Positions 1-64,000 of a stretch of 64,000 nucleotides of DNA are shown piece after piece. How positions within the stretch are numbered: the first letter of the stretch is position 1; each line of letters begins with the position of its first letter. The notes beneath the pieces are model-generated. The model ran no database searches and had not been told where the DNA came from. It saw only the letters and a list, made by a program, of their open reading frames with translations. The DNA is from Clostridia bacterium. GTDB taxonomy: Bacteria; Bacillota; Clostridia; TANB77; CAG-465. The position numbers and the translations under genes were made by a program. The stretch covers positions 88,577-152,576 of the forward strand of contig JAVWPP010000002.1 of NCBI GenBank assembly GCA_036635835.1. The letters are read 5' to 3'.

Positions 1-1
1 A

Positions 2-601
2 AACAAAAAAGTAGAAGGTGTATCTTTTTCAGAATCTCTAATGATGAAAATGGATAAAAGCGAGGCAGATATTTGCATATCTTACGCAACTAAAGAAAAA
101 ATAGTTATGGTTAAAATAGATACAAACGGCAAATGCATATATAACGTAGAAAAAGACGTAAAATATAAAACTGAGCAAAACGCATGGGTATACCCTTTAA
201 ACTACGGAAATACCGCTAAATATATAACTGCATATAGAGGGCTAGGGCAAGATAAAAATAAAGCCATTACATACCTTACAGAGCTAGATTCAAGCGGCGC
301 AGTTATAGAAGAAAAAGAAATAATCCCTAGATACAATATAGGAGATATTAAAAAAACAAAAGACAATAACATATATATAACAGGTAGTAAATTAGTAAAT
401 AAAAAAAATATAAGCGTAGTTATAAAAACAGATAAAAACATGAAAAAAATATGGGAAATACAAAGTGAAAAAGATAATGCAGAAGTTACAGAAGTAGTAG
501 ATTACGGCAAAAATCTATACGTTTACGAAAACATATATACAAAAGTAGAAAACGCAAACGACATAGTTACACCATATAGATTAAAATATATTTTTAAATA
601 A
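2..601 (+). CDS. Hypothetical protein, C-terminal part (5' end lies outside the window)
   Basis: The frame of ORF 41..601 stays open back to position 2 (NKKVEGVSFSESLMM...). Beta-rich repeats such as IYITGSKLV and LYVYENIY. No family recognised. Confidence 0.5.
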   Translation, partial: NKKVEGVSFSESLMMKMDKSEADICISYATKEKIVMVKIDTNGKCIYNVEKDVKYKTEQNAWVYPLNYGNTAKYITAYRGLGQDKNKAITYLTELDSSGAVIEEKEIIPRYNIGDIKKTKDNNIYITGSKLVNKKNISVVIKTDKNMKKIWEIQSEKDNAEVTEVVDYGKNLYVYENIYTKVENANDIVTPYRLKYIFK

Positions 602-604
602 AAG

Positions 605-633
605 ATATCCGTATACTAGCTGTATACGGATAT
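605..633 (+). terminator. Hairpin just after the stop codon (weak T-tail)
   Basis: atatccgtatac / gtatacggatat 12-bp stem with a 5-nt loop. The tail is AT-rich rather than a clean T-run. Confidence 0.45.
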
Positions 634-687
634 ATATATTAAAGAGAAAAAATAACTCATACTTTTTCAAAAAAAAATAAAATTCAA

Positions 688-716
688 TTGAAAAAAAGCA
701 AAAAATAATATATAAT
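688..716 (+). promoter_or_regulatory. Sigma-A type promoter
   Basis: TTGAAA, 17 nt spacer, TATAAT, about 27 nt upstream of ATG 743. Confidence 0.5.
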
Positions 717-742
717 TCAAATGATTGAAACGAGGAAAAAAG

Positions 743-2200
743 ATGAAAAATGGATTTGACAACGAGAAATATTTAAAAATACAAAGCGAAGAAATAAAAA
801 AAAGAATTGCAATGTTTGATAGCAAACTATATCTAGAATTCGGCGGAAAACTTTTTGACGACTACCATGCAAGCAGAGTACTTCCAGGCTTCGAAGCAAA
901 CTCAAAAATAAAAATCCTACAAGAGTTAAAAGACGACCTAGAAGTAGTATTTTGCATAAACGCAAAAGATATAGAAAAGAAAAAAATAAGAGCAGACTAC
1001 GGAATAACATACGACAAAGAACTGCTAAGACTAATAGAAAACCTAAAAGCACTAGACATATGCGTAAGTAGCGTAGTCATCACATTATATAAAGGACAAA
1101 CAAGCGTAAAAAGCTTCAGAAAAATGCTAGAAAGAATGAACGTAAAAACATACATACACACCGCAACAAAAGGATATCCAACAGAAATAGAAACAATAGT
1201 AAGTAGCGAAGGATACGGACTAAACGAATACATAGAAACAACTAAAAAACTAGTAGTAGTAACAGCCCCAGGCCCAAGCAGCGGAAAACTTGCTACATGC
1301 CTTTCACAGCTATACCACGAATACAAAAGAGGTGTAAACGCAGGATATGCAAAATATGAAACATTCCCAGTATGGAATTTACCACTTACCCACCCTGTAA
1401 ACATAGCGTACGAAGCAGCAACAGCAGACATACAGGATATTAATATGATAGATCCATTCCACCTAGAAGCATACGGAGTAAGCGCAGTAAACTACAATAG
1501 AGACATAGCAACATTTCCAATATTAAAAAACATACTCCTAAAAATCACAGGAAAAGAAATATACAAATCACCAACAGACATGGGCGTAAACACCCTTAAA
1601 GACTGCATTATAGACGATGAAGTAGTAAAAGAAGCATCAAAACAAGAAATAATAAGAAGATACTACGCCGCACTTTGCGATGTTAAATTAGAAAAACTAG
1701 AAGAAGACACCGCAAGCAGAATAAAAATGCTAATGAATGAGCTAGACATTTCAGAAAAAGATAGAGATGTAGTATTACCAGCACTTAAAAAAGCAGAAAA
1801 AGAAAATACGCATGTTATTTCTTTAAAACTACCAAATGGAAAAATAATAACAGGAAAACAAACAGACCTACTTAGCCCTGCAAGCTCAGCTATACTTAAC
1901 GCAGTAAAAGAACTTACTAACATACCAGATGAAGTATACCTTCTTTCACCAGCTGTCCTAGAGCCAATTTTAAAGCTAAAAGATATAACTATCTACCAAA
2001 AGCTAACCAATTTAAATCTACAAGAAGTACTAATTGCACTTAGCATTTGCTCGGTTACAAATCCAATCATAGTAAAAGCAATAGATAATTTATCTAAGTT
2101 AAAAAATACAGATGCACACGCTTCATACATGGTTTCTGACGAAGAAATTAAAATATTTAAAAGGCTACAAATTAACCTAACATGCGAGCCTAAATTCTAA
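743..2200 (+). CDS. UPF0371 / DUF1846 family protein
   Basis: N-terminus MKNGFDNEKYLKIQSEEIKKRI...FGGKLFDDYHASRVLPGFE matches my recollection of DUF1846. GAGG RBS before ATG 743; the track ORF starts at an upstream TTG at 725. Confidence 0.7.
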   Translation: MKNGFDNEKYLKIQSEEIKKRIAMFDSKLYLEFGGKLFDDYHASRVLPGFEANSKIKILQELKDDLEVVFCINAKDIEKKKIRADYGITYDKELLRLIENLKALDICVSSVVITLYKGQTSVKSFRKMLERMNVKTYIHTATKGYPTEIETIVSSEGYGLNEYIETTKKLVVVTAPGPSSGKLATCLSQLYHEYKRGVNAGYAKYETFPVWNLPLTHPVNIAYEAATADIQDINMIDPFHLEAYGVSAVNYNRDIATFPILKNILLKITGKEIYKSPTDMGVNTLKDCIIDDEVVKEASKQEIIRRYYAALCDVKLEKLEEDTASRIKMLMNELDISEKDRDVVLPALKKAEKENTHVISLKLPNGKIITGKQTDLLSPASSAILNAVKELTNIPDEVYLLSPAVLEPILKLKDITIYQKLTNLNLQEVLIALSICSVTNPIIVKAIDNLSKLKNTDAHASYMVSDEEIKIFKRLQINLTCEPKF

Positions 2201-2289
2201 TATAATGTGAAATGAAATAAGTAGAAATACATATCTCATTTCATTTTTTTGTCTAAAAAGTAGAAAAAACAAAAAAAATTTAAATCTTA

Positions 2290-2318
2290 TTGACAAAGTA
2301 GAAACAAAGAATTATAAT
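2290..2318 (+). promoter_or_regulatory. Sigma-A type promoter of recN
   Basis: TTGACA, 17 nt spacer, TATAAT (perfect consensus hexamers). Confidence 0.7.
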
Positions 2319-2325
2319 ACAAATT

Positions 2326-2339
2326 AGAACTAGTGTTCA
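2326..2339 (+). promoter_or_regulatory. LexA (Cheo/SOS) box
   Basis: AGAACTAGTGTTCA fits GAAC-N4-GTTC. It lies 8 nt downstream of the -10 hexamer and 17 nt upstream of the recN ATG. Confidence 0.55.
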
Positions 2340-2355
2340 CGAAAAGAGGCATACT

Positions 2356-3996
2356 ATGATACAAACTTTACATATAAAAAACATAGGAATAATAGAAGAT
2401 TTAAATATAGATTTTAACACAGGATTTAACGTCCTAACAGGTGAAACAGGCGCCGGTAAAACCCTTATAATAGAAGCAATACAGATAATTTGCGGTAGTA
2501 GATTTTCTAAAGATATTATAAAAAAAGGCAAAGATTTTTCTCTAGTAGAAGCATGCATATACGCCCCTAAAAGCGAGTATGCAGAAGACGAAAACATAAT
2601 TGTATCTAGAGAAATAAATAAAAACGGAAAAAATCTTTGCAAAGTAAATGGAAGATTAGTTACAATAACTGAGCTTAAAAAAATAATGCAAGATAACATA
2701 GATATACACGGACAAAATAACAACCAAAATCTAATGAACCCTGCTAAACATATAGAATATCTAGACAGCTACATTGGCAAAGAAATAGACACGTTAAAAG
2801 AAAAATACACAGTAATATACACTAGATATTTAGAAATAAATAAAGCGCTAGATAAAAACTATGGTAACGATATAGAAAAACAAAGAAAATTAGATCTTCT
2901 AATGTATCAATTTAACGAAATAGATGAAGCATATTTAAAAGAAGGAGAAGAAGAAACTTTAGAAGAAAAATTTAAAATAGCAAAAGATTCAGCTAAAATA
3001 ATAGAAAACCTAACATGCCTAAACGAAAATCTAGAAGACAAAGTCATTTCCGGATTAGAAGATAGCATAAAAAGCTTAAACAAATTAACTACATACAATA
3101 ATACATATGTAGAAAAACTAAATAAAGTAGAAGAAATGTATTACGAGCTAAAAGAAATATCATCAGATGTTTATGGATATAAACAAGAAGTAGACATAGA
3201 TGAAGAAGCTTTAAATACCTTGCAAAACAGGCTAGATCAAATATTTTCTCTAAAAAGAAAATACGGAAATACAGTTACAGATATATTAAAATACAAGCAG
3301 GAAATAGAAGATGAAATAAATAGCATAGAAAATTTAGAATATCATAATAATGAGCTAAAAAAAGAGCTTGGCCAAATAAAAATCAAAATGTTAGAACAAG
3401 CAAAAGAAATAAACAAAGTAAGAACAAAATTTGCAGAAGAGCTGCAAAAGAAAATAAATAATGAGCTAATAGAGCTAGATATGAAAAACGCTAAATTTGA
3501 AGTAAACATCACATATAGCGAAGAAGAATTCACAAAAAATGCATTAGATAAAATAGAGTTTCGCATAGCTACAAATCTAGGGGAAGAATTTAAACCACTT
3601 GTAAAAATTGCTTCAGGCGGCGAAGTATCAAGAATTATGCTAGGTATAAAAACAGTCCTAGCTTCTGCTTTAAATGTAGAAGTACTTGTTTTTGATGAAA
3701 TAGATACTGGAATAAGCGGCGTTGCAGCAAAAGCAGTTAGTAAAAAAATGAGACAAATTTCAAAAAAACATCAAGTAATTTGCGTAACACATCAAGCAGT
3801 AATTGCAGCAAAAGCAGACTTTAATTACTTTATACAAAAAAATATTGTAGATAACATTACAAAAACCAGCGTAAGACTCCTATCTGAGATTGAAGTTATT
3901 AGAGAAATAGCAAGAATAGCAACAGGAGATATAAATAAAATCGCACTAGAACATGCAGCATCACTTAGAGAAGACAAATCCATAGAAACAATATAA
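2356..3996 (+). CDS. recN: DNA repair protein RecN
   Basis: Walker A GETGAGKT at the N-terminus, long coiled-coil middle, C-terminal ASGGEVSRIMLGIK signature and Walker B LVFDEIDTGISG. Confidence 0.9.
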   Translation: MIQTLHIKNIGIIEDLNIDFNTGFNVLTGETGAGKTLIIEAIQIICGSRFSKDIIKKGKDFSLVEACIYAPKSEYAEDENIIVSREINKNGKNLCKVNGRLVTITELKKIMQDNIDIHGQNNNQNLMNPAKHIEYLDSYIGKEIDTLKEKYTVIYTRYLEINKALDKNYGNDIEKQRKLDLLMYQFNEIDEAYLKEGEEETLEEKFKIAKDSAKIIENLTCLNENLEDKVISGLEDSIKSLNKLTTYNNTYVEKLNKVEEMYYELKEISSDVYGYKQEVDIDEEALNTLQNRLDQIFSLKRKYGNTVTDILKYKQEIEDEINSIENLEYHNNELKKELGQIKIKMLEQAKEINKVRTKFAEELQKKINNELIELDMKNAKFEVNITYSEEEFTKNALDKIEFRIATNLGEEFKPLVKIASGGEVSRIMLGIKTVLASALNVEVLVFDEIDTGISGVAAKAVSKKMRQISKKHQVICVTHQAVIAAKADFNYFIQKNIVDNITKTSVRLLSEIEVIREIARIATGDINKIALEHAASLREDKSIETI

Positions 3997-4051
3997 AAGC
4001 AGAATAAAATCTCTTAAAACACTAATAATATATATTAGTTAGGAGAACATT

Positions 4052-5578
4052 ATGGAATCATATTGGATAAAATCAACAGAAAAAAAAGAAGCAAACTATC
4101 AAAAATTAGAAGAAGATATAACTGTAGATGTTTGCATAATAGGAGGCGGAATCACAGGCATAACTACTGCATACTATTTAAACAAAGAAGGCCTAGACGT
4201 TGCAGTAATAGAGCAAGATAAACTAGCATCTAAAGCAAGCGGAAAAACAACGGGTAAAATAACTAGTCAGCATGGCTGCATATATAAGCATCTTTTAGAT
4301 ACATTTGGAGAAGAATTAGCTCGCAAATATCTATATGCAAACCAAAAAGCTTTAAAAAACATAGAAAAAATAATATTAGAAGAAAAAATCTCTTGCGATT
4401 TCAAAAAAGAAACAGCATATGTATATACAACGGAATATATACAGTTACAAACTTTAAAAGATGAAATAGAAGCTCTAAAGGCTATAGATAGCACATTCCC
4501 ATGCAATTATCTAGAAGAGATACCTATGCAAAAAGATATATTAGGAGCAGTTTCCTTCAATAATCAGGCGCAGTTTCATCCAAGAAAATATATACTTTCG
4601 CTTGCAAATATCATTTCACAAAAAGGTGCTAAAATATTTGAAAACACAAAAGCATTATCTATAAAAAAACAGGGAGAGCAGTACTGTATATCTACAAAAG
4701 AAGGAAAAATAAAAGCCAAAAATGTAGTAGTTGCAACTCAGTATCCATTTAAAAATTTCCCCGGTATGTATTTTATAAAAATGTACCAAAGCACCTCATA
4801 CGCCATTCTTGCAGAAACAAGTATGCCGCTTTTAGAGGGAATGTATATATCAGAAAACGTGCAAACTAGATCTTTTAGAACAGTTAAAGATGGTAATAAA
4901 GAATTACTTTTAGCTGTTGGTAGCGATCATAAAACAGGCATAAATATAGATTTAAACAGCGCATATACAAATTTAGAAGACGAAATAAAAACCATATATC
5001 AAGATGCAAAAATCAAATACAAATGGAATACCCAAGACTGCATTACGCTAGATAAAGTCCCATACATAGGCGAGTTTTCTAGCATAATGCAAGGAATATA
5101 CGTAGCTACTGGATACAACAAATGGGGCATGAGCACATCAAATATAGCAGCTGAAATAATAACAGATAAAATTTTAAATAGAGTAAATAAATACGAAGAC
5201 ATATTTAAAGCCACAAGGTTAAATGTAGTAAAAAACCATACTCCTTTTTCAAATATGGTAAAACAAAGCTTTAAATCACTAGTAACAGAAAAAATGAAAA
5301 TAAAAGAAGAAAATTTACAAGATATAAAAGCAGGAGATGGAAAAGTAATAATAAAAGATAACAAAAAAGTAGGAGTATATAAAGATCCTAAAGGAAAAAT
5401 ATATTTAGTTAATCCTGTTTGCACTCACCTAGGATGCCTACTTGTCTTTAATAATCTAGAGAAAACTTGGGACTGCCCATGCCATGGCTCAAGGTTCACC
5501 TTTGAAGGGAAATGCATATACGGCCCTAGCAACAAAGACTTAGAAAGCTATACATCATGTAACAAAAACAGCATATAA
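4052..5578 (+). CDS. FAD-dependent oxidoreductase with a C-terminal Rieske [2Fe-2S] domain
   Basis: N-terminal dinucleotide fold VCIIGGGITG. C-terminal Rieske motifs CTHLGC and CPCHGS. Confidence 0.8.
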   Translation: MESYWIKSTEKKEANYQKLEEDITVDVCIIGGGITGITTAYYLNKEGLDVAVIEQDKLASKASGKTTGKITSQHGCIYKHLLDTFGEELARKYLYANQKALKNIEKIILEEKISCDFKKETAYVYTTEYIQLQTLKDEIEALKAIDSTFPCNYLEEIPMQKDILGAVSFNNQAQFHPRKYILSLANIISQKGAKIFENTKALSIKKQGEQYCISTKEGKIKAKNVVVATQYPFKNFPGMYFIKMYQSTSYAILAETSMPLLEGMYISENVQTRSFRTVKDGNKELLLAVGSDHKTGINIDLNSAYTNLEDEIKTIYQDAKIKYKWNTQDCITLDKVPYIGEFSSIMQGIYVATGYNKWGMSTSNIAAEIITDKILNRVNKYEDIFKATRLNVVKNHTPFSNMVKQSFKSLVTEKMKIKEENLQDIKAGDGKVIIKDNKKVGVYKDPKGKIYLVNPVCTHLGCLLVFNNLEKTWDCPCHGSRFTFEGKCIYGPSNKDLESYTSCNKNSI

Positions 5579-5605
5579 ACATATACTAAATATAGGGGTG
5601 AATAT

Positions 5606-5731
5606 ATGTTAAATAATATTTTTAACAACATTTTTAGAATGTTAGGAATTAATAATAATCAAAATAGTAAAAGACAATCTCAAAGCAAAAGAACAGGATA
5701 TATACAAAGATCAAGATACATAGGAAAGTAG
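5606..5731 (+). CDS. Candidate 41-aa basic small protein
   Basis: AGGGGTG RBS 5 nt before the ATG. Encodes MLNNIFNNIFRMLGINNNQNSKRQSQSKRTGYIQRSRYIGK. A hairpin follows directly. Below the ORF-track size cutoff. Confidence 0.35.
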   Translation: MLNNIFNNIFRMLGINNNQNSKRQSQSKRTGYIQRSRYIGK

Positions 5732-5734
5732 AAA

Positions 5735-5758
5735 AAAGATGTGAGAAATCACATCTTT
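5735..5758 (+). terminator. Hairpin terminator
   Basis: aaagatgtga gaaa tcacatcttt, a 10-bp stem with a tetraloop. Confidence 0.5.
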
Positions 5759-5786
5759 AATATATGTATATAAAGCAAAATTTAGG

Positions 5787-5815
5787 TTGACATAAACCCT
5801 CTAAAGTGGTATAAT
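5787..5815 (+). promoter_or_regulatory. Sigma-A promoter with extended -10
   Basis: TTGACA, 17 nt spacer, TATAAT with TGG directly upstream (tggtataat). Confidence 0.7.
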
Positions 5816-6000
5816 TAAAGTATAGTTAAATAAAAACTCTAAGCAAAATTGCAAAGAAGGTGCAGTATTATGAATGAATATTTGAAAAAATAACGTATTT
5901 CAATACACACAGCAGTACATAAATGAATTGAAACTTTACAATAAATACATACCCAAAAGGTATTAATGTAAAAATAAAAATTTAAATATAGAGGTGCAAA

Positions 6001-6534
6001 ATGAGTAAAAACAAACCAAACCAAGAAGATATATTTGAAAATTTATTAAAGTACAAAGAAAAATTAAACAACAATACTAATATTGACGATGAAATGAGAG
6101 AAATAATATTAGAAGAAGCAGACACTTTAGTAGATACGATGTATAAATATTATATGTCAGTATACAGTTCTAATATCTCAAAAATTTCAACAAGAAAAGA
6201 TTCCAATTCATTAAAAGAATATCAAGAAAAATTAAAAGAAGCAGACAATAAAAGAAGAGTGTATCACAATTCTTTAATAGTAAGTTTAGTTTTCCTAGAT
6301 AGAATAGGCCAAAAAAGTAACTTAGGTTATATATATGGCAAGTTTTCAGAAAAAGAAATTTCTAATGCTAGAATAGTAATAGACAATTTCGAAAAAAGAA
6401 CTAGTATTGCAAATGATGTGTTCGACTCTATAGGCAAAATTATGGTGTATATGCAAGAAGGTAATACAAGCTACTCAAAAGGGCAAGAATGTATTAACGA
6501 AATATATCATTATAATGATGTAAGATTCGCATAG
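6001..6534 (+). CDS. Hypothetical protein (177 aa)
   Basis: GAGGTG RBS. Has its own promoter and its own strong terminator. No family recognised. Confidence 0.7.
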   Translation: MSKNKPNQEDIFENLLKYKEKLNNNTNIDDEMREIILEEADTLVDTMYKYYMSVYSSNISKISTRKDSNSLKEYQEKLKEADNKRRVYHNSLIVSLVFLDRIGQKSNLGYIYGKFSEKEISNARIVIDNFEKRTSIANDVFDSIGKIMVYMQEGNTSYSKGQECINEIYHYNDVRFA

Positions 6535-6550
6535 AATTGAAATACTAAAA

Positions 6551-6586
6551 AACACTGGATATTAATAAATCCAGTGTTCTTTTTTG
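6551..6586 (+). terminator. Rho-independent terminator
   Basis: aacactggat / atccagtgtt 10-bp stem followed by cttttttg. Confidence 0.8.
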
Positions 6587-6617
6587 CATAAAATACAAAC
6601 TAAAAACCCCAAAACTG

Positions 6618-6646
6618 TTGACATAACACTAAAATCATGGTATAAT
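6618..6646 (+). promoter_or_regulatory. Sigma-A promoter with extended -10
   Basis: TTGACA, 17 nt spacer, TATAAT. Shares gTTGACATAA...TGGTATAATTA with the promoter at 5787. Confidence 0.7.
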
Positions 6647-6701
6647 TATTTAGATGTATTAATTTATACTTACCAAATAAATATTTGGGGGAGAGGGTTA
6701 T

Positions 6702-6995
6702 ATGATGGATATAATGAAATTTAAAAAGATTGAGGACAGTATATCAGATGTGGATCTAGAAAGTTGGAACGAGAGTTTAAAAGTACTAGAAAGAAGCTAT
6801 AGATGTGAGTTAAAGTTTAGAATGAATCAGTTTAAAAAGAGTCAAAAACAAATCACACTTATAGAAGACAGACACATAATCATTGCCGCAGAAAATATAA
6901 ACAAATTAGCTAAACAAGATGTAATAAAAACAGAGCAGATAAATGATATAAAAAAGTTCGCATTTGTACTAGTTCATTCACTTGTCAAAGGATAA
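6702..6995 (+). CDS. Hypothetical protein (97 aa)
   Basis: GGGGGAGAGGG RBS region upstream. Own promoter and terminator. No family recognised. Confidence 0.65.
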   Translation: MMDIMKFKKIEDSISDVDLESWNESLKVLERSYRCELKFRMNQFKKSQKQITLIEDRHIIIAAENINKLAKQDVIKTEQINDIKKFAFVLVHSLVKG

Positions 6996-7005
6996 TAAAA
7001 CAAAA

Positions 7006-7035
7006 AAGAAGATTTTAAATAAATCTTCTTTTTTT
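7006..7035 (+). terminator. Rho-independent terminator
   Basis: aagaagattt / aaatcttctt 10-bp stem followed by ttttt. Confidence 0.8.
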
Positions 7036-7119
7036 GCGTTTTATCAGAGTAATAATATTTTAAAACGGTAATATAATGTTTAATGTGTGAATAACAATAT
7101 ATAAATAAGGAGTGATAAA

Positions 7120-8157
7120 ATGAATATAATAGTTTCAAAAATACCTATAGCGGCTAATATAGCTAAGCAATATACAGGGTGCACAAGCGATGGAAAGTCT
7201 GTATATTTAGTATCAACAAATTTAGCAGAAATACATAGGTTTAATAACATGTATTTATATGAATCAAAACTAGATATGGATATGCCGTATTCAAGCATTA
7301 CATACAATAAAAATGCAGATGTTTTCTATCTATCAACCGAAGATAATTCAATAGTTTGCTTAGATAAGAATTTTAAAAATAGCAAAGGAATATCTCCAAA
7401 TATTCTAAAAATGTATAAAGATAAAATAACATCTATAGCATATTCAGAGGATAACAACGTCCTATACATAGTAAATAAAAAAGATATAATCGCAGTACAA
7501 ATGGAAACAATGGAGATAGAATTAATAACAGAAAAAATAAATAACGAAGAAAAAGATATAACATTTACAGCAGCATATAATAAAAACAGTGAAGTATATA
7601 TAGCATACACAAAAAATAGCAAATGTTTTTTAGCAAAGCTAAACAAAGAAAACAAAGTAGAAGAAGAGTTCTATGTAGCAGATGATGCAGAGATTAATAA
7701 TATTTTTGTGCATAATAATATACTAAAACTATTTATAGTAGGAAATACAAATTACATATTCGAAACAAATATTATAGAAAATAAACCTTGTAACTACTAT
7801 AGAGAAGAATTCTCCGGAAAAAGAGCTTCATATAACTCATGTTATGCAAATTACGAAAACCCAGAATGCGAGTGCAGTAATTGCTGCTGCTGTTGTTTAG
7901 AAGATTCAGAATCAAATTACGAGCAAAATATCTCAGATATAATTGAATCAATTGCCTTAGAAGAAGCTGGAATATCACATATTCTAAATGCAGAAGGAGA
8001 AAAAATACAAAAAGTTTTAGAGCATTCTAGAGATATATGTGAAATTCTAAAAGTAAACGAATCTGTAAATAAGACAATTAGCAATGTAACTATGTTAGAA
8101 CAAATACTAGTTGCTAAACTTGAAATAGTACATAATATGATTAATAAAAAGTGTTAG
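7120..8157 (+). CDS. Hypothetical protein: repeat-rich N-terminal domain, Cys run, shared C-terminal helical module
   Basis: AAGGAG RBS. About five blade-like repeats of roughly 45 aa (e.g. ITYNKNADVFYLST, IAYSEDNNVLYIVN, AAYNKNSEVYIAYT). PECECSNCCCCCLED at nt 7861-7905. C-terminal IESIALEEAGISHILNAEGEKIQ module. Confidence 0.75.
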   Translation: MNIIVSKIPIAANIAKQYTGCTSDGKSVYLVSTNLAEIHRFNNMYLYESKLDMDMPYSSITYNKNADVFYLSTEDNSIVCLDKNFKNSKGISPNILKMYKDKITSIAYSEDNNVLYIVNKKDIIAVQMETMEIELITEKINNEEKDITFTAAYNKNSEVYIAYTKNSKCFLAKLNKENKVEEEFYVADDAEINNIFVHNNILKLFIVGNTNYIFETNIIENKPCNYYREEFSGKRASYNSCYANYENPECECSNCCCCCLEDSESNYEQNISDIIESIALEEAGISHILNAEGEKIQKVLEHSRDICEILKVNESVNKTISNVTMLEQILVAKLEIVHNMINKKC

Positions 8158-8271
8158 TATCCATTTAAACAAGATATTTAGTCTAATAAATGTAACAACT
8201 TTTCATTAAAAAACATATAGTATATTATGCTATGCCTAAAGAGCATAACAATTAAATAGGAGGTTAGTAAT

Positions 8272-8556
8272 ATGTCAATGCCAATAATCGTACCTGGAAC
8301 AGGTACAAGAGATCAAGCAATTACAGATGTAATAGAATCAGTTGCTTTAGAAGAAACTGCATTATCTCATATCTTAAATGCAGAAGGTGAAAAATTACAA
8401 GCAGTTATAGCAATGCCAGGTGTAACCGCTGATGAGTTATTAATAGTAAATAAATCAGTTCAAAAAATGGTTAATGCAATAACTAGATTAGAAACAATTC
8501 TTCAAGGAAAAATAGATATATTCTCTTGCGAAATATGTCCTAATCCTCAAGCTTAA
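8272..8556 (+). CDS. Hypothetical 94-aa protein made almost entirely of the shared helical module
   Basis: Strong AGGAGG RBS. VIESVALEETALSHILNAEGEKLQ...VNKSVQKMVNAITRLETILQGKI aligns with the C-terminus of the 7120 gene. Confidence 0.8.
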   Translation: MSMPIIVPGTGTRDQAITDVIESVALEETALSHILNAEGEKLQAVIAMPGVTADELLIVNKSVQKMVNAITRLETILQGKIDIFSCEICPNPQA

Positions 8557-8654
8557 ATAATTACAATTAGGAACTCATGAATTTTTAATAATACAATTTA
8601 TATATGCTGTATAAATAATATGGCATATATAAAATATAAACGCAGAGGTGAAAG

Positions 8655-9089
8655 ATGCAAACAATAAATTCAATTTTAAAAATGGAAAAAAATCACGAAG
8701 AAATTGGGAAACTACTTTTAAATTCAGTTATTTTAGAAGGAGTAGCTTTAGCAAAGATCATAGAAGTTGAAAAAGATAAACTTGTGGACTATATTAACCA
8801 AAACGAGTTAAAGTCTACTAAAGACATAATAGAAATTAACGAATCTATTGAAAATGTTTTAAAAGAAGCAAATTTAGTAGAAACTACGCTCTCTAATAAG
8901 CTAAATAATATTTCAAAAATATATAATACAGAAAACAATATAGAAATACATAAAATGTACAAAGAATGCGTAGATAATAGAAATGAAAACAATCTACAAA
9001 TAAATAATAATCCTATGTGCAATAAATTTAATAATTACAATAAACTTTCTAGCATTATAAATAAAATGATTAAAAACAGTGGTGTATAA
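8655..9089 (+). CDS. Hypothetical 144-aa protein, divergent third copy of the helical module
   Basis: GAGGTG RBS. LLNSVILEGVALAKIIEVEKDKLV...INESIENVLKEANLVETTLSNKL follows the same pattern as the two preceding genes. Confidence 0.7.
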   Translation: MQTINSILKMEKNHEEIGKLLLNSVILEGVALAKIIEVEKDKLVDYINQNELKSTKDIIEINESIENVLKEANLVETTLSNKLNNISKIYNTENNIEIHKMYKECVDNRNENNLQINNNPMCNKFNNYNKLSSIINKMIKNSGV

Positions 9090-9119
9090 TACAAATTATA
9101 TACCACTATTTTTCTTTTT
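9078..9119 (+). terminator. Rho-independent terminator
   Basis: agtggtgtata / tatataccact stem (one G-U pair) followed by atttttcttttt. Confidence 0.7.
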
Positions 9120-9123
9120 CATG

Positions 9124-9150
9124 CATAAAAAAAAGAGGCTCAAAGCCTCT
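9124..9150 (-). terminator. Rho-independent terminator of tRNA-fMet
   Basis: agaggct caa agcctct hairpin with a T-run on the minus strand (plus-strand cataaaaaaa). Confidence 0.75.
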
Positions 9151-9154
9151 GTAG

Positions 9155-9230
9155 TGGTTGCGGGGACAAGATTCGAACTTGTGACCTTCGGGTTATGAGC
9201 CCGACGAGCTGCCAGCTGCTCCACCCCGCG
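9155..9230 (-). tRNA. Initiator tRNA-fMet (CAT)
   Basis: The reverse complement CGCGGGGTGGAGCAGC...TCGGGCTCATAACCCGA...GTTCGAATC...CCCCGCAACCA folds as a cloverleaf. It has the C1/A72 mismatch and three G-C pairs in the anticodon stem, both typical of bacterial initiators. Confidence 0.93.
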
Positions 9231-9249
9231 ATATGTTAACTACTTTTAC

Positions 9250-9278
9250 ATTATAGCAAATGAAAAGTAGTTTGTAAA
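9250..9278 (-). promoter_or_regulatory. Sigma-A promoter of tRNA-fMet
   Basis: Minus strand: TTTACA, 17 nt spacer, TATAAT, about 20 nt upstream of the tRNA 5' end. Confidence 0.6.
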
Positions 9279-9473
9279 GAGTTTTTGTGAAAAAAGTGTC
9301 TTTTTCGTGATATTTATAATATATTTAAATAAAAAGCATGTATACAGCTAGTATATGCTAGATATCTCAGCAATATTCGAAATATAATTAAAATAACTTT
9401 ATACGTTTCAAAAAAAAGATAAAAAAACAAAATAAAAAGTAGTGCGAAACCTATATATTAAGCACTTTTTTTA

Positions 9474-9502
9474 TTGCTTAAAAGCAAAATTTAGTGTATA
9501 AT
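9474..9502 (+). promoter_or_regulatory. Sigma-A promoter (extended -10) of recD2
   Basis: TTGCTT, 17 nt spacer, TATAAT preceded by TG. Confidence 0.55.
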
Positions 9503-9522
9503 CTAGTAAAATGGAGGGCCTT

Positions 9523-11736
9523 ATGAAAATAAATTGCACCGTAATTGTAGAAATATTTAAAAGCGAAACAACTGGCTATACAGTATTTATAGGACAAACA
9601 GAAGACATGGAAAATATACATTTCGTAGGGAATGCATTAGATATAACAGAAGGAAGCGACCTAGAACTAGAAGGAACTTGGGACAATCATTCAAAGTATG
9701 GAAAACAGTTCAAGTTTACAAAATACACAAAACTAATACCACAGGACGAAAAAGGAATAATAAGATACCTAGCAACAGCTGAAATAAAAGGCATAGGAGA
9801 AGCAATCGCAAAAAGAATAGTAGATGCATTTGGACTTGAAACATTCGACACCATAAGATATAGACCACAAGAATTAGTAATGATTAAAGGAATATCAGAA
9901 GAAAAAGCGCTAGAATTAAGTGATCATTTAAATAAAGAATGGGAAAAACTAAATCTAATAACATTCCTTCAAAAGTATGATGTATCAATAAATGTAGCAG
10001 GTAAAATATATGAAATATATGGTTCAAAAGCCCTAGATAAAATAAAAGAAAACCCGTACAACATGCTAGAAGATATCACAAGCATAGACTTTAAAGTTGT
10101 AGATAAAATAGGAAAAAACTTAGGAATTGCTTTTGATGACGATTATAGAATTAACTCAGGCATAATATTTGCCCTTACTAAAATAGTTTCTTTTGGCCAT
10201 GTATGCGTAGAACTAGACAATTTAGTCCCATATGCAGCAGATCTACTAGGCATCAGTAAAGAAGGAATAATAAATGGAATCACAAGACTTGCAATAGATA
10301 AAAAAGTATATTTGCAAGAGTTTGATGGTGTAACCTTTGTGTACGGCTCTTCCCTATACCTAGCAGAAGATGGCACAGCACAAAAAATATTTGGAATGGC
10401 TACAGATAAAGCATCTAAAAAGAAATTAGATAAAGAATTAAATGTTATAGAAGAAAATATGCAGATGACATTTTCTCCTCAGCAAAAAGTAGCAATTAAA
10501 GCTGCCTTAAATAATAGACTTTCCGTAATAACTGGAGGCCCTGGAACAGGTAAAACTACCATTATAAAAGGAATAATTGACCTTATTAGAGCTAGCAATA
10601 AAAGCTTTGTCCTATGCGCACCAACTGGTAGAGCAGCTAAAAGAATTACGCAGACAACAGGCGTAGAAGCAAAAACCTTGCATAGACTTCTTGAAATTAC
10701 AAGAATAGAAGATAATAATATGAGGCAAATGCTAGACTACGAAATAAAAAAAATAAACGCAGATATAGTTATTGTAGATGAAATGTCCATGATAGATATT
10801 ATGCTTATGAACAATTTAATGAAGGCAATGAGAACAAAAACAAGATTAGTACTAGTTGGAGACGTAGATCAGCTACCCTCAGTGGGCCCAGGATGCGTTT
10901 TAAAAGACTTAATAGACTCAGGGTGCGTTGTAGTAACAAAACTAGACCAAATATACAGGCAAAGCGCAAATAGCGACATTATTACTAATGCACATATAGT
11001 AAACGCAGGTAATGAACCCATATTCAAAGAAGACACCACAGATATGTATCTTTTAAAAACTAAAAACATACAAGAAACAGTAAATAAAGTAAAGCAGCTT
11101 CTAGAAGTAGATCTTGCAACATATATCTCTTGCGATAATTTAAAAGATGTCCAGGTACTAACACCAATGAAAAAAACAGATTTAGGTAGCATTAATTTAA
11201 ATTCTCAAATACAAAAAGTACTTAACCCGCTAAGGCAAGGCATGGAAGAAAAAGAACACCTAGGCAGGCACTTTAGAGTTGGAGACAAAATAATGCAAAT
11301 GGAGAATAATTACGACATAGCTTTTAGGCAGCAAGGAATAGATGGACAAGGTATATATAACGGAGATATAGGGTATATAACTGAAATATCTAAAGAGCTT
11401 AGCACTTTATCTGTATTATTTGATGACGATAAAGAAGTAGACTATAAATTTGATGAGTTGCTTCAGATAGATTTAGCATACGCTGTAACAGTGCACAAAA
11501 GCCAAGGCAGTGAGTTTGATGTTGTTATCTTGCCACTTCTTACGGGCTATACCAAATTGTTTACAAGAAACTTACTGTATACTGCCATGACAAGAGCAAA
11601 AAAGCTATTAATTGTCATAGGAAGTAGCGATACAATTAAATTCATGGTTAACAATATAGAAGAGAAAAAAAGAAAAACAGGACTAAAATATAAGCTAAAG
11701 GAGTACGTAGATAGATTTGACAAAATGGCTAGATAA
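9523..11736 (+). CDS. recD2: RecD2-type SF1 ATP-dependent DNA helicase
   Basis: GGPGTGKTT Walker A, VIVDEMSMID Walker B, VGDVDQLPSVGPG, and a C-terminal VHKSQGSEF motif. GGAGGG RBS before ATG 9523. Confidence 0.85.
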   Translation: MKINCTVIVEIFKSETTGYTVFIGQTEDMENIHFVGNALDITEGSDLELEGTWDNHSKYGKQFKFTKYTKLIPQDEKGIIRYLATAEIKGIGEAIAKRIVDAFGLETFDTIRYRPQELVMIKGISEEKALELSDHLNKEWEKLNLITFLQKYDVSINVAGKIYEIYGSKALDKIKENPYNMLEDITSIDFKVVDKIGKNLGIAFDDDYRINSGIIFALTKIVSFGHVCVELDNLVPYAADLLGISKEGIINGITRLAIDKKVYLQEFDGVTFVYGSSLYLAEDGTAQKIFGMATDKASKKKLDKELNVIEENMQMTFSPQQKVAIKAALNNRLSVITGGPGTGKTTIIKGIIDLIRASNKSFVLCAPTGRAAKRITQTTGVEAKTLHRLLEITRIEDNNMRQMLDYEIKKINADIVIVDEMSMIDIMLMNNLMKAMRTKTRLVLVGDVDQLPSVGPGCVLKDLIDSGCVVVTKLDQIYRQSANSDIITNAHIVNAGNEPIFKEDTTDMYLLKTKNIQETVNKVKQLLEVDLATYISCDNLKDVQVLTPMKKTDLGSINLNSQIQKVLNPLRQGMEEKEHLGRHFRVGDKIMQMENNYDIAFRQQGIDGQGIYNGDIGYITEISKELSTLSVLFDDDKEVDYKFDELLQIDLAYAVTVHKSQGSEFDVVILPLLTGYTKLFTRNLLYTAMTRAKKLLIVIGSSDTIKFMVNNIEEKKRKTGLKYKLKEYVDRFDKMAR

Positions 11737-12391
11737 ATTAATACAATTAATATTTCCATACAAATGCACTTTTTGTAGCAAAACAATTTCAAAAGACAAG
11801 TATATTTGTACAAACTGTATAACAAGAATTTTATCGAAATATGTAGGAAAGACTAGAAAACTAAAAGGTACATGTGATAGAATACTTTATGTAACAGGAT
11901 ATAAAGAGATAAAAAATTATATGCTGAAATATAAATTTAACCATGCTAAATATTTAAGTAAAGTTTTTGCAGCGCTTCTTATACAAAGGCTAGTAGAAAA
12001 CAAAATACAGCCAGATTATATAACCTTTGTACCTATAAACAAAGAAAGATTAAAAGAAAGAGGGTATAATCAGGTAGAAAGTATAGCAAATATAATAGCA
12101 GATTTTTTTAATAAAGAGTCGCTAAATATAATTGTTAAAAGTGTGGATAACAAAGTGCAAAGTTCTTTAAATAAGCAGGAAAGAACGAGTAATGTAATAG
12201 ATATTTTTGAAATAAATAAAAAACTAGATATAACAAAAATTCAAAATAAAAAAATACTGTTACTAGATGATGTTTTTACTACAGGAGCTACTTTAAAAGA
12301 ATGTGTAAGAACTATAAAAAAGTCTGCTAAATGCAATATAGATATAGCAGTAGTTGCTTTAAACAATATAAAATTAATAGAGGTGAAGTAA
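11717..12391 (+). CDS. comFC: ComF family protein (ComFC, phosphoribosyltransferase fold)
   Basis: N-terminal CTFC...CTNC zinc-finger pair. C-terminal PRTase motif ILLLDDVFTTGATL. The start is uncertain (TTG 11717 overlaps the end of recD2). Confidence 0.8.
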   Translation: MTKWLDKLIQLIFPYKCTFCSKTISKDKYICTNCITRILSKYVGKTRKLKGTCDRILYVTGYKEIKNYMLKYKFNHAKYLSKVFAALLIQRLVENKIQPDYITFVPINKERLKERGYNQVESIANIIADFFNKESLNIIVKSVDNKVQSSLNKQERTSNVIDIFEINKKLDITKIQNKKILLLDDVFTTGATLKECVRTIKKSAKCNIDIAVVALNNIKLIEVK

Positions 12392-14374
12392 ATGGAAGAA
12401 TTATTAGAATGCATTGTAGAATATGTTAGAAAACCAATAACAGATTATGCTATTATGATTAATGGAGAATGGGGAAGTGGAAAAACATATTTTTGGAACA
12501 ATAAAGTAAGAGAAAAGTTAGAGACTATGGTTTTCAACGGAAAGAAATATAAAACTATTTATATGTCATTATACGGAATAAATAGTTTAGAAGAAATAAG
12601 TAAAAAAATATTCATAGAAACAAACCATTCTATGAACAAATCACTTAAAAAATTCACAGATAACAAAGGTGGAAACACTATCCCAGAGTACGTTAAAACA
12701 GGCTTAGACATGGCAAACCTATTTGGAGCTACTTCTTTTAACGGAGAAAAAATGGACTTTTCAAAAGCATTTTCTATAGAAGATAAAATACTTTGTTTTG
12801 ACGATTTAGAAAGAGCTAATGTAGATGTTATAGATATTCTAGGATATATAAATAATTTCGTAGAACATGACGGAATTAAAACAATAGTTATATGTAATGA
12901 AAAAGAACTTGCAACAAAATTTAAAAATACAAACGTAGAAATGAAAACATTTATTGCAACATATATATTAGCTAAGGAAGGTAAAATAGCGCCAAACAGC
13001 AATTTACCTAAAGCTTCTGAGCATGAATTAGAAGATTTACCTCTTACAAGAATGCTTGAAGAAAAAGTAACACATCTTTTTGATAAAGCAAATGCATATG
13101 AAAGAATAAAGGAAAAATTAATAGGCGAAACTTTTGAATATATACCGGAGTATTCATACATTTTAACTGGTATGATTATGAGATATAGCTTTAACCCAGT
13201 ACTTGAATCATTTCTTAAAAAGAATTCACCTTCAATAATAGCCGTATTTAATAAAACAGGTACTAGAAATCTAAGGATTCTAAAACATGCCTTAAACGAT
13301 TTCGAAAAAATATTTTCAGTAGTGCAAAAATATTATCCAAATTTAGATGATGAAATAATGAAAACACTGCTAATGTTCACTGTAGCAATTGCTTTTGAAA
13401 TCAAATCTGGTAATGTAACAAAAGAAAAATTTGTCTCTATAAGGGACAATGATGAGTATAAATCTGTTATATTTACTTCTAAGATTTTAAATGATAACAA
13501 TCAGTTCTACTTAAGGGAGTTTGATAATAAATATTTCTTCAATTCAAAATCTGAGTTTAGATTTTTTAAATTTGTAGAAGTATATATAAGAACTAGAATT
13601 TTTGACATGAAGCTATTTAGAATGGACATGGAAGCTGCGCAAAACACAGATATTGTAGAAGACAACACTCCTAAATATATAACCATCCTAACGGGTGAGT
13701 ACTGGAAACTTGCAGATAATGAGTTCGACGGAGTAGTTAAACAAACTTTAGAAGAAATAAAAGAAGGAAAGTTGCCACTAGATAAATATTTAAAAGCGTT
13801 TGCTGTATATCAATATTTTGTATCTAAAGGTCTTTTAAATTTAGATATAGAAACTCTTAAAAATCTATTCACAATAGGTATAAAAAGAGCAGCAGTAGAT
13901 GAAAATAATGATACTAATTTTAGCATACAAGATGTTGTTAATTACGAAACAAACGATATATATTTAAAAGAAATAAAAGTAGAAGTTATAAGAGCAAATA
14001 AAGAATTACTTGAAAGAGTTGAGTTTAAAAGAACTAATGAGATATTCAAACACATACCAGATAATATGGAGGAATTCTATAAGGTTGTTAAAGAAGAATA
14101 TGCAAATGTCCCTATATTTAAGAATTACGACATGTATACTCTAATGGATAGATTAGCGTTAACTAACAATTATCATTTATATAATATAATTAACATTATT
14201 CAAATGAGGTACGAAGGTAAACCAGATCTATTAAAATTAGATAGTAGAAACCTAAAATTATTAAGTAATCTAATTACGGAACATGTAATAACTAAGCAGC
14301 CATCAATTAAAATGGTTCAGCTTGGAAATATTAAAGATTCTATAGAAGATATACTTAAAACTATTCAAGATTAA
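12392..14374 (+). CDS. KAP-family-like P-loop NTPase (660 aa)
   Basis: Walker A INGEWGSGKTYFW (aa 23-35) and Walker B ILCFDDLER (aa 133-141) match the KAP pattern GxWGxGKT/S ... DDLDR. The ATG directly follows the comFC TAA. Confidence 0.6.
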   Translation: MEELLECIVEYVRKPITDYAIMINGEWGSGKTYFWNNKVREKLETMVFNGKKYKTIYMSLYGINSLEEISKKIFIETNHSMNKSLKKFTDNKGGNTIPEYVKTGLDMANLFGATSFNGEKMDFSKAFSIEDKILCFDDLERANVDVIDILGYINNFVEHDGIKTIVICNEKELATKFKNTNVEMKTFIATYILAKEGKIAPNSNLPKASEHELEDLPLTRMLEEKVTHLFDKANAYERIKEKLIGETFEYIPEYSYILTGMIMRYSFNPVLESFLKKNSPSIIAVFNKTGTRNLRILKHALNDFEKIFSVVQKYYPNLDDEIMKTLLMFTVAIAFEIKSGNVTKEKFVSIRDNDEYKSVIFTSKILNDNNQFYLREFDNKYFFNSKSEFRFFKFVEVYIRTRIFDMKLFRMDMEAAQNTDIVEDNTPKYITILTGEYWKLADNEFDGVVKQTLEEIKEGKLPLDKYLKAFAVYQYFVSKGLLNLDIETLKNLFTIGIKRAAVDENNDTNFSIQDVVNYETNDIYLKEIKVEVIRANKELLERVEFKRTNEIFKHIPDNMEEFYKVVKEEYANVPIFKNYDMYTLMDRLALTNNYHLYNIINIIQMRYEGKPDLLKLDSRNLKLLSNLITEHVITKQPSIKMVQLGNIKDSIEDILKTIQD

Positions 14375-14382
14375 TAAAGGCG

Positions 14383-14415
14383 GTGTAGCAAAAAAAGCTA
14401 CACTGTCTATGTTTT
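14383..14415 (+). terminator. Weak terminator hairpin
   Basis: gtgtagc aaaaaaa gctacac stem-loop followed by an interrupted T-tail. Confidence 0.4.
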
Positions 14416-14457
14416 AGACAAAAAATAAAAGTAATTTAAAACATGAAAGGAATTTAG

Positions 14458-16260
14458 ATGAATAAATTAGAAATATTAAAAAAATACTTTGGACATACAG
14501 AGTTTAGATATGGACAAGAAGAAATTATAGACTGCTTATTAAGCAAAAGAGATACTCTTTGCGTTATGCCAACTGGTGCCGGAAAGTCTGCCTGTTACCA
14601 AATACCTGCCCTTATGCTAGACGGAATTACACTTGTTGTATCTCCGCTTGTTTCATTAATGAAAGATCAAGTTACATCACTTACGCAAGCTGGTATAGAC
14701 GCTGCATACATAAATAGTTCCCTTTCTACGTCTCAATATTACAAAGTCCTAGAAAACGCAAAAAAAAGCAAGTATAAGCTTATATACATAGCCCCAGAAA
14801 GGCTTGTTACGCAGGACTTTATAGACATTTGCAGCGTAGTAAATGTTTCAATGGTAGCAGTAGATGAAGCTCACTGCGTTTCTCACTGGGGGCAAGATTT
14901 TAGACCTACATATTTAAGAATTGTAGAATTCATAAACAAACTTGCATATAGACCAGTTATAGGAGCATTTACAGCAACTGCAACAAAAGAAGTAGAAGAA
15001 GACATATCATGCATTTTACAGCTACAAGACCCATTAACAATTGTAACTGGTTTTGATAGAAAAAATTTATCTTTTGAAGTTAGAAAACCCAAAGACAAGG
15101 ACGCACAGTTAATTGATATTTTAAAAGAAGAAAAAGATAACTGCGGCATCATATACTGCGCTACGAGAAAAAATGTTGAAACTGTTTGCGAAACTCTATG
15201 CAAAGCAGGCTTTTTAGCTACTAGATATCATGCGGGGCTTAAAGATGAAGAAAGAAAACAAAACCAAGAAGATTTCATTTTCGATAAAAAACAAATCATT
15301 GTAGCTACAAATGCTTTTGGAATGGGTATAGATAAGTCTAATGTATCTTTTGTTATACATTATAACATGCCAAAAAGCATGGAAGGATACTACCAAGAAG
15401 CAGGAAGAGCTGGTAGAGATGGCGAGAGAGCAAGGTGCATTATATTATATAGCCAAGCAGATGTGCGCACAAATGCATATATTATAGATAATTCAGAGAT
15501 TAATACTGAGCTAGATTTAGACATGCAAGAGGCTGTTAGAGAAAAAGAAAGAGAAAGACTTAAAAAAATTACATATTACTGCACAACTACAGACTGCCTT
15601 AGAGCATATATTTTAAAGTACTTTGGTGAAATTACTAAGGATTACTGCGGAAACTGCTCTAACTGCAATACTAGTTTTAAAATAGAAGATATAACTATAA
15701 ACGCCCAAAAAATTTTATCTTGTATTGCTAAAAATAATTCTAGATTTGGTATTAAAATGATAGTAGATATATTAAGAGGAAGCAAAAACGAAAGATTGCT
15801 AAGACTTAAATTAGATGATCAATCTACATATGGCATAATGTCAGATATTTCAGAAAAAAAAGTAAGAAGCATTTTAAATTTTTTGCTATTAGAAAAATAT
15901 ATAGCAACATCAAACTCAGAGTATCCTGTTTTATGCGTAACAAGCTTAGCAAAAAACATATTAAAAAATGGTGAAAAACTATCTATGAAAACTTTAGTTA
16001 CAGAAGAGGTAAAAGTAAGCGTAGATAATAAATATATTTCACAAGATATAGATCTTAATCTTTTAGGAAAACTTAAAGAATTAAGAAAAGAGATAGCTAC
16101 TAAGCAGCGAGTTCCAGCGTATATTATCTTTACGGACGCAGCTCTTAAAGATATGTGCCTAAAAAAACCGAAAACTTTAGTAGAATTTTTAGATATTGCT
16201 GGCGTAGGAAAAACAAAACAAGAAAAATACGGGGAAGCTTTTTTAGCTGCTATTAATTAG
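14458..16260 (+). CDS. recQ: ATP-dependent DNA helicase RecQ
   Basis: FGHTEFRYGQEE, MPTGAGKS, VDEAHCVSHWGQDFR, QEAGRAGRDG, zinc-binding Cys cluster (CTTTDC...CGNCSNC) and an HRDC-like C-terminus. Confidence 0.93.
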   Translation: MNKLEILKKYFGHTEFRYGQEEIIDCLLSKRDTLCVMPTGAGKSACYQIPALMLDGITLVVSPLVSLMKDQVTSLTQAGIDAAYINSSLSTSQYYKVLENAKKSKYKLIYIAPERLVTQDFIDICSVVNVSMVAVDEAHCVSHWGQDFRPTYLRIVEFINKLAYRPVIGAFTATATKEVEEDISCILQLQDPLTIVTGFDRKNLSFEVRKPKDKDAQLIDILKEEKDNCGIIYCATRKNVETVCETLCKAGFLATRYHAGLKDEERKQNQEDFIFDKKQIIVATNAFGMGIDKSNVSFVIHYNMPKSMEGYYQEAGRAGRDGERARCIILYSQADVRTNAYIIDNSEINTELDLDMQEAVREKERERLKKITYYCTTTDCLRAYILKYFGEITKDYCGNCSNCNTSFKIEDITINAQKILSCIAKNNSRFGIKMIVDILRGSKNERLLRLKLDDQSTYGIMSDISEKKVRSILNFLLLEKYIATSNSEYPVLCVTSLAKNILKNGEKLSMKTLVTEEVKVSVDNKYISQDIDLNLLGKLKELRKEIATKQRVPAYIIFTDAALKDMCLKKPKTLVEFLDIAGVGKTKQEKYGEAFLAAIN

Positions 16261-16267
16261 AATCTAA

Positions 16268-16305
16268 CTCTTTGGGTGTTATATAACGTCCAAAGATTTT
16301 TTTTC
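16268..16305 (+). terminator. Rho-independent terminator of recQ
   Basis: tctttgg / ccaaaga stem followed by tttttttt. Confidence 0.7.
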
Positions 16306-16335
16306 TTAAAACTTAAAAATATTTCAAAAAAACTA

Positions 16336-16364
16336 TTGACATTTATATTTAATTCTTGTATAAT
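16336..16364 (+). promoter_or_regulatory. Sigma-A promoter (extended -10) of tRNA-Gly
   Basis: TTGACA, 17 nt spacer, TATAAT preceded by TG. Confidence 0.7.
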
Positions 16365-16389
16365 TAATAGCGTAGACAAACAAACACTT

Positions 16390-16463
<74 letters not shown>

Positions 16464-16467
16464 AATT

Positions 16468-16500
16468 AGTTACTAATCTAGGATTAGTAGCTTTTTTTTT
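16468..16500 (+). terminator. Rho-independent terminator of tRNA-Gly
   Basis: agttactaatc tag gattagtagct 11-bp stem followed by a T-run of 8 or more. Confidence 0.85.
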
Positions 16501-16555
16501 GCATAATTGTTGATACTTTTTAATATATAATATACACTATTCTTAGGTGATTAAA

Positions 16556-17104
16556 ATGAATAAAAAAACGAGACAATATATAACTGAATTAGATAGTGTT
16601 TATGATCTAACTTTTAAAAATATTGCTATGTATGTTACGGCAAAAGTAGACACTGTAAAAAGCATTGAGAACATTCTAACGGAAATATACTGCGAAATAT
16701 ATGCAGATATACAAGGCAAAGGAATGCAGCATATAGGTAACATAGAAAATTACGCCATGAACGTTGCTAAAAAAACTGTCTATAAATATTATAATTTTGA
16801 AGCATGCAATAACGCAACTTTCAGCATTTTATCTGAAGAAACTATTAATGAGGTAGATTTAAATACTTTTGACTATAGTTTTTTAGATAAAGTTCCAGAT
16901 GAAGAGCTTCTTAAATATATAACTACTTTAGATTTGCTTACTCAAAAAATTTGCATTATGTACTACGTTTTAGGCGCAGATATCCGCAAAATATCTAATT
17001 TACTTGGCTGCTCTGAGTATACTATTAAGCTTAAAATAAATGGTGTTTTATATTTTTTAAGAAATAAATATGTTGGAGGCAAAAAAGATGAACAAATTAA
17101 GTAA
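16556..17104 (+). CDS. Divergent sigma-70/ECF-like RNA polymerase sigma factor
   Basis: About 180 aa. Region-2-like segment ILTEIYCEIYADI...YAMNVAKKTVYKYY. C-terminal region-4-like HTH LTQKICIMYYVLGADIRKISNLLGCSEYTIKLKINGVLYFLR. Confidence 0.55.
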   Translation: MNKKTRQYITELDSVYDLTFKNIAMYVTAKVDTVKSIENILTEIYCEIYADIQGKGMQHIGNIENYAMNVAKKTVYKYYNFEACNNATFSILSEETINEVDLNTFDYSFLDKVPDEELLKYITTLDLLTQKICIMYYVLGADIRKISNLLGCSEYTIKLKINGVLYFLRNKYVGGKKDEQIK

Positions 17105-17258
17105 TGTACTTACAGATTCTTTGGTAAGTAAAGATAAAATTAGAGGCAAAGTTGCTAAAACCTTGCCTAAAAAGCATAATTATTTTAAAGTAGTTTCTAC
17201 GGTTATTTTAATTACTTGTATACTTTGTATCTTAATATTTTTTTTATATAAAAGGTAG
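17088..17258 (+). CDS. Small single-pass membrane protein, candidate anti-sigma factor
   Basis: GGAGG RBS. Overlaps the sigma gene by 17 nt. One C-terminal TM helix (VVSTVILITCILCILIFFLY). Confidence 0.35.
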   Translation: MNKLSNVLTDSLVSKDKIRGKVAKTLPKKHNYFKVVSTVILITCILCILIFFLYKR

Positions 17259-17335
17259 TATCTAGTTTAAATGTATAAGCAAGATATACTTTAGAAAAAT
17301 AAAGTGCGCATATTTGACCTTTTACGACATTTTCA

Positions 17336-17364
17336 TTGACATAATACTAAAAAGATTATATAAT
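17336..17364 (+). promoter_or_regulatory. Sigma-A promoter of the helicase gene
   Basis: TTGACA, 17 nt spacer, TATAAT (perfect hexamers). Confidence 0.7.
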
Positions 17365-17385
17365 AGGGATAGAAAAAATATTAAA

Positions 17386-17407
17386 TGATAAGAAAATTTT
17401 CTTATCA
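17386..17407 (+). promoter_or_regulatory. Perfect 22-bp palindrome between promoter and RBS (operator or leader hairpin)
   Basis: tgataagaaaattttcttatca equals its own reverse complement. It ends 3 nt before the AGGAGG RBS. Confidence 0.4.
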
Positions 17408-17421
17408 CAGGAGGTATTTGT

Positions 17422-19194
17422 ATGATTAAAAGCAAAATGCAGTGGCAAATAGACGCAGGTAACTCAATTAAAGATGAAGATAATATCATTTTAAGTGCAC
17501 CAACAGGTGCAGGAAAAACACTAGTATTTATGGAATGGGCTCTTTCAAAAGGGTACAAAATAATAATAACAAGTCCAATAAAAGCCTTAAGTTCACAGCG
17601 TTTTAGAGAGCTTTCAGCAAAAGGTTACGTTACTGGCTTAGAAACAGGAGATGTTAAATTCGTACCAGAAAATTGGCAAATTCTTTGTTGTACAAACGAG
17701 ATTTACACATTAAAGTATATATCCGAAATAGATGTTACAGTTATAATGGATGAATTTCACTATTGTTTTGAAAACGAAGAAAGATGCCGGGCATTTATAG
17801 ACGGTTTAATCTATTCATACGCTAGAAATATATGTATTTGTTCAGCAACATTAGGTGGTACAGATGATCTATTAAATTATTTAAATAGAGTAAGCGGTAG
17901 AAGATTCTTCTTATGCGTTAATTCCGAAAGAATAACTGAATTGTTACCTATATCTAAAGAAGGCAAAATATCTTTACAAAACATTCATAATGCCTTAATA
18001 GTAGCATTTTCAGTAGACAATTGTAGCAAAGTTTTAGACTATTTAGCAGCCTCTAGGCGCAGCGTGTTCTATCCTAATAAGTCTAACAAAGTAAGCAAAA
18101 AATATAGAAAAAAACTTGCTTCAAAAGAAAAAAGGACTAGAACTATAGAAGGATATGCAAAAGAATACAATGTTTCAGGAAGAGTAGTAGCTAACGCAGA
18201 ATTAGGACTTGCACTATTTCATGGAAAAATACTTCCAAAAGAAAAAGATTTTATATCTAAACTATTTGAAAATGAACTAATAGACACAGTAGTAGGTACA
18301 GATGCACTAAGCATAGGAGTAAATTTCCCAGTAGAAAAAGTAGTATTTTGCCAGCTAGTAAAATATCCAGGTATACGAATTAGTAGAAATATGTTTGATC
18401 AGATTTCAGGTAGAGCAGGACGTAAAGGGTATTTTGACACAGGATATTTTGGTTATTGTGACGATTTAGAAATTGAATTTAGATGTTTTGACACAGCTTA
18501 TGAATACCATAAACTAATGAAACAAAAAAATGAACAGTTTAAAATATTGTTAACTCCAAAATATGATGACTTATTACAAGAAAAAATAACAGTAGATGAT
18601 GAAGTATCTCACATTGTAAAATACTCAAGTGTTAAACTAGATAAAAACTCTATAAAAGATGAAGTAATTGAAACATTAGGTAAAATATTAGACTATCCAA
18701 TCTTAATGAATTTAACTGATACACAAAAAGATAGTTTCTTACGGTTTATACCTTTCACTTATTTCAACGAATATACAGCAGAAGAAAATTGCGATGTTTT
18801 ATTTAGTTTGCTTAAAGAAATAGAAATACAAGATAAAATATGTGCTAGAATGGACACTTTACTTTCTTTTAAAACTTTACAAGAACTCTCTAGTTATTTA
18901 AAAACTAATTTCAATAAAGGAGTTCCAGCTAAAGTATTAGCAGAAGGAGTTGAAGAAATTTCAGAAGCTTTTGTAAACAGAATATTAGCAGAAGCAACAG
19001 CTAAATATCTTATTTCATATTTCTATGTTGATGTAACAAATTATTATTTATTATTAAAGCTAAGAAAATATGTAACAAGCTTACCAATATCTCTAAGATC
19101 CGCCGTAAGCATTGATACAATTGAAGAAAAAATCAATTCAATAGATGAAACAGCATTAAATTATGCCGAGTTTAAAAATGAAGAGAATATTTAA
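17422..19194 (+). CDS. SF2 Ski2-like DEAD/DEAH-box helicase with an uncharacterised C-terminal half
   Basis: LSAPTGAGKT (motif I), MDEFH (motif II), SAT (motif III), QISGRAGRKGYFDTG (motif VI, Ski2-like). The last roughly 240 aa are not recognisable. Confidence 0.75.
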   Translation: MIKSKMQWQIDAGNSIKDEDNIILSAPTGAGKTLVFMEWALSKGYKIIITSPIKALSSQRFRELSAKGYVTGLETGDVKFVPENWQILCCTNEIYTLKYISEIDVTVIMDEFHYCFENEERCRAFIDGLIYSYARNICICSATLGGTDDLLNYLNRVSGRRFFLCVNSERITELLPISKEGKISLQNIHNALIVAFSVDNCSKVLDYLAASRRSVFYPNKSNKVSKKYRKKLASKEKRTRTIEGYAKEYNVSGRVVANAELGLALFHGKILPKEKDFISKLFENELIDTVVGTDALSIGVNFPVEKVVFCQLVKYPGIRISRNMFDQISGRAGRKGYFDTGYFGYCDDLEIEFRCFDTAYEYHKLMKQKNEQFKILLTPKYDDLLQEKITVDDEVSHIVKYSSVKLDKNSIKDEVIETLGKILDYPILMNLTDTQKDSFLRFIPFTYFNEYTAEENCDVLFSLLKEIEIQDKICARMDTLLSFKTLQELSSYLKTNFNKGVPAKVLAEGVEEISEAFVNRILAEATAKYLISYFYVDVTNYYLLLKLRKYVTSLPISLRSAVSIDTIEEKINSIDETALNYAEFKNEENI

Positions 19195-19200
19195 AAAAAA

Positions 19201-19227
19201 GAAGAAAGGTTTTCCTTTCTTCTTTTT
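19201..19227 (+). terminator. Rho-independent terminator
   Basis: gaagaaagg tttt cctttcttc followed by tttttg. Confidence 0.9.
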
Positions 19228-19271
19228 GTACAAAAAAATACTGCAAATTTAAAATATTTACGCCTAACCTA

Positions 19272-19299
19272 TTGACATTTCGCAAATATTAAGTATAAT
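19272..19299 (+). promoter_or_regulatory. Sigma-A promoter of tRNA-Met
   Basis: TTGACA, 16 nt spacer, TATAAT. Confidence 0.65.
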
Positions 19300-19316
19300 A
19301 TATATGTACTTGATGT

Positions 19317-19393
19317 GGCGGCATAGCTTAGTTGGCTAGAGCGTTCGGTTCATACCCGAAAGGTCATAGGTTCGACTCCTATTGCCGCTACCA
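19317..19393 (+). tRNA. Elongator tRNA-Met (CAT)
   Basis: GGCGGCATAGCTTAGTTGGCTAGAGCGTTCGGTTCATACCCGAAAGGTCATAGGTTCGACTCCTATTGCCGCTACCA. It resembles Bacillus elongator tRNA-Met (GGTTCATACCC anticodon arm). A lysidine-modified tRNA-Ile2 cannot be fully excluded. Confidence 0.85.
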
Positions 19394-19397
19394 AAGT

Positions 19398-19445
19398 AAA
19401 ATCTCTTGTATTCCTTTATTTTAGGGAATTACAAGAGATTTTTTA
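19398..19445 (+). terminator. Rho-independent terminator of tRNA-Met
   Basis: aaatctcttgtattcc ... ggaattacaagagattt long stem (one bulge) followed by ttttt. Confidence 0.85.
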
Positions 19446-19569
19446 TTTACTAATTTTTTATTTATTATTTTTTTCATTTTCTAAAACATATAAATAACTT
19501 CATTCTCATTAATTCATTTACCGTATGAGAAAGACACGCTTCATATGTTTTATATCTAAAAAACTTAAA

Positions 19570-20541
19570 TTACTTAACTATATTTGTCATATACTTATGA
19601 GTTGCTTCCTCCATCATAAGAAGGTAATCCCATTTCTTATCTATTTCTTCTTGAAGCTCTTTAATCATATACTCATTCCCAGGAATAAATAAATGCTTAA
19701 ATCTTTTTTGCTTTTTCAAGAATTCCTCAATAGGAAGCTTATTTGCAGGCTTATAGTTTACAGTGTAAACGCCGTGCTCAACCTCATATAAAGGCCAGAA
19801 ACAAGTCTCAACAGCTAGTTTAGATATTTCCATTAGATCCTCTGTAGGATATCCCCAACCTCTTGGGCAAGGAGATAAACTTCTAATAAAGCAAGCGCCT
19901 TCAGTGTAAATAGCTTTTTCAGCTTTCTCATACATATCTTTAAAGTTTCCTATTAAAGCAGTTTGAGCTACGTAAGGTAAGTTATGCTTTACCATAATTT
20001 CAGTAAGGTCTTTCATTGGCTGAGATTTACCAGGTAGTATTTTACCTGCAGGTGTAGTTGTAGTATCTGCAAAACGCGGAGTAGAGCCAGATCTTTGAGT
20101 TCCAGTATTCATATATGCTCCGTTATCATAGCAAACATAAACCATATCATGGTTTCTTTCCATTGCTCCAGATAGAGATTGGAAACCTATATCGTTAGTT
20201 CCACCATCTCCACCAAAAGCAATAAATTTAGTTTCTTTATTATTTGGTAATTTACCTTGCTTTTTCATTGAATGATATGCAGTTTGCACGCCAGATAAAG
20301 TTGCACCAGCATTTTCAAATGCACTATGTATAAATGATACGTTTTTCCAAGTAGTATATGGATATATACAGCTTGAAACTTCTAAACATCCAGTTGCACA
20401 AGCTATTACAGCATCGTCTTCATCTTTTAAAGCTCTTAAAATACCTCTAACAGTTGAAGGAGCTCCGCAGCCTGCGCACATTCTATGTCCGCTTGTAAAT
20501 CTTTCTTTTTTCTTAATTACTTCCTTTAAATTATACGCCAT
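19570..20541 (-). CDS. 2-oxoacid:ferredoxin oxidoreductase, beta (TPP-binding) subunit
   Basis: CAGCGAP near the N-terminus and the TPP motif FGGDGGTNDIGFQ. Last gene of a gamma-delta-alpha-beta operon. Substrate (pyruvate, ketoisovalerate or 2-oxoglutarate) cannot be determined. Confidence 0.85.
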   Translation of the reverse strand: MAYNLKEVIKKKERFTSGHRMCAGCGAPSTVRGILRALKDEDDAVIACATGCLEVSSCIYPYTTWKNVSFIHSAFENAGATLSGVQTAYHSMKKQGKLPNNKETKFIAFGGDGGTNDIGFQSLSGAMERNHDMVYVCYDNGAYMNTGTQRSGSTPRFADTTTTPAGKILPGKSQPMKDLTEIMVKHNLPYVAQTALIGNFKDMYEKAEKAIYTEGACFIRSLSPCPRGWGYPTEDLMEISKLAVETCFWPLYEVEHGVYTVNYKPANKLPIEEFLKKQKRFKHLFIPGNEYMIKELQEEIDKKWDYLLMMEEATHKYMTNIVK

Positions 20542-20552
20542 TTTTATGCCTC

Positions 20553-21728
20553 CTATTCTCTTACACCTAAGTACCTAGCTACATTATCTACATTTCCGTC
20601 TTTAGCTATTATTTGTAGATCTGAGTAAACCTTTTCAATATCTTCTGGTTTAACATCTCTACCACCAAGTCCGTAAATATAGTTAACTGTAGGTACATTT
20701 ATTTTATTAACATACATTGCTGAAGTTAAGTCTGTGTAAAGTGGGCCTGTATATCCGTTTAAGCTATCTGTTTTGTCCATTATTGCAAGTGCTTTAAGAT
20801 TTTTAAATTCATTTGCAAGTTCGTTATATGGTAAAGGTCTAAACGCTCTAGGTTTAATAAGACCAGCTTTTATACCTTTTTTTCTAAGGTCGTCTACAAC
20901 AGATTTAGCAGTTCCTGCAGTTGAATTTAATACTGTTATTGCAATTTCTGCATCGTCCATCATGTACTTATCTAACAAGTCATACTTTCTGCCAGTTAAT
21001 TTATAGAACTCTTCTGAAACTTCTGAAATTACATCTTTTGCATCTCTCATAGCATCTGCTATTTGTTTTCTATGCTCAAAATAATAACTTTGTAAGTCTA
21101 GTGGTCCCATTGAAATATTATTTTCTGCGTTTAATAAATATTCGCTTGGTTTATATTCTCCAACAAATTTTTTAACTTCTGCATCTTCTAAAAGAAGAAT
21201 ATTTTCAACAGCATGAGATGTTATAAAACCATCAAAACATACCATTAGAGGTAGTTTTACTTTTTCTGCTATTTTAACTCCCATTATAAAATTATCATAA
21301 GCTTCTTGGTTTGTTTCACAGTATAACTGAATAAACCCGCAGTCCCTTACGCCCATTGAATCTGAGTGATCATTATGTATATTTATTGGTGCTGAAAGTG
21401 TTCTGTTAACACATGCAATAGTTATAGGTAGTCTCATTCCAGAGGCTATATATAGCATTTCAAACATGTATGCAAGTCCTTGTGAAGATGTTGCTGTCAT
21501 AACTCTAGCGCCTGCAGCAGAAGCACCTATACATGCAGACATTGCACTATGCTCACTTTCAACTGGTATAAATTCTGTATCTACTGTACCATTTGCAACA
21601 AATGTTGAAAAGTACTGTGGAACTTCTGTTGAAGGCGTTATTGGATATGCGGCTACAACATCTGGGTTTATTTGTTTCATAGCTACTGCTATTGCTTCAT
21701 TTCCGCTTAATCTTTCTCTAATTGACAT
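20553..21728 (-). CDS. 2-oxoacid:ferredoxin oxidoreductase, alpha subunit
   Basis: GNEAIAVAM...AYPITPSTE N-terminus typical of the alpha subunit. Operon context. Confidence 0.85.
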   Translation of the reverse strand: MSIRERLSGNEAIAVAMKQINPDVVAAYPITPSTEVPQYFSTFVANGTVDTEFIPVESEHSAMSACIGASAAGARVMTATSSQGLAYMFEMLYIASGMRLPITIACVNRTLSAPINIHNDHSDSMGVRDCGFIQLYCETNQEAYDNFIMGVKIAEKVKLPLMVCFDGFITSHAVENILLLEDAEVKKFVGEYKPSEYLLNAENNISMGPLDLQSYYFEHRKQIADAMRDAKDVISEVSEEFYKLTGRKYDLLDKYMMDDAEIAITVLNSTAGTAKSVVDDLRKKGIKAGLIKPRAFRPLPYNELANEFKNLKALAIMDKTDSLNGYTGPLYTDLTSAMYVNKINVPTVNYIYGLGGRDVKPEDIEKVYSDLQIIAKDGNVDNVARYLGVRE

Positions 21729-21740
21729 TATATTTCCTCC

Positions 21741-22037
21741 TTATTCTTTTTCCATAGATATAGCTTTAAAAGGGCAAGTTTTGGCACAAATTCCACAGCC
21801 TTTACACTTATCATAATCAAAGCCTATCATTTTATCATCTTCTGTATGTTTAATACATGCTTCAGGGCATACAGGTACGCAAAGCATGCAGTTTTTACAT
21901 TTTTCCATATCGTGTACTGGCTTTTGGTTTTTCCAATCTCCAGTGTTAAAATCTTCTGAATTACCATCGTCTAGTATAATACCAGCCATTGGAAGTTCAG
22001 AAATTTTAGAATGTATATTTACGTTTACTTTTCTCAT
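21741..22037 (-). CDS. 2-oxoacid:ferredoxin oxidoreductase, delta (2x[4Fe-4S] ferredoxin) subunit
   Basis: CKNCMLCVPVCP and CKGCGICAKTCP motifs. GGAGG RBS sits before the internal ATG (MRKVNVN). Confidence 0.85.
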   Translation of the reverse strand: MRKVNVNIHSKISELPMAGIILDDGNSEDFNTGDWKNQKPVHDMEKCKNCMLCVPVCPEACIKHTEDDKMIGFDYDKCKGCGICAKTCPFKAISMEKE

Positions 22038-22039
22038 AA

Positions 22040-22609
22040 TTAACCTCCACAAATTTCATTAAGTGCTCTTCTTAAACATTCCATATTAGGTTCTATAACC
22101 TCAGGTTTTCTGCTAAATTTATGTTTAAAAGAACCTAGCATATTGTCTAGAAGTTCATCGCTTGACATTAAATTAGTTATCTTTACAACAGCTGCAAGCA
22201 TTGCAGTATTAGGGAAATTAGCTTTTAAACAATCCATGCTTATTTTGCTAGCATCAACTGTATATACTCTTCCTTCGTAATTTTTAAGTCCTTTTTTAAT
22301 CTCGTCAATACTTTTAGAAGTGTTTATTATTATTGCACCTTCTTTTTTAAGCCCAGATGTAACATCTACACTTCCAATAAGCGAATCATCCACAACAACA
22401 ACGAAATCTGGACTGTATATATTGCAGTGTAATTTAATTTCCTTGTCGTCTATTCTGTTATATGCAGTTATTGGCGCACCCATTCTTTCTGGCCCATATT
22501 CCGGAAACCCTTGAATATATTTGCCTGTATTAAATGCGGCATCTGCAAGTAGAAGGGACGCTGTTTTTGCACCTTGTCCACCTCTACCGTGCCATCTTAT
22601 TTCTAACAT
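22040..22609 (-). CDS. 2-oxoacid:ferredoxin oxidoreductase, gamma subunit
   Basis: MLEIRWHGRGGQGAKTASLLLA N-terminus typical of the gamma subunit. Confidence 0.8.
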   Translation of the reverse strand: MLEIRWHGRGGQGAKTASLLLADAAFNTGKYIQGFPEYGPERMGAPITAYNRIDDKEIKLHCNIYSPDFVVVVDDSLIGSVDVTSGLKKEGAIIINTSKSIDEIKKGLKNYEGRVYTVDASKISMDCLKANFPNTAMLAAVVKITNLMSSDELLDNMLGSFKHKFSRKPEVIEPNMECLRRALNEICGG

Positions 22610-22645
22610 ATGAAAATTACCTCCTTTATTTCAAATATACTTTAG

Positions 22646-22674
22646 AGTATATAGCTAGTGCTGTTTAAAGTCAA
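22646..22674 (-). promoter_or_regulatory. Sigma-A promoter of the oxidoreductase operon
   Basis: Minus strand: TTGACT, 17 nt spacer, TATACT, about 35 nt upstream of the gamma start. Confidence 0.55.
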
Positions 22675-22810
22675 GAATATATGTATGTTAAATCTGTGAA
22701 TTAATTTATTTTTTTGCTATACTTTTGGTACATTTAATTTCTTTTTGGAAAAAACATAGACAAAACAACTAATGTATAATATATTGTATAGCCGTAGAAA
22801 GGTAGATATT

Positions 22811-25009
22811 ATGAATAAAAAAAAGATACTTTGCATTATATTATTTTGCATATATATTTCCCTTTATATGTTTCAGAAGTATTTTAAATATGACAAATAC
22901 GTTACAGACGATCATAATAAAAAATATACTGTTTCTGTTATAGAGAAGAAAAAAGACGAAGAATATGTTAGCTATTTAGTAGAATTAAAAAATACCAACG
23001 GGAAATTTAAAGATAAATTTTTGCTTAACATATTTCCGGAAAAAGAAAAAGAAAAAAATGAAAAAAATGAAAAAAATGAAAATATAAAAGATAAAACAAA
23101 TAAAGAAAAAGATAAACTTAAAGCGTTTAACAAATTCAAATACGGAGATGTTTTAGAGCTAAATGGAGCAATTCAGATACCTATATTTTATGGCAACATA
23201 GGTGAGTTTAACTATAAACAGTACTTAAATTCTAAAGGAATATGTGGCACTATTACAGGATATAAGATAAAAAAAGTAGGTGAAGTTAGAGGTATATTAC
23301 TTCTTAAAATAAGCTTAAATATTAAGGCATATTTAAATAAAATAATAGATAAAAGTTTACCTAAAAAAGAAGGAAATCTTTTAAAAAGTATGCTATATGG
23401 AGATACAGTTTTTTTAGATAAAAACATAGAAGAAGACTTTAAAAAGACCGGTATTACGCACCTTCTTGCAGTATCTGGATCTAACGTAGCTAGCGTTGTT
23501 GCAATATCATATATTGTAATGAATAAACTAAAAATCTCTAGAAAAGCAGCTAGTATTTACATGATATATATTGTAGTAATCTTTACATTAATATCTTCTG
23601 CTGAGCTGTCTATAGTAAGGGCTAGCATAATGACATGCATATTAATAGCTTCTGAAATATTCGCTAAAAAGTATATGGTTTGGGCAAGCGTTTATACCTC
23701 TTTTTATATTATTCTAATTATGAATCCATATAGTATATACAACGTAGGAATGCAGCTATCTTTTATGGCTACAATGGGCATCATAATGTTTTACGAGGGG
23801 GTAAATGACTACTTAACAAGTAAAGTAAATAAATATTTCAAACCCATAATGACTATGCTAGCTATAACAATATCTGCCCAGATTCTAATATTTCCACTTC
23901 AGTGTATATATTTTCATTCTATTAACCCAGTTATGTTTATTTCAAATATACTAGCAGTAGCACTTGCAGACATTATTTGCAACATAGGCTTTGCCTTCTT
24001 ATTCGTCTCATATATCCCTATAATCTCAACCCTAGTACTAAACGCCACATTTTTTTTCTTAAAGTTCCTTATAGCTATAGCTAAATACCTAGCATATTTA
24101 GATTTTCTAGAAATAAAGCTCCCTTCCTTTAATATACCCATAATCCTTGCATACTACACTTTAGTTGTATGTATATATTTAAAAAGCAAAGGTAAAAAAG
24201 TAGTATATAATACGGTAAACATATTAGAAGTATCTAAAAACTTACTCATACTTTTTCTAATAATATATCTCATATTCCATCTTTTTTTCAACAACTATAT
24301 AATGTACTTTAACGTAGGACAAGGAGATATGGCCCTAATTAAATACAAAGGAGTAAACATACTTATAGACGCAGGAAGCACTAAAAAAGGCCTAGCAGCA
24401 AGCATTCTAGGCGGTTACCTAAAGCACGAATGCATATCTAAAATACACCTAATGCTAATTTCCCATGCACATGCAGACCACATAAACGGCGTAGAAGAAC
24501 TCTCTAAAACCGTGCCAATAAAAAAAATAATGTATAGCACAGACGACGTTTTACAGCTTCTAAAAAATGTAGAAACAGAGAAAATAAAAGTACTTAGAGG
24601 AGACAGAATAAACATAAACAAAACAATGTACCTAGACATCATATCCCCAGGTGCAAAAAAAATAGAAGATAAAGACGAAAGTAACGCAAACTCTCTAGTA
24701 GCTATGGTAGATATAAAAGGCAGAAAATATGCATTCATGGGAGACGCAACAGAAAGCACGGAAAAAGAAATACCACAAGACTTGCTAAGCACCGTAGAAA
24801 TCCTAAAAGTAGGTCACCACGGCTCTAGAACATCAAGCAGCGAACCATTCATAAAAACTATTTCACCTAAACTTGCAATAATATCTTCAAGAGAAAAAGA
24901 CTTTGGACACCCGCATAAAATTACGCTAGACAAGCTAAAAAAACTAGAAATAAAATATCACATAACAGAAAAAAATAAATTCTACAGAAGATATATTTTT
25001 TTTAAGTAA
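22811..25009 (+). CDS. comEC: DNA internalization competence protein ComEC/Rec2
   Basis: N-terminal TM and OB-like region, polytopic competence domain, C-terminal metallo-beta-lactamase domain (ISHAHADHING...VGHHGS). Confidence 0.85.
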   Translation: MNKKKILCIILFCIYISLYMFQKYFKYDKYVTDDHNKKYTVSVIEKKKDEEYVSYLVELKNTNGKFKDKFLLNIFPEKEKEKNEKNEKNENIKDKTNKEKDKLKAFNKFKYGDVLELNGAIQIPIFYGNIGEFNYKQYLNSKGICGTITGYKIKKVGEVRGILLLKISLNIKAYLNKIIDKSLPKKEGNLLKSMLYGDTVFLDKNIEEDFKKTGITHLLAVSGSNVASVVAISYIVMNKLKISRKAASIYMIYIVVIFTLISSAELSIVRASIMTCILIASEIFAKKYMVWASVYTSFYIILIMNPYSIYNVGMQLSFMATMGIIMFYEGVNDYLTSKVNKYFKPIMTMLAITISAQILIFPLQCIYFHSINPVMFISNILAVALADIICNIGFAFLFVSYIPIISTLVLNATFFFLKFLIAIAKYLAYLDFLEIKLPSFNIPIILAYYTLVVCIYLKSKGKKVVYNTVNILEVSKNLLILFLIIYLIFHLFFNNYIMYFNVGQGDMALIKYKGVNILIDAGSTKKGLAASILGGYLKHECISKIHLMLISHAHADHINGVEELSKTVPIKKIMYSTDDVLQLLKNVETEKIKVLRGDRININKTMYLDIISPGAKKIEDKDESNANSLVAMVDIKGRKYAFMGDATESTEKEIPQDLLSTVEILKVGHHGSRTSSSEPFIKTISPKLAIISSREKDFGHPHKITLDKLKKLEIKYHITEKNKFYRRYIFFK
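23051..23083 (+). repeat. In-frame 9-nt tandem repeat (gaaaaaaat x3, then gaaaat) encoding EKNEKNEKNEN
   Basis: Read directly. A near-identical tract occurs at 38544-38576 in yvcK. Confidence 0.9.
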
Positions 25010-25046
25010 TATGTAGTAGAATATATATATAAGTAGGTGGAGTTAA

Positions 25047-26333
25047 ATGAATGAATACATTTTAAAAGGCTGTACATTAATAAGTATGGACAAATGTAGA
25101 AAAAAAGTACAAGAGAATATAGATATATGGATTAAAGAAGATAAAATATACAAAATAGATTTTAATTTATCTAAAAAAGGTATCAAAACATATAATTTAA
25201 AAGGAAAAGTAGTTATGCCAGGCCTTGTAAATGCCCACAACCACATGCCTATGAGCATTTTCAGAGAAACCGTAGATGGATATACGCTTCAAAGCTGGCT
25301 AAGCCAAAAAATGTGGCCACTAGAAGCTAAATTAACAGAAGAAGACATATATACTGGCACTTTGCTATCTTGTTTAGAATGCATAAAAACAGGAACAACT
25401 ACAGTAAACAACATGTATTTTGCAGCAAAAAGTGAAACACCTGCCATAGAAAAATGTAAAATACGAGCAGTGCAAACTCAAAACCTATTAGATGCAAACG
25501 GAAAAGGAAAAGAAAACATAGAGCTATTTAAGCAAATGTTAAAAAATAAAACAGATTCTCCACGCATAACATACAGTTTAGGTGTTCATGGTTTTTACAC
25601 AAATTCGCCTAAATATTTAAATGAAGTAAATAAATTAAATCCTAAAAAAGAGCTACCTGTACACATTCATTTTTGCGAAAACGATCAAGAAGTAGAAGAT
25701 ATATGTAAAATGCATAAAGTAGAAAGCCCTGTAGACTTACTAGAAAAATACTATGCAGAAGATAAGCTAATACTTGCTCACTGCGTAAAACTAGACTCTA
25801 GCGAAATATTAAGGCTATCTAAACTTACAAAAGCAAGTGTAGTATTTAACCCAGTTAGCAACCTAAGACTTGGCTGCGGAGTAGCTAAAATACGAGAAAT
25901 GCAGACCTGCGGAATAAACATATGCTTAGGCACAGATGGTCAAGCAAGCGGAAGCAGTTTAGACATGTTTGAAAGCATGAAAATAGCAGCATTAATCATA
26001 AAAGGATACTATAAAGATCCACTTTTAATGCCCGCATACGAAGTCATAAAAATGGCAACAATAAATGGCGCAAAAGCCTTAAATCTAGACGAAAAAATAG
26101 GAAGTATAGAAGTAGGAAAACAGGCAGATATAATAGCAATAGACCTAAATAATATAACCACTTCCCCTATAAATGACATACTTTCAGAGCTTGTATATAA
26201 CGTAAAAGGAGAAAACGTACAAATGACAATTGTAGATGGAGAAATCCTATACATTAAAAAAGAGTACTTAATACTAGATGATGAAAAAGAAATAATATTA
26301 AAAGCAAAAGAAATAATGGAGAGAATAAAATAG
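25047..26333 (+). CDS. mtaD: Amidohydrolase of the MTA/SAH deaminase (MtaD/chlorohydrolase) family
   Basis: VMPGLVNAHNHMPMSIFR metal-binding HxH motif, and later HFCE and GTDG motifs. Confidence 0.65.
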   Translation: MNEYILKGCTLISMDKCRKKVQENIDIWIKEDKIYKIDFNLSKKGIKTYNLKGKVVMPGLVNAHNHMPMSIFRETVDGYTLQSWLSQKMWPLEAKLTEEDIYTGTLLSCLECIKTGTTTVNNMYFAAKSETPAIEKCKIRAVQTQNLLDANGKGKENIELFKQMLKNKTDSPRITYSLGVHGFYTNSPKYLNEVNKLNPKKELPVHIHFCENDQEVEDICKMHKVESPVDLLEKYYAEDKLILAHCVKLDSSEILRLSKLTKASVVFNPVSNLRLGCGVAKIREMQTCGINICLGTDGQASGSSLDMFESMKIAALIIKGYYKDPLLMPAYEVIKMATINGAKALNLDEKIGSIEVGKQADIIAIDLNNITTSPINDILSELVYNVKGENVQMTIVDGEILYIKKEYLILDDEKEIILKAKEIMERIK

Positions 26334-26386
26334 AAGAATAAAAAAGAAGAATAAAAAAGAAGAATAAAAAAGAAGAATAACAAAAG
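26321..26386. repeat. 13-nt tandem repeat (aagaataaaaaag, about 4-5 copies)
   Basis: gagaataaaatag aagaataaaaaag x3 aagaataacaaaag. Spans the mtaD stop and runs into the terminator hairpin. Confidence 0.9.
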
Positions 26387-26396
26387 TTATTCTTCT
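26371..26396. terminator. Bidirectional terminator hairpin between convergent genes
   Basis: agaagaataac aaaa gttattcttct 11-bp stem. The 3' arm contains the dinB stop codon. Confidence 0.6.
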
Positions 26397-27592
26397 TTTC
26401 CACTGCAGTGGTCAGATGCAAATAAGCTAGAAGCTCTACATATTTTAAAATCCTTACTAAAACTATTCATTAACTTATCTATAGCATGATCTAAATTATC
26501 TTGTTTAACATTTTGCAAATTAAACAAATCCGTTTGCAAATTCTCATCGTATACTAAATTACTTAGAGAAATTCCAAGCAGCCTTACTGGTCTTCCGTCC
26601 CAAGAATCTTTAAATAGCTTAATTGCTACGTCATAAATTTCTTTAGTAGTAGAAACTTCTTTAGATAAAGTAGTAGCTCTAGAATATGTCTGAAAAGTAT
26701 TAAGCTTAACATCTACAGCAACTGTCTTAACCTTAGCATCATGCTTCCTAAGCCTTCTAGAAACAGTTTCAGAAACATTTAAAAGCACCGCGTTAATAGA
26801 CACTAAATCATCTAAATCCATTTTAGTAGTAACAGAATTAGAGTAGCATTTGTTTTTTTCTCTTTCCTTAATTTCCGCTACATATGTACCATTTGCATAG
26901 CTACGCAAAATACTTCCTCTAGATTTAAAATGGTAAGTTAGCAAATCTAAATTAGCATTTGCAAGCTTTCCAATTGTATTTATACCAATTGTTCTAAGCT
27001 TAGCAGAAGTTTGCCTTCCGCACATGAAAAGCTCCTCAATTGGAAGAGGCCACATTTTAGTTTCTAGTTCATCTAAAAATAGGGTATGAATTTTATTTGG
27101 CTTTTCAAAATCACTTGCCATTTTAGCAAGTATCTTATTTGTACTTATTCCTATGTTAACAGTAACTCCAATTTTTTCGAAAATTTCTTTTTGTATACTA
27201 CGCGCAACGTCCATATATGAACCTAAAATAGGCACATACTCCATAAAATATTCATCTACGGAAAACTGCTCTAAATTAGGCGAGTAATTTTCTAAGATTT
27301 TACCCATAGCCATACTACTCCTAACGTAAACCTCAAAATCTGGTGGATATATTTTAAGCGATGGACACTTCTTAAGTGCCATATTTAAAGGCTCACCCGT
27401 AACAACACCTAGCTTTTTAGCAGAAGTAGACTTAGCAAGTATAATACCAGTCCTTTTTTTTGGATCCCCACCTATTGCAGATGGAATATTTCGTATATCT
27501 TCTTTTTCTCCATTTTTTAAATGCTCAACAGCTGTCCAAGAAAGAAAAGCAGAATTTACATCAACATGGAAAAATATCTTATCTTTATTCAT
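26387..27592 (-). CDS. dinB: Y-family DNA polymerase IV
   Basis: IFFHVDVNSAFLSWTAVE N-terminus, SVDEYFM motif, little-finger-length C-terminus. GTGGTGA RBS before the ATG at 27592. Confidence 0.8.
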   Translation of the reverse strand: MNKDKIFFHVDVNSAFLSWTAVEHLKNGEKEDIRNIPSAIGGDPKKRTGIILAKSTSAKKLGVVTGEPLNMALKKCPSLKIYPPDFEVYVRSSMAMGKILENYSPNLEQFSVDEYFMEYVPILGSYMDVARSIQKEIFEKIGVTVNIGISTNKILAKMASDFEKPNKIHTLFLDELETKMWPLPIEELFMCGRQTSAKLRTIGINTIGKLANANLDLLTYHFKSRGSILRSYANGTYVAEIKEREKNKCYSNSVTTKMDLDDLVSINAVLLNVSETVSRRLRKHDAKVKTVAVDVKLNTFQTYSRATTLSKEVSTTKEIYDVAIKLFKDSWDGRPVRLLGISLSNLVYDENLQTDLFNLQNVKQDNLDHAIDKLMNSFSKDFKICRASSLFASDHCSGKEE

Positions 27593-27717
27593 TAATTTCA
27601 CCACATATAGTATACGCTAAAAACGCCGAAAAATCAATAAAAATGGCGAAATTTTGGGTACGAATTTTCTTGTAATATGCATGCTAGGAGAGTAAAATAG
27701 ATACGAGGTGAAGCAAG

Positions 27718-28551
27718 ATGGAAAAAGAATATTATTATGTATGGCTAAGCTTAATTCCAAAGCTTGGATATGTAAAAATAAAAGAAATAATGGAAAAAAA
27801 CAATGTGGAAAGTGTGGACAAACTCTATGATTTAGATGTAAAACACCCAAACATGTACGAAAAACTTGTAATGGATATAACATACAAGATAGAAGCAGAA
27901 AAAATGTACAAAGAAATAACAAAAAATAAAATAGAAATAATACATATAGAAAGCGAAAATTATCCAAGTGAACTAAAAGATATATATTCTCCTCCAGTTG
28001 CCCTATATGCTAAAGGAAATGTAGACCTTTTGAAAGGAAAAAAAGTAGGAATGGTAGGCTCTAGACTAGCATCTAATTATGGCAAAAAAGTAGCATATAA
28101 CATTAGCAAAAAATTCGTAGGAAAAGATATGGTAGTTGTAAGTGGACTTGCAAAAGGCATAGACGAATACTCACATATAGGCGCATGCGAGGGACTGCAG
28201 GCAAAGACAATTGCAGTAATAGGAACAGGTCTAGACGACTGCTACCCAGCAGGGAACAAGTATTTAGAAAGAAGAATATTAAGCAAAAATGGACTTATAC
28301 TTTCAGAATTTGTACTTGGCATAGGCCCCAAAAGGCATCACTTTCCAATGCGTAACAGAATTATAGCTGGACTTTCAGACTTTTTAGTTGTAGTAGAAGC
28401 AAAAGAAAAAAGCGGAGCTTTAATTACTGTAGATATGATGCTCGAAAGTGGAAAAGAAGTATATGCAGTTCCAGGACCAATTGGAGATGATAGATTTGCA
28501 GGCTCAAATAGGCTAATTAAAGACGGATCAAACGTAATACTAGATATATAA
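27718..28551 (+). CDS. dprA: DNA processing protein DprA (Smf)
   Basis: VGMVGSRLASNYGKKVAYNI...VVSGLAKGIDEYSH...GPKRHHFPMRNRIIAGLS core motifs. No extended C-terminal domain at 277 aa. Confidence 0.85.
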   Translation: MEKEYYYVWLSLIPKLGYVKIKEIMEKNNVESVDKLYDLDVKHPNMYEKLVMDITYKIEAEKMYKEITKNKIEIIHIESENYPSELKDIYSPPVALYAKGNVDLLKGKKVGMVGSRLASNYGKKVAYNISKKFVGKDMVVVSGLAKGIDEYSHIGACEGLQAKTIAVIGTGLDDCYPAGNKYLERRILSKNGLILSEFVLGIGPKRHHFPMRNRIIAGLSDFLVVVEAKEKSGALITVDMMLESGKEVYAVPGPIGDDRFAGSNRLIKDGSNVILDI

Positions 28552-28648
28552 TAAAACAATAAAGTACATAAAAAAGAGCTAAAAATTCAAAAATGCTTGT
28601 TTTTACTCATTAAATATAGTAAAATATAATACGATGAGGTGAAGTTAC

Positions 28649-31030
28649 GTGGATAAAAAAAATAATAAAAATAGCTATGATAAAATAGTTAAGAAGAAAA
28701 AAACAAAAAGTAACGAAGACTACGATAAAGTAAGTAAAAGCAAAAACAAAAATAAAAAAGGCAAAGGCAAAAAAAATGTAGCCTTTAACATATTTAAAAT
28801 TTTCTTAATTGCATGTATTGCAATATGTATAATAGGAGTTGGAATAGTTGCAGGTGTTTTAACTGGAATAATAGATGAAACAGAAGCACTAGACATGGAC
28901 GATTTTGAAACAACTAAACTATCTACTTTCTTTTATGATATTAACGGAAATCAAATGGCAACAATCTATGATGAAAACAGAGTTGTTGTTAAATACTCAG
29001 ATTTACCTAAACATATGGTAGATGCGCTAGTATCTTTAGAAGATGAAAGATTTTTTACGCATAATGGTATAGATATAAAAAGAACAGGTGCAGCAGTATT
29101 TTCATACGTGCTTAACGGAGGAAATTCTTCTGTAGGTGGTGGTAGTACAATCACTCAGCAGCTTGTTAAAAACATATCTGGAGATAACGAAAAAGATTGG
29201 ACTAGAAAAATTAGAGAATGGTATAGAGCTATAATGCTTGAAAGCAAATTATCTAAAGAGCAAATTCTAGAAACATATTTAAATACAATATACATGGGAG
29301 ACGGTGCATACGGTATAGAAGTTGCAGCACAAAACTATTTTGCTAAACCAGTAAAAGATGTTAACATTGCAGAAGCAGCTTGCCTAGCAGCAATTATACA
29401 AACACCAGAAGGATATAACCCATATAAAGGAGAAAAAGCTAGAGGTAAGCTATTAGATAGACAAAAAATAGCACTTTCTCAAATGAAAAAACTAGGTAAA
29501 ATAGACGAAGAACAATATAATCAAGCTTTAGCATACAAATTAGAATTTAAAAAATCTAGTAGCATGCAAACTAAAGTAAATTCATACTTCTTAGATGAAG
29601 TTATAGAATCTGCTGCAAGAGAAATACAAGCTAAACAAAATTGCTCATACGCAATGGCAAAGAAAAAGATTTATGGTAGTGGATATAAAATATATACTAC
29701 AATGGACCCAGCCGTTCAGCAAGTAATAGATGATGTATATGCAGATAAGAGTATATTCTATGTAAGTAGAAAATATGGCGTAATGATGCAATCATCGTTA
29801 GTTATATATGATTACCACACAGGAAATGTTGTTGGTATGGCAGGAGGAGCAACAGGAACTAAAACTGGAGACTTCCAGCTAAATAGAGCAACTCAGCTTC
29901 CAAGGCAGCCGGGATCATCAATAAAACCTTTAGCAGCATATGGACCAGCTTTTGAAAAAGGAACATTAACTCCATCTAGAACAATAGTAGATGAAAAAAT
30001 AAACATCAATGGATGGTCTCCAAAGAACTGGTACGGATACTTCTATGGTAAAGTTACTGTTAGAAAAGCAGTAGAACAATCAATGAATATACCAGCTGTT
30101 AAAGCAGTACAAAGCGTTGGAATAGACTATAGCTATAAATTCCTTAAAAACTTTGGATTTAAATCAATAGTGCCAGAGGATAAATATTATCCATCACTTG
30201 CACTAGGAGGTTTAACTCATGGTGTAACTACTTATGAAATGGCTGCAGCATATGGAGCTATTGCAAACGGTGGAATATATATGAAGCCAAAAGTATTTAC
30301 AAAAATAGTGGATAGAAACGGAAAAGAAGTATTAAATGTTAATAGCGATTGTAAGCAAGTTATGAAAGAAGAAACTGCTTACCAATTAACAGATGTACTA
30401 CAATCAGTTGTTAAAAACGGCTCAGGTATGGGCGCAAGACTTGGAAAAATGCCTACATGCGGAAAAACAGGAACTACAGATAATGATCAAGATAGATGGT
30501 TCTGTGGATATACACCATACTACTCTGCAGCATGTTGGATAGGTTTTGATGACCAAGGTAGACCAATAGATAGATCATCATATCCAAATATAATATTATG
30601 GAAAAATGTAATGTCTAGAATACATAAAGGATTACCTATTAAAGAATTTGCATCACCAACAGGGCTATTTAAGACTAACATTTGTAAAGAGTCTGGAATG
30701 CTTCCAACAGAGGCATGTACAGCAGCAGGATCAGTAGTTTCAGATATGTTTGCTTCTAGTACAGCTCCTACAGAAACATGTACAAAACATAGATTTGTAG
30801 AAGTATGTAGTGAAACAAATAAACTACCATCTAAATATTGTACATCTCTTAAGAAAATAGTTGTTACAGATGAAACGGACATAAAGGAAAGCTGCACGCT
30901 TCATATGACACCGCCAGCTCCTGTAATACCAGTAGATCCAGTAGAACCGGCAAAACCAGAAAAACCAGATAAACCAGAAAAACCGGTAAAACCAGATGAA
31001 GAGGATGAAACAAAACCAGAACAACCGTAA
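28649..31030 (+). CDS. Class A penicillin-binding protein (glycosyltransferase + transpeptidase)
   Basis: GTG start with a GAGGTGA RBS. TM helix. GT51 motifs EDERFFTHNGID and GGSTITQQL. Transpeptidase motifs SSIKP and KTGTT. Pro/Lys-rich tail PAKPEKPDKPEKPVKPD. Confidence 0.92.
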   Translation: MDKKNNKNSYDKIVKKKKTKSNEDYDKVSKSKNKNKKGKGKKNVAFNIFKIFLIACIAICIIGVGIVAGVLTGIIDETEALDMDDFETTKLSTFFYDINGNQMATIYDENRVVVKYSDLPKHMVDALVSLEDERFFTHNGIDIKRTGAAVFSYVLNGGNSSVGGGSTITQQLVKNISGDNEKDWTRKIREWYRAIMLESKLSKEQILETYLNTIYMGDGAYGIEVAAQNYFAKPVKDVNIAEAACLAAIIQTPEGYNPYKGEKARGKLLDRQKIALSQMKKLGKIDEEQYNQALAYKLEFKKSSSMQTKVNSYFLDEVIESAAREIQAKQNCSYAMAKKKIYGSGYKIYTTMDPAVQQVIDDVYADKSIFYVSRKYGVMMQSSLVIYDYHTGNVVGMAGGATGTKTGDFQLNRATQLPRQPGSSIKPLAAYGPAFEKGTLTPSRTIVDEKININGWSPKNWYGYFYGKVTVRKAVEQSMNIPAVKAVQSVGIDYSYKFLKNFGFKSIVPEDKYYPSLALGGLTHGVTTYEMAAAYGAIANGGIYMKPKVFTKIVDRNGKEVLNVNSDCKQVMKEETAYQLTDVLQSVVKNGSGMGARLGKMPTCGKTGTTDNDQDRWFCGYTPYYSAACWIGFDDQGRPIDRSSYPNIILWKNVMSRIHKGLPIKEFASPTGLFKTNICKESGMLPTEACTAAGSVVSDMFASSTAPTETCTKHRFVEVCSETNKLPSKYCTSLKKIVVTDETDIKESCTLHMTPPAPVIPVDPVEPAKPEKPDKPEKPVKPDEEDETKPEQP

Positions 31031-31089
31031 TAAATATAACGAATAAAATCTCTTACTTGTACATAGTATGTATGGGTAGGAGGTTTTTT

Positions 31090-31689
31090 ATGAATAAAGA
31101 TAAAATATCAAAGATAAAAAATATAGTAATAGGCAACGTTAAGAAGTACAAATATATGTACCTAAGTGTAATGTGTTTATCTGTGCTTTCTGTGCTTATC
31201 TATATGTCTAGCAACAATCAAGAAATGTTTGCAACTAATGTACAAAATCCAAAAGAAATTGGTGTATATGCAGAAGATAACTCAAACAAAATAGAAGTTA
31301 CATTTTCTTGTATAGATTTATCTACTAATAAAGTTGTAGATGTAAAAGAAAAAGTAGACTTAAAGAAATACTTAGAAAATCCAGAATTTACTTTAGTAAA
31401 TGAGTATTTAAATTATATAGGAATAGATAAAATTGTTTCGCCACTTTGCAACAAGATAGTGCTAGGAGATGTTAGAATAGAAGAAAGAACGCTAAAGATA
31501 GACATTTCTAATGTAGGAGAATATAAATACATGGAAGCAACAAGAAAGAAAATAGAGGCTTTTTCAAACGATAGTAAGAAACTTGCATGTATGCAAACTT
31601 TAAAACAGCTTAAAAATGTAGATCAAATTAAATTTACATTAGACGGAAAAGAAATAAAAGATTTATCATATATAAAAGGTGTTAGCTAA
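31090..31689 (+). CDS. Membrane-anchored hypothetical protein, possibly GerM-like
   Basis: AGGAGG RBS and an N-terminal TM helix. The pattern IEVTFSCIDL...VRIEERTLKIDISN...CMQTLKQLKNVDQIKFTLDGKEI resembles GerM domains as I recall them. Confidence 0.4.
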   Translation: MNKDKISKIKNIVIGNVKKYKYMYLSVMCLSVLSVLIYMSSNNQEMFATNVQNPKEIGVYAEDNSNKIEVTFSCIDLSTNKVVDVKEKVDLKKYLENPEFTLVNEYLNYIGIDKIVSPLCNKIVLGDVRIEERTLKIDISNVGEYKYMEATRKKIEAFSNDSKKLACMQTLKQLKNVDQIKFTLDGKEIKDLSYIKGVS

Positions 31690-32270
31690 TGTGCTAGCAC
31701 CTTATTTAATGTATTAATAATAAAACTTTCATACTTTATAGAGCTATCATGGCTAGCTGTAAGCACGTTAAAGTCTAAAACTCCGGAATTTATTATATCT
31801 TCTCCGCTATTTTCATAAGGAGAAATAATGCTCCAAAAGTTAGCTCCTTTGCCCTCTCCTAAATATATATTTATGCTATCAAAAGAACCAGCTGGTGAGT
31901 AATTAAACTTGTTTTCTTTCTCACCGTAGTGTATTTTACCAAGTTTTACAGAGGCAAGATACGGCATACTATTTGCTTTAAGAATCCCATTTGTTTCATC
32001 TAATATACTTACTAAATCTTCTGAAAGTCTACTATATATCTCACTTTTATCTGAGCAGCTAGATACTACGTTTTTAACCATATCTTCTAAACTTGCCTGC
32101 ACTTTAAGCTTCACAATCTGATCATTTTTAGAATCACTATTTGCCGTAATATGTATCCTAAAAGAGTCTTCACTTAAGTTAATTTCCCTATAAACAGCTT
32201 TAAAAATTATAGCATTTAATAGAATAAACGCACAAACACCAAAGCATGTAATTAAATATTTTTCCTTCAT
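31686..32270 (-). CDS. spoIIR: Stage II sporulation protein R
   Basis: Signal/TM segment followed by FRIHITANSDSKNDQIVKLKVQ, which matches the conserved SpoIIR (R/H)(L/V)HV-ANSDS...LKL-VRD motif. AGGTGA RBS before the internal ATG (MKEKYL). Confidence 0.75.
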   Translation of the reverse strand: MKEKYLITCFGVCAFILLNAIIFKAVYREINLSEDSFRIHITANSDSKNDQIVKLKVQASLEDMVKNVVSSCSDKSEIYSRLSEDLVSILDETNGILKANSMPYLASVKLGKIHYGEKENKFNYSPAGSFDSINIYLGEGKGANFWSIISPYENSGEDIINSGVLDFNVLTASHDSSIKYESFIINTLNKVLAH

Positions 32271-32417
32271 AATATCACCTAATAATAGTATGAGAGAAAA
32301 AAAAGAAATTATCAAAAAAACGTACGACAAAAGTGCCTATAAACCGCTAAAACTAGACATTTTACACCGTTGACTAACATATGCAATAGAGGTAAAATCA
32401 TATTAGGAGGTGCACTA

Positions 32418-32855
32418 ATGAAAACAAAAATATGTAGTTTTGCTATAAATTTTATACATGCCTGTATAATGGCCAACAACTTTATTAAAGAGAATTTAAA
32501 CGATGTAAAAATTATATATATTAATGAAGAAAACGAGAAAGAAAAGATAAAAGATGTCATAACTAAATACTACCCTGAAGTAGAGCACGTAAGCTTTTAC
32601 AACGATATACTAGATGAAAAAATAATCAACGAATACGACAGCGAAAAATTTGTATATGTTGTTTATGGTAGTGAAAAATTCATAGAAAAGGTTAATAAAT
32701 ACCTAGATATCAACAAATTTTCAGGGTATATAATAAACAATTATAAAGTAATAACACTAAAAGAAGACATGAATGATATTATAAATAAGCATAAATATTA
32801 TATAAATACCACATATATATATGTTTCAAAAGACTATAGTCTTAAAAAAAAATAA
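32418..32855 (+). CDS. Hypothetical protein
   Basis: AGGAGGTG RBS before ATG 32418. No family recognised. Confidence 0.55.
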   Translation: MKTKICSFAINFIHACIMANNFIKENLNDVKIIYINEENEKEKIKDVITKYYPEVEHVSFYNDILDEKIINEYDSEKFVYVVYGSEKFIEKVNKYLDINKFSGYIINNYKVITLKEDMNDIINKHKYYINTTYIYVSKDYSLKKK

Positions 32856-32928
32856 GATAGAAATAAGGATATATTGCAAAATTAAGCGCGTTATGATATT
32901 ATCAAAAAGCAAGGAGATGATATTAAAA

Positions 32929-34293
32929 ATGAAAATAGATGAAAATATTAAACCTAATATATTTAGAGGTTATGATATTAGAGGAATTTATGGAGAAGAA
33001 TTAACAGAAGATGTAGCATATACAATAGGTAAATCATATGGCACATATATTCAAAACGTTAAAAACAAGAAAGTAGCTATTGTAGGATATGATAATAGAT
33101 CATCGTCTGTGCCACTTTCAAAAGCGCTTATACAAGGAATGGTTGAAACAGGCCTAGACGTAATAAACATAGGACTTGTAACAACTCCAATGTTCTATTA
33201 TTCTTGGTTACTATTTAACGTACCATCTGGAATAATGATAACAGCAAGCCACAATCCAAAGGAATATAACGGCTTTAAAATGGCTTTTGACGAATTTGGA
33301 AACGCTTGTGGAGAAATGATACAAGATTTTAGAAAACACACTGCAAATCTAGATTTCATAGCAGGTAATGGAACAGAAAGAAAAGAAGATATTACAGAAA
33401 AATATTTAGAATTGTTGCAAAAAAGCATCAATCTTGGAGATAAAAAAATAAAAGTTGTAGTAGATGCTGCAAACGGTACTGCTAGTATTGTTGCAAAAAA
33501 AGCATTTGAGCTAATTGGAGCAGAAGTTATACCAATTTACTGCGATAGCAATCCAGATTTCCCAAACCATCACCCAGATCCATGCGTAGAAGCAAATAAT
33601 GCAGACTTAAAAAAAGCAGTGCTTGCAAATAAAGCAGACCTTGGAATTGGATTAGATGGGGACGGAGATAGAGTTGGCGTAATAGACGAAAATGGGAAAA
33701 TGATATTTATAGATGAGTTTATGATTATAATTTGGAGAAATATAATGTCTAAAGTTACAAATAAGAATGCCTTGTTTGATATTAAATGTTCTAAATCTTT
33801 ACCAGATGAAATACTTAAACTAGGAGGCACTCCCGTTTTCTATAGAACAGGAAATTCATACATGAAAGCTAAAATGAAAGAAGGAAAATTTGCTTTTGGC
33901 GGAGAACTTTCAGGACATGTATTTTTTGCGGACAAATTCCCTGGCTTTGACGATGGAATATATGCAGGAATGAGGCTAATAGAAATACTTTCAAATACAG
34001 ATAAAAAACTTTCAGAGCACCTAGATGGAATTAATAAATATTATTCAACTCCAGAAATTAAATATAAATCAACAGACGATAAAAAGTTTGGTATAATAGA
34101 TGGTGTAAGAAAATACTGCGAAGAAAAAGGATATAATATAATAACACTAGATGGCGTAAGAGCTGAGTTTAAAGACGGCTGGGCGCTAGTTAGAGCATCT
34201 AACACAGGACCAGATATAACAATGAGATTTGAAGGCAAAACACAGGAAAGAATGAAAGAAATTCAAGAAGAATTTACAGCACTTCTTCCATAA
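32929..34293 (+). CDS. Phosphomannomutase/phosphoglucomutase (alpha-D-phosphohexomutase)
   Basis: TASHNPKEYNGFK phosphoserine loop and GIGLDGDGDRVG metal loop. The start is ambiguous (32917 or 32929). Confidence 0.88.
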   Translation: MKIDENIKPNIFRGYDIRGIYGEELTEDVAYTIGKSYGTYIQNVKNKKVAIVGYDNRSSSVPLSKALIQGMVETGLDVINIGLVTTPMFYYSWLLFNVPSGIMITASHNPKEYNGFKMAFDEFGNACGEMIQDFRKHTANLDFIAGNGTERKEDITEKYLELLQKSINLGDKKIKVVVDAANGTASIVAKKAFELIGAEVIPIYCDSNPDFPNHHPDPCVEANNADLKKAVLANKADLGIGLDGDGDRVGVIDENGKMIFIDEFMIIIWRNIMSKVTNKNALFDIKCSKSLPDEILKLGGTPVFYRTGNSYMKAKMKEGKFAFGGELSGHVFFADKFPGFDDGIYAGMRLIEILSNTDKKLSEHLDGINKYYSTPEIKYKSTDDKKFGIIDGVRKYCEEKGYNIITLDGVRAEFKDGWALVRASNTGPDITMRFEGKTQERMKEIQEEFTALLP

Positions 34294-34318
34294 AAAAAGC
34301 AGCTTAAGCTGCTTTTTT
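34292..34318. terminator. Bidirectional terminator
   Basis: aaaaaaagcagc ttaa gctgctttttt. Confidence 0.8.
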
Positions 34319-34663
34319 CTTAATTAAAAATTTATTTTGTATTTTCAAAATAAATATATCTCTTTTATAAATATATAACACGGACTTAAAAAAACTTGTA
34401 AATTCATCAACTTTATACGTTTTAAAAAAATCCTTACCATTTTCTAAAGTATATTCAGCTGAGATATTAAAAAGTAAATCAGAAGCAACAGTTACATATT
34501 TATATCCTAAAGAATACTTAATACAGGCTTCATATAGATAAGAATCCATATTTTTATCTATACAGTTATATACTTCATATTCCTTTATTAAATTTTTTTT
34601 CTTATTAAAAGTCTTATAGAAATCACTATTTTTAAAAAGAAAATTATAAATTAAATTTTTCAT
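34304..34663 (-). CDS. Hypothetical protein (119 aa)
   Basis: GGAG RBS region on the minus strand. Divergent from the XRE regulator. No family recognised. Confidence 0.5.
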   Translation of the reverse strand: MKNLIYNFLFKNSDFYKTFNKKKNLIKEYEVYNCIDKNMDSYLYEACIKYSLGYKYVTVASDLLFNISAEYTLENGKDFFKTYKVDEFTSFFKSVLYIYKRDIFILKIQNKFLIKKKAA

Positions 34664-34801
34664 TATTTAAACTCCTTAGTATGAATTAATAGCATTATAC
34701 CATATATTGTTAACATAATCAACAGTCTGACTGTTATTTATTACAGTTAAACTCACTTAATTGTTAAGCAAATATTTGGTATAATAAAAACGGTGATAGA
34801 A

Positions 34802-35152
34802 ATGAAATATAATTATTCAAACGATGAAGTTAATAAAAAAGTAGGCGAAAGAGTTAAACACTATAGAAAAATCAGAGGTATAACTCAAGAAAAATTAGCC
34901 GAAGTAATTGATAAAAGTACAAATTATGTTGGCATGTTTGAGCGTGGTGCAACTGGCATCACTATTGAAACATTAATAAAAATATCTAATTTTTTAAATG
35001 TTACGCCAAATAATATTTTGCAAGATTACATACCCGTATATGAGGAAGATGAAACTGCAGACTTTTTGTATAATCAATTCACAACAATGAACGATAAGGA
35101 TAAGAGATTATTATTAACTATATCTAATCATATTATAGCTGAAAATAAATAA
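34802..35152 (+). CDS. XRE-family helix-turn-helix transcriptional regulator
   Basis: VGERVKHYRKIRGITQEKLAEVIDKSTNYVGMFERG is a classic Cro/C1 HTH. Confidence 0.8.
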   Translation: MKYNYSNDEVNKKVGERVKHYRKIRGITQEKLAEVIDKSTNYVGMFERGATGITIETLIKISNFLNVTPNNILQDYIPVYEEDETADFLYNQFTTMNDKDKRLLLTISNHIIAENK

Positions 35153-35178
35153 TATATTCTTACAAAGAAAAAGTAGAC

Positions 35179-35217
35179 AAAAAAAGATAGAAACGCAGTG
35201 TTTTCTATCTTTTTTTT
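35179..35217. terminator. Bidirectional terminator
   Basis: agatagaaa(c) gcagt (g)ttttctatct stem flanked by an A-run and a T-run. Confidence 0.8.
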
Positions 35218-35220
35218 ACT

Positions 35221-35961
35221 TTACTCTTCTATATTCTTATCTTTATCTACAACCTGCCAGCCATCTATATTGCTTCTTACAATTGCTCCAAAAACATGTT
35301 CCCTTACTCTAGGAATATCTTTGCAAAGCGTTTTCAAAAGATCTTTCATAAATTCTCTTTTAGTAAAACCATCTCTTGGGCAGCATTTACCAACAACCGG
35401 ATAATTGCCTTCTTTAGCAGCTTTTCTTGTCATAGACTCATCTACATAAATAAAAGGTCTAATTACTTTAACATTACTTCTACTTAAATAAGTAACAGGC
35501 GAAAAAGTATGTATTTTTCCATTTAAAAACACACTCATCATAAATGTCTCCATAACATCATCCTTGTGGTGGCCAAGTGCAATTTTAGTGCATCCGTTTT
35601 CTATAGCGATGCTGTTTAACATACCTCTTCTCATATTAGCACATAAAGAGCAAGGATTTTTTTCATTTCGTATATTAAAAACAACGTCCGTTATATTAGA
35701 ATTATACACAATATATTGTATATTTAAATCCGCACACATTTTTTCTAGTTCTTCAGTATGGAAAGTTTCACTACCTGGGTGGATAGTTATAGCCATAATT
35801 TCAAATTTCACAGGATAGAATTTTCTAAGGTAATAAAGCGCGTAAAGTAGCGTAATACTGTCTTTACCGCCAGAAAGCCCTACTGCGATCTTGTCGCCTT
35901 CTTCTATCATATTAAAATCAGATACAGCTTTTCTTGTAAGCCCTAATATTTTTTGCAACAT
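35221..35961 (-). CDS. ttcA: PP-loop ATPase of the TtcA/tRNA 2-thiocytidine family
   Basis: VGLSGGKDS PP-loop plus Cys motifs (CSLC; CCPRDG). AGGAGG RBS before the internal ATG (MLQKILG). Confidence 0.75.
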   Translation of the reverse strand: MLQKILGLTRKAVSDFNMIEEGDKIAVGLSGGKDSITLLYALYYLRKFYPVKFEIMAITIHPGSETFHTEELEKMCADLNIQYIVYNSNITDVVFNIRNEKNPCSLCANMRRGMLNSIAIENGCTKIALGHHKDDVMETFMMSVFLNGKIHTFSPVTYLSRSNVKVIRPFIYVDESMTRKAAKEGNYPVVGKCCPRDGFTKREFMKDLLKTLCKDIPRVREHVFGAIVRSNIDGWQVVDKDKNIEE

Positions 35962-36074
35962 ATTTGTCCTCCTAATTTTATTCAATACCTATTATTATAG
36001 CACTTTTAATGATATTTGTCCACAAATACTTAAAAAATACAGTCAGTAATATGCAAAATATATATATAAACTCA

Positions 36075-36103
36075 TTGATATATAAAGATGCTCGTGATAT
36101 AAT
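36075..36103 (+). promoter_or_regulatory. Sigma-A promoter of murB
   Basis: TTGATA, 17 nt spacer, TATAAT. Confidence 0.6.
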
Positions 36104-36163
36104 ACAGACGTAAGTGCATAACTTAATAAAGAGAAAAATATAGTATATATAGGATGTGGTAAT

Positions 36164-37078
36164 ATGGTAAATGAAAAGTATATAGGACTTAAAAATTACA
36201 TAGATTTAACAAAGATTAAATATAACGAACCCCTTGCTAAGCACTCTACTATGAAAGTAGGCGGCCCAGCAGATGTTTTAGTTGAAATATCAACATTAGA
36301 TGAGATCGAAAAAGTTGTTGAATTTGCAAGAGAGAATAAAATAAAATATTACGTTTTAGGTAATGGTAGCAATGTATTTGCTACAGATAAAGGATATAGA
36401 GGAATTATTATAAAGATTGCAAAATCTTTTAGCGATTACAATATAGACGGAGATGAAATAACTGTTTGCGCTGGAATGTCTATGCCAAGACTTGCAAGCA
36501 TAGCTCAAAGTCAGGGCCTTTCAGGGCTTGAGTTTGCCTGTGGAATACCAGGAACAATAGGTGGCGGAGTTAGAATGAACGCTGGTGCATATGGTGGAGA
36601 AATGCAAGATGTGATTACACAAACTAAATTTATAGATGAAAATGGCATATTAAGAACCATTTCTCATGACGAGCATGAATTTAGTTATAGGCATACAATT
36701 TTTACGGATAATCCAAAATACATAATTTTAGAAACAACACTGAAATTAAAAGCAGCAGATAAAGATGAAATTAAAAATAAGATGATGGAAAATTCAAAAA
36801 AAAGAAGAGAAAAACAGCCTTTAGAATATCCAAATTGCGGTAGCACATTTAAAAGACCAGAAGGACTTTTTGTAGGACAAATAATACAAGAATCTAATCT
36901 TAAAGGATACACCGTTGGAGGAGCGCAAGTTTCAGAAAAACATGCTGGATTTATAATAAACAGAAATAATGCAACAGCAAAAGATGTGTTAGACTTAATA
37001 AGTCACATACAAAGTGTAATAAAAGAAAAATATAATGTAGAATTAAAAGTAGAAGTCATCGTAATAGGTGAAAAATAG
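36164..37078 (+). CDS. murB: UDP-N-acetylenolpyruvoylglucosamine reductase
   Basis: PLAKHSTMKVGGPADVL, GNGSN, GIPGTIGGGVRMNAGAYGGE, CGSTFKRP motifs. Confidence 0.92.
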   Translation: MVNEKYIGLKNYIDLTKIKYNEPLAKHSTMKVGGPADVLVEISTLDEIEKVVEFARENKIKYYVLGNGSNVFATDKGYRGIIIKIAKSFSDYNIDGDEITVCAGMSMPRLASIAQSQGLSGLEFACGIPGTIGGGVRMNAGAYGGEMQDVITQTKFIDENGILRTISHDEHEFSYRHTIFTDNPKYIILETTLKLKAADKDEIKNKMMENSKKRREKQPLEYPNCGSTFKRPEGLFVGQIIQESNLKGYTVGGAQVSEKHAGFIINRNNATAKDVLDLISHIQSVIKEKYNVELKVEVIVIGEK

Positions 37079-37088
37079 GAGAAAAATT

Positions 37089-38585
37089 ATGAAATCAATA
37101 TTAGAGTGGTTAAAACCAGGAGCAAAAATCAAAAGATATATATTCACACAGTTACTATTTATAGCTTTATTAATATTTAGTGGCGTAACATTATTTACAA
37201 GAGATAATTTATCTATTTCAATGCTAATTGCATTTGTAATACTTATATCTGTATCTATTTTTATGATATTCTTTTCGTTCATTATGGCGCAAAAAAATAT
37301 CTTAGAAATAACTTTAAAATCTATTTCAAAAAACGAAAATACACAGTCTATAAAGAAACTTCTTTATGACGACAATCAGCTAAAAAAAGGACCTAAAGTT
37401 GTAATGATAGGTGGCGGAAGTGGCTTATCTAATATACTTAGAGGCTTAAAACAATATACTAGCAATATCACTGCAGTAGTTACTACCTTTGACGATGGTG
37501 GTAGCACTGGAAAACTTAGAAGCACTTTAGAAGTAGTAGCTCCTGGAGATATTAGAAAATGTATAACAGCGCTTTCTACATCAGAACCAACAATGGAAAA
37601 ACTACTTTCATATAGATTTTCTAATGGAAATGTAGACAATCATGCTCTAGGAAATCTATTCTTAGTTGCTATGACAGAAATAACAGGAAGCTTCCAATCT
37701 GCAATAGAAAAAATATCAGATATATTTTCAGTAAAAGGTAAAGTATTACCTGTAACTTTAGAAAATATGACATTATGTGCAGGGCTTGAAAACGGAGAAG
37801 TAGTTACTGGAGAAGCTAGTATACAGCCTAAATGCTTAGAAGCAAAATCTGCAATAAAACAAGTTTTTCTAAAGCAAGCAACAGGATGCAAAGCAGCTCC
37901 TGGCGTGCTAGATGCAATAAAAGATGCAGACATTGTAGTATTTGGCCCAGGTAGCCTATACACAAGTGTTATTTGCAATTTCCTTGTAGATGAAGTATCA
38001 AGCACAATAATAAAAAGCAAAGCAAAAAAAATGTATGTATGCAATCTAATGACTCAGCCTGGAGAAACAGATGGATATTCTGTTGCAAAACATGTAAATG
38101 AGATTGAAAGATATATAGGACAACATGTTTTAGACTACTGCGTAGTTAATAATGGTGAAATAACAGATGAAATGTTAGTAGAATTTAATCAAGGAACATC
38201 TACACCTGTTAGAATGGATTTAGAAAATATACAAAATAGAACAATATCTGTTGTACAAAAAGATTTAGTAGTAACAGCTAAAAATAGTATTTTACACAAT
38301 AACGAAAAAGTAGCAGAAATAATTGTAGATGCTGCCTTAGCTAGTAAACCTGGAAATTTAAATCTTCTAAAAAAGAAAAAAGATCACAAAAAAAAGGCAA
38401 AAGAAATGTTTAAACTTGTTTCAGAAGAGTTAGAAAAAATAAAAAACAAAAAAAATACTACAGAAGCAAAAACAAAAAAAGAAAATAAAGCTAAGAAAGA
38501 AGAAAAAGGACTAAAACAAGAAAAAGAGCATAAAGAAAAACAAGAAAAAAATGATAAAAATGAAAAAAATGAAAACAAAAAATAA
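37089..38585 (+). CDS. yvcK: YvcK/CofD-like (UPF0052) protein with an extra N-terminal TM region and a Lys/Glu-rich tail
   Basis: Core VVMIGGGSGLSNILRGLK...VVTTFDDGGSTG...GPGSLYTS. About 75 aa with two hydrophobic helices at the N-terminus. About 90 aa of K/E/N-rich tail. Confidence 0.8.
   Translation: MKSILEWLKPGAKIKRYIFTQLLFIALLIFSGVTLFTRDNLSISMLIAFVILISVSIFMIFFSFIMAQKNILEITLKSISKNENTQSIKKLLYDDNQLKKGPKVVMIGGGSGLSNILRGLKQYTSNITAVVTTFDDGGSTGKLRSTLEVVAPGDIRKCITALSTSEPTMEKLLSYRFSNGNVDNHALGNLFLVAMTEITGSFQSAIEKISDIFSVKGKVLPVTLENMTLCAGLENGEVVTGEASIQPKCLEAKSAIKQVFLKQATGCKAAPGVLDAIKDADIVVFGPGSLYTSVICNFLVDEVSSTIIKSKAKKMYVCNLMTQPGETDGYSVAKHVNEIERYIGQHVLDYCVVNNGEITDEMLVEFNQGTSTPVRMDLENIQNRTISVVQKDLVVTAKNSILHNNEKVAEIIVDAALASKPGNLNLLKKKKDHKKKAKEMFKLVSEELEKIKNKKNTTEAKTKKENKAKKEEKGLKQEKEHKEKQEKNDKNEKNENKK
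38544..38576 (+). repeat. In-frame 9-nt tandem repeat (gaaaaaaat gataaaaat gaaaaaaat gaaaac)
   Basis: Read directly. 30 of 32 nt are identical to the comEC tract at 23051. Confidence 0.9.
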
Positions 38586-38630
38586 TTAAAATGAATTATA
38601 GTGAACGTAAGAAAAGTGAGAGGATATAAA

Positions 38631-40508
38631 ATGAGATATGAAAAAGAAAGTTTAAGTTCTTTAGAAAAATGTGTTGATAAAGAATTTTGTATATCAAATG
38701 CCCAAGGTAGTTATTCTTCAACTACATTAGCAGGTATGAATACTAAGCCATATCATGGACTGTTTGTAAAGGATCTATTAGACAAAAAAACAGGCAATAG
38801 TGTAAACAATTTAAAGGTTATTGTATCAAATGTAATTGAAACATTGAGCATTGGCAGTAATCAGCATAAGTTATATTCACTTAGAGTAAAAAACAATATT
38901 ATTGATGGTACAAAATACATAAAAAAGTTCGAAAAAAAGTATTTGCCAAGATGGGAATATGCAGTCGAGAATGTATTTATATCTAAAACTATTACGTTTA
39001 TACACAAAGAAGATATATTATATCTAGAGTATTTAATAGAAAATAGATCTGAGCATAATATAAATTTAAGATTAGAACCACTGCTTACTTTTAGAAGTAT
39101 AGACACAGTTAAAACTAAAGATAAAATGAATTTTACGCAAAGAGAAATAGAAGATGGTGTAAAAGTAAATCTTAGCATTGCTTCAGATGAGTCTGTTTAC
39201 ATCAAATCTAGTGATGTTAGGTTTAGACCAGAACATAAATACATAGAAGGAATACAATATATGTATGCAAAAGAAAAAGGTGAAAATGAAGATTTTGCAG
39301 GAGATGTATATATTCCCGGACAGTTTGATGTTAAGGTTAAAGCTTCAGACAAAAAAATAGTAAGAATTGCTATGGGATCTGTAGATTTAAGCTTAGAAAA
39401 CATAGATAGAATTTCATATGTAGATTTAGAAAACCAAAGAATAGAGAGATTTGTTACAGGTATTGAAAAATATCCAGAAGAAATGAAAGCACTAGCAATT
39501 TCTGCTCATGAACTTGAATTTAGAAATAAAAAAAGCTGGCGAAAGTTGCTACTAAATGGACTTCCTAATACGTCTAATGATATTTGTACAATACTTAGAT
39601 CATTAGAAGGGAACTTTTTAGTTGTAAAACAAGCACATCAAGCTAGAGATATACTTAAATCTACTTCTTCATGTATGAAAGATGGCATAGTAGAATGCAA
39701 TTTAATGAGAAATCAATTACAAACATCTTTTGATAAAGTAGAAGCATCGCTTTGGTATGTAGAAGCAATAAATAGATTTTTACAATATACAGATAACATA
39801 GATTTAGATATAATGTTTTTCAAACCAATAGTTAAGCAAATAGTATATAGATTATTAGATTCAAACAGCGATGAAATAAATTTTGATGATGATTATTTAC
39901 TTAAAGTAAAAGGTAGAGATGAAGCTAATAAATATATACATATAAATGCGTTATTATATAATGCTTTAAAAGTATATTTAGATATGATGGGTGAAAAGAA
40001 CCTTGAATTTGATAAAATACTTAGAATAGCTAATTTAATAAGACAAAGTATAATAGATAATTTCTGGTCTGAGTTTGATAAAAAAATGAAATATGAAGTA
40101 AATGGAGATCCAAGAGAAGCAAGAATAGATATGATATATTGTTTAAGCTTATCTTATCCTGTTTTACACGATAAACTAGCTAACAAACTACTAGATACAA
40201 TTTTCAAAGAATATTATACAGCATACGGAATGCGTAAATATATTAAAGGCTCTGAAAGTTACGATGGAAACATATATCCAAGCTATATGGGACACTTTAT
40301 AAAAGCAAATCTTAGACAAAACGGTATAACAAGAGCAACTCAAAAAATAACATATAATTTAGTAAAAGAATTAGCTCACCAAGTATCTAGCTGCTGCATA
40401 GGCGCTTTACCGCATAAATATTCAGAAGATGAAGTACAAGACTATGGCTGTTTAATGCATGGAGAGTCAATTGCAGAAATGATTCGTATTTTTGATATGT
40501 TGCAATAG
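38631..40508 (+). CDS. Glycogen debranching enzyme-like protein (amylo-alpha-1,6-glucosidase family)
   Basis: N-terminal GSYSSTTLAGMNTKPYHGLF resembles the GDE N-terminal motif (..NTRRYHGLL). Size and the alpha/alpha-barrel-length C-terminus fit. Confidence 0.6.
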   Translation: MRYEKESLSSLEKCVDKEFCISNAQGSYSSTTLAGMNTKPYHGLFVKDLLDKKTGNSVNNLKVIVSNVIETLSIGSNQHKLYSLRVKNNIIDGTKYIKKFEKKYLPRWEYAVENVFISKTITFIHKEDILYLEYLIENRSEHNINLRLEPLLTFRSIDTVKTKDKMNFTQREIEDGVKVNLSIASDESVYIKSSDVRFRPEHKYIEGIQYMYAKEKGENEDFAGDVYIPGQFDVKVKASDKKIVRIAMGSVDLSLENIDRISYVDLENQRIERFVTGIEKYPEEMKALAISAHELEFRNKKSWRKLLLNGLPNTSNDICTILRSLEGNFLVVKQAHQARDILKSTSSCMKDGIVECNLMRNQLQTSFDKVEASLWYVEAINRFLQYTDNIDLDIMFFKPIVKQIVYRLLDSNSDEINFDDDYLLKVKGRDEANKYIHINALLYNALKVYLDMMGEKNLEFDKILRIANLIRQSIIDNFWSEFDKKMKYEVNGDPREARIDMIYCLSLSYPVLHDKLANKLLDTIFKEYYTAYGMRKYIKGSESYDGNIYPSYMGHFIKANLRQNGITRATQKITYNLVKELAHQVSSCCIGALPHKYSEDEVQDYGCLMHGESIAEMIRIFDMLQ

Positions 40509-40519
40509 GAGAATAAAAA

Positions 40520-41140
40520 ATGCTTATTTTAGGAATAGATCCTGGCTTTGCAATAGTAGGCTATGGAGTTATTAATTACGTTAACAACAAATATAAAGTG
40601 CTTGAATATGGCTCTATAATCACAAACGCAGGCGAAAATTTTAATGATAGATTAGTTAAAATTGCTGATGATTTACAGGAAATTTTAAGTTCTTATGAGT
40701 TTGACGCTGTAAGTATAGAAGAACTATTTTTTAATACAAATGTTACTACGGGAATATTTGTAGCGGAAGCAAGAGGAGTAATTTTATACACTATTGCAAA
40801 AAGAAAAATACCTGTCTATGAGTATACGCCAATTCAAATAAAGCAATCTGTTTCAGGCAGTGGAAGAGCAGATAAGCTCCAAATGAAAAAAATGGTTAAA
40901 GATTATTTGAAACTAGAAAGCATGCCAAAGCTAGATGACACAACGGATGCACTAGCTGCAGCAATTACGCATATTCATAGATATAAGTATGAAACAATCG
41001 AAAAAAATAATAATTCTAGAACAAAAATGCAAGAGCTTTCTGACCAAAAAAGTAATATAAACAAATCTGTAGAAAAACAAATACAGCAACAACTTGCCAA
41101 GAAAACTAGATACGATAGGTTAATAAAAAAGATGAAATAA
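40520..41140 (+). CDS. ruvC: Holliday junction resolvase RuvC with a roughly 40-aa basic C-terminal extension
   Basis: ILGIDPGFAIVGYGVI, SIEELFF, QIKQSVSGSGRADK, DTTDALAAAITH motifs. Confidence 0.88.
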   Translation: MLILGIDPGFAIVGYGVINYVNNKYKVLEYGSIITNAGENFNDRLVKIADDLQEILSSYEFDAVSIEELFFNTNVTTGIFVAEARGVILYTIAKRKIPVYEYTPIQIKQSVSGSGRADKLQMKKMVKDYLKLESMPKLDDTTDALAAAITHIHRYKYETIEKNNNSRTKMQELSDQKSNINKSVEKQIQQQLAKKTRYDRLIKKMK

Positions 41141-41144
41141 AAAT

Positions 41145-41177
41145 AAAGTGTAAAGTAAACAATTACTTTACACTTTT
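41145..41177 (+). terminator. Rho-independent terminator
   Basis: aaagtgtaaagtaa acaa ttactttacacttt 14-bp stem. Confidence 0.8.
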
Positions 41178-41223
41178 GCTATATTAGCGAAATGCAGAAT
41201 GTAGAGAAAAACATAAAAAAGAG

Positions 41224-41252
41224 TTGCTTTTTGTTAAGATATAGGGTATAAT
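41224..41252 (+). promoter_or_regulatory. Sigma-A promoter
   Basis: TTGCTT, 17 nt spacer, TATAAT. Confidence 0.6.
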
Positions 41253-41306
41253 AGTAGTAATGTTTAAATAAAGTCAAAGAATAATTATTCTGGAGGCGTA
41301 TTAGTT

Positions 41307-41936
41307 ATGGAATTTCAAATAATAAATTTTTATAACGGTTTTGTTATAGTAGCATTTGCTTCTCTAGTAATAGGATTTATAAAATCAGGTATGGATCAAA
41401 AGAAAGCTAAATTTAAAATACTTCATGCAATAAAAAGTTATATCTCAGATATAGAAGCATATTGTCATAAAGTAAATACAAGCAATTTAACCGAATCTGA
41501 AAAAGATATTTTATATAATGTCATACACAGAAGCGGTATATTGCAATCAATCAAAATGTCCGAAGTTATTATAGGCGAACAAGACGATTGTGATTTTATT
41601 GCTAGACGTATTGAAATTAAATATAATAAAAAACACAATTTATATTTACAAGTATATAACGATATAAATCAAGTATTACTAGAAGCTTTAAGTCTCAAAA
41701 TGGAGATGCCACTAGAAAATGTAGAACAAGGCTATTCTTCATCTAATGAAAAAAGAATGAAAGAAGCAATACATCTTACTAACAAAATTGGACTTACAAA
41801 TGTCAATCTAGAACAAAAAAATACAGACTGCCAAAGCAAAAATAGAAATGAATACAGTAATAAAAAACAACAAGACATTATAGTTGTGCAAGCAGTTAAT
41901 CAAATGACAAAGTCAATACTAAATGCAAGTAACTAA
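41307..41936 (+). CDS. N-terminally membrane-anchored hypothetical protein
   Basis: GGAGG RBS. One TM helix (FVIVAFASLVIGFI). No family recognised. Confidence 0.6.
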   Translation: MEFQIINFYNGFVIVAFASLVIGFIKSGMDQKKAKFKILHAIKSYISDIEAYCHKVNTSNLTESEKDILYNVIHRSGILQSIKMSEVIIGEQDDCDFIARRIEIKYNKKHNLYLQVYNDINQVLLEALSLKMEMPLENVEQGYSSSNEKRMKEAIHLTNKIGLTNVNLEQKNTDCQSKNRNEYSNKKQQDIIVVQAVNQMTKSILNASN

Positions 41937-41991
41937 TAAGTTAAAAAAATCATATAATACACTAACCTTAAAAGGGAGGTGTATTTTTTTT

Positions 41992-42849
41992 ATGTCTATA
42001 GGATTATCACTATCTGGAGGCGGAGCAAAAGGTGCTGCTCATATAGGAGTACTGCAAGCTTTAGCAGATGAAGGAATTGAAATAGATTATATAGCTGGTA
42101 CAAGCAGCGGAAGCATAGTAGCAACGCTCTTTGCAGCTGGATATAAACCTAAAGAAATACTAAATTTATTTAATAACTACTGCAAATATATAAGTGATTA
42201 CGATAAAAAAATACCGTTTAAGCTTATATCTAGCTGTTTTACAGGAAGATTAAACATACAAGGTCTTGTAAAAGGAGATAATTTAGAAAATTTAATGAGA
42301 AAATATTGCTATTTAAAAGATATTAAAAATATAATGGATATAGAAATGCCAATTGTAATACCTGCTGTAGATATAACAACAGGCGAAATAATATATTTTA
42401 CTAATAGAATAAATAGAAATTTTGATGATATGCCAACGATAAAAACATCAGCAGACATTGCAAGCATTGTAAGAGCAAGTTGCAGCTTTCCAGGTATTTT
42501 TGTGCCAAAAGTAATAGACGACAAAGTGCTTGTAGATGGCGGTGTTAGAGATAATTCACCAAATGAAATATTAAAAAAAATGGGGGCAGATAAAATAATA
42601 TCAGTAGAGTTTGAAGACAATAAATATATGATGAAACCCATTAATAATATAATAGACATTACGCTACAGTCTTTTGATATTCTCTCACATCAAGCAAGCG
42701 TAAGCTGCGATGAAATAGCAGACGTTAAAATAGTTCCTCAGCTTAATCAAGTGAGCTTGCTTGAGTGCAACAAATCTAGAGAAATAGCTAAACAAGGATA
42801 TATTGCTACAAAAAAAAGCATGAACGCAATAAAAGAACTACTAGTTTAA
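41992..42849 (+). CDS. Patatin-like phospholipase
   Basis: SGGGAKGAAHIGVL oxyanion loop, GTSSGS nucleophile elbow, VDGGVRDN catalytic Asp. AGGGAGG RBS. Confidence 0.85.
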   Translation: MSIGLSLSGGGAKGAAHIGVLQALADEGIEIDYIAGTSSGSIVATLFAAGYKPKEILNLFNNYCKYISDYDKKIPFKLISSCFTGRLNIQGLVKGDNLENLMRKYCYLKDIKNIMDIEMPIVIPAVDITTGEIIYFTNRINRNFDDMPTIKTSADIASIVRASCSFPGIFVPKVIDDKVLVDGGVRDNSPNEILKKMGADKIISVEFEDNKYMMKPINNIIDITLQSFDILSHQASVSCDEIADVKIVPQLNQVSLLECNKSREIAKQGYIATKKSMNAIKELLV

Positions 42850-42868
42850 AACTAGTAGTTAATTTTTA
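42836..42868. terminator. Bidirectional terminator hairpin
   Basis: aactactagt ttaaa actagtagtt followed by aattttta. Confidence 0.65.
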
Positions 42869-43795
42869 TTTACCTATAAATAATGCAGATACAACATATC
42901 CATATTTTTCGCTCTTAACAACTCCTATACCTATTTGGTTATAGTTTTTAGAAAGAATATTTTCCTTATGAGCAGGAGAAGCTATCCAAGAATCAAAAAC
43001 TTTTTGCATATTGCTGTTTCCAGCTAGATTTTCACCTGCTGCTATATATGAAACGCCAAAATCATTTAACATTTTAAAAGGAGTTCCGTACGTAGGTGAA
43101 ACATGTGCAAAATAATCTTTTTTCACCATATCTGCAGCTTTTAATCTTGCAATATCTAATAAATTTTTAGTCATTAAAAGTTTTGCTTTCCCATTTTTTA
43201 CGCGGTAATCGTTAATTAAACTAAGCAAAGCACGTTCGTTAGTATTTCCTAAAGCTACTATAGGTTTAACATCAGTAGAAACGGTTTGTTTTGCAGTGTC
43301 AAGTAGATCATAGCGAATCATACCAACCGTATTTTTTTCTGTCAAAACAACTTTCCAATCTGAAATCGAGCCAAGTATAGTAACTTTAGCGCCTTTTGAA
43401 AGATTTCCTATCTTAGAAAAAGATTTAGATGGACCTTTCCTTAAATTTGCGGCAGTTACCGAAACATATGCATTTTTTGCACCTTCATTCATATATATTT
43501 TAGATCCGTCAGGAGGTCTATTACTAAGTTTTATATTTCCTTTATAAACAGCTCCAACAGTGTTTTCTCCTGTTTGCACAACATAGAAATCTGCCTGCTC
43601 TGCTACTAATTTTAAAACAGTTCCTTTTTCTAGTGTAATATATCTTTTACTATTTGTTGACGTACCTTGCCTAAAGTTGGTATTAGATATTAGTGTACCG
43701 TACTTTGGTTTAAATGTTTTTATATTTGTTTCTGCATAAGTGTAAGTGTAGATAAGACAAATAATTAAAAACAATAAAGTTAAAATTTTTTTCAT
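42866..43795 (-). CDS. Secreted protein with two SH3b-like domains and a C-terminal CAP (SCP/YkwD-like) domain
   Basis: Signal peptide MKKILTLLFLIICLIYTYTYA. C-terminus YFAHVSPTYGTPF...AGENLA...SWIASPAHKENIL...IGIGV is typical of the CAP domain. Confidence 0.75.
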   Translation of the reverse strand: MKKILTLLFLIICLIYTYTYAETNIKTFKPKYGTLISNTNFRQGTSTNSKRYITLEKGTVLKLVAEQADFYVVQTGENTVGAVYKGNIKLSNRPPDGSKIYMNEGAKNAYVSVTAANLRKGPSKSFSKIGNLSKGAKVTILGSISDWKVVLTEKNTVGMIRYDLLDTAKQTVSTDVKPIVALGNTNERALLSLINDYRVKNGKAKLLMTKNLLDIARLKAADMVKKDYFAHVSPTYGTPFKMLNDFGVSYIAAGENLAGNSNMQKVFDSWIASPAHKENILSKNYNQIGIGVVKSEKYGYVVSALFIGK

Positions 43796-43829
43796 TTAAA
43801 CACCTCAAAAGTATTATTAGTAATATTTA

Positions 43830-43889
43830 AAAATATATACGAAAATATATACGAAAAAATATACAAAAAATTATCAAAAAAATATTAAG
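43830..43889. repeat. Degenerate 12-nt A-tract tandem array (about 5 units)
   Basis: aaaatatatacg x2, aaaaaatataca, aaaaattatcaa, aaaaatattaag, in a divergent promoter region. Confidence 0.85.
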
Positions 43890-43975
43890 GAATAAATAAA
43901 TATGTAGAATACCCTTTATACATTGCACTTTTTATGATATAATGTAGGCAAACGGAGTTAGAAAGGAAGTAAAAT

Positions 43976-44653
43976 ATGTTAAGAATAAGATTACACTATG
44001 CTAAAAGTAAGGAAGCGATGTATATATCACATTTAGATTTAATGGGTGTGTTTGAAAGAAGCTTAAAAAGAGCAGATATAAACGTAAAACATTCTGAGGG
44101 ATTTAATCCAAGACCTGAAATTGTTTTTGCATACCCACTTTCTGTTGGAATTGAAAGTAGAGCAGAACTTTGCGATGTTTTTTTAGAAGAACATTATGAT
44201 GAGTCTGTATTTATAAAGTTACTAAATAATGCTTTACCTACTGGAATAACAATATTAGCGGCATCTTATGTAGATAATAAAGAAAAAAGTTTAATGTCTC
44301 AAGTAGAAAGTGCTGTATATGAAATAACTTTTGAAATTCCAGAAGATGTTATATATATGTCTACTCCTAAAGAACTAGAAAAATTAAATAACGAAATAGA
44401 AGAAAATTTTGAAAAATACTATAAGCAAGACGAAATATTTGTTAATAAAAAAACAAAAAAAGGTTTAGTTGAAGTGGATATAAAAAAACAAATAATAAGA
44501 AGAGACAAATTAGCACCAAATAAATATAGTTTTAAAGTTAGAGCAGGTTCTGTAGATAATTTAAAACCTGAGCTAATTGTACAAGGTTTTGAAGAGTTTA
44601 TATCAGGAAAAATAGATAATTCAATAAAGAGAGTTAAAATAATTTTAGCTTAA
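43976..44653 (+). CDS. DUF2344 / radical-SAM-linked protein family
   Basis: LRIRLHYAKSKEAMYISHLDLMGVFERSLKRADINVKHSEGFNPRPEI matches my recollection of this family. Confidence 0.55.
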   Translation: MLRIRLHYAKSKEAMYISHLDLMGVFERSLKRADINVKHSEGFNPRPEIVFAYPLSVGIESRAELCDVFLEEHYDESVFIKLLNNALPTGITILAASYVDNKEKSLMSQVESAVYEITFEIPEDVIYMSTPKELEKLNNEIEENFEKYYKQDEIFVNKKTKKGLVEVDIKKQIIRRDKLAPNKYSFKVRAGSVDNLKPELIVQGFEEFISGKIDNSIKRVKIILA

Positions 44654-44672
44654 ACATATAGGAGAAATTTTT

Positions 44673-47600
44673 ATGAATGGATTAGTAGAGTTACTTCCAA
44701 AGCAAGAAAAATATAATGAGTTACGTAGCTGCATTTTAGAAAATAGCGAAAAAATAAGCGTTTCTGGGCTTACAGATAGCCAAAAAGCACATATAATATC
44801 TGGATTAGCTAAAGAATCTAAAAACCCAAGTATTATTATTTGCAATAATGTTCTTACTGCAAAAAGATTTATACAAGATATTAAGTTTTTTTCAGATGTA
44901 GAAACTATATATTTTCCAGCTAGAGAAATTGCATATTTTGATGTCGAGGCAGAGAGCAAAGATATTGCTAAGCAAAGAATGTTTGCAATAAATAAAATGC
45001 TTAGTAAAGCGCCATGTATTATTGTAACAACAGTAGAAGCGGCGTCTCAAAGAATGCTACCTGCAGATACGTACGAAGGAATTAACATTGAAATAAGTAT
45101 AAACGATGAAATAGACGAAGATTTACTTATTAGAAAATTTATTAAAATTGGATACACAAAATCAGACTTGGTCGAAGGGCCAGGTCAGTTTGCCGTGCGC
45201 GGAGGAATTATAGATGTGTTTCCAATTAGTAGCGAAATGCCATATAGAGTTGAGCTTTTTGGAGATGAAATAGACAGCATTAGAACCTTCAATAAAGACA
45301 CTCAAAGAACTGTTGAAAGTGTGGATAACTTCAGCATTATCCCTATGAATGAGTACATTATATCAGAAGAAAACTTGCAAAATATAGTAGCTGCTGTGCA
45401 AAATGAGATAGAGTCTAATATTTCTGCAAAATATAATATACCAAGTATAAATAGAGAAATAGAATATATACAAGATGGAAATATTTCAAGATGTGCAGAT
45501 AAATATTCTGCTCTAATAATGAAAGAAAAAAGTAATAATATAATTTCTTTTTTAGACAATCCATTTGTATATATAGATGAACCGGAAAAGTGTATTTCTA
45601 GGCTAGATGGCATAGCAAAAGAGCAAAATGAGACTATAAGAATACTTGCTGAAAAAGGCTGTATAATACCTAAATTTGCATTTACATCTATGTCTCTTGA
45701 TGAAATCAAAAATAATATAAATGAAATATATTTAGAAAAACTAGTAATAGATAAATTACTACATAAAAAAAGAAAAATCATAGAATTTGCAGCAAAAGAA
45801 ATAATATATATTAGAAAATCTATGGATATACATATGAGAGAAATTAAAAATTGGATTCTAGAAAAAAAATATATATTACTTGTTTTCCCTACTAAGCAGT
45901 TAGTAGAAGCTGCTAAAAATCAGCTTATAAACAATAAAATAAATGCAAAAGTTATACCAAGTTTAGATGTTAAACTTAAAAAAGCAGAAGTAAATATTGT
46001 TCAAGGAATTATATCTTCTGGCTTTATGTATGAAGATATTGGACTTGTAGTACTTGCGCAAAATGTCTCGGGTACAGAGAGTAAGAAAAAAGACAGCAAA
46101 GCCTTTAATGGAGCAAATAGTATAGACTTTTCAGATTTAAAAGTAGGAGAATATGTTGTACATATAAATCATGGAATCGGTCAGTATTTAGGCGTTAAAA
46201 CCATAACAGCCGGCGGTATAAAAAAAGATTATATATGCATAAAATATCAAAAAGGTGGAACTTTATATGTTCCTATTTCATCACTAGATTCAATAAGAAA
46301 ATATGCCTGCGATGAAGAAAAGCCACCTAAATTAAATGTTCTTGGAAATAAAGAATGGGAAAAAACAAAAGTAAAAGTAAGTGCAGCCGTTAAAGATATA
46401 GCCAAGGAGCTTATAAAATTATATGCTGTAAGAGACCAAACTAAAGGCTACGCTTTTTCCAAAGATACCGAGTGGCAAAAAGAATTCGAAGACAGCTTCG
46501 AGCACCAAATAACAGAAGATCAAGAAAGATGCACAAATGAAATAAAAGAAGACATGGAAAAAGCAAGGCCTATGGAAAGATTGCTTTGCGGAGATGTAGG
46601 ATTTGGCAAAACAGAAGTAGCCATGAGAGCCGCATTTAAAGCCATTATGGATGGAAAACAAGTTGCATATTTAGTACCAACAACAGTACTTGCAATGCAG
46701 CAGTACAAAACATTTAAAGATAGAATGGACTCATTTGGAATAAAAACGCAGCTCCTATCTAGAACAAGAAGCCCAAAACAACAAAAAGAAATCTTAAAAG
46801 AGCTAAAAGAAGGAAAAATAGATCTAATTGTTGGAACACACAGACTGCTTTCTAGCGATGTCATATACAAAGATTTAGGCTTCCTAATAATAGACGAAGA
46901 ACACAGATTTGGGGTTAAGCACAAAGAAAAATTAAAAGAATATAAAAAAAACATAGACATTCTTTCCATGACGGCAACTCCAATTCCAAGAACGCTGCAT
47001 ATGAGCATAATAGGAATTAGAGACATGAGCGTAATCGCAGAGCCGCCTAGCGAAAGGCTTCCAGTGCATACATATGTATTAGAGTACGATGAAACAACAG
47101 TAAAAAATGCCATAGAAAATGAACTAGAAAGAGACGGTCAAGTTTTCTATCTATACAACAAAGTCCAAGATATAGAAGACGTAACAGAAAAAATTTCGCA
47201 GCTTGTGCCAGACGCAAAAGTAGTTTATGCACATGGGCAAATGGATCCAAAACAAGTAGAAAAAATAATGATGGATTTTGTAGAAAGAAAGACAAATGTG
47301 CTTGTATGTACAACAATATTAGAATCTGGAATAGACATACAAAATGCCAATACAATAATCGTAGAAAATGCAGACAGGCTAGGACTTGCGCAGCTATATC
47401 AAATAAGAGGAAGAGTAGGTAGAAGCTCTAGACTTGCATATGCATATGTTACATATAGAAGAAACAAATCCTTAACAGAAGAAGGAGAAAAAAGATTAAG
47501 AGCAATTAAAGACTTTACCGAGTTTGGCAGTGGCCATAAAATAGCGCTTAGAGACTTAGAAATAAGAGGAGCAGGTAATGTTTTAGGCTCGCAGCAACAT

Positions 47601-48098
47601 GGACATTTGTTAGCAGTAGGATATGATCTATACTGTAAAATGTTAGAACTAGCAGTAGAAAGCGAAAAAAGGGCACTAAGCGGAGAAGGAGAATCTAATC
47701 AAACAATAGATTCATTTATAAACAATGAAGAAAATGAAGTTAAAATAGACATAGATATTTCCGCATATATACCATCTACATATATAGCAAGCGATATTCA
47801 AAAAATAGAAATGTATCAAAAAATCGCGGATATAAAAACAAACGAAGACAGTTTAGAAATAATAGATGAATTAATAGATAGATATGGCAATTTACCTAAA
47901 GAAGTAGAAAATCTAATTAGAACTGTCGAAATTAGAAACATAGCTAAAAAATTAAAAATAAAGAGCATAAAACAAAATGGTGAGACTTTAAAAATAGATA
48001 ACAAACTTAGATATACATTGCCGCCTAAAGTAAAAGGCGATGTACTCTTAAGTATTTTTAGTATACTCAAGAATATAGATGCGCAAAAAATATCATAA
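44673..48098 (+). CDS. mfd: Transcription-repair coupling factor
   Basis: UvrB-homology N-terminus, an RNAP-interacting region, SF2 motifs GDVGFGKTEVA and IIDEEHRFGV, and the TRG/translocation motifs QLYQIRGRVGRS. Confidence 0.94.
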   Translation: MNGLVELLPKQEKYNELRSCILENSEKISVSGLTDSQKAHIISGLAKESKNPSIIICNNVLTAKRFIQDIKFFSDVETIYFPAREIAYFDVEAESKDIAKQRMFAINKMLSKAPCIIVTTVEAASQRMLPADTYEGINIEISINDEIDEDLLIRKFIKIGYTKSDLVEGPGQFAVRGGIIDVFPISSEMPYRVELFGDEIDSIRTFNKDTQRTVESVDNFSIIPMNEYIISEENLQNIVAAVQNEIESNISAKYNIPSINREIEYIQDGNISRCADKYSALIMKEKSNNIISFLDNPFVYIDEPEKCISRLDGIAKEQNETIRILAEKGCIIPKFAFTSMSLDEIKNNINEIYLEKLVIDKLLHKKRKIIEFAAKEIIYIRKSMDIHMREIKNWILEKKYILLVFPTKQLVEAAKNQLINNKINAKVIPSLDVKLKKAEVNIVQGIISSGFMYEDIGLVVLAQNVSGTESKKKDSKAFNGANSIDFSDLKVGEYVVHINHGIGQYLGVKTITAGGIKKDYICIKYQKGGTLYVPISSLDSIRKYACDEEKPPKLNVLGNKEWEKTKVKVSAAVKDIAKELIKLYAVRDQTKGYAFSKDTEWQKEFEDSFEHQITEDQERCTNEIKEDMEKARPMERLLCGDVGFGKTEVAMRAAFKAIMDGKQVAYLVPTTVLAMQQYKTFKDRMDSFGIKTQLLSRTRSPKQQKEILKELKEGKIDLIVGTHRLLSSDVIYKDLGFLIIDEEHRFGVKHKEKLKEYKKNIDILSMTATPIPRTLHMSIIGIRDMSVIAEPPSERLPVHTYVLEYDETTVKNAIENELERDGQVFYLYNKVQDIEDVTEKISQLVPDAKVVYAHGQMDPKQVEKIMMDFVERKTNVLVCTTILESGIDIQNANTIIVENADRLGLAQLYQIRGRVGRSSRLAYAYVTYRRNKSLTEEGEKRLRAIKDFTEFGSGHKIALRDLEIRGAGNVLGSQQHGHLLAVGYDLYCKMLELAVESEKRALSGEGESNQTIDSFINNEENEVKIDIDISAYIPSTYIASDIQKIEMYQKIADIKTNEDSLEIIDELIDRYGNLPKEVENLIRTVEIRNIAKKLKIKSIKQNGETLKIDNKLRYTLPPKVKGDVLLSIFSILKNIDAQKIS

Positions 48099-48198
48099 AA
48101 ATGAATAATAACGCCAATATCTATTGACAACAAAGCCTAAAAATGATATATTTCAAGTACACGTACATTACGAAAAAGTAAAGAAGAGGGGTAAAAAC

Positions 48199-49407
48199 AT
48201 GAGCGAAAAAAAAGATACTACTAAAAAAGTAGTAAATAAAAAGCCAGCTAAAAAAGTTCAACCTAAACCAGTAGAAAAAGTTGAAACTAAAAAAGCAAAA
48301 GTAAACGTAGTTGAAGCTAAAAAAGTTGAGACTAAAAAAGTAGAAACTAAGAAAGCAGAACCTAAAAAGGAAGATGTTAAAAAAGTTGAAGTGAAAATTA
48401 ATTCAGATGCTGACGTTATTAACAAACAAGCAGATAAAGAAATTAAAAAAGCAATGAAAAAGAATAATCCAGGTCTAGTAATAGGCATTGTATGTGCTAT
48501 ACTTGTTGTAGCAGTAATAGGTATTTTATGTTGGTTCTTCTCAAGAGAAGCATATAAACCTCTTGCAACTTATGCAGGTGGAGAAATAACTAAAGCAGAA
48601 TACGAACCATATTATAAGATTTTCAAAGATCAATTATCTACATACTTTGGAGAAGATAAAGCAGAAGAATTAAAACAATATATTGCTAAAAAAGTAGCTA
48701 TGGATGAAAGAATGAATGGATTAGCTAAAAAAGCAAAATTAACTTTAACAGATAAAGAAAAAGCAGAAATCAAAGCACAAATTGAAGTTCCAGAAATGAA
48801 AGAACAAATCAAAAAATTTGGTGTTGCACAAGAACAAATTCAAAAAATATTAGAAAGTGATGCATTAATTGCTAAATACGTTCAAACATTAAAAGAACAA
48901 TTACCAGAAGACAAAGTAAATGCATTCCTTGCAGAAAACTATAAAGATGCAGATTTAAATAAATATATATCTAGACATATATTATTTAAGACTAAAGATG
49001 AAGCAGGAGCAGATTTAGATCCAACTAAAAAAGCAGAAATTAAAACAAAAGCAAATGCTATTTTAAATAGAGCTTTAAGTGGAGAAGATTTCGCAGCACT
49101 TGCTACAGAATTCTCAGAAGATACTGCTTCAGGAGTAAAAGGTGGAGTTATTGAATTCGTAGATGACGGACAATTAATTGCAGAATACTCAAACGCAGCA
49201 AAAGCATTGCAACCAGGTCAAGTATCTGGAGCATTAGTAGAATCTTCATTTGGATTCCACATAATAAAATTAGACAGCGTTGAACCAAGAGGAAGAGTTA
49301 TAGATATTAAAGATCAAATGTTAGATGATGTTTATGCTAAAATCGAAGAAGAAGCTAAAATCGTTTTAAACAATGAATCTATAGCTACATTTGCTAAAAC
49401 AAAATAA
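48199..49407 (+). CDS. prsA: Membrane-anchored parvulin-type peptidyl-prolyl isomerase (PrsA-like)
   Basis: K-rich repeat N-terminus, TM helix GLVIGIVCAILVVAVIGILCWFF, PPIase domain SRHILFKT...FGFHIIKL. Confidence 0.7.
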   Translation: MSEKKDTTKKVVNKKPAKKVQPKPVEKVETKKAKVNVVEAKKVETKKVETKKAEPKKEDVKKVEVKINSDADVINKQADKEIKKAMKKNNPGLVIGIVCAILVVAVIGILCWFFSREAYKPLATYAGGEITKAEYEPYYKIFKDQLSTYFGEDKAEELKQYIAKKVAMDERMNGLAKKAKLTLTDKEKAEIKAQIEVPEMKEQIKKFGVAQEQIQKILESDALIAKYVQTLKEQLPEDKVNAFLAENYKDADLNKYISRHILFKTKDEAGADLDPTKKAEIKTKANAILNRALSGEDFAALATEFSEDTASGVKGGVIEFVDDGQLIAEYSNAAKALQPGQVSGALVESSFGFHIIKLDSVEPRGRVIDIKDQMLDDVYAKIEEEAKIVLNNESIATFAKTK

Positions 49408-50234
49408 TGGAATTATATATTTCAAGCAAAGATAATGAAAAAATTAAAAATATCAAAAAGCTAGATGACAAAAAATACAGAAATAAAGCTGGATTATTTG
49501 TAACAGAAGGTATTAAGATAGTTAGAGAAGCAATAAACTCAATGTATACCATTGAGTTTATTGTATATAATAGAGAAACATTAGAAAAAACAGATAACGG
49601 GCAAGATATACTAAATGAAATAGAAAAAAAATGTACTAATACAACTTGTATATCTGTTACGAAAGAAATATTAGAATATCTAACAGATACGGTTAATCCA
49701 CAAGGAATTATTGCTGTTATAAAAAAAGAAGAAAAAGATATTTTAGATTATTTATCTTTAAATAAAAAAGAAAAATTTCTAATTATTGATAGAGTTCAAG
49801 ACGCTGGAAATCTAGGCAGTATAATAAGAAGTTGCAACGCATTTTGTGTAAAAAATATAATATGCGTTAAAGGGACTGTAGATCCGTATATGAATAAAGT
49901 TGTTAGAAGTACAATGGGTGGAATTTTAAAAACTAATATTTTTGAAATAGAAGAAGAAAAAATAGAAGAACTTATTAATGCATTAAGAGAAAAAAACTAT
50001 AAAATCTTCACTACTTCGCTGTATAATTCTTTAGATTTAAGAGATATAGTCAAAGAAAATAAAATTAACGAAAATGCAGTTTTTGTTGTAGGAAACGAGG
50101 CAAATGGAGCATCAGATATGTTTCTAGAAAAATCAGATTTAAGAGTTAGAATTCCAATGGAACCTACCGCTGAATCTTTAAATGTAGCTATGGCTACTAG
50201 CATCGTTCTTTACCAACAATATATCGCAAAATAA
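49407..50234 (+). CDS. TrmH/SpoU-family RNA 2'-O-methyltransferase
   Basis: DRVQDAGNLGSIIRS, VFVVGNEANGAS, IPM...ESLNVAMATSIVLY motifs. The ATG overlaps the prsA TAA. Confidence 0.8.
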   Translation: MELYISSKDNEKIKNIKKLDDKKYRNKAGLFVTEGIKIVREAINSMYTIEFIVYNRETLEKTDNGQDILNEIEKKCTNTTCISVTKEILEYLTDTVNPQGIIAVIKKEEKDILDYLSLNKKEKFLIIDRVQDAGNLGSIIRSCNAFCVKNIICVKGTVDPYMNKVVRSTMGGILKTNIFEIEEEKIEELINALREKNYKIFTTSLYNSLDLRDIVKENKINENAVFVVGNEANGASDMFLEKSDLRVRIPMEPTAESLNVAMATSIVLYQQYIAK

Positions 50235-50321
50235 GAATATTAACAAAGTAAAAAGAATAAGAATATAATATATGAAAGTATATTTTGTCTTATTTTTTTA
50301 TGCAATATTAATACAGAAATA

Positions 50322-50350
50322 TTGACAAATACATTTTTATATGTTAGAAT
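50322..50350 (+). promoter_or_regulatory. Sigma-A promoter (extended -10) driving the large ncRNA
   Basis: TTGACA, 17 nt spacer, TAGAAT, with TG two nt upstream. Confidence 0.65.
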
Positions 50351-50356
50351 TAATAC

Positions 50357-50925
50357 ATGGTGCAGTATTCTAGTCGGAGTATCTTTTGCAAAGGTGGGCC
50401 TAAAAATCCATCACAGGGCAAATCGTTGACGATTTGTATATTTGCTTTCGTCGCCCAGACGGGGGCATTTATATGAAGAAGGAATTAAGGCGCAGCTACA
50501 ATGGCATGTAGCTAAGGGCCTTCTTTCCGTGAGGCATTACAATCTTTTATGTATACAGTTAAAAGTGTAATGAAAACCTAGTATTAGAGAGTACTAATAT
50601 TAGTTGTAGCCTGCCGTGAGTGGATGTAGCGAATAAGGAGAATCATATATTTTATGTGTGGCCACATATCAAAATGTATCTGTCCTTTGAAATTACAGCT
50701 GCAAAAGCGGATAAGCATAAGATTAAGCTTCGTTTGGGAAAACCTCTAGACTGTTGCTTTAGCAAGATATATTTGGGATTAAAGTGTGGACTAAGTGGCA
50801 ATCAAGTCATCCTTATTACAGGATTGTTATACTTTAAAGGGAAACCGCTACGAGGAAACGAGTAGTAGACAGCAGGGAAATCCTACTTGACCTAAGCCGC
50901 AAAATTTACCTTATATATCACCTAA
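50357..50925 (+). ncRNA. Large structured non-coding RNA (about 570 nt), candidate OLE-class RNA
   Basis: G+C-enriched relative to flanks (25/60 and 29/60 G+C in lines 50401 and 50461, versus 18/60 at 51901). Many nested hairpins. The only ORF is a GTG-start one with no RBS. Own promoter, and a small membrane-protein gene directly downstream. Confidence 0.6.
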
Positions 50926-50945
50926 AATTTTTTTTATAAAATAAA

Positions 50946-51623
50946 GTGAGGCAATTAAAAGTGAACAAAAGTGATTGTGATCAGGAAACTGGTAAAAGCA
51001 ATAACGATGATTCTGCTGATGGCAAGCCCATAAGCAAGTCGAAAAACAAAACAAAAACAAAAAGTAAAAAAGCAAAAAACACATGGATTTATATTATATT
51101 TGTGATAACATTTATTATTTCGATAATAATGGGATCTGTATCTAATATACTTGTTACTAAGTTAAATTTATTAGCAGCAATATTTATATTAGCAACTATT
51201 ATATTTATTGGTATTATATTTGATATGATTGGTATGTCTGTAGCATCTGCGAGCGAAGCTCCGCTGCATGCAAAGGCAGCAAGAAAACATGCTGGTGCAA
51301 AAGAAGCTATAAAGTTAGTAAAATATTCTGAAAAAGTTTCTAATGTTTGTAACGACGTTGTTGGCGATGTATGTGGAGTTATATCCGGTGCAGTAGCAAC
51401 AATGCTTGCAATAAAAATTGCAAAGTATTTAAATATCGAAGATGGTATCACTTCATTATTACTAGGTGCACTTGTTGCATCGCTTACCGTTTCAGGTAAA
51501 GCCATTGGTAAAGCCATTGTAAGTAATTATGCAGAAGACATATTATATAGAGTTGGAGCAATTATACATTTTATATACCCAGTGAAAGAAGCAAAAAATA
51601 TAAAAAGTAAAAAAAGTAAATAA
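50946..51623 (+). CDS. Small multi-pass membrane protein, candidate OapA-like partner of the upstream RNA
   Basis: Hydrophilic K-rich N-terminus, then about four hydrophobic helices. MSVASASEAPLHAKAARKHAGAKEAIKLV lies between TM1 and TM2. The start is ambiguous (GTG 50946 or GTG 50961). Confidence 0.6.
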   Translation: MRQLKVNKSDCDQETGKSNNDDSADGKPISKSKNKTKTKSKKAKNTWIYIIFVITFIISIIMGSVSNILVTKLNLLAAIFILATIIFIGIIFDMIGMSVASASEAPLHAKAARKHAGAKEAIKLVKYSEKVSNVCNDVVGDVCGVISGAVATMLAIKIAKYLNIEDGITSLLLGALVASLTVSGKAIGKAIVSNYAEDILYRVGAIIHFIYPVKEAKNIKSKKSK

Positions 51624-52412
51624 ACATAAAAAATAAAAATGCGAAAGTGTTTTTATTTTTTTTCAACAATTTTTTCTTAAAAGCTATTTACAATAAAAAA
51701 TATATAGTATATACTTTAAGTATAATAAATAAAGTAAATTGTGAATATAAATATTTAGCAAAATTTATCCAGAGAAATTTCGAAGGAAACTAGTAAGAAG
51801 GATGTAAACTAACTATCCCCAAAATACATGTTATTTAAATCATTGAAAAATCTAGCCATAGCAAGGTTATTGCTGTTAACAAAATAAGTTTAGAAAGATA
51901 TAGTAGAGATCTATTAAGTCCTAGGATTAGATTTTGATGTTCTCGGTTTAAAGTCTAAATAAAGGCAAAATTAAATTATGGGTTTCTTAACGAATAATTG
52001 AGATTTAAAGAATGATTAAAAAGAGTAGTAATAAAAATAAATTTAAAGTTTTGTATATACCAAGATATAAGTATATCTAGAATACATTATATGAATGATT
52101 AATAGTTTAATTAAACAGAATTAAGATACATAGAGCACAGAGAAAGGCTCATTTAAAAATATATAATAAAAATGAAATTTCTTAAATAATATAAAGCGAA
52201 TGTAATGAACAATACTAAAGATAAAAATTATACTAATCATGTTAATAGTTGATGAAATATAATATAAAAACAAATTAAACAAAAGATAAATGGAAGTTAG
52301 AATGTAAAATATCCGGAAATTAAATTAGCCTTTAAATTGATTGAAAATTTTATAGAAAAGTGTAAGTTTCTAAAAATAAATCAATGGCAGTTTAAACTAA
52401 ATAAAGCAAACA

Positions 52413-52445
52413 AAAACACAGATGATTATTCATCTGTGTTTTTAG
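52413..52445. terminator. Bidirectional rho-independent terminator
   Basis: aaaacacagatga ttat tcatctgtgtttt 13-bp stem flanked by an A-run and a T-run. Overlaps the stop of the minus-strand gene. Confidence 0.85.
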
Positions 52446-52956
52446 TTAACATTTCTAATACTTTTTCATATATATCTTCGGCATTATTTTGCCAGTTAGA
52501 AACTATTTTACGTGTTTGATCTTTGCTACCTGCATAAATACTTATATTAATGAGTTCATCGTTTCTATCTTTAATATAGCATGAAACCTTATAGTCATCA
52601 TGTTTAAGCGGAATAGTTTGTGTATTTATTGTATATTCTTGTTTTAAATTAGTCATTTCTTTTTGAACTAGTTTTTTTAAACTAAATATACTTATGCCAG
52701 GAATTATTTCTAAAAGCTCATTTAATGTAGAATTACCACTCTCTGTAATTGCATACATAGTTGCGTTATTTTCAATAATTTCAGTTACTAAATCGCTTTT
52801 TACAAGCACCGTAATATAATCACAAATATCAAAATAAGATATATCTTCAAATTCAACACAAAACTTTGCAATTTGATCAATTGTAAGTGGAGATTTTGCG
52901 TTTTCTAAAATATATAGCATTATAATTTTATTGTCAAATAGATTGAGGTTTTTCAT
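52426..52956 (-). CDS. Hypothetical protein with a winged-helix-like N-terminus (possibly DUF4364)
   Basis: IMLYILENAKSPLTIDQIAKFCVEFEDISYFDICDYITVLVKSDLV looks like a wHTH. The family assignment is from memory only. Confidence 0.4.
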   Translation of the reverse strand: MKNLNLFDNKIIMLYILENAKSPLTIDQIAKFCVEFEDISYFDICDYITVLVKSDLVTEIIENNATMYAITESGNSTLNELLEIIPGISIFSLKKLVQKEMTNLKQEYTINTQTIPLKHDDYKVSCYIKDRNDELINISIYAGSKDQTRKIVSNWQNNAEDIYEKVLEMLTKNTDE

Positions 52957-53037
52957 TCTAAATCAAGCTCCTATCTTTACTTTTCTCTTATTATATGATA
53001 CCATATAATGAAAGAAAAATAAAGGGGGTAACGCAAA

Positions 53038-53700
53038 TTGATTATAGCAATTGATGGTCCAGCAGGGACTGGGAAATCTACAGTAGCAAAAATACTAGCT
53101 AAAGACCTTGGATATATTTATGTAGACACAGGTTCTATGTATAGAGCTTGTGCATATTATTGTGTTAGTAAAGGAATAGAAATAAACGAAGAAAATTTAA
53201 AAGCAGAAATAGATAATATAGATATAGAGATTAAATATGTAGATGGTAATCAACGAATAATTTTAAATAATGAAGATGTTACAGATTATTTAAGAATTAA
53301 GTCTGTTAATGATACAACTTCAGAAGTAGCCACTATAGGAATAGTAAGAGAAAAACTTGTAGATATGCAAAGAGAAATGTCAAAAAGCCTTAATGTAATC
53401 ATGGATGGTAGAGACATTGGAACAGTTGTATTTCCAAATGCAGAAGTTAAGCTTTTTCTAGTAACAGATATAGATGAAAGAGTTAAAAGAAGAATGCTAG
53501 AATATGCGGAAAAAAATATGAAAATGTCTGAAGAAGATTTAAGATCTAATATGGTTAAAAGAGATAATATAGATTCTAGTAGATTAATTTCTCCACTTAA
53601 AAAAGCAGAAGATGCTATTGAAATAGATACAACTAAATATTCTGCATACGAAGTTGTACAAATAGCAAAAGATATAATTAAAGAAAAGACAGGTGTATAA
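53038..53700 (+). CDS. cmk: Cytidylate kinase
   Basis: IIAIDGPAGTGKST P-loop and YVDTGSMYRA. TTG start with a GGGGG RBS. Confidence 0.9.
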   Translation: MIIAIDGPAGTGKSTVAKILAKDLGYIYVDTGSMYRACAYYCVSKGIEINEENLKAEIDNIDIEIKYVDGNQRIILNNEDVTDYLRIKSVNDTTSEVATIGIVREKLVDMQREMSKSLNVIMDGRDIGTVVFPNAEVKLFLVTDIDERVKRRMLEYAEKNMKMSEEDLRSNMVKRDNIDSSRLISPLKKAEDAIEIDTTKYSAYEVVQIAKDIIKEKTGV

Positions 53701-53701
53701 T

Positions 53702-54271
53702 ATGCTAAAATTTTTAGTAAGATTAGTATTCTACAAAATTTTATATAGAGTAGAGGTTATAAATCAAGAAAATATAAAAGATTTAAAAGGCATGGTACTT
53801 TGCCCAAATCATTCTACATGGATGGACGGGGTATTTATATGGGCGCTTAAATCCGTTAAAGTGCATGCAATGGCTAAAGCAGAGCTTTTTAAAAATCCAA
53901 TAACTAGATGGATATTTACTAGCATAAATATGTTTCCTATCGAAAGAGGCGGAAAAGATTTTAAAAGTGTATATCATGCTGTTAATATAGCAAGCGAAGG
54001 AAAATGCGTTGCAGTATTCCCAGAAGGTACTAGAAATGCAGCTGCTAAAGGAATTAAACCTAAAGTTGGTGCTGTATATATAGCATCTAAGTCTAGCGTG
54101 CCAAACATACCCGTATATATAACAGAAAATCCAAAACTTTTTAGCAAAGTTAAAATAGTTATAGGTAAGCCTATGCAATTTGAATTTATTGAATCAGATA
54201 AAGAACATTTAAGAAAATGTACTGCTGAATTAATGGAAGAAGTATATAAATTAAAGGAAGAAGTAAAATAA
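53702..54271 (+). CDS. plsC: 1-acyl-sn-glycerol-3-phosphate acyltransferase
   Basis: NHSTWMD (HX4D) and FPEGTR motifs. Confidence 0.85.
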   Translation: MLKFLVRLVFYKILYRVEVINQENIKDLKGMVLCPNHSTWMDGVFIWALKSVKVHAMAKAELFKNPITRWIFTSINMFPIERGGKDFKSVYHAVNIASEGKCVAVFPEGTRNAAAKGIKPKVGAVYIASKSSVPNIPVYITENPKLFSKVKIVIGKPMQFEFIESDKEHLRKCTAELMEEVYKLKEEVK

Positions 54272-54865
54272 ATGAATTTAGAAAAATTAGAAGAAGTAAA
54301 AATAAAAGCACTAGAAAACCATGTTCCTATTCTTATGGATGAATCTTTAGAATTAATTGAAACAATTCTTGCGGCTGTAAAACCAAAAAGAATATTAGAA
54401 GTTGGTACTGCTGTTGGGTATTCGTCAATGAAATTTACGAAATATTTACAAGAAGGCGGTAAGATAGATACAATTGAAATAAGCGACAAAATGTTAGATA
54501 TTGCAACGAAAAACATAAAAGAATGCGGAGCAGATCATTTAATAAATGTTATATTTGCAGATGCGACAGAATATATGAAAACTATGACAAATGAAAAAGA
54601 ATATGATGTAGTATTTATAGATGCTGCTAAAGGCCAGTATAATGTATATTTAGAAGAAGGTTTAAGACTTTTAAAAAATGGTGGGGTTATAATTGCAGAC
54701 AATGTCCTATTTAAAGGTAGAGTTCTTTCAGATTATAACGAGCATAAGCATAGAACTGCGGTAAATAGATTAAGATTATTTATAAAAAACATAAAAGAAA
54801 ATGAAAACTTAACTTCAACAGTTTTAGACGTAGGAGACGGAGTAGCAATTTGTGTTAAAAAATAA
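54272..54865 (+). CDS. Class I SAM-dependent O-methyltransferase (caffeoyl-CoA OMT/YrrM-like)
   Basis: ILEVGTAVGYS SAM-binding motif and DVVFIDAAKGQY. Confidence 0.75.
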   Translation: MNLEKLEEVKIKALENHVPILMDESLELIETILAAVKPKRILEVGTAVGYSSMKFTKYLQEGGKIDTIEISDKMLDIATKNIKECGADHLINVIFADATEYMKTMTNEKEYDVVFIDAAKGQYNVYLEEGLRLLKNGGVIIADNVLFKGRVLSDYNEHKHRTAVNRLRLFIKNIKENENLTSTVLDVGDGVAICVKK

Positions 54866-54886
54866 AAATAAAGAACGAAATATAAG

Positions 54887-54915
54887 AGATGTAACACATG
54901 TTGCATCTTTTTTTT
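54887..54915 (+). terminator. Rho-independent terminator
   Basis: agatgtaac acat gttgcatct followed by ttttttt. Confidence 0.8.
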
Positions 54916-55028
54916 AACTAATTAAAAAAATAAAATATTAAGGCTTGAATTTTTTTGAACTTTGGTATATCATTTAAATATAAATAAAATGGATTAATAT
55001 TGTCATATAATGAAATGAGGGATTAAAT

Positions 55029-56744
55029 TTGAAAATTATATATATGAATGCGCTTAAAAGAAAATTAAAAATAAACGATGAATTGTTAGAAATTATATAT
55101 GAATTGTTAGAAAAACTAAGAATTTTCGGCTATGTTTCTAATTCTAAAGAAATGGATTTAGTAGATAAACTATATAAAAACATAGATAAAATAGTAATAG
55201 GAACAGATGCAAAAGAAGATCTTAAGTCTGGATATTATGATGCGCATAAAAAAGAATTATATTTAAGAGACATAACAGATAAAAATGCTGTATACCAAAG
55301 ACTTATTTATGCTATGACTACTAGAGAAATAGATAAAGATAAATATATGGTTGGCTTTAGTTATACCTCAGCTCAAAAAGGTAGTTTCAAATATAGATAC
55401 GAAGGATATGCTTTAAATAGAGCAGTTGTTGCAACGCTTTCTAATAAACTTTGTGAAAGTAAAAACGATGAAATGTCTTTAAAAGTAATGTATAAAACAT
55501 ATAAAACAAATTTTTTAGGTTACGATATAATTGCTGAAAGCGATAATTATTTTTTAGAATCTAATTTGTTAAACCAATTATGCTTTGCACTTAGCGAAGA
55601 TAAAAATAATATATATAAAATGCTTTTTGATAGAACTCCACTTATAAACATGGATAAGATGTTTAAACGTTCCGAGTTTGAGTCAAAAGAGTTTATATCT
55701 GTTTTAGATAGTTTAAGCAAAAAGTATTTTAATTACAATAAAATACTTTCATATGTTAATGAATTAAATTCAAACTTTAGTAAGCAGCAAAGATTAACTG
55801 GTAAAACAGATAAAGATAAAAAAGCATTAATAAAAGAAGAAAAAAGATTAAATAACTTAATAAAAGATACAATTACTAAGTATTCAGATGTTAAAGATGT
55901 AGATCAAGATTCAGTTAATTCAAATGAATTTTTGGAAAAATGTGAAACAGATATTGTAGATTATATAATAAAACTACAAAACATTTTAACAGATTATATA
56001 GCAGATGATACAGTGGACATAGAGCCATATGCATTTGCATCTAAACTTAAACAGTTTAATGATATTGTTATAGTTAAAAGCAATAAGATAAGCAATTTGT
56101 TGTTTGAAACAATAACAACAAAAATCCTGAAAAACCCTGAAATAACTTCAGTTAATTTAATAGAAAAAATTAAATATTCTTTAGTTAACGAACTAATGTC
56201 AACAGATAAATTCAAAGATGTGTATAACGATTTCTCATTTAAAAAAATATTAGATAAATCAGATGACAGCGCTGCATATATAATTGTTCAATCTAATGGG
56301 CATTTTGTTGAAACAGTTAAAGTTTCAGATTTACAAAAGTCAATGAGAACATTGCAAAACAATACAAGAGTTATTTTGACAGATAATTTCAAACATATTT
56401 TAAATAGCGATTACATGAATGAAAATTTAAGCAAAGTAGAGCGTGTTTACACTAAATTAAAAGAAAAATATTCATACTTTAATAAGCTAAAAATGGAGGA
56501 AGTTAATTTCTTTGAAGAAGATAATAAGATGTACTTATTAATGCAGTATAAAGGTGCTTTATACGTTTCTTTAGTAAAAGAAGACTTAGGCGTTACAGAC
56601 ATACAAATGGTTGACGTATCCGAAGAGTATTCAATATTCACACAAACAGTAGGCAAGAAAATTTCATTATTACCAGTACTGTATAAAGAAAAAGGTGGAA
56701 TATTCAGTTTATTTGCAAAGTTTAAAGCAGTATTTTCAAATTAG
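55029..56744 (+). CDS. Hypothetical protein (571 aa), no recognisable domain
   Basis: GAGGGA RBS 6 nt before TTG 55029 (alternative ATG at 55044). Flanked by terminators on both sides. Confidence 0.6.
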   Translation: MKIIYMNALKRKLKINDELLEIIYELLEKLRIFGYVSNSKEMDLVDKLYKNIDKIVIGTDAKEDLKSGYYDAHKKELYLRDITDKNAVYQRLIYAMTTREIDKDKYMVGFSYTSAQKGSFKYRYEGYALNRAVVATLSNKLCESKNDEMSLKVMYKTYKTNFLGYDIIAESDNYFLESNLLNQLCFALSEDKNNIYKMLFDRTPLINMDKMFKRSEFESKEFISVLDSLSKKYFNYNKILSYVNELNSNFSKQQRLTGKTDKDKKALIKEEKRLNNLIKDTITKYSDVKDVDQDSVNSNEFLEKCETDIVDYIIKLQNILTDYIADDTVDIEPYAFASKLKQFNDIVIVKSNKISNLLFETITTKILKNPEITSVNLIEKIKYSLVNELMSTDKFKDVYNDFSFKKILDKSDDSAAYIIVQSNGHFVETVKVSDLQKSMRTLQNNTRVILTDNFKHILNSDYMNENLSKVERVYTKLKEKYSYFNKLKMEEVNFFEEDNKMYLLMQYKGALYVSLVKEDLGVTDIQMVDVSEEYSIFTQTVGKKISLLPVLYKEKGGIFSLFAKFKAVFSN

Positions 56745-56752
56745 GCATAAAA

Positions 56753-56785
56753 AAAGTAGTAAGGTTAATATAATCTTACTACTTT
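56753..56785. terminator. Bidirectional terminator
   Basis: aaagtagtaag / cttactacttt 11-bp stem with an 11-nt loop. Confidence 0.65.
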
Positions 56786-56789
56786 AATT

Positions 56790-58160
56790 TTATTTATTAA
56801 GCTTATTTGCCCAGTTATCTTTATTAACTTGATGAGCTCTAGCTATTGCAAGAGACTTGTCTGAAACATCGTTTGTAACCGTTGAACCAGCTGCAACAAT
56901 TGCATTTTCACCAATTGTTATAGGCGAAATTAGATTACTATTGCAACCAATAAATGCATTATCCCTTATAACTGTCTTATGCTTATTTTCAAAAATATCA
57001 AAATTAACAGTTATAACGCCACATCCAAATTCTACATTGTTTCCAACACTGCTATCTCCAATATATAAATGATGAGCTGCTCTAGTATTCTTTCCAAGAT
57101 CTGAATTTTTCAGTTCAACAAAAGCTCCTATTTTAGAATTTGTATCTATAGTAACATTTGGTCTAATATTTGCAAATGGGCCTACTTTACAGTTATCTGC
57201 TATCTTACTGTTTAAAACTTTACTAGTTTCTACGCTTACATTGCTACCAATTACAGAATCTATAATTCTAGAATTTGGACCAATTACGCAGCCTGCGCCA
57301 ATTATTGTTTTTCCCTCTATAATTGTGCCTGGATATATGATTGTATCTTTTCCAATCTTAACGTCAAAGCCAATTGCTGTCGCTGCTGGGTGAATTATTG
57401 TAACACCGTTTTCCATATGTTTATTGCAAACTTTTTTTAGATATATTTCTGTTGTTTCTGCAAGTTGCAGCCTAGAATTTACGTTTACAGATTCTGTTGT
57501 ATCTCTTAAATTGAATACTCCTATGTTTTCTCCCATTGCTCTAATGTGCGATAGGACATCTGTTAAATAGTATTCTTTTTGAGCATTATTATTGTCTAAT
57601 TTCTTAAGAGCTTTTTTAAGTAAAGCGCCTTTAAAACAGTATACTCCTAAATTTCCTTCGCATATATTTAATTCTTCTGCTGTTGCATCTTTTTGTTCAA
57701 CTATCTTACTAAAAAGACCGTTTTCTTTTCTAATTATTCTTCCGTATCCTGTAGGATTGCTAAGTATAGCGGTTATAATGCAAGCTCCAAAATTGCCATC
57801 TGAGAAAAATTGAAACATTTCATTTATAGAATCGCTAGATATAAGGGGCATATCTCCGTTTATAACCAAAATATTATCTTCTGCCTCTATGGTATGTTCT
57901 GCGCAAATAACTGCATGGCCTGTTCCAAGCTGCTGCTCTTGTAGCGCGAATGTTATATTTTCTTTTTGTATACTTTCTTTAACTAACTCTGCTTTGTTGC
58001 CTACAACTACACAAATATCTTGTATGTTTGCGCCTCTGCATGCGTCTATAACGCAGTCAATTATAGTTTTGTCGAAAACCTTATGTAATACCTTAGGAAT
58101 GTCAGACTGCATTCTTTTGCCCATTCCGCCAGCTAGGATAATTGCTTTATATTTATTCAT
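56790..58160 (-). CDS. glmU: Bifunctional UDP-N-acetylglucosamine diphosphorylase / GlcN-1-P acetyltransferase
   Basis: AIILAGGMGKRM N-terminus and C-terminal hexapeptide (left-handed beta-helix) repeats. GAGGTGG RBS. Confidence 0.92.
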   Translation of the reverse strand: MNKYKAIILAGGMGKRMQSDIPKVLHKVFDKTIIDCVIDACRGANIQDICVVVGNKAELVKESIQKENITFALQEQQLGTGHAVICAEHTIEAEDNILVINGDMPLISSDSINEMFQFFSDGNFGACIITAILSNPTGYGRIIRKENGLFSKIVEQKDATAEELNICEGNLGVYCFKGALLKKALKKLDNNNAQKEYYLTDVLSHIRAMGENIGVFNLRDTTESVNVNSRLQLAETTEIYLKKVCNKHMENGVTIIHPAATAIGFDVKIGKDTIIYPGTIIEGKTIIGAGCVIGPNSRIIDSVIGSNVSVETSKVLNSKIADNCKVGPFANIRPNVTIDTNSKIGAFVELKNSDLGKNTRAAHHLYIGDSSVGNNVEFGCGVITVNFDIFENKHKTVIRDNAFIGCNSNLISPITIGENAIVAAGSTVTNDVSDKSLAIARAHQVNKDNWANKLNK

Positions 58161-58172
58161 ATTTACCACCTC

Positions 58173-58217
58173 ATAAAAATATCTAAGTTAATGCATTTAA
58201 ATGCGTAACTTAGATAT
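58173..58217 (-). terminator. Terminator of rmuC
   Basis: atatctaagtta ... taacttagatat 12-bp stem with an inner gcattt/aaatgc stem. T-run on the minus strand. Confidence 0.65.
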
Positions 58218-58232
58218 ATATTAGCATGAAAT

Positions 58233-59456
58233 TTATTCTTCGTCAAACGAATCTACTGTATTTTCTTCTGCATCTGCACTTTCTTGCAACATGTAAAAAG
58301 AAGATTCATCGTCTATAGGAAGCGTTTCAACGTTTTTAAGTTTTCTTTCAATGGTTCTTGTTTTTCTACTAGCAGATACCATAGTATTAGATATTTCAAC
58401 TAGTTTTTTATTTGTCTTATCTAGTAAATCTCCAAATTTACCAAACTCAGATTTAACATTACCAAGTAACTGCCAAACTTCACTAGATCTTTTTTCTATT
58501 GCAAGTGTTCTAAAGCCCATTTGTAGGCTGTTTAGAAGCGCTATAAAAGTAGTAGGACCAGTTATAGTTACTCTATACTTTTGCTGTAATAGCTCGCAAA
58601 GCTCAGTATTTCTAAGCACTTCGCAAAATAGGCTTTCGGTAGGTAGAAACATTATTCCAAAGTCTGTAGTGTAAGGTGGTTCAATATATTTATCATGAAT
58701 ATCTTGCGCGAATTTTTTTATTGAATCTCCTAAACTTTTTTGAGAAGCTTTGATTTTATCCGCATCTCCTAGCTCCTCTGCTTCTAATAATCTCTGGTAA
58801 TCTTCTACCGGAAATTTTGAATCTACAGGTAATAATATAAACTCACCATTTTCTTTACTAGGAATTTTTACCGCAAATTCAACAAAATCGTTAGAGTTTG
58901 GCTTAGTTTTAGCACTACAAATATATTGCTCAGGAGTTAAGAACTGCTCAAGTATGTTTCCAAGCTGAATCTCACCCCAGTAACCTCTAGATTTAACATT
59001 AGTGAAAACTTTCTTTAAATCTCCAACACCAACAGCAAGGGTTTGCATTTCACCTAGTCCTTTGTAAACAGATTCTAATCTTTCATTTACAAGTTTAAAA
59101 GACTCTCCAAGCCTTTGCTCTAGTGTGTTATGTAGCTTTTCATCTACAGTTTGACGCATTTTTTCTAACTTTTCTGAGTTATCTCTTTGTATACTAGAAA
59201 GCTTATCTTCTACAGCCTTACGTATATTTTCTAGCTTATTTTCATTTAAATTAGTAAGATCTACAATCTTACCTCCTAAAGTATTATTTAACTCTTCCCT
59301 TGTATTTCTAAATTTATTATCCATATCTTGCTTAAGCATAGAAAATTCATTAGATATATTCTTAGAATCTTTCTTACTTCTAGCAATTACAATAAGGGCA
59401 AGCAGCTGCAAAAAACAGATTCCGCTTAGTATATATATAATTATATTTAAATCCAT
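58233..59456 (-). CDS. rmuC: DNA recombination protein RmuC
   Basis: N-terminal TM helix, a long coiled coil, and a C-terminal domain (PVDSKFP...FLPTESLF) as I recall for the RmuC family. GGAGG RBS. Confidence 0.8.
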   Translation of the reverse strand: MDLNIIIYILSGICFLQLLALIVIARSKKDSKNISNEFSMLKQDMDNKFRNTREELNNTLGGKIVDLTNLNENKLENIRKAVEDKLSSIQRDNSEKLEKMRQTVDEKLHNTLEQRLGESFKLVNERLESVYKGLGEMQTLAVGVGDLKKVFTNVKSRGYWGEIQLGNILEQFLTPEQYICSAKTKPNSNDFVEFAVKIPSKENGEFILLPVDSKFPVEDYQRLLEAEELGDADKIKASQKSLGDSIKKFAQDIHDKYIEPPYTTDFGIMFLPTESLFCEVLRNTELCELLQQKYRVTITGPTTFIALLNSLQMGFRTLAIEKRSSEVWQLLGNVKSEFGKFGDLLDKTNKKLVEISNTMVSASRKTRTIERKLKNVETLPIDDESSFYMLQESADAEENTVDSFDEE

Positions 59457-59518
59457 AATATGTCCTCCTCTAGTTTCATATTATACATGAACCTATGTTT
59501 AAAAGCAAGTGAAATCAG

Positions 59519-59602
59519 AAAAAATATTGCAAAAAATATTGCAAAAAATATTATAAAAATTATTGAAAATAATATCTAAAAAATATCTAAAATAATAGCT
59601 AA
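59519..59602. repeat. Degenerate 12-nt A-tract tandem array (about 7 units)
   Basis: aaaaaatattgc x2, aaaaaatattat, aaaaattattga, aaataatatcta, aaaaatatctaa, aataatagctaa. Confidence 0.85.
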
Positions 59603-59738
59603 AAAAAATTAAAAAGCAAGTCTCTTTTACAAATAAAATGTAAAATTATAATAAAGGTATTGAATTATATTTGTTTATAATATAATATATAGATATATGA
59701 AATTAATTAAAATTAATTGAAAAAAACGGGGTATATTC

Positions 59739-62700
59739 ATGGAAAAACAAAAGATAAAAAATAGTTTTAAAATAATATGTATGTTGTTTGCTTTAGTAGC
59801 TTCATCTGCGCTATTTAGCACTGTAAATGCATACCAAATAAATATAAGAACTAAAAGATTACTAAGCGATGATCAGTTTATAAGATATAGAGTATATGGA
59901 TCTCCGCATCCAAATAAAATAAGTGCCGCTATACTTGGGGAAAACCACTCTCAGTACAACAGCTTAATTTCCGCATCTACTATTAGATATAACGGATTAA
60001 ATAACTGGGTAAACTTTACCGCAGCTAAGCAAGGCGCTCCAAAGACTAATTTGTACTATAATACAGACTCAGTAATATTCCATGCAGAGCCACTTTCAGT
60101 CTACCCATCAAGTCCTACTTCTGCAGATAGAGGTACATACTACTATTCCAAATACACAAGCAACTGGACAGAAAGTATAAATTCTTCTGTTAATGAGGCA
60201 ATGAATTTAGATACAGTAGCAGGTAGCTGTGCAAGGCCATATAAGAAGGGAAATGCAGATAGCATATACAAAGAAGCATATCCTTTATATAATGCAGGAA
60301 GTAAAAATGGATATATAAGACCATTTAGAGCAACTATACTTTGTGCAGGCTGTAATACAGGTTTACATAGCCTAGCAGGTCAAACAGGAAATCCAAATTA
60401 TGGGTCTCTAAGATCTGGGCATGTATCTGTAACAGATTATAAGATTTCTAAAACAGGTTATGACGATATATTAAGTAAATTTAGCAATAAAGCAATTAGA
60501 GAAGGTAATGAGTACTATATCTACATGTCAGATGTTAATTATACAATTGGCGGATATAGTGCATATCCAAACGATACAGTGTATGCAGCAAATAATATAG
60601 GAGACTTCTATAATCAAACTTATGCACCAAACGGAGCAAATCCAAGATGGGCAATAGACCAAAGAGGTGTGAACAATCAAGGAAATGCACAGCCACTTTC
60701 TTCTTTAATAAACGCTTACGATAATAAATTCTATTTCCCAGAACCACCTACTAAAGAAATGGTTATTAAATATTATGACGTTTCTGGTAGAGATGAAGCA
60801 AATAGAATGATTTTAGATAGAACAGTAACAAGTAAAGTAGTATTCAATAAGCAAGATAACAGTATGTTTAACCAAGGAGATATGAATAAAATGGCCTTAC
60901 CTGCTAAAACAGAAGTAAGAACTATTCCAGCAGACCAAACTGGTGCCTTTACAGTAGATTCTGGAGATTACGAATATGTTGGATATAATCAAAAGCTAGT
61001 AAATGAAGAAAACTATACAAACAAAAGAGATTTAACAGTAATAAACAAATCTAAAAACGTTGTTGGTTCAAAAGGAACATCTAAAATATATGTAGACGTA
61101 TTCTTAAATTCTAAAAAAAGAGTATATGTTAAACATATAAATACAACAGAATTTTATAATCCAAGCACATTAACTATGCAAGGCATAAATAGCAATCTAA
61201 TAAATGCATGTGCAAGAGTAAATAAAACACCTAAGCAGTCTATACTATACCAAAATGGAAATATAATTGGTAGTATTGTAGCAAACGCAACAGCCCCAAG
61301 CTACGATGAGTGCTATATCATAGATTGGAACAAAGAGCTAGAAGTTACAAATGCAAAAACAAATCAGCAGCAGTACATTGGATATAGATCAGTTGCTGCA
61401 AGTAAAAAACAGTTAGCAGAAAGATATTTCACAAATTTATATAACGGCGGTAAATTAACGTTTACACTTGCAGATAGAGATAAACGTGTATTTACAACGC
61501 AAGATAGTGTAAACACATTTGTAGATATGTATTATGTAGATGAAGAGCCAAATAAGCCTACAAATCCAGAAGATGCAAAGCCAGTTGAAATTAATCCAAA
61601 TGGACTACTATGTTTCCAGTCAGACGATGAGAAATTTAAAACTACTACTAAAAATGAATTTGCTCCTTCAAAAATAGAGGCAGACAAAATACCAAGTTCA
61701 GAAGATTTAAAATATGGAGTTTTAGACATTAAAGAATATATAATAACTAGAGCAGATGTTTCATCTCAAAATGATATTATTAGATACGATAACGGAAAAA
61801 ATCTAGTTAGAATACCTTATGAATTTTTCAATTCTAAGAATTTGCTTATGTTTACAATAGCAGATACTATGAAACTTCTAGATAAAGGAGAAAACATTGG
61901 CTCACTACTTTTTGCAAAAGACGCAGATAAAGTCTTAGACATACCACTTTCAGAAGAGTATAAGAAAAACATACGAGAAACTTCTCTTATTGACGGAAGT
62001 ATTAAAGTAGAAGAATCTTCAGATAATATACCATGCTCAAACAGCTGTAACGGTATATGTAAAAATCATTATATAACAGTTAAAATAACAAATATGAGCC
62101 TAATATATAAAGGACAAAATATAATTCCAAATTACGAGCAGTCAACAGGTAAAATATTAATTAGAAAAGAAAGATGTAAACTTGTAAACGGAGTAGCAGT
62201 TATAGACGATAGAAAAACAGAATACTTAACTCCAACAAATAAGAAATTAACATGCGATGGATATATTAATAAATTATCAGCAGCTGTAAAAACAGCTAAT
62301 GAAAAAGCTACAGTAAGAGATATGAATTATCTATATCAAAAGAATTCACAAACAATTTTAGCAGAAAAGTTCAATGGAATGAGAGTGCCACAAGCAACAT
62401 TTGGCTATAATATAAATAACGGCATTAAACATGCAGATGTTATAGATAAAGTAAATAACAAGACACTTAAAGAAAAAGACAAAGAAGTTGAACCAGTTAT
62501 TATACACACTCCAGTAATTGCAGAAGTTGTGCTACACAGTGATGGAAGTTTTGTAAATCATACTGGAAAACCAGTAGAAGCTAATAACGTAATTCAAAAG
62601 AACGTACCATTTAAAATTTATCCAAAAACAAGTGGAATATTACATACAACATATCCACTAGTAAAAGAATTCGATAAATATACAAAAGAGTACTATGTAA

Positions 62701-64000
62701 AATTTAATTTCGATATTCAGTATGTAGAGTATTATAAAGATGGTGCTACAAAACCATACACAAGAAATAATACAATGCAGCCTACTGGAACATGGATAAA
62801 GATACCTAAAGGAGAATATATATCTGCACAAGCTGTATACGATCCAAATCAGGTACAAAACAGCGTAGTAGATGCAATAGACAGTGAATATAGAATGAAA
62901 GTAGTTGCAAACAACGCCCCAGCAGAATCAACAGGGTACACAAAAGCAGCCCTTACATTAGATATTTGGGGAGATAGCAAAATGAACATTAACACAAGGC
63001 CACATAAAGAGTTCCATCCTCAGGTATTAGAGCAAGAAGCAAAATACATGGCATTTGTAAAAAATGATGCATCAATACTTGGAAGAATATATGACTTTAG
63101 AGTAACAGACGTAGTAGATATAGACTGGAAAAATGTATTTAGAAAAGACGATGCAATAAACCACACAGGTAGATTCTATTATTCTGGATTATTCAAATGG
63201 GATATGCTATCTAGCCAGTCAAATCAAATGGTTCCAAGGAAAGATAGTGAAGTTGGATCTTCACCAAAAAGAACTTTACCAGTAGGACCACTTAAACATA
63301 CAAACACAGGCTATCAAGCAGCTCCAAAACTTGGATACAGATTTGCTTTTGATGTTAAAACAACAGGAAGCATAGGAGATAATGTATCAAAAGAAGTAAA
63401 TATCAAACCTAGATTCTACTATATTTCAAAAGACGGTAAAGTATATAATGATAAAATTAATTTATATTATAAAAACTCTACTAATAAATATATAAAAATA
63501 GGATCAGCATCAGATAAATATAAAATTACTATGAGACCTGCAGATGGACTTAGACATTTAGCAGAATATGAAAAATCATATAATAAAACAAATTTATCTA
63601 CAAATATAATCTCTATAGGAAACATATCAGATATAAAACTTGCACAAAAAACAAATATGGCAACTAACGATAATGCCTTCTTACAAATTTGGTATGGAGA
63701 ATATAAGCTACCAAACTCAACAATAGCAGTAGATGCAAATCAGAACGATATAGGAAAACCATTAACAAACGGATACATAGGTATTATTTTCGATATTTCT
63801 TGTAAAGAAATGAAAAATGGTGCAGTTGTTAATGAAATATTATATGGTGCAAATGATTTAAATGCAGCAGGAGTAAACACTACTCAGTGGGATTATGAAG
63901 GGTACTTAGGAAGCACTGCAGGAAGCCAGTTTAATGGTAAATTACAACTTCCTTCAGGAAATCTAAACATAGATAATGCTCTTTATGAAAAAATTAGAGG
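59739..64000 (+). CDS. Very large secreted protein (more than 1420 aa; 3' end beyond the window), no recognised domain
   Basis: Absent from the ORF track because there is no stop codon in the window. I read the frame codon by codon from ATG 59739 to 63998 and found no stop. An in-frame TGA at 59718 closes it upstream. Signal peptide MEKQKIKNSFKIICMLFALVASSALFSTVNA. Confidence 0.8.
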   Translation, partial: MEKQKIKNSFKIICMLFALVASSALFSTVNAYQINIRTKRLLSDDQFIRYRVYGSPHPNKISAAILGENHSQYNSLISASTIRYNGLNNWVNFTAAKQGAPKTNLYYNTDSVIFHAEPLSVYPSSPTSADRGTYYYSKYTSNWTESINSSVNEAMNLDTVAGSCARPYKKGNADSIYKEAYPLYNAGSKNGYIRPFRATILCAGCNTGLHSLAGQTGNPNYGSLRSGHVSVTDYKISKTGYDDILSKFSNKAIREGNEYYIYMSDVNYTIGGYSAYPNDTVYAANNIGDFYNQTYAPNGANPRWAIDQRGVNNQGNAQPLSSLINAYDNKFYFPEPPTKEMVIKYYDVSGRDEANRMILDRTVTSKVVFNKQDNSMFNQGDMNKMALPAKTEVRTIPADQTGAFTVDSGDYEYVGYNQKLVNEENYTNKRDLTVINKSKNVVGSKGTSKIYVDVFLNSKKRVYVKHINTTEFYNPSTLTMQGINSNLINACARVNKTPKQSILYQNGNIIGSIVANATAPSYDECYIIDWNKELEVTNAKTNQQQYIGYRSVAASKKQLAERYFTNLYNGGKLTFTLADRDKRVFTTQDSVNTFVDMYYVDEEPNKPTNPEDAKPVEINPNGLLCFQSDDEKFKTTTKNEFAPSKIEADKIPSSEDLKYGVLDIKEYIITRADVSSQNDIIRYDNGKNLVRIPYEFFNSKNLLMFTIADTMKLLDKGENIGSLLFAKDADKVLDIPLSEEYKKNIRETSLIDGSIKVEESSDNIPCSNSCNGICKNHYITVKITNMSLIYKGQNIIPNYEQSTGKILIRKERCKLVNGVAVIDDRKTEYLTPTNKKLTCDGYINKLSAAVKTANEKATVRDMNYLYQKNSQTILAEKFNGMRVPQATFGYNINNGIKHADVIDKVNNKTLKEKDKEVEPVIIHTPVIAEVVLHSDGSFVNHTGKPVEANNVIQKNVPFKIYPKTSGILHTTYPLVKEFDKYTKEYYVKFNFDIQYVEYYKDGATKPYTRNNTMQPTGTWIKIPKGEYISAQAVYDPNQVQNSVVDAIDSEYRMKVVANNAPAESTGYTKAALTLDIWGDSKMNINTRPHKEFHPQVLEQEAKYMAFVKNDASILGRIYDFRVTDVVDIDWKNVFRKDDAINHTGRFYYSGLFKWDMLSSQSNQMVPRKDSEVGSSPKRTLPVGPLKHTNTGYQAAPKLGYRFAFDVKTTGSIGDNVSKEVNIKPRFYYISKDGKVYNDKINLYYKNSTNKYIKIGSASDKYKITMRPADGLRHLAEYEKSYNKTNLSTNIISIGNISDIKLAQKTNMATNDNAFLQIWYGEYKLPNSTIAVDANQNDIGKPLTNGYIGIIFDISCKEMKNGAVVNEILYGANDLNAAGVNTTQWDYEGYLGSTAGSQFNGKLQLPSGNLNIDNALYEKIR

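Follow-up and report, generated by a model that had tools for sequence, protein, structure and literature searches.

A predicted ole-oapA operon with a slightly trimmed OLE RNA in a Clostridia genome

OLE, an ornate, large, extremophilic RNA, is among the largest and best-conserved of the bacterial RNAs for which no biochemical job is known. The window, by which we mean the whole 64-kb stretch of Clostridia DNA analysed here, contains a G+C-enriched region upstream of a membrane protein gene, and an initial annotation made from the letters of the sequence proposed that the two form an OLE-type ribonucleoprotein locus, or otherwise that the region encodes an undescribed large RNA. The questions raised by this locus are whether it belongs to the OLE family, and, if so, which parts of the known particle it has kept. 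The data presented below support the former proposal, and we estimate the probability that the locus is an ole-oapA operon, with genes for an OLE RNA about 570 nt long and for OapA, which anchors it to the membrane, at about 93%.

Identity and extent of the RNA

An Infernal search with the Rfam OLE model (RF01071; gathering score of 50 bits) produced a match at positions 50341–50940 of the forward strand with a score of 357.6 bits (E = 1.9e-101), and since this match is full-length, spanning model positions 1–616 of 616, the reading as an undescribed large RNA is excluded. Apart from the flanks included in the match, the OLE RNA extends from the 5' strand to the 3' strand of helix P1 (50356..50925, +), which corrects its extent and leaves the initially proposed length of about 570 nt unchanged. 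The family is characterised by a length of ~600 nt and ~25% highly conserved nucleotides, and the window RNA conforms to this description: 137 of 159 consensus pairs are canonical, and 208 of the 249 highly conserved (upper-case) consensus positions are identical. When both strands of all 64 kb were scanned against Rfam with gathering cut-offs, no RNA families other than OLE and three tRNAs reached the threshold; RNase P, tmRNA, group II intron, ROOL, GOLLD, HEARO, and raiA gave no match.

The G+C enrichment noticed at first reading amounts to 34–40% from ~50300 to 51000, compared with 22–28% in the flanks and 29.8% in the whole window. The minimum free energy of the RNA is −161.4 kcal/mol versus −139.3 ± 6.7 kcal/mol for shuffled sequences (z = −3.29), and none of 100 shuffles was equally stable.

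Transcription unit and the downstream gene

The predicted sigma-70-type promoter read from the sequence in the initial annotation (50322..50350, +) consists of TTGACA (50322–50327), a 17-nt spacer, and TAGAAT (50345–50350), and scores 11/12. It has the TG of an extended −10 element at 50342–50343, and the predicted transcription start at ~50356–50358 lies at the first base of P1. Promoters scoring at least 10/12 and ending 2–12 nt before P1 were found in 20 of 65 OLE loci, as against 0.5% of random positions.

Two terminator-like hairpins bracket the locus. The upstream one, which is AU-rich and ends in a U-run (50251..50299, +; RNAfold energy of −17.2 kcal/mol for the segment 50231–50325), closes a row of mfd, prsA-like, and SpoU-methyltransferase genes, presumably as a terminator. 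The downstream one, with a 15-bp AU-rich stem, a GAAA loop, and a U-run (51628..51670, +; RNAfold energy of −10.8 kcal/mol), probably delimits the ole-oapA unit on its 3' side. Neither was called by a simple terminator scan, which needs at least three G–C pairs. No terminator was called by the scan between the OLE RNA and oapA, where the local fold reaches only −3.0 kcal/mol, in agreement with the earlier remark that no convincing terminator precedes the next gene. The oapA gene is followed by 800 nt without ORFs, in which Rfam models searched at permissive cut-offs gave only a chance-level match and an nhmmer comparison with 80 loci found nothing, while the seemingly ORF-free region at 59.7–64 kb is one long ORF running off the window end.

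Judging from the sequence, ole and oapA look like a compact two-gene unit with its own strong promoter. Both genes would be transcribed from the promoter at 50322–50350, with the first base of P1 as the start site; termination would occur at the hairpin after oapA, and a stable OLE RNA would be released or accumulate from the ole-oapA transcript.

The oapA gene (50961..51623, +) starts about 35 nt 3' of P1, adjacent to the OLE RNA. Its longest ORF begins at GTG 50946 and encodes 225 aa, as first estimated; however, the N-termini of homologues align at GTG 50961, which we therefore consider to be the start of a 220-aa protein, with a GAGG ribosome-binding site at 50948–50951, 9 nt upstream. The four transmembrane helices proposed initially correspond to four long helices in the AF2 model (46–72, 75–101, 128–162, and 166–210). 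A basic insert at positions 104–126 (HAKAARKHAGAKEAIKLVKYSEK), which contains the invariant residues H108 and K114, lies between helices 2 and 3. The N-terminal extension of ~45 residues is low-complexity, lysine-rich, and variable among homologues, and was modelled with pLDDT below 50.

The Pfam family CNNM/DUF21 (PF01595), which is precomputed on many OapA homologues, scored 20.5 bits on the window protein, below the cut-off of 28.4 bits. No further Pfam domains were found in OapA, its NCBIfam matches were at chance level only, and a PDB sequence profile search returned nothing at E up to 1. The top four Foldseek matches in the PDB were to MtCorB (7M1T and 7M1U) and were weak, with TM scores of 0.40–0.49 and E-values of 6e-3 to 6e-2. 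As the curated libraries gave no above-threshold match, the identification of OapA is based on the fold, the weak CNNM homology, and the linkage to OLE. Of 80 oapA-homologue loci sampled, 76 have a co-oriented OLE RNA upstream of the gene; OLE and oapA abut directly in 72 of the 74 loci measured, and Rfam confirmed OLE in 11 of 12 loci tested. Within the species-level collection, the OapA most similar to that of the window shares 56% identity with it. The hosts of OLE are anaerobic or extremophilic members of Bacillota; the nearest OapA and OLE relatives of the window come from uncultured Clostridia gut MAGs. Published OapA has four transmembrane helices and is weakly homologous to CNNM/DUF21, with CorB (7M1U) as its nearest solved fold (PMC11332333); the presence of the published properties, including the near-obligate linkage to OLE, supports the assignment of 50961..51623 to OapA.

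The near-universal linkage of OLE and oapA could also be expected if the structured region were a long leader acting in cis, like a riboswitch or an attenuator, controlling only oapA and having no function in trans. Such a leader would be consistent with the co-orientation of the RNA and oapA, their distance of ~35 nt with no terminator between them, and the run of eight U after P1. Nevertheless, it appears very unlikely, since no local hairpin precedes the U-run, and the region is a full-length OLE member whose about 570 nt and about 25 helices are far above known cis-regulatory leaders. Moreover, in the homologous loci L043 and L045 OLE is located 2 kb and 6 kb from oapA, and OLE is documented as a stable, abundant RNA that binds OapA, OapB, and OapC and is localised to membranes (PMC12265935).

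Structural elements retained and lost

For comparative analysis of the OLE RNA, 65 homologous loci were aligned independently with MAFFT. The consensus structure is backed by strong covariation across these loci, in line with the initial proposal: 79.8% of cells are paired, compared with 39–49% when the partners were slid; 109 of 137 pairs show changes on both sides, compared with 57–74 in the slid controls; and the covariation score is 0.417 versus 0.08–0.16 in the controls. None of 500 shuffles matched any observed covariation value. The helices listed at first reading were compared with the Rfam consensus projected onto the window. The window RNA can form P1 to P14.1.

The 5' strands of P1 and P2 (50356..50366, +) participate in long-range pairings, 50356–50361 with 50920–50925 in P1 and 50362–50366 with 50750–50754 in P2. 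A covarying-helix scan of the 65 sequences revealed six stacked pairs in P1 and five in P2, which are 88–100% canonical with at most four pair types per position. The 5' strand of P3/P3.1 (50375..50389, +; naming according to PMC12265935) pairs with 50715–50732 over 14 bp, with an RNAduplex energy of −14.2 kcal/mol (z = −2.8), close to the medians for the 65 loci (15 bp, −15.5 kcal/mol, z = −2.7). In OLE, P1, P2, and P3 are the long-range helices that hold the molecule closed and connect its two domains; the window RNA has all three, and none of them is in the Rfam structure line. P3/P3.1 is the stem proposed in the literature as membrane-spanning.

The P4 hairpin (50393..50412, +) carries the A-rich loop CCUAAAAAU and represents dimerisation centre 1 (PMC12265935); across the 65 loci this helix (helix 1) is 99.7% paired with four of six pairs covarying, and the loop motif occurs in 64 sequences. 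It is followed by the 5' strand of the k-turn (50423..50429, +), comprising consensus U84 and C85, a 3-nt bulge, and G89 and A90, with the partner AAGG at 50479–50482. The 3' strand was read from the structure-aware cmscan alignment, because a 2-nt deletion in the window misaligns the MAFFT columns there; in the cmscan alignment, U84, C85, G86, U88, G89, and A90, as well as A142, A143, G144, and G145, are kept at the sequence level. This k-turn between J4a/5 and J5/6 is the OapC site in Halalkalibacterium halodurans (PMC9723947). The caaatcg/cgatttg hairpin at 50419–50436 noted initially is real in the window, but it does not belong to the helices of the family, and the closest relative (L001) does not have it.

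P5/P5.1 (50433..50477, +), with its GCCCAG loop, and P6/P6.1 (50481..50528, +), with the loop CAAUGGCAUG, are the two partners of a kissing-loop contact. Helices 2 and 3, forming P5/P5.1, are 90–98% paired, both bases having changed in 14 of 17 pairs, and the GCCCAG motif was detected in 58 of 65 sequences; helix 5 (P6/P6.1) is 99.4% paired, and its loop motif occurs in 64 of 65. Among the helices listed at first reading, agctaca/tgtagct proved to be P6.1, whereas aagaagg/ccttctt overlaps P6 in a register other than the consensus one (GGAA/TTCC and AAGG/CCTT).

The helix recognised earlier at 50535–50571 is P7 (50536–50571, +), which at 36 nt is the 17th shortest among the 65 sequences (family median 61 nt), and P8 (50578–50603, +), at 26 nt, is the 10th shortest (median 34 nt). 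In contrast, P9 (50614..50710, +) is full-length at 97 nt versus a family median of 96 nt. Its tip, the tatgtg-tggc-cacata hairpin of the initial annotation, carries the conserved symmetric GGCC loop (50660–50663), which is dimerisation centre 4; helices 11–13 are 91–99% paired, and the GGCC motif is present in 53 of 65 sequences. Four RNA–RNA dimer contacts are known from cryo-EM structures of Clostridium OLE (PMC12265935), and all four motifs, namely the A-rich loop of P4, the P5.1 and P6.1 kissing loops, and the GGCC loop of P9, are present in the window at the sequence level.

The 3' domain, or "domain 2" (50736..50919, +), includes the GGGAAAACC hairpin, a hairpin at 50754–50765, and nested long-range helices (50766–50776/50909–50919, 50785–50789/50897–50901, and 50802–50807/50885–50890, +) that enclose P13 and P14/P14.1 (50825–50874, +). 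Helices 19–21 of this domain are 97–100% paired, and both bases have changed in 17 of 20 pairs. P13 (50809..50824, +) is reduced to AUCCU-UAUUAC-AGGAU, without the GNRA tetraloop and the single-nucleotide bulge that constitute the primary OapB docking site (PMC7936274), and the cmscan alignment contains a 5-column deletion here. When the state of the P13 loop was scored by motif count across the 65 sequences, the G-GNRA-C motif was found in 52 relatives and was absent from the window, which in this respect departs from full-length OLE. Because P13 has neither the GNRA loop nor the bulge, the window RNA probably functions with no OapB at the primary docking position. The P14.1 loop GAAA (50855–50858), a weak secondary OapB site, is kept. 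Neither a KOW domain, indicative of oapB (ybzG), nor an L7Ae domain, indicative of oapC (ybxF), was found in the ten proteins of the 64-kb window that were scanned, mostly small ORFs.

The shortening of P7, P8, and P13, as well as a score below the 404–547 bits of classic full-length OLE RNAs, might point to an OLE locus that has lost its function and is decaying as the genome shrinks, and the A+T-rich composition (29.8% G+C) and the 800-nt ORF-free stretch next door would fit such an origin. We regard this as highly improbable, since most of the consensus pairs and conserved nucleotides (137/159 and 208/249) are preserved, P1–P3, the core of the k-turn, and the loops of all four dimer contacts are intact, the promoter is near-consensus, and the intact oapA ORF encodes all 18 family-invariant residues of alignment A1. 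Moreover, P7 and P8 have been described as dispensable parts (PMC12265935). The idea that the region encodes an 81-aa protein (50620–50865) and that its RNA structure is incidental can hardly be sustained: the GTG-initiated ORF is uninterrupted, but, as pointed out initially, it has no ribosome-binding site, it belongs to no Pfam or NCBIfam family, only 6 of 65 homologous stretches, read from this start, reach at least 70 codons without a stop, and the substitutions in the OLE region of the 65-locus alignment are compensatory at the level of base pairs and not codon-like.

Relation to known OLE systems and possible function

Being an OLE RNA, the window RNA is of a kind already known; the locus is an ordinary, slightly trimmed family member with nothing new in kind. 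It belongs to the same length class as the full-length OLE RNAs of H. halodurans and of Clostridium acetobutylicum and Clostridium botulinum, the latter two known from cryo-EM, and shares with them helices P1–P14.1, the dimer-contact loops of P4, P5.1, P6.1, and P9, the k-turn core, a downstream oapA, and housekeeping neighbours for DNA repair and cell-wall synthesis. Unlike these RNAs, it has shorter P7 and P8 helices and no GNRA loop or bulge on P13. In H. halodurans, OLE is transcribed within a long polycistronic RNA (PMC12265935), whereas a promoter of its own and flanking terminator-like hairpins suggest a two-gene unit in the window.

Short P7 and P8 and the loss of the OapB nucleotides at the P13 tip are also features of OLE "variant 1", which was described by Fernando and Breaker (2024; PMC11332333) and is frequent among uncultured gut Clostridia of the TANB77 clade. 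However, variant 1 has a shortened P9, while P9 in the window is 97 nt long with an intact GGCC loop. Conversely, the close relatives L002, L003, and L080 have a P9 of only 56–60 nt but keep the GNRA motif of P13, so that the reductions in the window represent a mixed set.

Known OapA proteins consist of about 200 aa, lack soluble domains, and have four predicted transmembrane helices with a basic helical insert between helices 2 and 3 (PMC11332333, PMC12265935); the window protein matches this description and differs in its long lysine-rich N-terminal extension. A conserved cluster of positive charges facing the cytoplasm is a further characteristic of OapA, to which the basic insert at 104–126 may correspond. 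The membrane domain of the CNNM Mg2+ exporters MpfA, CorB, and CorC belongs to the same fold family, but the window protein, which is linked to an RNA gene, has neither the CBS pair nor the CorC_HlyC domain, and its monomer contains four transmembrane helices instead of three. MpfA is reported to anticorrelate with OLE (PMC11332333).

Possible functions were deduced from the work on H. halodurans and the Clostridium cryo-EM structures, and the RNA-binding and membrane roles established in the studied OLE systems presumably apply to OapA and OLE here. By analogy, an OapA dimer would bind the OLE RNA near P4a, holding it at the membrane (PMC12265935, PMC9723947, PMC11332333), and two OLE RNAs would dimerise via the loops of P4, P5.1/P6.1, and P9. 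Recent structures suggest that OLE spans the membrane. The particle would help the cell under stress, for instance from short-chain alcohols, cold, excess Mg2+, or poor carbon sources. Taking into account the short P7 and P8 and the missing OapB site on P13, the complex may deviate from the model derived for H. halodurans.

One could speculate, tentatively and against the greater odds, that this lineage runs a pared-down OLE particle, which dispenses with the primary OapB site and has short P7 and P8 helices but keeps the full P9 arch, the dimer contacts, and the k-turn, and is encoded together with oapA in a self-contained two-gene module with its own promoter. If oapB is also absent from the genome, this would be a natural minimal OLE–OapA core, in which the hairpin at 50419–50436, sequestering a strand of the k-turn, might act as a protein-independent switch. 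The results also indicate that an OLE-type RNA can be recognised from raw sequence by a first-stage reader. For the OLE family, the locus provides a compact natural case, with its own promoter and a full P9 but no OapB site on P13, that could help to tell dispensable parts of the particle from essential ones.

OLE RNA and its associated protein

When all 4227 Rfam families were searched against the whole window, a single match other than three tRNAs was obtained, to the OLE RNA family (RF01071) at 50341–50940 (+). It covers the full model (positions 1–616 of 616) and, at 357.6 bits (E 1.9e-101), exceeds the gathering score of 50. The RNA gene, ole (50356–50925, +), adjoins oapA (50961–51623, +), the gene of an OLE-associated protein; the features described in the initial annotation are confirmed, and the OLE-type RNP locus proposed there is supported. 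The locus consists of an OLE RNA followed by oapA; systems of this type are known, and the curated model detects this one with a score seven times its threshold.

When the Rfam structure was projected onto the window sequence, 137 of the 159 consensus pairs were standard, 18 were non-standard and four fell in deletions, and 208 of the 249 upper-case consensus nucleotides were identical. The predicted fold of 50356–50925 has an energy of -161.4 kcal/mol, compared with -139.3 ± 6.7 kcal/mol for dinucleotide shuffles (z -3.29), none of 100 shuffles being equally stable. The G+C content rises to 34–40% at about 50300–51000, while it is 22–28% in the flanks and 29.8% in the whole window. Three of the helices listed in the initial annotation correspond to family helices, agctaca/tgtagct being P6.1 of the Rfam consensus, the helix at 50535–50571 P7, and tatgtg-tggc-cacata the P9 tip. 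A further one, the outer aagaagg/ccttctt helix, overlaps P6 in a register different from that of the consensus. The 81-aa ORF within the RNA has no family match in Pfam or NCBIfam, and the homologous stretch is open for 70 codons in only 6 of 65 relatives, which speaks against the ORF as the product of this region.

The longest oapA ORF begins at GTG 50946, while the N-termini of homologues match GTG 50961, which is preceded by GAGG 9 nt upstream. The sole Pfam match of the protein was CNNM (DUF21), with 20.5 bits, under the cut-off of 28.4, and NCBIfam and PDB sequence profile searches gave nothing useful. The AlphaFold model (mean pLDDT 74.8) contains four long helices, a disordered segment at residues 1–41 and, at residues 104–126, a short helical insert that is basic; its top PDB fold matches were to the archaeal CNNM protein MtCorB (7M1T and 7M1U, TM 0.40–0.49, E 6e-3 to 6e-2). 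Published OapA likewise has four transmembrane helices and is weakly homologous to CNNM, and its best structural match is 7M1U (PMC11332333, PMC12265935). Since the window protein shares these properties, with its four helices predicted and 7M1U among the top folds, and is linked to OLE, it is OapA by the operational definition of the family, in agreement with the earlier description of an OapA-like four-helix membrane protein.

Related loci and covariation

Protein-database searches revealed 348 homologues of the downstream protein, the best being 68% identical; an alignment of 18 of them was used to retrieve 80 related loci from a species-level genome collection. The closest loci all belong to MAGs of uncultured gut Clostridia, and the window species seems to be absent from this collection, since the best locus is only 56% identical. 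With the window RNA as query, nhmmer gave an OLE-like match in 76 of the 80 loci, each time upstream of the protein gene and on its strand, and three of the remaining four have lost the upstream flank to a contig end. Exceptions to adjacency were also observed: OLE is located 2 kb (L043, 2858–3331) or 6 kb (L045, 6–181) upstream of oapA, and none was found within 6 kb upstream of the L024 homologue. Rfam confirmed OLE in 11 of 12 tested loci, among which classic full-length members scored 404–547 bits and the nearest relatives of the window (L001, L002, L003 and L080) 289–306 bits, the window falling between them.

Covariation was assessed in a sequence-only MAFFT alignment of 65 OLE sequences, with pairs counted for the Rfam-derived structure. 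Standard pairs made up 79.8% of cells, compared with 39–49% when the 3' partners were slid by 1–3 columns; both-side changes occurred in 109 of 137 pairs (57–74 in the slid controls), and the covariation score was 0.417 (0.08–0.16 in the controls). None of 500 shuffles matched any observed value, so that the consensus structure is supported by homologous loci. The weakly scoring helices (P7, the P9 tip and P13) are length-variable regions that MAFFT aligned badly. One sequence, L048 (5129–5857), carries within P9 an insertion of about 110 nt with a long inverted repeat (alignment columns 520–628), which has the appearance of a small palindromic or mobile element.

The current OLE model includes long-range helices P1–P3 (PMC12265935), which the Rfam annotation lacks. 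A search for stacks of covarying columns recovered P1 (50356–50361 with 50920–50925) and P2 (50362–50366 with 50750–50754); it also gives many short stacks that arise by chance where conserved columns are G/U-rich, and only these two were accepted, because both fit the published topology. P3 sits in variable sequence and was therefore tested one sequence at a time: in each locus the sequence lying between P2 and P4 pairs with that following P9 (median duplex 15 bp, -15.5 kcal/mol, z -2.7), including the window (14 bp, -14.2 kcal/mol, z -2.8).

Predicted transcription unit and gene neighbourhood

The promoter described in the initial annotation is present, with TTGACA at 50322–50327, a 17-nt spacer and TAGAAT at 50345–50350 (score 11/12, TG-extended -10), and the predicted start is the first base of P1. 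Promoters scoring at least 10/12 occur in the same position in 20 of 65 OLE loci, compared with 0.5% of random positions; dedicated promoters are thus frequent within the sampled OLE family. A hairpin with a terminal U-run (50251–50299) follows the upstream SpoU-type methyltransferase gene, and oapA is followed by a hairpin (51628–51670) that has an AU-rich stem of 15 bp, a GAAA loop and a U-run. In agreement with the initial annotation, no terminator was found between ole and oapA; the fold there reaches -3.0 kcal/mol. This layout suggests an ole–oapA unit extending from the promoter to the 3' hairpin. A U8 run (50927–50934) begins 1 nt past the 3' strand of P1 and is not preceded by a local hairpin. 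Since the Rfam consensus end is likewise U-rich, this run may mark the 3' end of the RNA or a point of partial termination setting the ratio of OLE to oapA mRNA.

Upstream genes are, in order, murB, CofD/YvcK-like, glycogen-debranching enzyme, ruvC, patatin-like, CAP/SH3 protein, DUF2344, mfd, PrsA-like isomerase and SpoU methyltransferase, followed by ole and oapA; DUF4364 (-), cmk, plsC-like, O-methyltransferase, a 571-aa ORF, glmU (-) and rmuC (-) lie downstream. DNA-repair and cell-wall genes are reported to cluster with ole (PMC12265935), which this neighbourhood fits, and the order DUF4364, cmk, plsC, O-methyltransferase is common to the window and L003. About 800 nt between the terminator-like hairpin after oapA and the DUF4364 gene (51624–52425, 21% G+C) contain no ORF of at least 60 aa and two promoter-like sites (+; 51687–51715 and 51876–51904). 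Rfam matches there do not rise above chance level, and none of the 80 loci contains a similar sequence; L003 lacks such a gap, its DUF4364 gene being close behind oapA. The 571-aa ORF (55029–56744) has no Pfam or NCBIfam family, and a 31%-identical relative lies at most 6 kb from oapA in L002. An ORF of at least 1420 codons (59739–64000), without a Pfam family at E 1e-5, runs past the window end. In L002, a bacterial RNase P RNA gene (6649–6977; RF00010, 259.8 bits) is located directly 3' of oapA, and thus two large structured RNAs flank one small membrane-protein gene.

Dimer-contact loops, protein sites and helix reductions

Cryo-EM has revealed four OLE dimer contacts, formed via the A-rich loop of P4, the loops of P5.1 and P6.1 and the symmetric loop of P9 (PMC12265935); the window has the sequences of all four loops. 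The nucleotides of the OapC k-turn (U84, C85, a 3-nt bulge, G89 and A90 opposite A142, A143, G144 and G145; PMC9723947) are all retained in a structure-aware alignment. The 7-bp hairpin caaatcg-ttga-cgatttg (50419–50436), also listed in the initial annotation, is real in the window and adopted by the MFE fold, but it is specific to this sequence, being no family helix and missing from L001, which is the closest relative. It ties up the 5' k-turn strand, in competition with the P5 base, and may be either coincidental or an alternative conformation.

[quoted passage not shown] Neither is present in the window P13 (AUCCU-UAUUAC-AGGAU), while 52 of 65 relatives have the G-GNRA-C motif; the weak secondary OapB site, a GNRA loop on P14.1, is kept as GAAA. 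P7 and P8 are 36 and 26 nt long (family medians 61 and 34 nt), whereas P9, with 97 nt, is close to its median of 96 nt. Variant 1, a published OLE subtype, is defined by shortened P7, P8 and P9 together with a P13 that has lost the OapB nucleotides (PMC11332333; Fernando and Breaker), and the window thus shows three of these four features, with P9 not shortened. The opposite combination, a short P9 with the P13 GNRA loop kept, was found in L002, L003 and L080. How the particle would work is taken from studies in other species; only the mixed reductions and the self-contained promoter-to-terminator layout make this locus mildly unusual.
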